Assembly: GCA_038087875.1 (NCBI GenBank)
Contig: CM075989.1
Location: 11,782,001 to 11,842,000, forward strand
Reading direction: 5' to 3'
DNA: 60,000 nucleotides
Source: Malacoraja senta
Taxonomy: Eukaryota
A program made the translations under genes and the position numbers. Positions 1 through 60,000 of this stretch are shown in pieces. The notes under the pieces were generated by a model. The model was not told the DNA's origin. It did no database searches and worked only from the letters and a program-made list of their open reading frames with translations. Positions within the stretch are counted from its first letter, which is position 1; the number at the start of each line of letters is the position of its first letter.

Positions 1-304
1 ACTTTTCAATAACTGCTTCGCCCAGTTTTACAATAAAGGTGGAATAGCAACGCGAGTTGATGTTCATTAAGTTTTGTTATCAATGTTTAGAAATATATAT
101 ACAGAGAACAAGTCATGCGACCTGACCCGCAAGTAATCAAGTGTTGAAAAATACCGAAATCAAGTCCTTCCACATCCTCTTTGGTTACCGAAGATAGACA
201 CAAAAAGCTGAAGTAACGGATCATGCAGCATCTCTGGAGAAAAGGAATAGGTGACATTTCGCATCAAGACCCTTTTTCAGTCTTTGGTTACTGTAGATTC
301 ATAC

Positions 305-357
305 CTTTTGGATGTATTCTGTCTATTAGGTCCTTTTCCCCAAAGCATTTTAGCCGT
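305..357 (-). CDS. WDR76: WDR76 coding exon 3 (TAKMLWGKGPNRQNTSK); the gene continues off the left edge of the window
   Basis: Acceptor tcttgtcttacag and donor gtatga; starts in phase 0 matching exon 2; position corresponds to the basic segment following the ENAEFFASL motif. Confidence 0.7.
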
Positions 358-520
358 CTGTAAGACAAGAGAAATACCACAGGTCAGTAGATTATATATT
401 CAAATTCCTACAAGTGAATGGACGAAAGGACAGCACCAAAAATTGGTAAAAGCAACAGTATAGATATTTGGAATTTAAGATGCTTCTATTTTCCCATATA
501 CAATCGACTCCAGGCCACAT

Positions 521-795
521 TAAGTCAAGTCACATTTATTTATATAGCACATTTAAAAAATAACTCTCGTTGGCCAAAGTGCTTTACATTTGTTATAAGA
601 ATAACATAAACAAAACAAACTACATACATATATACATGTAGCCCTCACTCAGAGGATGTCAGGAAAGGCTTGGGAGTATAGCTAAGTTTTTAGTCTTGAC
701 TTAAAAGAGTCGATGGAGGGGGCAGTTCTGATGGGAAAGGGGATGCTGTTCCACAGTCTAGGGGCTGCAACTGCAAAGGCGCGGTCGCCCCCTGA
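521..795 (-). mobile_element. L2-type LINE 3' fragment
   Basis: caagtcacatttatttatatagcac...aagtgctttaca is a typical L2 3' terminus. Confidence 0.55.
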
Positions 796-1236
796 GGCTG
801 AGGATTAGTCTCAACAGACACAACCCTCCCCTGTGCTCGTTACACCCAATGGCACTGCAGTGTTGAAGCTACACCTTGTAGTCATGGATACTGTCATAAA
901 ATCATGGAACTAAACAGAACAGAAACAACTCATTGGCCTATCTTGTTCATGCCGACCAAGTTGGCATACTGTGCTAGTCCCATTTGGTCAAATTTGACCA
1001 TAGATATCTAAACCCTCCCTGTACATATCGCTGTATAAACAGGCAACATTCTTGGGAATGTTTTATGTAGTCTACGAGTTTCAAGACCTCTATCACCTCC
1101 TCCTTTGTAAAGAACCCAGCAATACCAGTTTCCTCCCATAAACTCACAAGCTTTTATGTCCTTTGCCACAATAAATACAGCTGAGCAGTGTTCATTGAAG
1201 ACTTCACCCATTTCTTGCGGCTCCACATTGATCCTT

Positions 1237-1515
1237 AAAGCGCTGTCCTACTGTGTGAGTTCACCCAAGAGTTCTCCCGAGTTTAAAAAAATCAAAACTC
1301 GTGGTAAGCACGTAGAATGAACGTAGCGGGTACGTCGGAGCTCGGGACGTCTCTTAGCTAACGGCAGGTACTCGGGAAACGTGGTAACTCATGAAGATTT
1401 TTCAACATGTTGAAAAATGTCCACGAGTAAAATATACTCAGGATGTAAAAATGTGATACTTTTTAACACGTAGTCATACCGTAGTAGCTCGTGAGTTTAC
1501 TGTAGTAGGACCTGG
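1237..1515. mobile_element. Non-autonomous DNA transposon, probably a Harbinger-type MITE
   Basis: Degenerate inverted ends gtcctact...agtaggac; CpG-rich; internal palindrome atttttcaacatgttgaaaaat. Confidence 0.5.
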
Positions 1516-2219
1516 TGTCCTATATCACTATTGTATGTTCGTCAACTAAGCTGCAAAGATTTTATCTTCAAATTTTCATACAAATCCTTTTTGAAAGTTA
1601 ACACCAAATCTGCAGTGCCCTTTCTGATGCATTAATAAACATGCTTCATGTAACTGCCTCTGGTATCTTTCCCAAGTACCTTAAGGCAATATCTGTTGGT
1701 CTTTGATTTATTAGCCATTAGAAACCGATCTATCCCCACAATCTCTCAGGATTGAAAGAATCTGCTATAAACATTCATTGCTCTGAGGAAAATAACCTCA
1801 GACAATTGGGCTATAGTATGACAAGCCGCTGGAGTTCAGAAACTAGAATTCGACCCATCAAATGGGCAAGTTAAACTCAAATAATTAAATAAATCTGGAC
1901 TTCAAAAACATCTGAGTAGCCAGGAAACCACAAAAAGACACCGATTCACCTATGTCCCCAAAGCAGCTGCCTTTACTGGACCCCAGAGCCATCACGGTGA
2001 TTGAGTCTCAGCAGACTCCCACAATTGCTACAGAATGCCCATGGTAAATAAATGCTGTCCACATCGTGAGCAATTAAATAATCTGCCCATGCCCTACCAC
2101 ATCTAATTTCAGGAAGGCAACTGTTTACCCAATGATAGTTTTTATGTGTAAGCATGAATTTCAAATGTTCATTCTAACAAATGCCTTGAGTTTAAATAAT
2201 TCAACACTGTTGGTAATTG

Positions 2220-4545
2220 GGCTTATTATTGCCCCATGTAACGAGGTACAGTGAAATGCTCTGTTTTGCATGCTGTCCAATCAGATAGTACAATCATGTC
2301 AAACTCAAGTACAATAGGTAGAGGGAAGGGGAAGACAGAGTTCTCAGCACTGTAGCACATCAGTTCCAGAGACAAAGTCCAATGTCCACAATGGGGTAGA
2401 TGTGAATCGGACTGTACCCTAGCTAATAGAAAGACCTTTTAGAAGCCTGATAACAAAGGGAAACAAGTTATTCCTGAGTCCGGTGGTGTGCACTTTCAAG
2501 CTTCTGTACCTTCAGCCACACGGGAGCAGGGAGAATGACGAATGACCCAGAGCGTGACAAACCCTTGATTATGTTGCCTGCTTTTCCGGGACAGCGTGAA
2601 GCGTAGATGGAGTCAATAGTGGAAAGTCTGTGTGGTGGAGTGGGTTACATCTACAACTGTAATTTCTCATGCTCTTTGGCAGATTTATTCCCAAATACAA
2701 ATTGTGATGCAACCTTACGGTTTGCTTCGTACATTTTATCTGTATAAGTTTGTAAGACTCATTGGAGACATGCCAAACTTCCTGTCTACCAAGGAAGTAT
2801 AGGCATTGGTGTGCCTTCTTGGCTGTCACATTAATGTGGCTCAGCCCCACTTGCCCACGAGGACCAATATACAGTGGCTAGCAAAAGTATTCATACCCCT
2901 TGAACTTTTCCACATTTTGTCACGTTACAACCACAAACGTAAATGTATTTTATTGGGATTTTATGTGATAGACCAACACAAAGTGGCGCATAATTGTGAA
3001 GTGGAAGGAAAATGATACATGGTTTTCAAATTTTTTTACAAATAAAAAACTGAAAAGTGTGGCGTGCAAAAGTATTCAGCCCCCTTTACTCTGATACCCC
3101 TAAATAAAATCCAGTGCAACCAATTGCCTTCAGAAGTCACCTAATTAGTAAATAGAGTCCACTTGTGTGTAATCTAATCTCAGTATAAATCCATCATCCG
3201 AAAATGGAAAGAGTATGGCACAACTGCAAACCTACCAAGACATGGCCGTCCACCTAAACTGACAGGTGGAGCATTGATCAGAGAAGCAGCCAAGAGGCCC
3301 ATGGTAACTCTGGAGGAGCTGCAGAGATCCACAGCTCAGGTGGGAGAATCTGTCCACAGGACAACTATTAGTCGTGCACTCCACAAATCGGGCCTTTATG
3401 GAAGAGTGGCAAGAAGAAAGCCATTGTTGAAAAAAAGCCATAAGAAGTCACGTTTGCAGTTTGCCACAAGCCATGTGGGGGACACAGTAAACATGTGGAG
3501 GAAGATGCTCTGGTCAGATGAGACCAAAATTGAAGTTTTTGGCCTAAATGCAAAACGCTATGTGTGGCGGAAAACTAACACTGCACATCACCCTGAACAC
3601 ACCATCCCCACTGTGAAACATGGTGGTGGCAGCATCATGCTGTGGGGATGCTTTTCTTCAGCAGGAACAGGGAAGCTGGTCAGAGTTGATGGGAAGATGG
3701 ATGGAGCCAAATACAGGGCAATCTTGGAAGAAAACCTGTTGGAGTCTGCAAAAGACTTGAGACTGGGGCGGAGGTTCACCTTCCAGCAGGACAACGACCC
3801 TAAACATACAGCCAGAGCTACAATGGAATGGTTTAGATCAAAGCATATTCATGTGTTAGAATGGCCCAGTCAAAGTCCAGACCTAAATCCAATTGATAAT
3901 CTCTGGCAAGACTTGAAAATTGCTGTTCACAGACGCTCTCCATCCAATCTGACTGAGCTTGAGCTATTTTGCAAAGAAGAATGGGCAAAAATTTCCGTCT
4001 CTAGATGTGCAAAGCTGGTACAGACATACCCCAAAAGACTTGCAGCTGTAATTGCAGTGAAAGGTGGTTCTACAAAGTATTGACTCAGGGGGGCTGAATA
4101 CTTTTGCACACCACACTTTTCAGTTTTTTATTTGTAAAAAAAATTTGAAAACCATGTATCATTTTCCTTCCACTTCACAATTATGCACCACTTTGTGTTG
4201 GTCTATCACATAAAATCCCAATAAAATACATTTACGTTTGTGGTTGTAACGTGACAAAATGTGGAAAAGTTCAAGGGGTATGAAAACTTTTGCAAGCCAC
4301 TGTATGTCCCATCTACATTAGTCCCACCTGCATGCATTTGGTCCATATCCCTCCCTGACCAATCCTTGGTGCTATCAACACCACAGAACTTGAAACTTGC
4401 AACCATTTTGGCACCTTGTATGATGCTGATCGGGGTAGGTAATCCACCAGGCTTCCTGAAGTCAATAACTAACTCCTTCATCTTACTGACATTGAGGGAG
4501 GTTGTTGTCCATCATGTTATTAAGTTCTCTATCTCCTTCCTGTAG
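2220..4545 (-). mobile_element. Decayed Rex1/Babar-like LINE (2220-2845 and 4345-4545), interrupted by a CR1/SINE tail that contains the Tc1
   Basis: Peptide remnants KELVIDFRK, VASFKF.GV, AKKAHQ.LYFL. Confidence 0.7.
2872..4302 (+). mobile_element. Tc1-family transposon with ~210-bp TIRs and an internal deletion of the transposase 5' end
   Basis: TA TSD at 2870-2871 and 4303-4304; TIR CAGTGGCT(A/T)GCAAAAGT; transposase ORF 3274-4083 with [14 protein letters not shown] and SPDLNPI. Confidence 0.96.
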
Positions 4546-4551
4546 ACTTAC

Positions 4552-4647
4552 CTCCAGCAAGTTTAATGATGCAAAGAACTCAGCATTTTCCTGAATGTTT
4601 TTCAATCGCTTTTTTTCGTAGACTGACAACTCCTCAGACTGGTTAAA
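4552..4647 (-). CDS. WDR76: WDR76 coding exon 2 (FNQSEELSVYEKKRLKNIQENAEFFASLNLLE)
   Basis: 96 nt, acceptor ttcttaatag, donor gtaag; peptide matches the conserved N-terminal motif of WDR76/Cmr1 (YERKRLKNI.ENA.FFASL). Confidence 0.9.
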
Positions 4648-4945
4648 CTATTAAGAAAAATAAAAATTCAAAGGCTTCAGATATTATCATATAGTGAACA
4701 GATGACTGCATTCCTTTTAATGTACTCTCATCCTTCAATGCAGTCTTTTGCCTCCAACTCTGCAACTTAACTCTAACTGCTCCAACACCAGAGCCCACCA
4801 TCATCCAGCCTCCTCTGAACCGAAATGCACCCAAATCACAACCCACCTATGGCACCCAAATGTATCCTGACTCACTGTCCTACACCCAAACACTCACATC
4901 CCCCTTACCCCTCGCTTCACATTTTACACCCCTCAAGCTCCTCAC

Positions 4946-5161
4946 CGCTACTCGCTCATCCCCGGTGCTATCGCCATCAGAGTCGTCGGCCGCCGTGGCC
5001 CCGGACTGGGCCGCAAGCTGCCGTCCACTCGCGTTGCCCTGCACCGGGCGTCTGGGCCTCTTGGCCAGCCGTTCATTGCCCGCTGCTTCGGGAGCGCCGA
5101 CCGCGGGCAGACGCTTGAGGCTCTCCCGCCGGACAGAGAGCCTGGTGCCGGCCGCCTTCAT
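4946..5161 (-). CDS. WDR76: WDR76 first coding exon (MKAAGTRLSVRRESLKRLP...DSTGDERVA)
   Basis: 72 codons in a CpG island ending at GCG|gtgag, phase 0 into exon 2; basic KRPRR segment. The ATG is preceded by cag, so an upstream exon is possible. Confidence 0.75.
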
Positions 5162-5241
5162 CTGGTATCGGGGGGACGGGACAGCGGCGAGAATCAGTCC
5201 TGGATCAACTCAGGAGTGGAGGAAACGTCCTCTTCCCCTCC

Positions 5242-5274
5242 CAAAAGATACTAGAGGAACCTCAAGCGTCTTTG
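5242..5274. mobile_element. Degenerate copy of the same CAAAGATACTA micro-element
   Basis: caaaagatactagaggaacctcaagcgtctttg; ctcttccc present at 5230-5237 and 5275-5282. Confidence 0.55.
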
Positions 5275-5329
5275 CTCTTCCCTGCGATCTTATGAAAGCG
5301 CAGATTGTATAACAGTCATGGAGTCCGTC

Positions 5330-5465
5330 CCCGCCCACAGTCCGCCCTCCTCCCATCTCCCGCGCGCTCCCGGGCGGTTGAATCTCCGCGCCATTTCCCC
5401 CAGTGGTTTTGAAAGAGCGTATTCACAGCCGCCATCTTCCAACGCGCGCACAACCGGAAACAACA
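5330..5465 (-). promoter_or_regulatory. WDR76 CpG-island promoter with E2F-like, CHR-like, YY1 and ETS motifs
   Basis: tcccgcgc and ccgcgcca (5359-5393), tttgaa (5408-5413), gccgccatctt (YY1 type), ccggaa. Confidence 0.55.
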
Positions 5466-5479
5466 TCAACCCTCTGCAC

Positions 5480-5499
5480 CAAAGGCTCTCGTATCTTTG
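5480..5499. mobile_element. 20-bp hAT-like micro-element with a perfect 8-bp TSD
   Basis: ctctgcac [caaaggctctcgtatctttg] ctctgcac. Confidence 0.7.
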
Positions 5500-5537
5500 C
5501 TCTGCACCGAGTCATCATGGTTCGATTATTGAACTCT

Positions 5538-5730
5538 CTAGTTTAGTTTATTGTCACGTGTACTGAAGTACAACGAAAAGCTTTTGTTGCGTGCTAACCA
5601 GTCAGCATAAAGACAATCCATGATTACAATCGAGCCATTCACATGATAAGGGAATAACATTTAGTGCAAGATAAAGCCAGCAAAGTCCGATCAAACAGTC
5701 CGAGGGTCTCCAATGAGGTAGATAGCAGTT
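5538..5730 (-). mobile_element. Rex1/Babar-like LINE 3' end
   Basis: tttagtttattgtcacgtgtac...aaaagcttttgttgcgtgct, similar to the other copies in the window. Confidence 0.55.
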
Positions 5731-6182
5731 CAGGATCTGGATCTGAAGAAGGGTCTCCACCAGAGATGCTGCCTGTCCCGCTGAGGTACTCCAGCATTTT
5801 GTGTCTACCAGCAGTTCAGCACTGTTCTCTAATAAGCGAGTTTGGTATTTCAACTGCGCATGCCCAGGTCATAGGTCACTATCCAGCTGAGCTGCTGCAT
5901 ACATAAAGACCTGCATTTCATCCTAGTCAGGATCAAATGGTCTCCTGCGCTGCAAGCGCTGTTAAATTGCAACTGGACCGTCCCCGTCCCCTCCCGAGTG
6001 TCCCTTCCCTGTCTGGGGGTGTCCGGAGATGTTCGGGGTGACCCTGAACTGATGGGACAGCGGCCCGGAGCAGTGACAGCCCCAGGCTTACAGCCAGCGC
6101 GGAGAAGAAGTGCTAACTCCAGGTCAACTCTGCCTGTCCCACCGGGTTAACTGACAGCCCTGGGACATTTCGGAATATCAAA

Positions 6183-6630
6183 CTCACTTATTGTGGTTCA
6201 GTTGCCTGATCACAGCTGGCAATAAACTGCCTTTGAATCTGGAGGTGTGCGTTTTCACACTTTTACACCTTTTGCCTGATGGGAGAGCAAAGTGGGAGTG
6301 GCCATGGTGTGACTGTCCTTGCTTATACTGATGTCTTTTCGAGGCTACATGAATGGAGTCAATGGAAGGGAGGTATGTTTGTGAGATATGTCCACAATTC
6401 GCTGCAATTTCTTGCAGTCTTGGATGGAACTTTTCCCAAACCAAGCTGTGATGCATCCCAATAAAATTCTTTAACAGTGCTTCTGTATAAGTTAGTGAGA
6501 GTTGTTGGGGACATGCCAAACTTCTTAAGCCATCTAAGGAAGAGGCATTGGTGTGCTTTCTTGGCCATTGTTTCAGTATGGGTAGTCTAGGAGAAGCTGA
6601 TGGTGATATTTACTCCTATGAATTTGAAAC
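6183..6630 (-). mobile_element. Rex1/Babar-like LINE fragment
   Basis: AKKAHQCLFLRWLKKFGMSPTTLTNLYR; LPSGKR...RFKGS..PAVIRQLN. Confidence 0.75.
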
Positions 6631-7129
6631 CATAAGAAACTCAACTCTGTAGGTTTTCTATTCTCTTAACAAACAACCATTCTTCATCGCACTTTCTCCC
6701 ACATCATTTTGCTGTCATGGAGATAGTTACATTCTGCTTGTAAATCTGATTTATGGCTAATTTATTCTGTACTTCCTCAACATGGCCTCTAAATTCCCCA
6801 GCAGTGCTGAAGATTGCACTTCTGGTAAGAAGGCACAGCAAGCTATAACTATGAATACTAAGATGAATATAATTATTATCAATTTATTAACGGAAATTAA
6901 AAACAGAAGAACGTCTGGTGTATTTTAGTCACTCATTAAATCTTGCAGCATCAACAAAACTATGCTTTATAGTATGGACAAAACAAAATTAAGTATTAGC
7001 TCTGGAAGTGTATTACATTTGTCTCGTGGGAGACACAGCAAATACCGTGGGTGCAGATTTTCCCAAAGAACTAACTACTCATCAAGGAAGACAGTTACTC
7101 AGTTAATCAAGCATTTAACAAATCTGTCT

Positions 7130-7345
7130 CAATGTTTCAGAAAAAGATGCCTTCAAGATGTTCATCTTGAGGGATCAGAAATCACTTCCAGGCTTCAAGG
7201 GACCCAACGGCCACCTTACTCATCAAATTAGTAGTGTCCTCACCTCCAAGTTGACAAATGAGGCAAGATTTGATGAAGTGATATGGAAGAGTTATTGGAA
7301 GCTCACTCTGAAGAACTCACAAAGGAGAATCTTTCAGAGATTACA
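7130..7345 (+). pseudogene. Possible decayed Tigger/pogo transposase remnant
   Basis: From 7280 the frame reads DMEELLEAHSEELTKENLSE, resembling the C-terminal region of Tigger transposases. Confidence 0.3.
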
Positions 7346-8907
7346 CATCCATTCATCTGAATTTCATATGTTTAATTTATAAATAGATGGAAATGATATG
7401 TTTTTACTGTAGCTCTACTTAAATGTTAATAAAGTGACATTTTATCAATTCAGATAACTTTATTGATGTGCACATATGTTTAGGTAACTTTAACTGAAAT
7501 TCTTCAGGACTGGAAGTTAACCAGAATTTTTTTCCTCTTAAATTCAGTTCAAACAAAACATTTTCCAGGAATGCATTCCTTTCATGAATAAATGAATCCT
7601 TGTATTCAAGTCTTTCTTTTATGGAAAAAGTTTCTATAGCATAAATACACATGTAAATATCCCAATCATAGTTTTAAAAATGTCCAGTCATTTGTTAGTA
7701 AATCTAGTTTCCTACAAAGACTCACTGTGAATGTAACTTAATTATTTTGAATGTTGGATTTGTAAAAAAAATGTATGCAAATTATTGCACGGCAATGTAT
7801 TAAATCAAACAGAACCAGATTCCATAGTAACCTACCTCCACTCTGAAAAACAAGTTCATTGCAACTTTATTTTGCCACTAAGCCATTTAGTTAGCCACAC
7901 TGCCTTTTAATCGATAGCTTCAACCTTGCTGACTTGCACTTTATCTGGTATTTTATGAGGTGGATTTCAATTGACCTGACATATTCTCACTGATGAGAGA
8001 AATAAAACCCAACTTATTGGTGGAAGAACTCAGTTGGTCAGGCAGCATCTGTGGGGGGAATGGACAAATAAGGTTTCATGTCAGGACCCTTTTTCAATCA
8101 GAAGGGTCCCAACAAGTTCCTTCAGCACTTTGTTTTTTGCTCAAGATTCCAGCATTTTGTGTGTCCACTCTCATTGGCGGTCTCTTCCACTTAGGAACAC
8201 CAGGTCTAACCTAGAATTTAATGACCTTAGTGCTGTAATGAATCTTTGAATCAACACCATTCTAAAGGAACTGCCTGACAAAACGCAATTATATAGTTAA
8301 AGTCTAGCTTCACTCTTCTGTAAATGCAAATTCCTTTCAAACATGACGAGTAAAATTTCTAATCCTTTATTGGACCTTGCGTATTCTATAACAATTCAAT
8401 AAATGTTTCGCGTTTTACCATAATACAACTTTTTTTTGTTTTTGTTTGTTTGTTTAAAAAAATATATATATATTAGAAGTATTTTACATTACAGTAATCT
8501 GCAATAACGTAAATTTATACAGTTCTTGTACCACTTCTGTTTTTCAACATTAATAGAAAAAAAGGATAGAAAGAGCTAGCAAAGAGTCAGTGAGTGAATG
8601 AAAAAGTGGTCCAGGAACACACATGTGAACCTAAAACACAAGAAGTAGTTAAAGAAGAAAAGAAAAAAAGAGAAAAAAGAAAATAAGATAGGACAATATG
8701 AAAGGGATGTACCTACTTCTTATCTTTACTCACCCCTCGCCAGGTCCTAAAACCATTTATTATCAACATTTTGTTGCACCCTATGTTTGTAATAGGTCGA
8801 TATATGGAGACCAAATCTTTTGGAATTGGTCTTGTTTACCTGCTAGGAGGAATCTCATATCTTCTAGATGTAACAATTCCGACATATTAGAAGTCCACAT
8901 TTTTATT

Positions 8908-9004
8908 TGTCTGAAGAAGGGTTTCGGCCCGAAACGTTACCTATTTCCTTCGCTCCATAGATGCCGCTGCACCCGCTGAGTTTCTCCAGCATTTTTGTGT
9001 ACCT
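8908..9004 (+). mobile_element. Penelope-derived short element with a hammerhead motif, inserted in L1 ORF2
   Basis: 14-bp TSD tccacatttttatt (8894-8907 and 9005-9018); ctgaagaagggtttcggcccgaaacgtt. Confidence 0.8.
8911..8938 (+). ncRNA. Minimal hammerhead ribozyme motif
   Basis: CUGAAGA, stem II GGGU-UUCG-GCCC, GAAAC-GUU; activity untested. Confidence 0.6.
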
Positions 9005-12000
9005 TCCACATTTTTATTGTTGGCGTAGGAGCATTTTTCCAAAATTTCAGTATCAGTTTTTTTGCCGTTATTAAGCCATAACTAAGAAAACTCCTTTGAA
9101 ACGCAGTCAGCTCCAAACTTGCTTCTATTGTTCCAAAAATAATCAATTCTGCATTCGGTTTCAGTTTTATTTTAAATAATTTAGTGAAAATTTCAAAAAT
9201 TTAATTCCAAAATTTTTGGATTTTTATACAAAATACAAAAGAATGTGCTATAGTTGATTCTTGGACTAGGTATTTATCACAGTTAGCAGAGGTATAATCT
9301 ATGTAAAATTTTAAATTGAATCAATGTCTTACGTTAATCGGACATTTATGCACATATAATAGATGTTTATCCCAGCTCTCTTTCGAGATTTTTATAGCTA
9401 GTTCCTGTTCCCATTCTCTTCTAATCCCATCCGATGATGGAATTTCTATATTTAAAATGGAATTATATAGGTATGATATTAAATTAGCTGATTCCGCTTT
9501 TATATTCATTATCCCATCTAATAGGTCAGGAGACATATTTTGATATTCTCGTGTATACTTTTTCAAATAGTCACGTAGTTGAAAATATTTGAAATATTGA
9601 TTACTATTCAAGTTGTATTTAAGTTGTAATTGGTGAAATGTTAAAAAACTTCCATTATCATACATATCTCCAAACGTTTTAATTCCTACTCTTTCCCAAT
9701 TTATAAAAGCTCTATCTATCATAGAAGGTTTAAATGAAGGGTTATTCATTATAGGTGAAAGAAGTGATAGATTTCTTAATTTTAACGTTAATTTTATTTG
9801 TTTCCAAATTCTAATTGTACTATGAATAATTGGATTTTTACTATATATTGTATTCTTCATTTTTGTTGGTGAGAGAAGGATCGCTCCTATGTTAAAAGGG
9901 GAACAGTCCTCTCTCTCCATTACTATCCAATCCACCTGCTGGGCCGAATTGTCCAACAGGTGAATCATATTTTTGACATTTGTGGCCCAATAATAATATA
10001 AAAAATTGGGGAGTGATAATCCACCAAATTCCTTAGGTTTACACAAATGGATTCTGTGGGATTTATAGTCCCATATAAAATTTGTAATATCAGCATCCAA
10101 TTTTGCAAAAAATTTGGGGGGTAAGTATATCGGTATTGACTGGAATAGATATAAAATTTGTGGTAAAAAAGATAATTTTTATAGCATTTATTTGGCCTAT
10201 AAGAGACATCGGGAGGGTTTTCCAGAATTTAATCAGTGTGTTTAGTTTATTGAGTAAGGGCATATAGTTTGCATTAAATAGAGATTTATATTTTCTAGTA
10301 ATTTCAATTCCCAAATATTTAAATTTTTCTGAAGCGATTTTAAAAGGGAATTTTAACAGGTGTGTCGATTCTTGAGGTTTAATCGTCATAATATCACTTT
10401 TATTTCAATTTATTCTATATCCTGAAAAGGATCCAAATTCCTCAATTAAATTTAATATATTTGGTATACTAGTTTGTGATTTTGTAATATATAGTAGTAC
10501 ATCATCTGCATATAAAGATATCTTATTATTTGAATATTTTGTATTGTACCCATGAATATTCGGATGTATCCTAATACTTTCCGCTAACGGTTCTATTACA
10601 AGAGCAAATAGCAGAGGTGATAATGAACACCCCTGTCTATTTCCCCTTGATAACTGAAATTTCGAGGACAAAATATTATTAGTTAATATTCTGGCCGTAG
10701 GCCTATCATATAATAATTTTACCCAAGCGATAAAATTCTCTCCCACTTGAAATTTTTGCAATACTTTAACCATATAATCCCATTCCACTTGATCAAATGC
10801 TTTTTCTGCGTCCAGTGAAATAATTGATAAGTCTTGCTCTTCGGTTTTATGTGAGTGCATTATATTAAACAGACGTCTCAGGTTATTGCTTGAGTATCTC
10901 TTGGGTATAAACCCTGTTTGATCCGGATTTATTAATTTACTAACATAGTTACTTAGCCTTCTAGCTAATGTTTTCGCTAATATTTTTTTATCTGTATTTA
11001 ACAGCGCAATAGCTCTATAAGAACCCGGATCTTCTGAATCTTTACCTTTTTTAGGTATAAGTGTAATCGTTGACTCCGCCAATGTTTCTGGAAGTGTATG
11101 TTTTTTAAAAGCATATGTATAAATTTTATGTAGTCGTGGTGTAATTATCTCGTAAAATCTTTTATAAAATTCATTACTAAAACCATCTGGTCCTGGAGTT
11201 TTTCCATTCTTTAATGTATTTATTGTTTCTTCTATTTCCTTAGTTGAGACTTGTGCACCTAATTCCTCTTGTTCACTCACATTGAGTTTTGGGAGATTAC
11301 AATTATCCAGGAACTCTCTAACTTTGGTACTATCTGCTACCGCTTTAGATGTATATAAATTTTGATAAAATTGAGCAAATCTTTTATTAATATCCTTAGG
11401 TAGTGTTAACAATTCCCCTTTATCTGATTTAATCTTTAAAATCGTGTGGTCCTTTTCCCGTTTTTTCAGTTGTCGAGCCAGAAGCTTGTGTGGTTTATCC
11501 CCAAATTCAAAATTTTCCTGTTTTGTGATTTGAAATAATCTAATAACATTTGCTGATAATATTTTGTATAATTTAAATTTCATTATTGTTATTTTATTAT
11601 GTGTCTATAGTAGGCTCTTTAGCATTATCTAATTCCAATTCTCTAATTCGTTCTTCTAACTGCCTTTGTTCTTTCTTATTCCTTTTATTTAAAAAAGCTT
11701 GGTATGAGATTATAGATCCTCCAATAACTGCTTTGAATGATTCCCATAGTAGAACTGGTGAGGTATCTGGGATGTCATTATTCTTTAAAAAAAGTTCCAT
11801 CTGTTGTTTTAAATATATTTCCCCTCGTGGGTCATTTAAGATTTGAGGATTAAACCTCCAAAACGATATATTAGAAGGCATTCCTTCTAATTTAAAAAAA
11901 AAAGTTAACGGGGAGTGATCAGAAATTATACTATTGTGATATTTTGGATTCATTGTATAGTGAATTCGTTTTGTATCCACTAAGAAATAGTCGATACGTG

Positions 12001-14761
12001 AATAAGTTTTGTGTACCATTGAATAAAACGAGTATTCCCTTCCGACAGGGTTAGCGATCCTCCAAACATCTGTTATATTTGTATTTTTTATGTAAGTATT
12101 TAAGATTTCCCTGGTTTTAGATTTTGTGTTGCCCCTACTCTGTTGTGAAGATTTATCCAAATATGGATCTAAAACAGTTAAAATCTCCCCCAATTATCAC
12201 ATTTTGATAATTGAACTCTGTAATTATATTCAGAATTTTATTTAAAAATTGAGGATTATCAAAATTAGGCGCATAAATATTTACCAAGGTAATTGGGGTA
12301 GCATGAATCTCTCCGGTAACTATAAGGTATCTCCCTTCCTTATCTGTCATGATATTCTTCGATTTAAATGGTATACCTTTTCGAATAATGATTGCTGTGC
12401 CTCTAGCTTTGGAAATATATGAAGAATGGTATGTTTGGCCTATCCAGTTTGCCTTCAATCTGGCTTGAGCTTGCAGTTTCAAGTGAGTTTCATGTAGGAA
12501 TATTATGTCCGTATTGAGTGACTTCAATTGTGCAAAAATCTTACCCCTTTTAATTGGTTCATTAGCACCCCTAATATTCCAACTGCAGAATGTGATTCCT
12601 CCAAATTTCTTTTATTTATCGTCTTGCATTTTGAATTATTTAATACCTTTTAAACATGTGGTGAAAGCAATACCTTAGGTCTCTGGCTGTTGGGCGAGCA
12701 TTTGCAATATTAAATTCAGTTATTACATCCCTCTCAAAATTGTCCTTAAGTAAAGAAACAAAAAAGTGTACATTATTGTGACATTTAAAAAAAATCAAAA
12801 AAGTGAGGTTACAGTGTCTAAAAATGACGACACTGTGACCAATTATCCACCTAATGGTGGTAGTTACACAATTAATGACTTCCATAGTTGTTAATCTACA
12901 TTTAGCTCCGTCCCCTTGAATAATCTTACAAAAGGGAGTTGGGACCCATTCAAAGCCAAATTTTATGTGTCAGCCTTACCGTATCTACCATATCTTTATA
13001 TCTAAATAAATCTTCTCTAATCTCCAAACCTATCTACCATTTACTTATGTTAACAATTATTACATTTTCTTCCCCTTCCATACTAATCTGCCTTTGGTTG
13101 GAAGGGGTTAACCCGATTCAGTCACCTGGCTATTTGCCAAGATTCTGAATCTCCACACCTCCTTCCACACAAAATTTGAACTACAGCTTATCATAATTTC
13201 TAAATTAATTTGTTAGTCTGTTGTAAATCTATTTACTTATATTTAGCCCCCCTCCTCCCCTACCCCGGGGGGGGGGGGGTGGGGTCAATCCTTATAATGA
13301 ATTATTACATTTTATCAATTAAGCAATTCAATTTTAAATTAATTACTATTACTGTTAGTGTGTTAATTTCAATAACTTTAATTACTATTACTATATTAGT
13401 TCAGTAGTTTTTGTGTTAGTATGGAATTAGTGTAGGGATAAAATTTTAAGTCTTTCATTCAGGATTTTTTTTCCCATCCATCTTCGTTAGGTTGCTCATT
13501 CAGCCATGCCCTTGTTATTCCATCTTTCGCTCATGTTGGAGCCAAATTTGTCCTTGAGATAAGAGAGTCTAGACAGCCGCACATGGAGAAGCTGCGCCAT
13601 CTTAATCCTTTTAAAAAACATTTTAAAAGTTATTTCTATCGACCTTCCCTCAGCCGTTGTCTGTAGAATAAAAACCTTGTCTTGAGGATGTGATGTTTTA
13701 CTTAAGCCTCTATTTCTTTTACGATGTCTTGAGCATATTTATAAGCAGCTTCTGGATCACTAAATTTGCGTTCAGTACCATTATAAGTAATGATCATCTT
13801 AGCTGGATAAATTATTCCATATCTGTTGTGTATTTTTAAACGCTTCTCGTTTTTTTTATAGCAATTTCATAAGGATAGTCTCTAAAAAGTCTGATGGTGT
13901 CCGTCCAAAACTTCCATATTGAATTTTTCTCATGGCCTCTTCCAAAGCTGAAATGTCCCGAAATTTCACAATGATCTGTCGTGGGGGAGCTCCTTTTGTT
14001 TGTGTCCTTGATTTTAGCCGTTTCACTTCTATTTTCGGTTTAGCTGGCAGGTTGAGTATATTTTTAAGTAAGTTGGCAGTGTACTCTCGGGGATTATTCC
14101 CCTCCTCTCCTTCTTTCACTCCAACTATTCTTAAATTCTGCCGTCTTGACCTTGCTTCCAAATCAAGGCATTTATCCTTATCAATTTTCAAAGATAATTC
14201 ACCATGAACATCATCTATTCGTTTATTTATATTACCGATTGAATCAATTACTTTCTGATTCCCAGTGTTCATGTTCTTCATCATGCTCTCCATCATACTT
14301 TTATTACATGCCAAAAGTTCATTTTGTAAGTCACTCACCGATGTCTTAATTTCCTCCATCTCTTTGTCAGAACTTTTTCAGCCATTTCAGCCTTTGATCT
14401 TGTAGTCATTTTCAGGGCTAGTTCAGCAGTTACCTCTTCAAGTTCTTGAAGTTCAGCAGTTACTTCTTCAGGTTCTTGAATTTTTTCAGGTGGTGAGTTT
14501 TTTCAGAAGTTGCTTGGAGACAGATCTCTGAGGGCTCTGACAGGGAGTCGTTCTTTTCATTTAAAAATAGCTTAAACCTCCGTTATTTTCGCGGCGATTT
14601 CTGATGACGTCATCAGCACCGCGACAAGCAGCTCCGGTAAGTTTTTACACAAGGTCCCGACTTCCAAATCAATTTTTAAAGCGAAAATTCGCCGATTACG
14701 GGCACGGAGCTAAATGCTACGCCTGTTCAGTCCAACATGGCGCCACCGGAAGTCTCATAAT

Positions 14762-15587
14762 AGGGAGGTTTCACGGCAGTCGGGTCACGACCCCATGACC
14801 CGTACTGTTGCTACGCTACGCCAAATGGAATACACGCGATGAACTGCAGGCAAGCACTTACCATTGTTTCCAGCTTAGCGGGCCCGTTAAAACCCGCCGA
14901 AATGGTCAATTTTTGCGCTGTAAATAATTATGGAAATCAGGATAAGCGTGAGAGACATTTAGACAACTTCTGCTGAAAGGAACAACAACAGCCAGAGTGC
15001 TTGGCGAACATTGACCGTTTGCTCACTGCATTTCATCAACTGGCATTATTTGTGTTTTTTCTTGATTCCTTTGGCATCTAAAAAGTTTCAGAAGGGAATC
15101 TGGTTCTCGTGGGTTTTTACATACAAAAATAAAACGCCTCTGAAGCAAATTTTACAACCAGATTTACCACTTCTGAGACTTTTTAGATACCAAAGAAATA
15201 AAAAAACAAAACAAATAATGCCTTACCGTTAATGAAATGCAGTGAACAAACGCGATAAATCCCGATATTATCAATTCCGATATCTGCACGGCCAATGTTC
15301 GCCAAGCACTTTAGCTGTTGTTGTCCCTTCAGCTCTCGCTTCTCTTTACCTTCATTTCACTTCACTTTTGGAATTCTGAAGTTGGGTACATGTCTCTCAC
15401 ACTTACCCCGACTTCCACAATTTTTTACAGCGTAAGAATTCAACATTTTGGCAGTTTTTAACAGGTAGGAAAGTACGCGTTTCTTGTATTAATAACATAT
15501 ACCGGAAGTGACGGATGTCTTCCAGATGGATTGAGCGGCTCCGTGCGTCAAGCCCTATGACCCGGTGACCTTACGTGCAACCCCCCT
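14762..15587. mobile_element. Non-autonomous ISL2EU-like DNA transposon with THAP remnants, copy 1
   Basis: AT TSD; TIRs agggaggtttcacg / cgtgcaacccccct; two inverted THAP-like arms. Confidence 0.75.
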
Positions 15588-15877
15588 ATACAACTGTTAA
15601 AACTGAAACCCTAGCTTTGTATTCATGGAATGCAAAAAATCAGCTGGAAAGATCCATTTTGTGACCTTTGAAACTTAACTTGTGGCAACACACTTGATTG
15701 ACACATTGAGAGTACATGAAATGAGCTACTAGAGCTAGAAGTGGACCATAAAACAATGTCCAAAAAATATTCTTGTTCTTCACAATATACTCTGCAGCCC
15801 AGGATCCCTTTATTTTGTAGTTTGTTACTTTACGATTCTGTGCATAATTAATGTACAATTTGAACCCAATAAATATG

Positions 15878-15993
15878 GGTGACGTTTCAGGTCGAGACCT
15901 TTCTTTAGATGGGTTTGAAGAAGGTCTCGACCCGAAACGTCACCCATTCCTTCTATCCAGAGACGCTGCCTGACATACCAGCATTTTGTGTCT
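15878..15993. mobile_element. Penelope-derived inverted hammerhead pair
   Basis: ggtgacgtttcaggtcgagacc ... gaagaaggtctcgacccgaaacgtcacc. Confidence 0.7.
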
Positions 15994-16513
15994 AAATATG
16001 ACATCAGGTTGTATACTTGGACATGAGCATTATACCAGCAGTATTATGCACAGAAATCCCAGAGAGATGAGGTACAGGGATGTGAAGAGATGAGGAAGGA
16101 GAAGGCAAGCAAAATGGGATCGACAACCAAACAGATACCATCTCCCACCTGAGTGACCTCCAAAAAACTTGGTCAGGAATGAAAATCTGACACTTTAAGT
16201 GAGTGAGGCTACAGAATATTAAGGATGAATAAAAAGGGGGCAGGCAAAAATAAATTACTGAACCATTGAATTTCACAGCATAAATACAATTTCCAAACCT
16301 GGTAACCTAGCTTCAAGAATTAAAATATAGGATGAATTTAATTTACATATGACACATATCATGAAGAATACAGACTTTATACACAGATTTAAAAAACAAC
16401 AAACATCCTAAATTGTTAAATTTAAGCAACATTGCAATTCCACAGTGGTTTAGAGGAACTGGCCAGTTAAATAAAACAGCTTTGAGGATCAGACATTAAG
16501 TGAACACATGAGA

Positions 16514-16519
16514 TTTATT
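16514..16519 (-). terminator. Candidate BLM polyadenylation signal AATAAA
   Basis: tttatt on the plus strand about 390 nt after the stop codon; another at 15809-15814. Confidence 0.35.
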
Positions 16520-16908
16520 GTCCAGGAATTCCACCCTGGTCTCAAAGCAAAAATATTCTTCGGGTACAAAGTACCTTAGATTTTAAATGTTACGTCTTCA
16601 CAGCCACCAATGTATTGAAGCAAAAGTAGCTTTGACTACTGATCAACGTAGTAGCATAACTCAGAGGGTACTACCTTAATTTGCCATAGAGGATAGTCTT
16701 TAATCAAATGAGATGGATTGGATTCAACAGAACAGCAGCTTAATTCATCAGATCTTGTCCAGGTTGGCAGACTTAGAACTTGAATTAAACCAACAAGAAA
16801 ATGCTTTGGATTCCATTTTCCTTATAGATCCAGTCCCACACCATCCATTTGCTCTTTTCACAGGAATGTGAAGGATTGCACACAGTCAGGCGAAAACCAA
16901 GGGTTAAC

Positions 16909-17053
16909 TTAAAAAGAGTACGAAGGCTTGAGGAAAGACCGTTGGTTGGTGCTGCCACGAGGAACTGGCAGTGGCATTACCCCTGGACGCCTGGCACCCG
17001 TGCTCGGTCCATGGCTGAAATGCTTGGAACTTGTCGGATTCTTCACATTGGAG
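16909..17053 (-). CDS. BLM: BLM exon 22 (last coding exon; ...RRPGVMPLPVPRGSTNQRSFLKPSYSF*)
   Basis: Acceptor tttttgctcaacacag, phase 2, stop TAA at 16911-16909; BLM-type C-terminal FLKPSY. Confidence 0.92.
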
Positions 17054-18329
17054 CTGTGTTGAGCAAAAACAGAGCATTAATATATACCCCAGAAGTCTCC
17101 GCCACACAGCACAGGTAAATATATAAAGAGAATGATCCCAGAACTGTGACTAACAACTAGCACACATCATCTTCCAATGACCTCCCTGCTAATTCAGGTT
17201 TAGTTTAGTTATACAGCATGGAAACAGACCCTTCGACCCACTGAGTCCATGCTGACCAATGATCATCCATCTAAACTAGTTCCATGCAACACCACTTTCT
17301 TATCCACTTCTGATACATAAGGGGTAATTTTACAAAGGCCAATTAACCTGCAAACTCGTTTTGGGATGTGGGATGTAACTGGAGCATTTGGAGGAAATCG
17401 GCATGGTCACAGGGAGAATGTTTTGGATGATCTAACTTCACTCTGAGGAGCTGTGAATTCAGAGTATTGGATTTATTCACTCCAATTGTGAAAAATAATA
17501 GGCCAATTATCTTACTATTTGTGGCACTCCGTGGTGTAATAAGTGGCCAGCAAGTCTAACAACATAATAATTAGGGAGAACCCAAATTGTCTCCCTTGTC
17601 AAAAAAGTGAAGATCATTGCCATGAAATGTTATTCCTCCCGAGCCATTTTAAAATGCTGGGTAAGGGTTCCCTCCAGTGGCTCGTCTGGAAATGACTGAT
17701 TAGCACATAACCAGAAGAACAAGGCCCTAAGTTCTGATTTAGCCTCAGCACCTTTATGTCGGGGAAATTAAGAGGCAAATGTGTGTGTGATCCTACTATT
17801 AGTTTTGTAAGCTGGGTTGTCTTCTTGCGCTGCCACTCATTAAATGATAGCCAAAGCTCTGCAAGTCCAACATTCAAATATAGCTAATAATAGCAGAGAA
17901 CATAGTTAATTAAGCAAAGACCAAATTGATATAATCGGTGTTTAATTATAACTGGCTTAATTGGATGGACTACATTTTCTCATTCTAAAATAAACAGATT
18001 CTGTGACACACAACATGTGACTTACATCTCCATAAATGAACATAATTCCCAAACTTACATACAAGTTTTAAGTCTTCAATCAACAACTATGCTGCATAAT
18101 CATCAACAATTCCTTACGTCATTAGCCAGTTTAAATGTGACAGTGCTGTCTCATGAGATTAATGATTTTTAAATTTGAGAAACATGCATGAAGAGTCATA
18201 TGTCACCATAAAGATGGGAATGAAGAGGAGAGAATAAAAAATGCAAAGGAAGGGATGTTTTGTGCACCATGTTTGACCTTAAACACCTGGATTGTGATTT
18301 TGAAGCCTGGCTTGGAACTGGCTTCAGGA

Positions 18330-19335
18330 CTACCTGACCAGCAGGCATCAGTCAGTTTGAATTGGTCATAGCATTTCCCCCACCACTGGTGCTCCTCATG
18401 GTTGTGTGCTCAGTCCCTTGCTCTACTCCTTGTAGTCATGACGGTGTGGCCAAGTACCAATTAAATTTTGATGATACCACTGTTGCTGACTGGATCAACA
18501 CAAGGAGATGGAGTGCAGGAAGGAGATCAGGAACCGCATATCATGGTGTCAGAACGGCAACCTTGCCTTTAATGTCAGGAAGACAGAAGAATTGGTTGTT
18601 GACCGTAGGAAGATGGGGATGGGGTTAGGAAAGGAGTGAACATAATCCTGTCTTCCTCAAAGATGGATAGCTTCAGGTTTCTAGGCATCCATGTCACCAG
18701 CAGCCTAACCAGGTCCCTTCATACTGATCAAGAAAATACATTAGTGTGTTTACTTTTATATGCGTCCAAGAAGATTTGGCATGTTCTCTCGAACTACTAC
18801 GCCTCAGAAGCATCTCAGCCTGTTTTAGCAACTGCTCTGCTGTTGACCACCTGAACCTACAAGAGTCCACACAGCACAGTCCCAGACTCACACAGGCTTA
18901 CCACTTAATTCTTTCAAGCCCATCTTGACAGTGCATTGCATCAGGAAAGCTGGAAGCATTGCCAAGCATGCCTGTCACCATGGCCCCTCACTTTTCTCTC
19001 TTCACCTTCTAGGAAGATACAGGAATTTTGAAGTTCAGCCATCCAGGCTGAACAACAGCTTTTTCCCCCACTGCTTTCAGACTCCTAAAGCAATCACAAC
19101 CTTCAAACCCACTTCCTGGAGATGCAGTCACGTGCTCATACTCTTAACTTTACTTCCTTCAGTTATTTTATTGCACATTAGTACTTTTTCGGCACTACTT
19201 AAGATGCACTACAATCTTTGCACTCTTGTGAAACTTTTGTTATTGTATCACCATTCTTACTCTATGAGCTTCATGTGAACAGGGGATTTCATTGCACCCT
19301 GGCGTACGTGACAATACATTAGTTTAATCTAATCA
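18330..19335 (+). mobile_element. Decayed Rex1/Babar-like LINE; others at ~32415-33105 (-) and 47635-48245 (+)
   Basis: RT and C-terminal remnants (DDTTV, FRFLGIHVT, RLNNSFFP). Confidence 0.65.
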
Positions 19336-19418
19336 ACATGCATTACAGGAACAGTAATTTCAACATAGATTATAACAAGCTTTCATAATTCAGGCTATTT
19401 TGTGGGCAGATCACCCAC

Positions 19419-19617
19419 CTTTTTGAAGGTTGCTGGCTGTTATACCCGGTTTTCCGTTTCTTTGCCCTCTTGTAATGTGGGGCCCTTTTTCGCTTCCTCA
19501 TGGGGCCACCTTTGCCTTTGTTGAAGTACGCCGAGGTTTCCTCCGACTCCTCTTCATCCTGGTTTCTCTGGCAGTCTATCCAGCCATTGGGAGCATCAGC
19601 TTCACCAACTTCCTCTT
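19419..19617 (-). CDS. BLM: BLM exon 21 (bipartite NLS RKRKRAPHYKRAKKRK)
   Basis: cag/gtgggt boundaries, 199 nt, phase 1 to 2. Confidence 0.9.
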
Positions 19618-20234
19618 CTGTTGGGCCACAAATGTGACATTGTAAAGTGTGAGTAGAGGAGAGTTTTACCGTAGAGTAACTTACACAATGAAGGTACCAA
19701 GGTCAGTCCACAATCTGCCTCACATTCTTTTTACATCAATCTGAATCCATTCAAAATTCTGCTGCCCGACTCCTAATTTGCTCCTGATTAATCTAATCAC
19801 CTTGCACCTTTCTCCATCTCACCACTCACAAGAAAAAGTAGGCTATCACATCCTTCAAGCCTGCCTCACCATTTAAATAATCAAGGGATACAACTCCTCT
19901 CTTCCCTTCTATGTCATTTCTTAAAACTTCTTTCTCCTTTTTTTTTATGCCATTTATTTCTCGATTTATTAAATACGTATCAATCTCCATTTTAAATACT
20001 TATAATCCAGCTCTAACCACCCGCTGAGATCGAATTCTAGAAATTCATCATCCTCTGCAAAAATTATTTTTGAGAAACCAGAGTTTTAAATGACTGGCCC
20101 TGCCTTGCATTATGTCTGTTTGTTCCACTACTGGAAGCATCTCAACTTCTAGCCTGCATATTTTACACCATAACTGACCAAATTGATTACAAAGAGCTTT
20201 GTAATATCCTGTGAGGAAAAACATAAATCTGCTA

Positions 20235-20444
<210 letters not shown>

Positions 20445-21638
20445 TTACTCATCAACATTTTTTCAGGTACATCTAAGGCACCAGTGCTGACTGTTTATCG
20501 GCAAGTCTTTCCATAATCTCCATTCATTGATTATTATTTTGCACATTTTGATTTTGCTATATTTAATTGTTTTCTCATTAATTCATTTTTATAAAGTAGA
20601 TTCACAGGAAGATCAGATATTGCTGAGTGAGGTATACAAGAATGGAGGAATCATTCAAGCTTATGTTACGCAAAGCCCCTTCTATATCCAGAACCCCAAA
20701 ACTCTACACCCAAAATTTAAATTTAATTTGCCCAGTAGACTGAACATTTAACCACAGATGAGTAGAAATGTCAAAAGGACAAAGGTTATTTTTTGTTTAA
20801 AAGATGGCAAGACACCCACTTTCAATGCACCTCATGACTCTTCATAACACTGATGTGGTTGGGAAAGTACTTAAAATATTTGAGAAACCCAAGCACAAAA
20901 ATCTAAGCTGATACTCCAGTGCAGTACTGAATTATTTGAATATAACACATATAATAGGAGTGCAGGTGGAGGGGTAAAGAATTTGTCTCCTTATATCTGC
21001 TCCACCATTTAATAAGTTCACAGCTAACCTTTCACCTTAGGCTCACTTTCTCCTGCATGGCGCCTATATCATTTGATTCCTAGATGAATCATTAAACAGA
21101 GCCTGTGATTCAGCTACATTTAAATAATCTCAGAACACCATTTGTATTTATCCCTCAACCAACATCGTAAATAAATCAACTGCTCATCGTCACATTGCTG
21201 TTTGTGGGAGCATACTGTCTGTAAATTGTTGGCATGTTTAGAGTCTGACAGTAAAACAGCATGAAAACAGGTCCTTCAGCCCAACTCATGCATACCGACC
21301 AAGATGTCCATTTTAGCGAGTAACATTTGTCTTCACTAACTTCTACATCTCTCTAATTTTTTCCTATCCTTGTTTCCTGTTTATACCATAATTAATACAT
21401 TTAATTTAGTGGTGTAAACAGTTTTGAAACATTGAGGTTGCAAAACATAATAATAAACATGAACATTATTTTTCTTTCATTAGAACCATCATCAGGAATC
21501 TCACCGCTTAAAGAGTGCTGAATGTGGTCTGTAGATGGCAGCAAAGCCATGCTTCTGCTCTAAGTTAAGTTAACACTGAAATCACACAAGCCCAGTTTTA
21601 GTTCAATGACTCAGACAACTTATTTCTTATCTATTTTA

Positions 21639-21851
<213 letters not shown>

Positions 21852-21985
21852 TCACAAAAACACATCGTTATACTGTTGCTCTAAAGATCAAGCCATCCAA
21901 ATACTTCAATGGAACCCACTGGAGAGGATAAGCATGAACAATACTATAAATGCAGGGCAGTTCTACAAGTTCAATATAAGAATTA

Positions 21986-22216
<231 letters not shown>

Positions 22217-22587
22217 TTAGGCTAGTTGACAATCAGACATGTTTCCCAAATCCTAGGGAACGGGGCTTACACCTGGTCATTGGGCTGCACTAAAGAGACA
22301 AGAAAGACAGGGCTTTGTGTGCTCATGAAACACAGAAATATAGCCAATTGAAATCTTCACAAATGGAGTCGGAGACTAATTTTCCGCTTTGTGATTTTTG
22401 TCCTGGTTCTACCTTAAGAAAAGAAGAGCCTGCATTTTTATAACACCTTTCACAAGAAAGAAACTGATGAATCAGACTGAACAGGCATAAATGAAGAAAT
22501 TCAAACAGCAAAAGAGCCCCTTATAACAAAAACACACGGAGCCTGTCATTTGCTACATTCAATAATCTGGAAACAAACTTCACTCAC

Positions 22588-22735
22588 CGAGGTAGATATC
22601 AATCAGCATGTTCAGGGTGAGCCTGCTAGAAGGCTGGCCCGCACTGTATTTTCTTCCACTGCCGCCACTGCAATTCTCCTGAACAAAGTGTACAACTCTC
22701 TTCACTTCCTCCGTCACATTTTTGGTCCTATAATT
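22588..22735 (-). CDS. BLM: BLM exon 17 (NYRTKNVTEEVK...RLTLNMLIDIYL)
   Basis: tag/gtgag boundaries, 148 nt. Confidence 0.95.
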
Positions 22736-24145
22736 CTACAATAAGGACAGTTAGCCGTGATGGAGCTCAAAACAAAAACGTCAATTTAGAACATTGTGCA
22801 GAGAATCAATTTAAGAAAGAATAGCTACTCAAAGAAAACTCTTAGTACAGTGGATGGGATTTGTATTGTGTTCCCTAATAAACAGATAAATGTCGATTTA
22901 TCTGCTGCCCTTATCCTTTGTGGTGGCAATAATTTAGTGGGTGCTGTCAAGAGTAGCCAAGGCACGTTAGTGTAGTACCTTTTGCAGATGGTACACAGGG
23001 CAGTGGCAGAGGGAGTGAATGTTTAGCATGACAGGTGTAGTGTCAATCATGAACGCTGCTTTATTCTGGATGGTGTCGCGTTTTCAGTGATGTTAGAGCT
23101 GCACTCATCCAGGCCAGTGGAGAGTGTTTCACCACAAGACAATAACATGATAATGGATGGATTTGGAGCCTCAGAAGATGATATTCATTATAGGAGACAC
23201 AGCCTGACATAACTCTGTTGGCCGCAGTATGATTGCTGATTAAGCTAAGTGTCTGGCTAATGGCGAGTCACTGTGATGTTGATGGTAGTTCTCATGATGG
23301 GAATGGCAAAGTGATAGAGACTCTCCCTTGTTGGAGATGGTTATTGCCTGACCACAGAATTCCAGCTTCTGATGCTGTGGCACAGCATGTTGGAACATTG
23401 ACATGTGGTTGTCAATTAATAGTGACCGTCAACATGAATATAGGGCGAGAACACAGTATATACTGAATAGTGCATCGCTGCCTTTAATGAGTCAATAGTT
23501 AATACTCTGGTTCTGCAGGCAATCATTGACTAGATGCAATAAACATTTTCAGTGTATAGACTTTCCTAAAATGGTAGGTTTTACGTGCATATGATATGGT
23601 TTGATTGCAACAGATGCAGGCATGTTATTCATGATCATGCTTGCTGTGCATAATACACACCTATTAAACACCCACCCTTCATCATAAAACTGACTTTAGG
23701 TTAGTTTTATGAAGAAGGAATTAACACATTCAATCATATGTACTGAAGCAAGGCATTTTTCCTGCTGTGCCCTTCCTAAGTAGTCAACAATTACTCCACC
23801 ATTCCTTTCCCATGGACCTGATCATTTGTGTTTTCTAACAATTAATTCAATTCCATTTTGAAGGTTCCTGGAAAATCTCTTCCCCGTTCTCTTTCAGGCA
23901 ACACAATCCAGTTAACAACAAGAAGCCCCATAAAACATTTTTTCCCGTATCCCCTCGGGTTCCTTTGCCAGTGATCTTAAGTCTACGCTCGCTGGTTACT
24001 GACCCTCTTGCCATTGGAACAACAGTTTCTCCTTATCCATCATATCAAAACACTTAATTTGTATTTCAACACCAATTGTCATTAAATAATAGTATTTCAG
24101 GACTAGTAACAGTAATTATTATTTCAGTATTAGTACAAGAGGTTA

Positions 24146-24421
<276 letters not shown>

Positions 24422-25640
24422 TCAGTTGACACATGGTCCAGAATGCATTTTCTTGAAGGATGTTCTGTTTATAATTCCCTCCATACAATTCAAGTTTGCA
24501 CATCTTTATACCCAAGATTTCAGCAAGGATTCGCTGATAAAATAAGCAGATAAGTCAGAGATCATGAGGTTTCCTATGATAACAGAGTAACAAGACTTCC
24601 CTTTAATTAAGGAGGTGAGGAAATAAACTAAGAAACGATATAATTTGATTTTAAAAGTCAAACACAACCAGGGACCTACAGGAATGAAAGTTAACACAGT
24701 TTCAATTATTCCTTTTCTGGGTGACATTGGAAATCATAAATTTTAAGCACCAATCCTAACTTCCTGTAGTGTTCAATCTATTTTCACAATGAAAACAACT
24801 AGATTTATTGAAACTGAAGCTAGTTGAGACCGATCTTCCATTTTGGAAGGGCACAACTCATTCTGTAACAATTCTCCGTTGCCACAAGTTGCTGTGCTCA
24901 TCAAGAGCTAAGTATAAATCTTGCTGTTATTTCCTCAGAATATCCTGGGCTGTTCTTTTCATGCTAGTGTTTCAAAGTACAATGATCATACTGGGGCTAC
25001 AATGCATAGCCCTGGACACTGGATTATTCTGCCCAGGAAGCTGCCACAACCAATCCATGCTTGTATGTATGCATGCATTGTATAATGAAGACAAAGAACT
25101 CACATTTATATCATGCCTTCCCTGATCTTATGAAATTCCAAAAGCCTTAAACCAAGATCCTCAGATGACACTCTCCTCACAAATGCGCATGTGGAACATT
25201 CCGACTCATGTCTGAGGTAATAACAAATTCTATTCTGGTGTCTAAGATGGGGACATGAAGAACTGCAGAAGCTAGTTTACAATAAAAGACACAAAGTGCT
25301 GAAGAAACTCAGCGGGTCAGGCAGCATCTCTGGAGAACATGAATAGGTGACATTGAGTCAGGACCCTTCTTCAGTCTGACGGGTCCCAATCAGAAACGTC
25401 ACCTATTCATGTTCACCAGAGATGTTGCCTGGTCGGCTGTTTCTCTTTCTGTCTTGGATGGGGTTTAGTCACAAGAGCATCAAGGCATCAAGAATGGTGA
25501 ATGGGAATTCTGAAAAAGCATCTCCCCACTCCCATGAGAAAACCAGTTTCACACAGACCAAAGATGTTGACCAGATGCCTCAACTGAGTTTAGTGCCTTG
25601 CTCTGATAAGCTTTTAGCAACCATCGATGGCAGTTCCTTA

Positions 25641-25841
<201 letters not shown>

Positions 25842-27366
25842 CTAATGGAACACACCATTCACAGATGAGACAGTTAATCATCTTGACAGACCTTAATCCT
25901 AGCAACACCCCCTGTGAACCATACAATCACTCCCTTTTTATGATTAGGATTTTCATGGCATTTTGCTTCCAGAGAATATATCGAACAACTTCACCTAGTG
26001 TCACAGCACACTTATTTGCCCTTTGCTAAATTTCTGCTGCACAGTATTGATTGCATTTAAAAAATAATCGCTTTAATATAGAATTTCCTAGAATCACAGG
26101 CTTATAGGATTTTAATTATATAGGCAGTTAAGTAGTCTGAGTGAAGAAGCCAAGGTTTATTCTCATTCTTTTTCGGTATCTGGTCTTACCGTCAAGGATA
26201 GCATTTAACGCTCAATCCTAATTGACTTTGAGGTAATGGAGGTGGTGAGCTCTCTCACTGAACCACTACAATCCATTGAACGATTGTGTTCCTTTTTGGG
26301 GAGGGAATTTCATGTTTAGATCCAGTGATAATTAATATGCAGTCTTTGGCATCTTTAATATATTTCTAAGTCAGGATGTGTGCATGTGGAGGGAGCCAGT
26401 TTACATGTACTTGCTACTTGCCCTTCTTGGTGGTAGGGGATGAAAGTTTGGGAGGTACTTCAGAGTAAAATTACTGTGTATTTTGTAGATGGCACATCCA
26501 ACAGCCACTATGTACCAGTGGAGGAGCAAGTATGAATGGGATGCCAATCAATTGAATTGTTTTAACCTAAATGATGATGAGCCTCTTGAGTTGTTGAAAG
26601 TGCACTCATATTGCCAGGGAGAGAGAACTTCATCACACTGTTGACGTGCCTTGTAGATGGTGACAAGGTTTTGGCTATCAGGAGACAGTTACACTTACTA
26701 CAGGATACCCAGCCTCTGACCAACTTTTGTGGTCACAGTATGTATCTGTGACCCAAGGATGTTAATGGTGGGAAACTCAGCAATGATAATGCCATTGAGT
26801 TTGATGGACACTCTTTTTTGAGACAGGCAACTGTCTGGCACTGTTATTTTTAGGGAAGAAATATAAATCTCGTCAAAATTAGGAAGATGTTTGATAGGGT
26901 AGACAGGGAGGCCTGGTTGAAGATAAGGGTTGATGGGGAGAAACAGTTTCCAAATGACAGAAGGATCAGGAACCGAAGGATAGGAATTAAAAGTGACTGG
27001 TCAAAGAATCAAAGAGACAAGGAGAATCTGTTTAAAAGAACTAACCATTATAATTTGGAATATATTGCATTTAAGGGCAACGGAAGCAGATTCAACCAGA
27101 ACTTTCAAACATTGGTGAAGAATGAACATTAAAGAACTAAGGGAAAACAAGAGCTAAATAAGTACTTCTGATCTTTCAAAAGCACTGGGACCGATGTACT
27201 AGGTGGTTCCTTCTGCCACGGATCATTACACCTATAAGATGCACCACTAAAAATTAAAAATAATTTCCTTCACGTGTTACCTTTTTCCTGGTTGAAAAAC
27301 ATCACTGCAGATCATTTTTGCAAGCCACTGAAACATAATAAAACTATACATCACAGGCTGGTTCTA

Positions 27367-27711
<345 letters not shown>

Positions 27712-28670
27712 TCAGAGAAACCATCAGATGAAAGAAAAATGTCCGTCCATTTCTCTTTGTATAATAGCTTGAAGATGGGGAGAAGATGCTACAAGACTGA
27801 AATTCAAGAATCAGTCTTTCACGCACTTTCTAGGATGTATGTAAACCAATGGTTAAAACATGGAAGGATGAGACACAAGGATGGGCGTGACAGTGCACCA
27901 TTGAAGATCAGCATTTTCCAGCAAGGTGAGCTGAATGGTTGGTGGCACCATCTTGCAGGTTGGACAGTAAACCAAGCAACATCTGCTCCCCCAAGCGAGC
28001 AAGTGGTGGAGTTCTCCCACCAAGACAGCTCAATCAATATCACCAAAACATACAATATGATCATTTTTATGGAACCAATTGTGGGAGCTTGATGGGAACA
28101 TTGGCTATGTGTTTCCTCCTTTATGTAAGTTACTAATTTTTTTAAATTAGTTATAAAGAGCTCCAAGACATTGAGGTTGTGAAATTGAATTTCTTTCTCT
28201 TTGACCGTAAGCATCAATCTCAATACATGTGGGGTGGGGAAGAACAGAATGGGCATGACATTTTGCTTCCATCACAACAGAGATTGTGCATTCAAGTCCT
28301 ATTGTGTTCTGAGATATTGTGCATTGTTTATGTGCCCATACATAAGCAACAGCTTTAACGGGTGTTCCTTACAGGCAATCAGGAAGCAGTCTTGGACTAA
28401 TTTCATTGGCACAGTGGATTACAAAGTTACGTCATAATGGATTGATTATGCTGGAGAGTATTGGCTGTGAAAATCTCCTTCAGGTTTTTACCATCCAAAT
28501 GCACACCCCTCTGTGCAATTTAATAAAATCCACTTTTTTCTAAATATCAATCAGAAGGAAGTTTGATGGGTTGTTTAAGAAAGAACTGCAGTTGCTGGAA
28601 AAATCGAAGGTAGACAAAAATGTTGGAGAAACTCAGCGGGTGAGGCAGCATCTATAGAGAAGGAATAGGC

Positions 28671-28698
28671 GACGTTTCAGGTCGAGACCCTTCTTCAG
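28671..28698 (-). ncRNA. Minimal hammerhead ribozyme motif, sense to BLM intron 13
   Basis: ctgaagaagggtctcgacctgaaacgtc within a Penelope-derived element at 28571-28698, flanked by agtttgatggg repeats. Confidence 0.55.
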
Positions 28699-30545
28699 TT
28701 TGATGGGACTATCTCTAAAAGGAGGTGGCATGTGATTCTTATTTCACTGCCAGTGATTTCCATTTCAGTGATAAAACAGAATATAAAAGGAAAACAGGGA
28801 ACTGTTAGCCTGTTAGCTCACATGTTAGCCTGACATCAGTAATTGGAAAAATGCCAAAATCTGTAACAAAGGATGAGATAACAAGACATTTAGAAAATTA
28901 ATTATTTTCAGCAGAGTCAATGTGAATTTTATAAAAGGGAAATCATATTTGACTAAATCCATTGAAGTCAAACCTGTGGAAATGGGGTATTTAAATGTTC
29001 AGACTTCCTCCGTTAACTTTCTACATAGGTTGGTGAACAAGAAACTTCAATGAAATTTGGTTTATGATTAGGTTGAAGAACAAGCACATAAATTAGGGAT
29101 GATGCACAAACAAGATTGAGAGATAGTTAACACAAAGTAAACTATTAAAACGTGTAGGAAGGAACTGCAGATGCTGGTTTAAATCGAAGATAGACATAAA
29201 ATGCTGGAGTAACTCAGCGGGACAGGCATCATCTCTGGAGAGAAGGAATGGGCGACGTTTCGAGTCGAGATCCTTCAGACTATCAGACCAATAAACTATC
29301 AAAAAGGATCTTCTTAGGATGGCAGACTATGATTAGTCAGGTACACTGGGATTGGTGCATGGGCCCTAACTATTCACAAACCTAATAAATATTTTCTCCT
29401 CAGCCAAACTGCAGGATTTCCGAGTTTGCTGTTGACACAAGACAAAGTGAAAATGCAAGTTGTTATGAGGATGCAATGATGCTTCATGGGAAAATAAACA
29501 AGCTGAATGAGTGGGCAACAACATGACAGATGGAGTACAATGTGAAAAATGTAAAGTTACCCTCTTGAGTAGAATGTTGATGCTTCAATGCACCTTGATA
29601 TCATGGTTTCTAAATCACTGAAAGCTAATGTGGCGCAGCACGCAATGAGGCAGGGAAGTGGCATGCTCGTCTTTATTGAATGAGGATATAGTTTAGTTTG
29701 GTGATACAGAATAGAAACAGCCCCTTTGGCCCGTTGAGTCCACGCAGACCAGCAATCACCCGTTTACATTAGCTCTATGTTATGCCACTTTCTCATCCCA
29801 CTCCCTACACACTGCAGCAATTCACAGAGGCCAATCAACCTACAGACTTGCAAGTCTTCGGGATGTAGGAGGATAGCAAAGCACCTGGAAGAAACCCACA
29901 TGGTCACAGGGTATAGGGTAGATGTAAGGATAATGTTTCCTTTGTCTGAGGAGCCTGAAACTAGAGGGTCACAGTCGCATAATCAGGGTCAGGCCATTGA
30001 GGATGGAAATGAGGAGAAATTTATCGCAGGAAAATGATACGAAGGTAGAAGATCTTGCAGAGCACTCCCAAGGCGCATCCTTATCATTTTTCTGCGTGCA
30101 TGTCATTTTCAAGGGTGTAATATTGAGATGCAACCAAGCACACAAGGCAGCAAGTCTGTGTGCATGAACACAGATTAAATTGATTTGAAGTGTAATCGCT
30201 AACCAGGTCAACAATATAAAGTAGCTATTTTGCATAAACAAGATCCCTATAAGCAGAACTGACCAGTTATGTAATTGTTTACTGATTGGTGCTAAATTTG
30301 AAGAAGATATTTTTTAATAAAATAAATTCTGGAGATAATTGCTTGAATAAAAGCTGGCATAATCAGAGTTACTTTATGCGTGCTATCACTTCTTTTGTCT
30401 CTCCTTCTCTCAAGATGTGACTAGTCATAAACTTCAGTGATGATCTATTACATTTATGGGGCATCACAGCCCGAAATACATCAGTGAGTCATGGGGGCCA
30501 AATAAATACTTAGCTCTAAATATACAAAAGAAGATTAAACTGTCA

Positions 30546-30809
<264 letters not shown>

Positions 30810-31760
30810 TCAATGCATATTGCAAATCGAGCAAACGTGATTTTCTAAATTTAAATGCCTTATTGTGAGAACTGCAGAATGCATAACCGTGGAAACGAGA
30901 GGTTTACATCATCTTGTCAGTAGTGCCCAAGGGTGTAAATGGGCAACTTTAAAATTTGATTTCTTTCATGGTTTTCACATTCCTTCCAGGCATGGCACAG
31001 ACATGACAGAGTCCTCCTTTTACAGACAATATCTTTAACTGTAATTGGTTGTGATGTAAATGCTAATCTGCACACAGCAAACTCGCACAAACAGACTGAT
31101 GCCTAAGTATTGTGTTAGAGATGTTAATTTAGGGATTACTATTGGCCAGGACACTGAAAGAACTACCTTGCCCTCATCAAAATGGAGCAACAGGCTTTTT
31201 AAAGTCCACCTTAGGGAGAAAGAGGGATTATTATTGTAACATCTTAAGGTGGCATCACCAGCATGCAGCACTTGCTCAGTGTTGCCCTGGAATATTAGCA
31301 CGAATCATGTATTGAAGGCTGGTATAGCACCCGACCCCACAGATTTCTACTTTGAATGTCCGAAGATGACACTCAATGCAAAAGGGAAGAATTAAAGTAA
31401 ACCTCTGTCAAAACTCCAATCCTTATTGTAAGGAAAATGATCTTCATTATAGTGAATATGCTGCTATTGAACAATGAGTGGTGGACGCTACATGTAATGT
31501 TAATGAGTAGCAGGATCTGGGGATCATCTACAATACTGAAAGTGTTACGTTAGCATCACTTTTTAAGGTGAGACACTAAACAGATACGTTACCTTCTTTC
31601 TTACATGAATAAAAAAAGGAACAAGATAAAACTGGGCCAACATTTACAGCTCAATTACGATCACAAAACAGATCATGAAATCACTATTATGTCACTGATC
31701 ATGGGATTTTGCTGCAAGCAGATTGGGTTAACAATTTTTATTACCTCACAACAGTCAGAC

Positions 31761-32140
31761 TAAATTGGAGGAACAGCATCTCATATTTCACTTGGGCACT
31801 TTGATTTCTCTAACTTCAGGTAGCCCTGGCATTCCCTCTCTCTCTATCCTTCTCCCACCCAAGTCGCACTAGCTTCTCGTTTTCACCTAACAAACTACTA
31901 ACATTGGCCTGTTTCGTTTATCATCGTTACTTTTTTGCACATCTTTCACTCATTGTTCTTTATCTCTCCACATCATCGCCTATATTTCTCGTTTCCCTTA
32001 TCCCTAACCAGTCTGAAGAAGGGTCCCGACCCAAAACGTCACCCATTCCTCTCTCCAGAGACGCTGCGTGTCCCACTGAGCTACTCCAGCTTTGTGTCTA
32101 TCTTCGGTTTAAACCAACATCTGTTGTTCCTTCCTACACA
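31761..32140 (+). mobile_element. Penelope-like element 3' fragment
   Basis: KLEEQHLIFHLG remnant followed by the pyrimidine-rich tract and the hammerhead-type unit. Confidence 0.65.
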
Positions 32141-33765
32141 TTACATGCACAATATTGGTTGCAAGGTGTTTTGAGATGACGAGAAATAGAAATACAACTT
32201 TTTCTTACTTTCTGAATAGAGGAATACAGTCAAATCATACACACAGAAACAGCTCAATTTCTCCCCATGTCCATGCTGTCCATTGTATTCATCTACACTG
32301 AACATATTTACAAATAGATCCATGGCACTACACAAACCGACAATTTAAGTATTTGACTAGACGTTTCTTAAATGTCATTAGATTATCTGTCTCCAAAACC
32401 TCGTCAGGTCTAGATTTCGATTTATTATTGTCATGTGTACCGATGTACAGCTTTGTTTTGCATGCTACCCAAACAAATATACCATAAATAAATACAATCG
32501 AGTCAAACACATGTACAATAGATAGAGCAAAGGGGAAGATAGTGTGAAGAATATAGTTTGCAGCATTGCAGCACTTCACTTCCATAGACAAAGTTTAAGA
32601 TCCATAAAGGGGAGAGATAAATCGGACAGTACCCTAGTAAACGGAAGGACTGTTCAGAAGCATAACACAGGGGAAGAAGCTGTTCCCGAGCCTTGTGGGG
32701 TGCTCTTTCAAGCTTCTGTATTTTCTGCTGGACTGGAGCAGGGGGAAGGAGGAATGACTGGGGTGGAACTGCTTTTCCAGGGCAGTGGAAAGTGTATATG
32801 AAGTCAAAGGTGGGAAGTCTGGTCTGTGTGATGGACTAGGCTACGTCTACAACTCTACAATTTATTGTGGTCTTAGACAGAGCTGTTCCCAAACCAAGCT
32901 GTGATGCAATCCAACAGTATGCTTTCCATGGTGCATCTGTTGAAAGTTGTGAGAATCAATGAAGACATGCCCAAATGTCCTCAATCTCCTCAGGAAGTAG
33001 ACCTGTTGGTGTTCCTTCTAGGCTGTCATACCAATATGGTTGATCCACGACAGATCGTTGAAAATATTATTGCCAAGGAACGTGAAGATCTCAACCATTT
33101 CCAGTTCATTCCAGAATCTAACCACTCTGTGAAGAGAATTTGGCCCCAAAACTCCAAGAAACATTCTATCTCTCATTTTAAACGTGTGCCCTCTTATTTT
33201 AATAGCACCCTATCTGTCTTATCCAAACCCCTCGATTTTAAATATCACATCCGTCTCACACGTTCACTTTATGTTTTTCTTTTTTTTTTTAAAGAACAAT
33301 TTGGATGCATTTAAAGGAAAGAATGGTCCTTCGCACAGAAAAAGCTAAATTAGTAGGAAAATATTTGAAATTCCAGACTCCAAACCCCAGATTGTGGAGT
33401 CAAAGTCTGGTGCTTTTGAAGAGCGCTTTCTATTGTGTCCAACTGAAAGACTATAAAGCATCTGTAATTTTTAGAATGTATACAGGTTATAGTACTTATG
33501 TGGCAATTCTGATGGGGAGTTGGAGGACTGCGGTTTATGAAGGATAGGAGCATTATTCTGCATTCAGGTGAAACTTGTGCATCTCGAGTCACAGATCTAA
33601 TGGCCATGGGGTTTGCCACTGGATTGACACTTGCTTTTAGATAAAGGAATCCTTAGTCAATTCTGAAGAAATGCAACAAAATAATTTGACACCAATCAGG
33701 GAAAAAAGCAGAAGATATGTTTTAAATTGTATAGATAATAGTGTGTAATAAATATTATGAATCTA

Positions 33766-34092
<327 letters not shown>

Positions 34093-34364
34093 CTATTGGC
34101 GAACAGCAGTAGTATTTCAGCCATAATAAACCCGCTCCCCGAATAAAACCTCTTTCATGAGCAACAGGCAAGGAGAGAAAATTGACAAAATAAGATTCTA
34201 CTACAATAAGATGAAGCAATAATAAACATTGAAACCAGGATCTTGAGAAATGCAAAAGAAGGGGGTGTGCATGGGTGGGGAAGGTCCTGTTGTTAACTTG
34301 CAGGAAAAGCTGCAATTCTGAGCATGAACTGATCTTTCCAGAAGACAATCACTCATCTTCTCTA

Positions 34365-34580
34365 GAAGATAGACACAAAATGCTGGAGTAACACAACAGG
34401 ACAGGCAGCATCTCTGGAGAGATGGGTGATGTTTCGTGTCGAGACTGTCTTCAGACTGAAGAAGGGTCACGACCTGAAAAGTCACCCATTCCTTCTCTCC
34501 AGAGATGCTGCCTGTCCCGCTGTATTACTGCAGCATTTTGTCTATCTTCATTTTAAACCAGCATCTGCAGTTCTTTCCTA
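34365..34580. mobile_element. Penelope-derived inverted-repeat element; similar pairs at ~25257-25440, 39652-39865, 44003-44175, 55845-56045 and 56323-56535; single copies at ~190-285, 5742-5808, 29151-29280 and 54160-54230
   Basis: Shared gatgctgcctg.cccgctgagttactccagc unit plus the ctgaagaaggg...gaaa motif. Confidence 0.75.
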
Positions 34581-35735
34581 CTGCTTTTCTTCTCCGCATC
34601 AGGGTATCTTCAACAAATTTCATATTTCTGCTCACTCTCCATCGAATTTTACCATATGAAGTCAGCTTAGACTGACATCTTGCAAGACAGGATCCTCTTC
34701 AAACTGCTGCCACTACTGAGATCTCAATAAAAACATCTCAGAGGAGAGGATCTTTTGTTTGTACAAGCCACTGGGAGCTGTGATTTGCATCGTAAACTGC
34801 AGCCTACACTCATTTGGTGCTAATTTACAAGATGAATCATGGCTTTGAGCAGCAGGTATAATATTGAAAAAGATATTGCTCTCTGCTATTCCCTAAGGTG
34901 TTTGTCAGCTGAGTGCATCCTCCCACTCAAAACAAATTCATCTGCTAACTGCAGAATGGGAGCGGGTTTTCAAAAACAACAAGCAGCTCTCCACTAGGGG
35001 TGAGGCAGCACACTGCATGCTCCATCCCGTTAGCAGCTCACAGCTGGGGTATAACAATCACTTCCATCACCCCTTGAATGGGGAGAGTGGAAAACAGCAA
35101 AATGCGAGTGTGCCTGCTCCTCTTCGCTTAGTGACAGCTACCCTTACACCAGCTGGAAAAGAGTAATCATCTCCTTGCTCCGAGTAAGGCAGCACACCAC
35201 CACGACTGCCCCTCTCCACACTGCACCAGTCAGCTCCCTGAAACCAAGAGAGTGCTATTGGCTGTGGACTGCAACACATCAGATCAAGGAGCATGTTCCG
35301 TAAGAAGGGCAAAGCACTTGCTTCAGGCCAAGTCGGACAGAATCCTTCACTCCTCATCCCACCCTCCAGGTCAAGCCCATGTCCAATCCTCACATGCAGT
35401 TCCTTTTAAGGCCTTGTGTCGTTCCAAAGTGCTTCACAGCCAACGAAATGTGATCAAATAGGAAGATCCAACAAATTATACGACTGATGATAAAGTAACC
35501 ACAATGCTCAGTTTTGGGCTGGGTACCAATCTGGATTCCCCCAGTTATCTTTGGATGTTTCCCAGTACTCTTTCTCCAAGAGATTCTATCCATCTACATG
35601 ATGAGGAAGGCAGATCTTGGTTTGGTACCTGCTAGTTGCATCTGACTGTAGGATACTTGATAAAAAATTCTATCCAGGAGTAGTCGTCTCTGTGCACAAG
35701 TATCATGAATAGTCTGATCTACTGAGCCAAATCTA

Positions 35736-35882
<147 letters not shown>

Positions 35883-37157
35883 TCAAGGTTAATAGAAAAA
35901 TAGGTGCAGAAGTAGGCCATTCAGCCCTTCGAGCCAGTACTGCCATTCAATATGATCATGGCTAATCATCTAAAATCAGTACCCCTTTGCTGCTTTTCCC
36001 CCATATCCCTAGATTCATTTAGCTCCAAGAGCTAAATCTAACCACCTCTTGAAAACATACAGTGAATTAGCCTCCACTGCCTTCTGTGGCAGAGATTTCC
36101 ACAGATTCACAACTTTCTGGGCGAAAAAGTTTTTTTTTCATCTCAGTCCTAAATGGCCTAACCCTTATTCTTAAACTGTGATCCCCTGGTTCTGGACTCC
36201 CTGAACATTGGGAACATATTCCTACATCTAGCCTGTCCAATCCTTTAAGAATTTATATGTTTCTATGAGATCTCCTTTCATCCTTCCAAATTCCAGTGAA
36301 TACAAGCCCAAAGTGTTGTAGGCTCCGGAAGCTTTTATAAAATATTATTTTTGGGACATAGTAGCCCTATGATGGTGGTCATGTGATGCCTTCTACAACC
36401 AATGCTGTGGCACTTTAATATTACCAAGCAGCGATCCAGTGAAATGACTGCTAACTGCTCTCCTCTACCCCACACAACTAGGTCACCCAAAGACCCCTTA
36501 CATCTTTATTCCTTGTGGATGAGACCACAGAAAAATCATTTGCAAAAGTACAAGGGCATTGTACTCAGACTCTGCAAACTCTTTGGGAATATTGTGTAAA
36601 TGAATACTCTGATTTTTAAGTATCTACAGTTCAAACACAGCAAGGTAGAGGATTACATTGACTCGTGGAGCACCAGTACAATAATAAATTAAAATAAATA
36701 GCTTAGGAAAATCAGTGACGAATTTTTGTGTCTCAAGGGCATATACATTTGTTGTAAACTATGTATAAATTCTTTAAATGTTGGCCATTGCTCGATCGTT
36801 CATCTTCTCAACATACCACAGCTAACACACACCAAACACTTTGTAGTTTCCTTGGTTTAAATTCTGGTGTCAGAACCAATTCTCTTTCACTCTTTATACG
36901 CGTTACATCATATCATATTCATTCTGCCCCCGAAAAACCCTCAGCTACAAGATCATCAATGACTCCTTTTGCACAATAAGAAGCTTAAAACAATCAGTTA
37001 GTTCTCTCTCTGGGTCCTCAAAATACAGATCTAGAAAAGCATCTCATATATTCAATGACTTAATCCACTACACTGTTACTGCTAACTTGGTAAACTACCC
37101 CAAGAATACTGTATTATCCTTGTTACATACGGATTTCATTTTCTGACTTTTGCCCTA

Positions 37158-37331
<174 letters not shown>

Positions 37332-38093
37332 TCAACATGTTTCACGATAGCATGCCCTTATCTCACTACATCTATTCCTGCCCTTAAGAGTTCCAGCTGG
37401 TAAGTTCATTTCAAGAACGGTTAGTGACATATATCTGCCCCTCCGAATTGGTTCAACATGTTTTGACCAGGAATCTGGGGAGCACAGGATTCAAATCAGT
37501 GCCTGACAACCCATTGTCAACTGTGCCCACATGTTAAAGGCAAGGGGCCCTTTCTCGTTCATCCATGCAAAACACTTTGAATAATGTCTCTCTACATCGG
37601 CTGATGTCACTGAATTCTTGCAACATGCCTCAAAAGTGCCTTAATCTAACTCTAATTTACTACCTGCTCCCATGCATTATAAATAATCGACTCTTATGAC
37701 ACAGGACACAGTTAATTGGCCTGTCGCCCAAATAATGATCTTTAAAAACTCTCCATTAACTCCTATTCTCCTTCCCTTTTCCCATTCACCTGCAATATTT
37801 TTTTCTTGCAGGTATTTATACAATTTACGTTTGAAAATTCCTGGTGAACCTGCTTCCACTGCCACCAGGTAATGACGTGAAAAATACTCATGACTCCTCT
37901 CGTTATTTTATCACTCACCATTCAGTGATCCATCTGCCAATAAAAATGGTTATTCTTTATTAAAACATGCCATAATTTATCTATCATATACTCTGCTCCA
38001 TCCAAGAACCACCCCAATAAAAGATTAGCTTTGAAAAATTCTCAGTCATTCTGTCATCACAGCATTATCTAAAAAATGACTTTTAATAACTTA

Positions 38094-38300
<207 letters not shown>

Positions 38301-39994
38301 CTACAACAGAACTGGGTATCATTAGAATTTCTTCTGCAGAAAAGCAGATGAGCTTCTGTCCACCATTTTCATCATGAAACCAATTAAAGTTGAGGAACTG
38401 CTCTCAGCGACATTGGTAGCTTTTATTCCTCAGCAGTTACCATTAAGAATAGACCTTACTTTTCTAATGTCCTCATTTGTTGGTCATGGGTTGTTGCAGA
38501 GTACAATTGGACGGTCACACTTGGCTACATAAAAGCAACTGAATTTCAAGAGAGCAGGTGAAAGTTCATACCCAAAACAGTGTTTATTTCTTGCTTCACC
38601 ATGATACAAACCTCCTCTCCACACACCATTTGCTGCCAGATTTTCATAGGTGTTCAGAATCTGTAGCATGCCAATTGATATTGAGTAGTCCAGTGAACAA
38701 ATAAACAGAAATAGTGGGAGTGGTTGAGGAGAAAAACAGTGACAGTATGCAAGTGTTGAAAATCAATGGGAGAGGGAAGAGATGAGAGAGCTCAAGTAGT
38801 CTACTTTTAATCAGCAGCAATGTGACAGAAGGGATAATTGATTGTGCTATCAACTTAAGTAGAAGCAAACATGTTTAAACTCCTGCAGTGAGGGAGGGGA
38901 GAAAGAGGTTACCTAAAATTGGAGAATCCAATGTTGGGTTGTAAGTTACCCCAAGTATAATAACTACAAGAACAGGTACACACTTAGAATTTTGTTCCAT
39001 AGATGCTGCCTCACCCGCTGAGTTTCTCCAGCATTTTTGTCTACACACTTAGAATTCTCTGGCAAGTGACTCATCTGCCAATTTCTCAGCTTGTCTACCA
39101 TCTGCAAAGCTCAAGCCAGGTGTGTGATGGAGTACGCTCTACTTGCCTGGATGAGTGCAGCACTGAACAACATTCAAAAAGTTCATCATACAGTATCTAA
39201 TGGCTCGCTTGTTAGGCACCCTATCCATAACCATTCAGTCACTCCAATGATGCACAGTTGCAGCAGTTTGTACCATTTACAGGATGCACTGCAGCAATGC
39301 TCCAAGACTCCTTAAACTACACCTACCTAACTATGGCCTCTGCCACTAGAAGGACAAGGACAGCAAAAACATGGGAAACGCCGCTACCTGGAAGTTGCCG
39401 TCCTAGCCACACACCATCCTGACTTGCAAATATTTTGCCAATCTTTCACTGTCACCGGATCAAAATCCTGGACCTTCCCCAACATTGTGGGAATACCCAC
39501 ACCTCAAGGACTGCAAGGGTTCAAGACAGTAGCTCATCATCACCTTCTCATGGACAATTGGGATGAGTAATTAAATGCTGGCTCAGCTTGTGAAGCCCAA
39601 GTGCTTTGAAGAAGAGAGAGACTCAAAAGTAAAAATAGCTAGCATTTAGAAATAATGAACAGCAGATACTGATTTACAAAGACAGACAAAATGCTGGAGT
39701 AACTCAAGAGGGTCAGGCAGCATCCCTGGAGAACATGGATAGGTAACATTTCGGATTGGGACCCTTCTTCATCTGAGGAAAGGTCCCAACCCGAAACCTT
39801 ACCTATCCATATTCTCCAAGGAACCTGCTTGACCCGCTGAATTGCTCCAGCATTTTGTGTCTTTTCACAGCTAATGCGACTTTTGAAACATGAAATTATA
39901 AACAAAATGAAATAATCATGTATTTATATAGGTTACAAAGATAAGGTACCCAAACTTCTATGAAGTGAGTGACTTGAGGCACTTGCTTGAGCTA

Positions 39995-40225
<231 letters not shown>

Positions 40226-40741
40226 TCATTCTATTCATTAAAAAAAAACACGTTATAATCATGCTCGCTCTCTGCACCAGCCAGTGTCCCTGAATTTGAA
40301 TCTTAGGAGCAACCAACATAGTAATAATGAGCAGGGTAGACTGCAGGAGGCCAACAGACTGCCAAAATCAGCAGATACATCAGCAAATGCAATTTAACGA
40401 AGGTAAATGTAAAACTGCACATTAGGACAAGGAATCTACAGAGATAGATTAATCTAATTGTGGACCATTTTAAATGGAATGAATGAATAAAGAGACATTG
40501 AGTGAATATAAATCATTAAAGGTTGTAGAACAACGGGTTGAAACAATTAAGAAACCATGTCGTCAGATTTTAAAACACAAAGCTGGACCACAGTACACCA
40601 TTTGGCGCACCTTGCTTTGGAAAGGATGTCAAAGCCCTGGAACATATGCAGTGGTTACTTACTACGGACATGTTTGAAGAAAGCAGCAAAGAAAATCAAG
40701 TTGGACCAAAGGGCCTGTTTCCATGCTGTATGGATCACTCT

Positions 40742-41543
40742 AAGATGGAGACACAACAGCAATGTCTCAAGCCCAAAGCCTACCAGCGGGCATGGAGCGC
40801 CGTTTCCTGGCGGGGACCGCCCAGCAGCTCGGCTTCGGTGGCGGCACAGCGCTGGAGCGCTATCGCGGAGCGGAGCGGGCGATGCCTTGCCTGGGTCGCC
40901 GCGCTGGATCAACGCGCTGGAGCTGTGACCGCCGAGTTCAACACCTCCGGGCTGCGGGGCTGCGGAGAGGAGTGGGCGGCGCCGACTTCAACATCGGGAG
41001 CCTGGGAGCTCCAAACCGGCGCGGCCTTGTCGGCTTCGGAAGCCGCGGCCTCCGGTAAGCAATGTGGCCGTTCCAGGTGGCCCAGCTGCTGAGAGGACTC
41101 TCCTGACGCCGGGGGAACAGCACCCGGTGAGAACGGCCAGGAACATCGGGCCTCCGTAGAGGCAATAGCAGAGGCCTCAATAGGCCTGACTTTGGGAGAA
41201 CTGGGGATGGGGACTGGACATTGTGCCTTCCCCCACAGTGGTAACCATTGTGGGGGGATGATTTTTGTATGTAGTGTCTATTTTAGTCTGTGTCCAAGAT
41301 GGCGGTCGGAAGGGAGAGTGGACGCTGGTGCGGTTTAGCTGCCGCTGCTCTCTCTTCACATTGTGTTTCTGATTTTTTTTTTGTGTCTTTGGATCAAATT
41401 CTGTTTTTAATTTGTGTATTGGTGATGTCTTTATAATTTATTTTACTCCGATTATATGTTTATTACTTGTAAAACTCTGTAAGGTGTCCTTGAGACTTTG
41501 GTATATGGCGCCCATAAATAAAATTTATTATTATTATTATTAA
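40742..41543 (+). mobile_element. GC-rich non-autonomous retroelement with an L2-like (tat)n tail
   Basis: CpG-rich body; 3' end gtaaggtgtccttgag...ataaataaaatttattattatta. Confidence 0.55.
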
Positions 41544-42670
41544 TGGTCAAAATTTTAAAGATTTTGATGAAACAAATAAGAAATTGTTCATAAAGGTCCA
41601 ATAAACAAATAAATGAATAAAAATGTCTTCAACAAGCTGCTGCAAAGATCGAGAACTCACTACCTGCAAAGATGGAAAAATCTGATTCAGAGAATATTCA
41701 AAAGGTAATTTGATACATATTTGAAATGGATTCATTGGCAGGGTTATAGAGATAAAAAGCTGGAGTTTGACATGAAATTAGAGAGCTCTTTGAAAGAGGC
41801 CAGGCACAACTGGCTAAATGGCCTCTTCCTGTGTAGAGGTACAATGATTTGACAGGATGGGCAGAGACCTATTTGAACTGTACTACACGAATGTCAGATA
41901 CTGAACGAGCGGTTTCATACATGAGGTATATGGCATTAGGTAAACACGGCAAAATCTTTGGAACCTTCTCTCAGAATACCACACTCTGCATGGAGAAAAT
42001 AAAAAAATTAAATTACGAATTACTAGTAGCTTATACAATACCTGACAAAGTAACATGAAGCTTAAGTCTGCAAACTTCAGTTGAAAATTGAACCTACATT
42101 ACTGCACATTCACACCCCAGTCCTGCCTACAGGACGAACGCGTCACTGGACATCACTGTACCTGCCAGCACTTTCTTCTTGCCTTTCGTTCACAGCTCCG
42201 AGGCCGACTTCAGCAGCCACAGTTGAGCAAATGAGTTCTGCAAACACCAAAACACGAAACACAAGAACTCAGGAAGTATCCCAGTTATAAATCATACTGG
42301 CATCTGGTTGGCTTAATGGGCAAAGGCACCTACTGGTGCACTACAGTGTGAATGAAAGCCCCAATCAAACACTGTTACACATTGTTGATGTGATTTTTAT
42401 GCAGGCTGACCAATGACAGGAAACAGATTGCCACCAACACCATCACTCTAAGGGAGAGTTAAAACATGGGCATGTCGCAAACCTCTGGATCTGGACACGA
42501 TAATAGACATCTGCTGGCACCAACAGGCCTCAGCTCAGCATGAACAAACCCAGACGGAAGAAAATGTAAGATAATTGGGAATATACAGGCCCCACACTTA
42601 TCTACGAAACATTTAGCTGGTCATGGTCATGGATTATTTTATCCAGATTAATGTAAAGATCATTGATTAC

Positions 42671-43452
42671 CTGTGGAACAGAGCTTGGTTTGAGGTTTGA
42701 CACTGGCAGTTGCAGAGGGATAAGCCAAGTATGTGCTGCCATCTTGTACTGAAGTTCTCATCTCCCAGGACTTCTTGGACCCTCCCTCCCTGATGGGGAG
42801 AGTACTTGCATACAATGAATCATTGGCTGCAGGAACATTTGACGAATATGAAAAACACTCCATCTCTTCATCTAAATCGTCTAATTCAAAGTTATCAATA
42901 TCAAAATCATCCTCCAGTGCCGACGCCTCAGTGTTGCGGTCCTTGCCCTGTAGCCTCTGATTACGAGTAGCACACGTTCTTTCAGCAGACACTGCTGGCT
43001 GTCTGTCTGCCATGCTTGCCCCACCTTCATTTTGTGATCCATTTGCGATTTGACCACGTGGAGAATAAGTGTCCTGATTGGAACTTGATATGGAAGACTT
43101 GTTCCCTCCCACTGAAAGATCAAGCCTGCTTCTTTGCAGAAACGGCTTGTTCTGCGTGCAGCTAGTGGCAGGTGCAGAAAGGACACCTGTCCTGCCAGTG
43201 GGTGTAGAAGTTTCATAGAAATCTGCCTCATTAAGAAAATTATCATCAGGCAAAGTTGGTGTATTCTGGCAAGATTTCCTAAACATAAAGGTTTTAGATG
43301 TTCTTTGCCACCGGTCAGGATTTACATTAACAGGGGAACCAATAGTATTGGTAGAATAATTATTCTGAAGGCAATCTGGTCTGAAGGCAGCTTTTGCCGT
43401 ATCTTCATTTAGTATTTTCTGCGTTTCATTCTTATCAGCCATAAGCTTCTTT
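42671..43452 (-). CDS. BLM: BLM exon 7 (large disordered exon with acidic DDFDIDNFELDDLD)
   Basis: tag/gtaatc boundaries, 782 nt open frame, phase 2 to 1. Confidence 0.92.
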
Positions 43453-45509
43453 CTAGAAGGAAAAGAACAATTCCTAGTTAGCACTAATAGAAAATAGAAA
43501 TTTCCTACAAACGATACAGAAATTATGCCCTCAGTTGGGTGGGGGGGTGGGGGATAAAGAAGACAGGGGGTTGAAACATAGAAACATAGAAAATAGGTGC
43601 AGGAGTAGGCCATTCGGCCCTTCGAGCCTGCACCGCCATTCAATATGATCATGGCTGATCATCCAACTCAGTATCCTGTATCTTGAAGGGTGTGAAAATC
43701 AGTTAGTCAGTCTTAGGGAATGCATGTTGTTAACATGCAAGAATTTATTCTCCATTCAGACTATTGAGGCAAGCTTCAATCACTGAGCAACCCTACTGGG
43801 AGGTCCTAGCAGTCTTGCTTTCTTGCGATTCCCATACTGGACATGTGTGAACTTCAGCAAATATGAATTTCTGAAGATTGATCACTACTATAAATGCAGG
43901 AAGCATAGCAGTCATTTGACAAAAAAAGCACAATGGACAGGATATTGGCCTATGTTCCAGTTTATCTATTAAATATTGACTCGAAATTCCACATTAATTG
44001 AGAACACAAAGACTGGAATAACTGGGTTTGGCAGCATCTCTGGAGAACACGGATAGGTGAGGTTTCGAGTCGAGATCCTTCTTCGGTCTAAAGGTCCTGA
44101 GCTGATATGTCACCTATTCATGTTCTCCATGTATGCTGCCTGACTAGTTGAATTACGCTAGCATTTTGTGTGTTTTTTAAAATCTTGTATTTTAGTTTAG
44201 TTTAGAGATACAGCGTGGAAACGGGCCCTTCGACCCACCAACCAGCGATCACCCGTACACTAGTTCGATCCAGCACACTAGGGAAAATGTACAGAAATGT
44301 AATTAACCTACAAACCTGCACATCTATGGAATGTGGGAGGAAACCGGAGCACCCAGAGAAATCCACGCAGTCACAGGAAGAACGGACAAACTCTGTACAG
44401 ACAGAATCCGTAGTCAGAATCAAAACCCGGGTCAAAAGCAGCGACTCTACCGCTGAGCCACTGTACCCACTAAAGAGCCAAGTTTCTGCAGAAGTTGCTT
44501 AATTCTCAGCCATTCAATGCCTCTATTTCCCAAGCCCAGGACCCTATGCTTTTGTTCTGTTCCCAAAATTATTCTGTCTTCTATCCATTTAGACTATGCC
44601 CTCCAGTTTATGTTACCTCTTCGCATTCTTCCTACCAAAATGTAATGATTTACATTCCACCTTATTATATTTCATCTGACACCTACTCGCTCATTCTGCC
44701 AGCCAATTTACATATTCTTGAAGTCTATTATTGTCCTCCGAGTTTTGTATATTCTGAAATTTTGAAAAAAGTTCCCTGAACACCCAGTGGGTATTAAGAA
44801 AATCAGCGATCCATAATGATCTCTGGGAACTTCACCGAACACTTCCCTCCAGCACATTACGAAAATCCCTTTCCTGTTATCATAATCATACATTATTAGC
44901 CAAGTATGTTTTGCAACATACGAGGAATTTGATTTGCCATAGTCACACCAATAAAAAGCAACAAGACACACAAAATACATTTTAACATAAGCATCCACCA
45001 GTGACTCCTCCACATTCCTCACTGTGATGGAAGGCAAAAAAAAGTTCAAGCTCTTCCCTTCTTTGTTCTCCTGCTGTTGGGGGCCTCGAGCCTTCTGTTG
45101 ACGGAACGATCTTGGCTACCAGCGAACATGAACACAAACTTTTTAAAACACATTAAAAATAACAAAAAAGACGACAGACAGACTGTTGGCGAGGCCCTAT
45201 GTACACACATATATGTATATATACATACATACATATAAGAATTTATGGGAAAAGGGTGGTAACAATGCCAGGGAGAGATCAGAACTCGGGGATGATATTC
45301 TGAAGAACAGCACTGGCGAGTGAATAGGAAGCAGATGCGAATTGGAAGCAGATAAGCAAAGGTTGTGATGGCCTTAATAGTGAAAGAAGATGGAAGGAGG
45401 GCTGAGAGTGCTTTGGATGTTTGATAGTGAAAATAACAGTGAAATAACCTCTAACTAAACACCTCACTGTGGTGGTCCAATAACTCAAGTCTGTGGAGCC
45501 AGTACTTAC

Positions 45510-45642
45510 CGAAGCTCTCTCTGCCGAAGCAATTGGCTTGCACAAGACAAAGCCTGCAGTTCACTCACAGGAATCTGGTCAACTAAGATACAGATATCTT
45601 CCATCACTTGGATCAGTTGCTTGCTATACCCCATTGAATTAT
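45510..45642 (-). CDS. BLM: BLM exon 6 (BDHCT dimerisation bundle; QLIQVMEDICILVDQIP)
   Basis: cag/gtaag boundaries, 133 nt. Confidence 0.94.
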
Positions 45643-46517
45643 CTGTTTAAAGGACAAAACCAGCATCTTAATATTCACAACTTTGCAGTTTGCATGTTTA
45701 GAAATGCACCTAATGCACACAAAGTAGACCACTGCAGCCTCTCTAACATTGTAAGCAAAGTTTATCAACACCGGCAGCATTGTAATGATGGCAGGATCCC
45801 ACAAGAGGTCACCTTGCACCGTTGCTGCATTCTTTAGTTGTTAGCTCTGTTCCCAGTGCAGTTTTATTCCTCTTGTTTGCTCTACATTGAATAAAAAACA
45901 GAAACATCTATTCAGGCAAAAATATTTACTTCAGTGTTAATGCTCCTCATAAATATCCAACCTAAATCTCATTCACACATCTTTTCCATGGCACTCTACC
46001 ACAAAAATGAAATTGGGATAAAAACATAGCTGTTCAGAGAAAACTCTATGGAGAAATGTGAAGAATATGATGAAGTTAAGCGAGGTAAAATGAAAGGAAA
46101 TGCATATGGAGCATTGCATTCAGACAGAGTTGTTCTGATGAATATCCTATTTTCTCAGTTTCATATTTTATGTATTGTCATGACGTTCCAGAAATAGAAG
46201 ATCGTGTGCAGTCTCACACTGCTACAAAGAAAGCAGAGTGAGCAAATTGAGTACAGCCTTTTATTCCTAATTTACAAATCATATGTTCATACTTACAACG
46301 GGCAAATCTGAGTTAAAAAGTTACAACTCCAGTGACAAGGTTCATATTATACATATTCACAGTAATTTACAATGGGGAAAGCATGCAGCAGATATATTTT
46401 TTTAATTCTCAATTTAAATTTATTAGCAATAATATGACAACAATTTAAAATGATTTACTCCTTTAATGCAGCCGACAGAAGGAGTTCCAATGGACTAACA
46501 AGAAGATAATCTCTTAC

Positions 46518-46615
46518 CATTATCTACTCTAGTCATTGATAGTGTTTTGGTTGCATCTTCATCGCATGGCTGTGGATTTGGTGAGGGGACAAATCGCTCA
46601 GTTTCTGCCGAATTA
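46518..46615 (-). CDS. BLM: BLM exon 5 (NSAETERFVPSPNPQ...)
   Basis: ctccctccacag/gtaag boundaries, 98 nt; phase 2 to 1 bridges exons 4 and 6. Confidence 0.8.
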
Positions 46616-46959
46616 CTGTGGAGGGAGAACATCTTATTAAAGATACTCAAACTGTTCTCCAGATACTGACCTGACAAAAGTATTTAGCTGTCTGTCATGT
46701 TCATTGTTAGCACTCTAACCTCCGACTCACTGGGTTGGGGGTTCAAGCCCCACTCCAGAGAAACAAGTTCATTTTTCGTGATGACAGTCCAGGCAGAAGA
46801 GCCTTAGACTTTGCACAAGATGTTAACCAATTGTTGGTCCCCCTGTTAATGTCAATTCCGACCAGTGGCAAAGAACCAAGATGTTAGATTGTTCTCCAAA
46901 GTGAATTTGAGAGAACCTATAGTACTGATTATGAATGGTGCTGTATGGTGCATGGAAAC

Positions 46960-47625
46960 AAGATCCTTGCCCCACACATCCATGATGACCAAGTTGCTTA
47001 CCTTTGTCTGGCTCATATCCCTCCAAATCTTTCCTATTCACATATCTATTCAAGTGTCTTTGAAATTTCACATTTGTACTGGTCTCTAGCACTTTCTCAG
47101 GTAGTTTGCTCGACTACGGGGCAAAGACTGTGACTACTCATCTTATCTATGCAATTCATGATTATTTTTCTTTCTTTTTTTAAATTCATCTTTCTTACAG
47201 CAGGGCAACCAGAACTGTACACATTATTCCAAATGTGGCCATACCAATGTTTACAGCTCTAACACGACTTTCCAACCCATGTCCGTAATACACTGACCAA
47301 CGAAGGCACTCATACCAAATACCTTCACCACTCTATCCATCCATGTCGCCACTTTCATGGAACTACACAACTGCATCCCTAGGTTTCTCTGTTGTACAAC
47401 ATTCCACAGAGTCTTATAACTTATTGTGCAAATCCTGTCCTGGTTTATCTTCCCAAAATTCAACAGCTCTGAATTAAACACCGTCTGCTGTTCCTCGGCC
47501 CATTCATCTGATCAGAATTTTGTCACCTATACCACCAATTTCAGTGTCATTTGTGAACTTATTAACCATGCCACCTAGATTCTCATTCAAATCATTAATA
47601 TAAATTATAAACAGCAGTGGACCAA
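46960..47625 (-). mobile_element. CR1/HER1-type LINE fragments; others at ~905-1235, 28880-29680, 35890-36310, 43573-43682, 49575-50450 and 51290-51720
   Basis: Remnants such as QRDLDIQI and QRNLGMQ, and typical CR1 3' tails. Confidence 0.6.
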
Positions 47626-50600
47626 ATGTCTCATCTTCCTCAAACAAGGCAGCACACCAACGCCACTACTTCCACAGGAGACTGAGAATATTTGGCACAT
47701 CTACAGATGCACTATAGAAAGTATATTGTCAGATTGCATCACAGCTTAGTTTGGGAGCAGCTCTGCGAAAGAAATAGCAATGGATGCAGCCCAGTCCATC
47801 ACAGTCCAGACTCTTCACCGTTGATTCCATATGCACTAAACATCGCTTCAGTAAAGCAGCAAATAAGCAAAAACGTCCCATCCTAGCCATTCCTTTTTCT
47901 CCCCGCTCCCGTCAGGCAGACGATACAGAAGTTTGAAAACTTGCACCAAAGTCAGAAACAGCTTCTTCCCCTCTATTTATTATCAGGCTTCTGAGCAGTC
48001 TTTTCATAAGTTAGGGTGCAGTCCGATTCACTTCTACCTCATTGCAGACATTATACTTATGTCTCTTGAACTGTTGCACTACAATGCTGAGAACTATATT
48101 CTGCACTGAACCTTTCCCTTTGACTCTACCCGTTGTACTTGAGTTTGGCTCGATTTTATCTACAGGATTATCCAATTTAATTGAATAGCATGCAGAGCAA
48201 TGGTTTTCACTGCACCTTGGTAAATGTGACAATAATAAACCTAAACCAGCACTGATCCCTGTGCCACACATTACAGGTCTTCAGTCTGAAAAACAACCTT
48301 CTAACACCAGACCATGTGGTACCTTGTCAAAGTCCTTGGTGGGACAAGTAAACTGAGATTTGGCCCTCAAATGATGTTCCACATTTTCCATCTAAAAATA
48401 TATTTCATTGCCTGTTCCTGATCTATTTTATTATGCCTGACTTATTTCTCTCTCATTACCATGTTGCCCCAACTTCACCCCGCTAACGTACACTCCACAA
48501 TCCATGCACTCTGGAATTTCCACTCCATATTCCTCTTTTTCTTTAAATGCTAAGAAATTCTGCTTCAATCAATAATTGTTAACAATACACTATCTTTGAA
48601 TTGAATACCTTTGGTTGTCATTACTTGGGATCACTACTTAGAATGCTCAAATATTTCACAACACCTTGGACTACTGTCCTGAAAAGTAACAGTGAGTGCT
48701 ATTAAACATACTTGTATTGGGACCAAATTCTGGGGGGGTCATTGCCGATATTTTCCCCATAAACATCGTGCCATTCTAGAATGGTAGATCAGGTTGTTAG
48801 TCTTGTAATTTCAGAATAATTTAACCGGTTAATCAGTTCAGGAACATAACAATACCTCAGCACTGAATTACTTCCTGAGATGGTAATTATTCATCAGGAA
48901 AATTTATTCCCAAACGATTTATCTACTAGAATCTCAATGCAGAGCTTGATGTACTGCTAAGCCACAGCTACTGAAAAAACCAGGTCACGTTTCTGGTCTG
49001 TGGTTTGTTAACTGATCTCAAGCAGCAAAGCAGATAAGGAAACAAACTCTGCCTCAGAAATGTTGCACTATTGGGGCACAGATAGGGATGAAGGGTTCAG
49101 GGGAAAAAGTGAGATGGGGGCAGAAGGGGGTTAAATGAGAAGAATGCAAAGATGCAGAGAATAAAAAGTGTAGGATAAGTATATACAGGTATTTGTTATG
49201 GTCAGCACAGATTTTGTGGGCAGAAAAGCCTGTTTCTGTGCTGTATCGGTACGACGCTGTGGTAAGAATAACCAGCTGATATAATTTGCATCCCCATCCT
49301 ACTCCAACCCCACTTGGCGATGTATTTGCAATCACCACGTAATCACCACTTCAGCAGTAATGCCTGCAGTGTAAACATCTGGTTAAGTTTCACTGTCTGT
49401 TTTCACACATAAAGCTTGAGCACTTACTTGAGGTGCATAGTGGTGCCAAGCACTGGTCCTGTGCTTGGAGTCTTTGAAAACATAGAACAGAGAAACAGGA
49501 ACACGTTGACCCACAGGAAAAAGAGTAAACTTTATGATGTATCTAGTGAAGATGCGCAGAGGCACAGATTCCCAGTCATACAAGATATTAAAAAAAGGCC
49601 TTTTGACCCAGCATCTCCACCATCATGCATCCATCTGTACCAATCCCATTTTCAAGCATTTGGTCCAGTGTTCAGGTGCAGATCAAGATACTTCTGAGAG
49701 TACCTCCCTATCTTCACCACCCTTGAGGCAATGTATTCCAAATTTATGCTACCCTGGGGGTGATAAAATACTCGGGTCCCTTGAATCCTCGACTCCTTGC
49801 CTTAAACCCACACCCTCTTGTTTTTTACACCACTGCTTTGGGGAAAAGCTTCTCTTTGTACTATCAAGCCTGTCCATAATTTTGTATACCTCAATCAGGA
49901 CTTCTTAATCTCCTCTTCCCCAAGAAAGTAAGCACAGCCTACCTGGTCTTTCCTTGTAACTGAAATACTTCAGCCCAGAGTACTCTGTTGTGGCCGTACC
50001 AATATTTTACATAGTTGTAATTACTTTGCTTTTCTATTCTATGCCCCGTCTAACGGAGACAAGTATAACATATGGCTTCTTAATCACCTCTTCCATCCAT
50101 TCTGCCAGCTTCATGGGCTTTTGGATTTGTATATCAAGATCCCTCTGTTCCTCAATATTCCCTTGGGACTTCCCAATCTTTTTGTATAGCCTAGCATTAT
50201 TAGTCCTCTCAAAATGCATCACTTTTCAGGATTAAATTCCACCTGCCACTGCTTATCCAAGATACCAACTGAACAATAATCATATTGTAGCCAAAGATTA
50301 CACGCTTCACTAACAACAATACCATAATTTTTCATATCATCTGCAAACTTATTAATGATACCTTGTACATTCACATCCAAGTTATTAATGTCTACAACAA
50401 ACAGTCACAGGTAGAATATCGATTCTCAAAGTACATCACTGATCAAACAGCCTTCAAACCAGGCAATCAACTCAACTGGAGCAATCATGATTGGTGAAAC
50501 ACAAGGTGCATCTTCCGAAGCAGTGAGAGAAATAAATAAGATGAGAGAAAGAAATGGGATTGGAGCTAAATCAAGTTTAGAATATCATAAAGTCATACCA

Positions 50601-51063
50601 GATTGAGGAAGCAAAAACATCAAAAAAGTAAGAAAAACTCTTAAGAACAATTCACTACTTGCAGGAATGACTGGCTGCAAGTTCAGTTGTTCACTTTTCA
50701 GATTGGTTCTCAGCTACATTACGAAATTAATATTTAAATTATAGCAAATCATAAGATCCCAGGGGAAGGATAGAACTAAGTTCAACTTTCAGAAGATTAA
50801 CGGCAGACCATTATGGAACTTGTAGCAATTTACAGTTCATTCTTTCTTGCACAAGTCACTGGGTACAAGTAACAGTGAGCAATATTAAACTTACTTGAAT
50901 TGGGAACCAAATTCTGACCTGTTAAACTTCTACCTACAGTTACTCACGATGATCTTCCCATGGACAGTGACAGAAAAAAACCCACACATTCATCCACAGG
51001 ATGGCATTAAAAAGTCTCCTATATAATCTTCAATGTAAAATAAAATCACCTGTACAAACAAAC

Positions 51064-51223
51064 CTGAGACAATTGAGGAAGGATGGCAGAGATGTCTGAT
51101 CACTTTCAGGGGATGGTGGAATAAAATCAATTTCACAGTCCTCATTCTCCAGGTGATCGGGGTTTCTGCCCTCAGTGAAAATGGCATCAAGTTGTGGCTG
51201 GCTGCTCCGAGGGCCGTCAACAT
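51064..51223 (-). CDS. BLM: BLM exon 4 (DFIPPSP, TopBP1-binding type motif)
   Basis: cag/gtttg boundaries, 160 nt. Confidence 0.92.
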
Positions 51224-51879
51224 CTGTAAGGTCAACTACAGTTGCAGAAAGTTAGAAAGTAGATAAAGTAAGTAATTAGGAATATGAATGTCCTTATTAT
51301 AAAGGGCTAGAGGAGACGGCAAGGATGTCTTCCTATCAAGGGCTTTAAGATCATATCTGGAGAATTGTTTACAGTCCTGATCTCGAAAATAAGGTTTTAT
51401 TTGCCATGGGGAATGTGCAATGTGGATTCCAGATGTGATTGTTCTAAAAATGACAAAAAGAGGATGATGAGCTCACAATTATTGGATTTTAGAAGACGAA
51501 AAGCAATTTCATTGAAATATACAAGATTCTCAGACAGGTGTCAGAGGCTACCATTTCCTTATGATGAGAGTCTAGGAGCTGTAATCTCCAGACTGGCCAT
51601 TTAGGAATGATGACCGAAAAAATCTATTCACTCAGGGAACAGCAAACCTTTGTAATTCTTTACCCCAGGACGCTCAGCTACTGGGCCTATTGAAGGCTAA
51701 AATGAATGGATTGTTGGATATGTGGAGATCAGGCAGGAAATTAATGGTCTTATGGCATTATGTTAATTAATAGAGCAGGTCAAGGTAATGGTGATGATGG
51801 TGGAGGTACCACAGGCCTGATCTTCCTATTTATTTCATCCTTATGTTTATCATTAATTTTTACATTCCGTAATGTGGAA

Positions 51880-52450
51880 TTCTAAAGATGTGGTAAGAGT
51901 GACTCCCCTTGATATCAATGCGGTAGTGTGGTATTGCTCTGATAAAAATGAAGTCAATAGGCATCAAAATGGAAAATGCTCCAATGGTTGGAGTTATATC
52001 TCGTGCAAAGGGAATGGCTGTGGCTGTCAGCCCAGCCCGAGGATATCATTGCAGGAGTTCCTCAGAATTATCTCCTAGGCTCAACCACATTCAACTGCTT
52101 CTTCAATGACCTCCCTTCCATCAGAAGATCTGAAGTTGGAATGTTCACTGATGATTGCACAATGTTCAATTCCATTTGCAACTCCTCAGCAAATGAAACA
52201 GCCATTGCCTACACGGAAAATATTCAGCGTTGGCCTGATAAATGGCAAGTAACATTCAGACCACACCAGTGACAGACAATGACCATTTCCAACCAGAGAG
52301 CATCTAACCGCCCACTGTTGACATTTAATGGCATAACCACTGCCGAAAACCCATCACTAATATCCAAGGGGTCACTACTGATGAACTATATCAATACTGT
52401 ATTTACAAGAGAAATTAAAAACTGGGTTACTGTGGCAAATAATTCACTTC
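51880..52450 (+). mobile_element. Old CR1/L2-group LINE RT fragment; related pieces at ~22900-23400, 26180-26840 and 39085-39605
   Basis: AGVPQNYLLGSTTFNCFFNDLP...MFTDDCT. Confidence 0.65.
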
Positions 52451-52546
52451 CTCTTGGTACCCCAGAGCCTCTAATCTTTTACTAGTGCCTCGTTTAAGAA
52501 ATTGATTAAATTTAAGACAAATCATAACAAAACCAATCATTCTTAC

Positions 52547-53307
52547 TTTTCTCTTCTATATCCTCCTTCCCAATGCCATCCGAGTCATCGTCACTTAAGA
52601 TGATCCTTGGACCTAAAGACCTTTTCTTCTTTGGAGAAAAAGACCCGGTGTAATCTTCATCCTCACAGTCGGGAGGCTCCCAAGAACCGACCGGGCAGAT
52701 TTCAAGGTCATTAACCTGCTTTGACTCTGTAAAGCAATTCCTTGGAGACTGAACAATTGTACTCTCCTTGGTGAGGAAAGACAAATTCTGTACTCCATTG
52801 ACATGTTTCACGTTACGATCACCTCCATTTAGATCTTTGGATGAAGTCAATCCACTGGTGTTTGAATGATTCACTTTATTTGATTCCTGTGTTAACTGTT
52901 TTGTGCTCGAGGACAAACTTGATTTCAAACCACTTTTTTCTTTCTTTGGGGTTTCAAAGTCTTCCAGATCATCCCAATCATCCAGGCTGATAACAGAGCC
53001 TGAGGACTCATCTGGATCAAGCTTCTTAGAAATCAGTGCAGCTGTTGCAGTTTGCCTCAGAGATGGGGATGTTGAAGCAGCAAATCGGGAAGTTGAATCC
53101 AACTGCTTGGCAGCATGTTCAAGAAAGTTATTGATTTTGAGCGGTTGTTCATTAGGTATTGGTGAACGTGGTGTAGATTCAGGCTTACTCAGGGTTGCTT
53201 GTTTGAAAACATTGACATCTCTGTCCTTGAGAACACTGGTGCTGGTAAATCTCTGTAAACTGGGAGTTCCAACAGTACCGGGGGGAACCTTCTTAAATGT
53301 GAATGCC
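52547..53307 (-). CDS. BLM: BLM exon 3 (AFTFKK...DDWDDLEDFE)
   Basis: cag/gtaag boundaries, 761 nt open frame. Confidence 0.93.
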
Positions 53308-53402
53308 CTGTTAATGATAAATTGCATTTAAAAGTTAGTACTATTTGGAGACTTGCTTTGCTTTATGGCAAGTCAGGGAAGAGTTCTTGTGAGGAATAAA
53401 TC

Positions 53403-53760
53403 AGGGCAGCACAGTAGTGTTAGGATTGCACAGGCAGAGTAGGCAGGTCACAGGCAGGTAGAGCTGCTGCCTCACAGCTCCAGAGACCCGGGTTCAATCC
53501 TGATCTCAAGTGCTTTCTGTGTGGAGTTTGCACGTTCTCCCTGTGACAACATGGGTTTCCTCCAGGTGCTCTGGTTTCCTCCCAAATCCCAAAGACGTAC
53601 AGCTTTGTAGGTTAATTGCTCTCTGTAAATTTCCCGTGTAGGGGGTTGGATGTGAAAGCGGGAGAACATAGAACCAGTGTGTTTGGGTGATCGATGGTCG
53701 ATGTGTACTTGATGGGCCAAAGGGCCTGTTTCCATGCTGAATTTTTTAATTAAACTAAAT
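53403..53760 (+). mobile_element. tRNA-derived V-SINE (HE1-like); further copies on the minus strand at ~17197-17420, 29690-29910 and 44191-44468
   Basis: B-box gggttcaatcc; V-domain gtgtggagtttgcacgttctcc...gggtttcctcc; CR1-type tail aagggcctgtttccatgctg. Confidence 0.85.
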
Positions 53761-53829
53761 TTGGAACTGCATGGTGGGCAGTCAGATATAAATATTGCTT
53801 TGAAATAAATAGATATTTTTACTACTTAC

Positions 53830-53927
53830 CCTTGTTTGCTCTTCCCCAGTGAAAGTTTATTTTGGACTCCTTTCTCCGAGTGAAGCTCCAGCTGTTTCTG
53901 GAGGTTGTTCTGTGGTAAGCAAGTCAT
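53830..53927 (-). CDS. BLM: BLM exon 2, start codon (MTCLPQNNLQKQLELHS)
   Basis: ctgcag|A-ATG, donor gtaag; PQNNL..QLE.HS is the conserved BLM N-terminus. Confidence 0.95.
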
Positions 53928-54608
53928 TCTGCAGAACAAATCAAATCAAATAAGAATAATTTGTGATCACATTTTTAGAGTTTGGCTTATTTTACACTTT
54001 GGTAATCACATCCAGGTGTTTGCCAAAAGTTGCTAGCCGAGGATTTGTATCACAAAGCAGCAATTTGATCCAAGCAACTGAACTCCCATCTGGTTTTCTA
54101 CCATTTTCCAAGCACTGTACTCTCTAAATTAAAAAAATTGCACAATGTTCAATTCCATTTGCAACTCAGGCAGCATCTTCAAGGGAAATGGACAGATGAC
54201 AGTTGGAGTCAGGACCTTTCCTCAACCTGATGGAGTAGACGAGAGATAACTGATAGAATGAGGCGAGAGGCACGAGCGGGGAAAGAGTTAGCAAGTAATA
54301 GGTGGATTTACAGATGAGTGAGATGGGGGGGAAAAAAGTGTGGAGATCGTAACCAAGGCTAGGGGTAATATGTGGGGAAGACAAACGGGTGAAATCTGAT
54401 AAGGAAGGAAGGGAGTAAAATATAATCCAAAGGGAGGGATATTCGGTAGAAGAAGTTTAGATACTGACTGGGCATGAACCACAACACCTGGAAATGGAGC
54501 TGGAAAGCCTTGTGGAATAAGATGCCAGCAAAGAACTGCGGAAGGAGCAAGTCTAGGTAAGAACATGGTCAAGGAGCAGGAGAACAGTAGGAATCACAGA
54601 GAGGAAGC

Positions 54609-55735
54609 AGTTCCGGAAGTGGCGGCGCTGTTAATCGGCTGCGGCTCGCCTGCAGTCCGTCTGTTTTTACTTTTTCTGTTGGTTTTTTTTTTGTCCTGTT
54701 TTGTTAAGTTTTAGTTTGTTGGGTTGTGTTAGGGGGGGAGAAACATGTCCTCTGTCTCCTCCTTCGGGGGAATGCGACTTTTTTGTGTCGTATCCCCCTT
54801 CCCTGCCTCCATCTGCGGTGAGGCCTAATGGCGGAGCTGGCCGCCTCCATCCTGCGACCGACCCCGAGGCTACGGAGGCAGAGCCAGCCAGGACTTACCA
54901 ACGAGATGCTGGCCGTCTTCGGGGCTGAGGCAGCGGTGGCCCGACTTGCTGGTGCGGCGTTCTGGCTTTCGGCGGCAGCCTGGAGCTGATGCAGCGGGGT
55001 CCGGAGCGGAGACTGCGGGACCTGGAGCTGATACAGCGGGGTCCGGAGCGGAGACTGCGGGACCTGGAGCTGATACAGCGGGGTCCGGAGCGGAGACTGC
55101 GGGACCTGGAGCTGGTGCGGCGGGGTCCGGAGCGGAGACTGCGGGACCTGGAGCTGATACGGCGGGGTCCGGAGCGGAGACTGCGGGACCTGGAGCTGGT
55201 GCGGCGGGGTCCGGAGCAGAGACTGCGGGACCTGGAGCTGATACAGCGGGGTCCGGAGCGGAGACTGCGGGACCTGGAGCTGGTGCGGCGGGGTCCGGAG
55301 CGGAGACTGCGGGACCTGGAGCTGATACGGCGGGGTCCAGAGCGGAGACTGCGGGACCTGGAGCTGGTGCGGCGGGGTCCGGAGCGGAGACTGCGGGACC
55401 TGGAGCTGAAGCTGTGGCGGGCCGTCTCGGAGCGGAGACGGCGTTCCGGCTTTCGGCGGCGGCGACATCATCACGGAGGTCCGCTGGACTGGAGGGCGGC
55501 ATCTTCGGCCTGGATCGATCGCCTCAGCGCAGAGGGAGAACAAGGAGGAAGAGACGGAGACTAAGACTTTGCCTCCATCACAGTGAGGGTGTGCTTGGTG
55601 AACTCACTGTGGTGGATGTTTAATTTGTGTTTATTGTATGTTTTGTTATTATTGGTTCTGTGTATGACTGCAGGCATCACAATTTCGTTCAGACCGAAAG
55701 GTCTGAATGACAATAAAGGAAACTTGACTTGATTC
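54609..55735 (+). mobile_element. Non-autonomous retroelement carrying the 42-bp minisatellite; related 3' part at ~44900-45190 (-)
   Basis: 5' ttccggaagtggcggcg; 3' caataaagg..(cttga)n; shared gcctccatcacagtgagg motif. Confidence 0.55.
54979..55409. repeat. 42-bp GC-rich minisatellite, 10 full copies plus a partial copy
   Basis: Unit cctggagctgRtRcRgcggggtccggagcggagactgcggga starting at 54979, 55021 ... 55357. Confidence 0.97.
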
Positions 55736-56586
55736 TTGAGTTAGAGAGAGTCTCACAGAACTCCAATCAAACTGTACATGATGAGTTTAATCGCCACCAA
55801 GTCAGAATTCTATAGCTTTTGATTTGAACAGATAATCTGAATGTCACAAAAAGCTGGAGGAACTCAGCGGGTCAGAGGGCATCTCTGGAGAAAAGGAATA
55901 GTTGACGTTTCGAGTCGAGAACGTTCTTCAGACCCAAAACATCACCTATTCCTTTTCTCCAGAAATTCCGTCTGACCTGCTGAGTTACTCCAGCTTTTTG
56001 TGTCTATCTTCGGTTTAAACCAGCATCTGCAGTTCCTTACTACACATTTAGTCTGAATGTCATTTCTCTGCAGCTACATGCAGATTTAGATTTCAAGGCT
56101 TATTTCAATTATTAAATCACATAATACAGGACGAGACATGCAGTAGTGAGGAATCCATGCTCAGAGTCAGAGAGTGGTTTGTGAGGACTGGTTGCAGCCG
56201 TTTGCCGCAGAAGAGCGAACTGACCAGCTAATAAATGCTCTTTTTTAAAATAATAATACAAAGTGTAGTTACCCTCATTTATTCCTCACAGGCCCTGCAG
56301 AGACCAGGGGCCCGAGCTTGCTGTGTGCGAAGAAACAGCAGATGCTGGTTTCCACCGAAGATAATCACAAAAAGCTGGAGTAACTCCGCGGGACAGGCAG
56401 CATCTCTGGAGAGAAGGAATCGGATCGAGACCCGTCTTCAGGCTGAAGAAGGGTCTCGACCAGAAAGGCCACCCATTCATTCTCTCCAGAGATGCTGCCT
56501 GACCCGCTGAGTTAGTTACTCCAGCTTTTTGTGTGCTTGCTGTTTGCTTACCCGCCCGCTGCTGTCCGCAAGAATTAAAAACTTAC

Positions 56587-56990
56587 CTCCACACCGCATC
56601 TCAGCTGAACCTGCAGAAGCTGCTACGCCTGCAAACCGTCCCAAGTAATCGATAGCCCGGTGCTCCCCGCTAGGCCCGGTACTCCCCGCTAGGCCCGGTG
56701 CTCCCCGCTAGGCCCGGTGCTCCCCGCTAGGCCCGGTGCTCCCCGCTAGGCCCGGTGCTCCCCGCTAGGCCCGGTACTCCCCGCTAGGCCCGGTACTCCC
56801 CGCTAGGCCCGGTACTCCCCGCTAGGCCCGGTACTCCCCGCTAGGCCCGGTACTCCCCGCTAGGCCCGGTACTCCCCGCTAGGCCCGGTACTCCCCGCTA
56901 GGCCCGGTACTCCCCGCTAGGCCCGGTGCCAGCGACCTCTCTCCAGCGATCAAATTCCCGCGCCCGCTCCTCCGCCGTGTCCAGGAAGTG
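56587..56990 (-). other. BLM: Putative BLM non-coding exon 1 (5'UTR)
   Basis: CpG island ending at GAG|gtaagt (56586); alternative donor CGG|gtaagc at 56551; start approximate. Confidence 0.6.
56653..56928. repeat. 19-bp GC-rich minisatellite (taggcccggtRctccccgc), about 14.5 copies
   Basis: Exact period of 19 from 56671 to 56917; one A/G variant position. Confidence 0.97.
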
Positions 56991-56992
56991 CG
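56948..56992 (-). promoter_or_regulatory. BLM core promoter: E2F site GGCGCGGGAA with adjacent CHR-like TTTGAT, plus an ETS motif
   Basis: Minus strand ggcgcgggaatttgatc (56964-56948); caggaagtg at 56982-56990. Confidence 0.6.
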
Positions 56993-57117
56993 TCGGAGCG
57001 CTCTCACTCTCTCTCGCCCCCCAGCGGGCAGAATAAAGAACGGAAAAAGACCACCAAAGGTTAAACCAAGGGTTAAACAATCTCAAGGGGGACATTTTCC
57101 ACACAGAAGGTCGGTAT

Positions 57118-57151
57118 CAAAGATACTATAGGAGCTCCTCTAGTATCGTTG
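57118..57151. mobile_element. 34-bp palindromic hAT-like micro-element with a perfect 8-bp TSD
   Basis: gtcggtat [caaagatactataggagctcctctagtatcgttg] gtcggtat. Confidence 0.8.
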
Positions 57152-57159
57152 GTCGGTAT

Positions 57160-58049
57160 AGGGAGGTTTCACGGCAGTCGGGTCACGACCCATGACCTGT
57201 ACTGTTGCTACGCTACTCCAAATGGAGTACACGCGATGAACTGCAGGTAAGCACTCACCATTGTTTCCAGTTTAGCGGGCCCGTTAAAACCCGCCGAAAT
57301 TGTTAATTGTTGCGCTGTAAATATTTATGGGAATCGGGATAAGCGTGAGAGACATTTAGCCTACTTCAGAATTCCAAAAGTGAGGAGAAATGTCGGTAGA
57401 TAGAAGCGAGAGCTGTAGGGACAACAGCCAGAGTGCTTGGCGAACATTGGCCGTTTGCTCACTGCATTTCATCAACTAAGGCATTATTTGTGTTTTTTCT
57501 TGATTCCTTTGGCATCTAAAAAGTTTCAGAAGGGATAAATGTGGCTGTAAAATTTTAAAATCGCCCATGGTTCTCAAGTGGGTTTTTACATACAAAAAGA
57601 AAACGCCTCTGAAGCAAAATTTACAGCCAGATTTATCACTTCTGAGACTTTTTAGATACCAAAGGAATCAAGAAAAACCACAAATAATGCCTTACTGTTG
57701 ATGAAATGCAGTGAGCAAACGCGATTATTCCCAATATTTTCAATTCCGATAGCTGCATTGCCAATGTTCGCCAAGCACTTTAGCTGTTGTTGTCCCTTCA
57801 GCTCTTGCTTCTCTTTACCTTCATTTCGCTTCACTTTTGGAATTCTGAAGTTGGGTACATGTTTCTCACACTTACCCCGACTTCCACAATTATTTACAGC
57901 GCAAAAATTCAACATTTTGGCAGTTTTTAACAGGTAGGAAAGTACGCGTTTCTTGCATTAATAACATATACCGGAAGTTACGGATGTCCTCCAGATGGAT
58001 TGAGCAGCTCCGTTCGTCAAGCCCTGTGACCTTTACGTGCACACCCCCT
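57160..58049. mobile_element. Non-autonomous ISL2EU-like DNA transposon, copy 2
   Basis: Same termini and internal sequence as 14762-15587; AT on the left, GT (mutated) on the right. Confidence 0.75.
57696..57915 (-). pseudogene. THAP zinc-finger exon of the ISL2EU-like element
   Basis: MLNFCAVNNC...FRIPK...RVCSLHF, then donor gtaagg; the conserved THAP Trp position reads Cys. Confidence 0.7.
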
Positions 58050-58119
58050 GTATGGAGCAAGCTGCCAGAGGAGGTAGATGAGGCAGGTACTATAACAACG
58101 GATATTTGAACGGGTAGAT

Positions 58120-59139
58120 TAGCAATGTTACAAGATTTTGAGATTTTAAAAATCAAGTCTGCAATTTATCCCATCAGATAAAGCATAAAAAGAAGTTTAA
58201 TTTGACGCCTAATTCACTTTCATATCTTCAGTATTAAAAATGTTATGGCCATTTTCATACTGAAATTAGCATCTTGTTCCCTATTGCTTTTCCATTGACT
58301 TAACTCAAAAGCTGTGATCGACAGTGAAAAGCCCATAACTCTTAAAAATTAAGAGAACTGAATGAAATTTTCAGTTATTATAGATTGAAGCATTCTGAAA
58401 CAAATATGAAACAATCTTACTTGGATGACCTGAAATTAAAGCATATAATTAGTTAGTTACCTAATTGTAGCTAATTACAAAATTCAATTACTAGATCTAA
58501 ACATCTATCCATTTCTTAAGAAAAGGTTAACATTTTTAAATAGCCTAAGTGTCCAAATAACATTCACACAAGAATTCACAATATAACATGATTTTTAAAT
58601 CTCATTGTCATGAATTTATAGGTCAAATGGAAGGAATTTAATGTTTAATTCCTGTAAATTAATGGGCATTTTAATCATCTTGCGCGTGGGGTTTTTGTGG
58701 AACGCGATCGATTGGAACGTTGCGGTTGCAGTGAATTTGAACCCCAAATCGGCAGGAAAAACACTGCCGGTTCGTATGGGGCCAAAATCACATTTTCGCC
58801 AATGAAATTTGGATTAAAGTCATCCTCAGAAGCAAGTTTATATGTAAAATAAACGACTTACCTTATGTTTCATCCCCTACGTGAGATCCGACCCGTTGTA
58901 GGCGTTGACGGCGTTAGAAGTCGCTTTTTTATTTTACTCCAGGGATTAAATTGTCCCATGATTTTTTTTAAACTTCCGAGAACGGAAGTCGGAACGATTT
59001 TTCTGCAGCAGCTGAACAGCCTGAGAAAGTTTGACTCCGACAGGCAGGAGAAAACGGCATTTTAATCCCCCCGCCCCCTCAAAGGCGCCAAAGTCGCACA
59101 CACGGCCAGTGGCAGAACTGCAGCGCCGCTGAAGGTGAG
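58120..59139. mobile_element. ~1-kb non-coding insertion, putative DNA transposon with a 5'-TAG terminus (Academ-like); right end not recognisable
   Basis: Interrupts a CR1 tail whose uninterrupted inverted copy lies at 59364-59622. Confidence 0.5.
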
Positions 59140-59703
59140 TATGGATGGGGAAAGTTTAAAGGGACATGGGACTAGTGTAGATGGGGCAACTTGCTCGGCT
59201 TGTCAGGTTGGGCCAAAGGGCTTGTTTCAATTCTGTTTAGACGCTATGATTCTAATTCCTTATTCACTAACTTAACAACGTATGAACTGGAGTTAGACAA
59301 TCAGTTCCCTTCCCTCCATAGATGCTGCCTCACCCGCTGAGTTTCTCCAGCATTTTTGTCAACCTCCAGTTCATACGTTGTTAAGTTAGTGAATAAGGAA
59401 TTAGAATCTTAGTCTAAACAGAATGGAAACACGCCCTTTGGCCCAACCTTACAAGCCGAGCAAGATGCCCCATCTACACTAGTCCCATGTCCCTTTAATC
59501 TTTCCCCATCCATCTTCTACCTGTCCAAATATCCTTCAACTGTTGTTATAGTACCTGCCTTATCTCCCTCCTCTGACAGCTTGCTCCATATGCCGATCAT
59601 CTGTGTGGAAAATGTCCCCCTTCAGGTTCCTATTAAATCTTTCCCCTCTCACATTAAACCTATGTCGTCTGGTTCTTGATTTCCCCAACTTTCAGCAATT
59701 GAA

Positions 59704-60000
59704 TGTAGACAAAAATGCTGGAGAAACTCAGCAGGTGAGGCAGCATCTATTGAGCGAAGGAAATAGGCAAAGTTTCGGGTCGAGACCCTTCTTCATACTG
59801 ATGTGAGGGTGGGGGGCGGGAAGAAGAAAGGAAGAGGCGGAGACAGTGGGCTGAGGGAGAGCTGAGAAGGGGAGGAGAAACCAGGGACTACCTGACATTA
59901 GAGAAGTCAATGAACATACCGCTGGGGTGTAAACTGCCCAAGCGAAATATGAGGGGCTGCTCCTCCAATTTACAGTTAGCCTCACTCTGGCCATGGAGGA
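59704..60000 (-). mobile_element. Penelope-like element 3' part, running off the window
   Basis: Reverse strand reads KLEEQPLIFRLGSLHPSG, followed by the hammerhead-type unit. Confidence 0.7.

Follow-up and report, generated by a model that had tools for sequence, protein, structure and literature searches.

The window analysed here, a stretch of 60,000 nucleotides from Malacoraja senta, holds a G-rich minisatellite in the presumed 5'UTR of a gene that a first-pass annotation named as BLM. The locus raises the question whether this array is a length-variable element through which a G-quadruplex (G4)-unwinding helicase senses its own activity, as that annotation proposed, or a repeat that has grown there with little consequence. 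The earlier interpretation as a whole is partly supported by the evidence below, and the reading that we favour, and hold to be probable, is a young, lineage-labile GC-rich minisatellite in exon 1 and the CpG island of skate BLM that is close to neutral. We infer its near-neutrality, the mechanism of its expansion and its structure in vivo; perhaps it acts as a mild tuner of expression.

The gene is skate BLM, as had been proposed. Six of its eight minus-strand pieces match Pfam families of BLM (BLM_N, BDHCT_assoc, RecQ_Zn_bind and RQC), with two pieces lacking a match and HRDC falling below its cut-off, and among named homologues exon 3 comes closest to BLM of a skate, Rhinoraja longicauda (85%). 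The features on which the argument turns all lie on the minus strand, which is the sense strand of BLM, and are listed in ascending order (X4 and X21 are runs from relatives):

53830..53928, minus strand: BLM exon 2, with the start codon at 53927; matches Pfam BLM_N profile positions 1-31 (E 3e-12), and the same Met starts 11 of 12 homologues
56581..56586, minus strand: splice donor of intron 1, GTAAGT (AG/GTAAGT at 56587/56586), used in X21
56587..56652, minus strand: unique 3' part of non-coding exon 1, in a contig spliced to exon 2 in X21
56597..56599, minus strand: the leader's one upstream ATG, which in the spliced transcript begins a 5-codon uORF, MRCGE (56599-56587 plus 53928-53924), whose TGA overlaps the BLM start codon
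56653..56917, minus strand: minisatellite body of 14 units (TRF and unit reading)
56918..56928, minus strand: half-unit leader, forming with the end of the last unit a short direct repeat, CACCGGGC, that bounds the putative ancestral single unit; the single-unit state is found in X4
56946..56964, minus strand: E2F-type site with its GCGGGAA core at 56961, then a CHR-like TTTGAT; the GCGCG-TTTGAT spacing is 4 nt
56981..57020, minus strand: motifs at 56989 and 57020, presumably ETS-type and a GC box respectively, candidates for a TATA-less promoter

The array thus sits where it had been placed, between the E2F motif, which starts at 56964, and the donor at 56586. The E2F, ETS and GC-box motifs are all upstream of it, and unique promoter sequence ends near 57079. 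E2F/CLE or CDE/CHR elements follow a 4-nt spacer rule (PMC5729532, available in part), and in human BLM the site bound by DREAM is GCGGGAA (PMC12000331, likewise in part). A coding role for the repeat was considered and rejected: every reading frame of the array contains stops, the array has no ATG, and an in-frame stop stands 7 codons before the BLM Met. At that Met, the annotated BLM of Narcine bancroftii (P0005) is alone among the 12 homologues in carrying 14 residues before the shared residue, which reflect either an upstream in-frame start or a choice of annotation.

The surroundings are rich in repeats. An interspersed element at 57158-58052, with a long internal inverted repeat (57280-57934) and 85% likeness to 14760-15590, caps the BLM promoter and leaves a unique part of only ~150 bp upstream of the array. 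A palindromic short interspersed repeat occurs twice just inside intron 1 (55845-56046 and 56322-56537) and many more times across the window. The window also contains a 301-codon open frame at 3178-4080 on the plus strand, which we take to be a Tc1/mariner transposase from its appearance, and, at ~9300-14400 on the minus strand, what is presumably a fragmented LINE with endonuclease- and reverse-transcriptase-like frames. A second GC-rich minisatellite occupies 54979-55409 in BLM intron 1 (42 bp x 10.3 copies, 94%); it is G-rich on the plus strand, with 44 CpG, open frames on both strands and no canonical G4 pattern, and our guess is that it belongs to the GC-rich 5' part of a mobile element. 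Its presence 1.2 kb from the array shows how readily such arrays arise here.

TRF places the minisatellite at 56655-56927, with a period of 19, 14.4 copies, 98% matches and 0% indels. Such head-to-tail units, longer than 7 bp and highly alike, make it a minisatellite by structure, and with a score of 511 the array itself is not due to chance. Read on the BLM sense strand, it consists of the half-unit leader followed by 14 units of 19 bp, in the order of eight T-type units, four C-type units, one T-type unit and a final C-type unit that is one base (C) short. The first-pass annotation had given the unit as a single sequence; the 19-bp periodicity stands, and the unit comes in two variants that differ at one site (AGTACC in nine loops, AGCACC in five). 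Likewise, the alternation of GGG and GGGG tracts with 6-nt loops holds, with 29 tracts (15 GGG and 14 GGGG) in place of the ~28 reported, and all 28 loops are 6 nt long and contain C or CC. The pattern G3+N1-7 runs without a break from 56924 to 56656 (269 nt), yielding seven non-overlapping canonical motifs, the number that had been estimated, and it is the longest of the five canonical matches in the window. The array adds ~250 nt of 75% GC to the leader, with 29 CpG over 56653-56928, adjoining the E2F site. No copy of the unit core was found elsewhere in the window, and an origin from a dispersed element, tested within the window, was rejected for want of a second core.

How surprising the G4 pattern is depends on what is counted. 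Because it derives from one repeated unit, it amounts to a single event and not to 29. When the letters of the unit were shuffled, 952 of 20,000 shuffles (4.8%) would also give a continuous pattern if tandemised, as would 70 of the 965 GC-rich 19-mers of the window (7%), compared with 286 of all 59,706 19-mers (0.5%). The corresponding figure for exon 1 (15 of 150) was not used as a control, these 19-mers probably being rotations of the unit itself.

To place the array relative to the transcript, contigs of four runs (four studies; three organisms, B, C and E; 24 runs listed) were compared over 56536-56692. Every listed run consists of contigs, which are interrupted at repeats and carry no information on where transcripts begin; none of the 24 is on record as RNA, which says nothing about expression. 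In X21 (organism E, guessed to be RNA), a 5460-nt contig matches 56587-56686, and its loose end at 56587 is identical in 30 of 30 letters to 53899-53928, the start of exon 2, so the donor at 56586 is used. The same contig covers two array units and eight further repeat letters before it stops. Since one contig both joins the donor to exon 2 and reaches two units into the repeat, the array has its 3' end in exon 1, and the presumed 5'UTR position is borne out for that part by splicing of this exon to the first coding one in a relative whose material is guessed to be RNA. A transcription start downstream of 56653, which the first-pass annotation had named as counting against its proposal, is contradicted by this contig for the species of X21. 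The contig may be a processed DNA copy.

Comparison among skates shows how labile the array is. Anchored unit counts are one in organism C, at least two in E, at least three in B and 14 in the window, so that arrays occur in three of four organisms and the claimed variability in length, which like the structure marks the array as a minisatellite, holds at the level of species; three short contigs confined to the repeat and lacking an anchor at the locus (X2 has one and X23 has two) were left out of these counts, and X23, in which the unique exon part is without cover, proves nothing. The single-unit state comes from X4 (organism C), where a single contig leads from the tail of exon 1 across one unit and the half-unit to upstream flanking sequence, with 28 of the 30 shown letters matching. 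Its repeated part of 28 nt is shorter than the 30-letter overlap of neighbouring contigs, and more than 31 unique letters flank it on either side, so it is not a collapsed array; with 91% of the run read, organism C may have a second allele.

In X2 (organism B), scattered changes over 56635-56654 were read by hand as a 13-nt gap shared with C plus one more unit. The segment concerned, 56634-56646 of exon 1, is present in the window and in organism E and missing in organisms B and C. Because arrays occur in both of these indel states (the window and E, as against B), either there was more than one expansion or the repeat contracted in C; this could also reflect repeated, selected expansion. The arrays of B and E carry their own unit variants, and both readable variant units keep G-tracts of at least three. 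The leader of organism C has an extra GGG, in a contig that also has two unlisted, unplaceable differences. Together with the tracts kept in B and E, this extra GGG suggests that one four-tract motif may predate the array, and the single-unit state of C may hold one such G4 motif. Within the window, the variable site falls in blocks, which points to recent homogenisation. Given a relative with a single unit, the multi-quadruplex array is not a conserved part of BLM control in skates.

Predictions of what the array RNA would fold into disagree. G4Hunter gives borderline scores of 1.19-1.25 per motif, 19 of 26 reaching the usual cut-off of 1.2, and 0.91 over the array. The cG/cC ratio is 3.07-3.81 with 50-nt context and exceeds the threshold of 3.05 (PMC3902908, in part) in all 26 motifs (in 21 of 26 with 15 nt); the same source holds minimum free energy and loop length to be poor predictors of RNA G4 folding. 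With quadruplexes allowed, ViennaRNA chose no G4 at 37 °C, where one G4 is assigned -2.0 kcal/mol and hairpins on the same 32 nt -11.9 kcal/mol, and the energy model prefers weak hairpins from 20 to 37 °C. At or below 18 °C, which is body temperature for many skates, the default model picks the G4. This cold switch depends on the enthalpy that the default model implies, -239 kcal/mol. For G4 and hairpins to draw level at 10 °C, about -192 kcal/mol would be needed, and a three-tier telomeric DNA G4 has a measured enthalpy of -59 kcal/mol (PMC5127293, in part). With values from -59, a DNA value borrowed for RNA, to -100 kcal/mol, hairpins win from 5 to 37 °C; at 10 °C and -59 kcal/mol they reach -18.5, against -7 to -10 for the G4. 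The alternative that the annotation had itself allowed, that CC-rich loops favour hairpins, is therefore what the model predicts at 20-37 °C, and at any temperature with the measured enthalpy. The hairpins show no sign of selection, since the array (ensemble energy -122 kcal/mol at 37 °C) folds worse than all 200 dinucleotide shuffles, and 140 of the 150 arrays built from shuffled units equal or surpass it. That the isolated array RNA would fold as a G4 in K+ is, in our judgement, a serious possibility, though we lean against it. In duplex DNA outside a transcription bubble a G4 is predicted to be unlikely, because the 32-bp duplex is worth -50 kcal/mol at 37 °C.

The near-neutral minisatellite that we favour could have arisen as follows. 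In the ancestral leader, a lone 19-bp unit would have been flanked on either side by a copy of a short direct repeat, and short direct repeats bounding a unit are the usual seed of slippage duplication. Misalignment of these repeats, by slippage or unequal exchange, would have duplicated the unit, and further misalignment would have expanded and homogenised the array to different lengths in different skates. The array would persist because exon 1 is non-coding, the repeat has no ATG, and the E2F site and donor were left intact. Its RNA would most likely be a shifting set of short hairpins, with G4s minor or dependent on conditions, and any effect would be a modest drag on scanning or elongation that does not involve BLM. 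In humans, 5'UTRs and CpG islands are enriched for VNTRs, and of the 1071 gene-VNTR pairs tested, 193 showed an effect on expression (bioRxiv 2020.11.03.367367, in part). On this account, the leader of a genome-stability gene shows a minisatellite at stages between one unit and 14, and skates offer a natural allelic series (1, 2+, 3+ and 14 units) in which to ask whether hairpins or long-loop G4 motifs have consequences in the 5'UTR when the cell is cold and rich in urea and TMAO.

The strongest competitor, which we still think unlikely, is a tuning VNTR of the TYMS or MXRA7 type, in which copy number would set BLM output independently of BLM itself, through RNA structure (hairpins or RNA G4s handled by general helicases), CpG or methylation load, or repeated factor sites; TYMS, the textbook example, is GC-rich and E2F-regulated. 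The material for such tuning is at hand in the ~250 nt of 75% GC and 29 CpG beside the E2F site, in the ensemble energy, in 14 GCC-N3/4-GG[GC] motifs that we take to be AP-2-like, and in the recurrence of arrays in three of four organisms. Moreover, ~18% of tested human pairs are eQTLs (bioRxiv 2020.11.03.367367, in part). However, organism C manages without an array, the structures are weaker than those of shuffles, and even the clinical associations of TYMS are inconsistent (PMC3320636, in part).

The self-sensing loop of the first-pass annotation, in which tandem G4s on the displaced non-template strand or the mRNA would be unwound by BLM, so that BLM level controls its own expression and array length sets the gain, is in our view very improbable. 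It draws on the continuous canonical pattern on the sense strand, the cG/cC ratios above threshold and the exon-1 position, and also on published work: when BLM is lost, sister exchanges become enriched in transcribed genes at canonical N1-7 motifs, to a greater degree than at N1-3 motifs (PMC5773480, in part), BLM unwinds RNA G4 (PMC10516661, in part), a 2026 preprint ties G4s to accessibility in Bloom cells (PMC13001512, in part), and TMAO stabilises a G4 (source available in part). This published work does not bear on the BLM locus itself. Against this, each quadruplex would have three C-containing loops of 6-7 nt, and instability in yeast is confined to short-loop G4 minisatellites (PMC5491262, in part); the 32-bp duplex is very stable; and one relative has a single unit. 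The exchanges occur on both strands but more on the transcribed one (PMC5773480, in part), whereas the G-rich strand of the array is the non-template. A further preprint disagrees with the one on Bloom cells, local G4s not explaining expression change in BLM-deficient cells (10.1101/2023.09.08.556664, in part). Finally, G4 pattern and helicase were paired in hindsight, and the pattern would be expected in 5-7% of comparable units.

An elaboration of the loop fares equally poorly. It starts from one ancestral G4 motif, which organism C may still retain, and has several skates multiply it independently of one another; the resulting array, stabilised by cold and TMAO, would be unwound by BLM, with feedback gain set by copy number and length guarded by BLM. 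We regard this as a long shot. Were feedback true, a G4 helicase would be controlling itself through a G4. A literature search, with subscription journals outside its coverage, returned no report of BLM self-regulation via a G4, of this skate G4 minisatellite or of the BLM uORF discussed below. Just as hard to credit is that transcription in the window's species begins mostly inside the array or at its 3' end, which would make the array, if it acts at all, a promoter VNTR and not a 5'UTR element: the X21 contig does end after two units and eight letters, and CpG-island starts are dispersed, but repeats interrupt contigs, whose ends are no guide to a start, and the array has the E2F, ETS and GC-box motifs on its upstream side.

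If translation of BLM is controlled from its leader, the uORF across the exon 1/2 junction would be a simpler candidate than the quadruplex. Both its start and that of BLM have G at -3, and no change is listed at the positions of the upstream ATG in organism B (X2).

Among known systems, the human BLM promoter, regulated through DREAM/E2F4, shares the GCGGGAA E2F core near the start (PMC12000331, in part), while the available part of that source describes no repeat array such as that in the skate. The known actions of BLM at G4 motifs, at sister-exchange hotspots and on RNA G4 in stress granules (sources available in part), supply the premise of the feedback idea, but these effects are genome-wide. 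In the G4 minisatellites CEB1 and CEB25, as in the array, the units supply the G-tracts, and helicase-dependent instability is the proposed link. The destabilising CEB forms have loops of at most 3 nt (PMC5491262, in part), unlike the array with its 6-nt loops throughout, and the BLM array differs further in needing two units per quadruplex and in its competing CC/GG pairing. The TYMS 28-bp 5'UTR VNTR (2R/3R) and the MXRA7 5'UTR and CSTB upstream VNTRs, as described in the parts of the literature available, are like the array in being tandem repeats in or beside a leader with variable copies and a proposed role in tuning expression. The BLM array stands apart from them in its 14 copies, its canonical G4 pattern and variation seen between species, and by analogy it would work most like such VNTRs of 5'UTRs and CpG islands.
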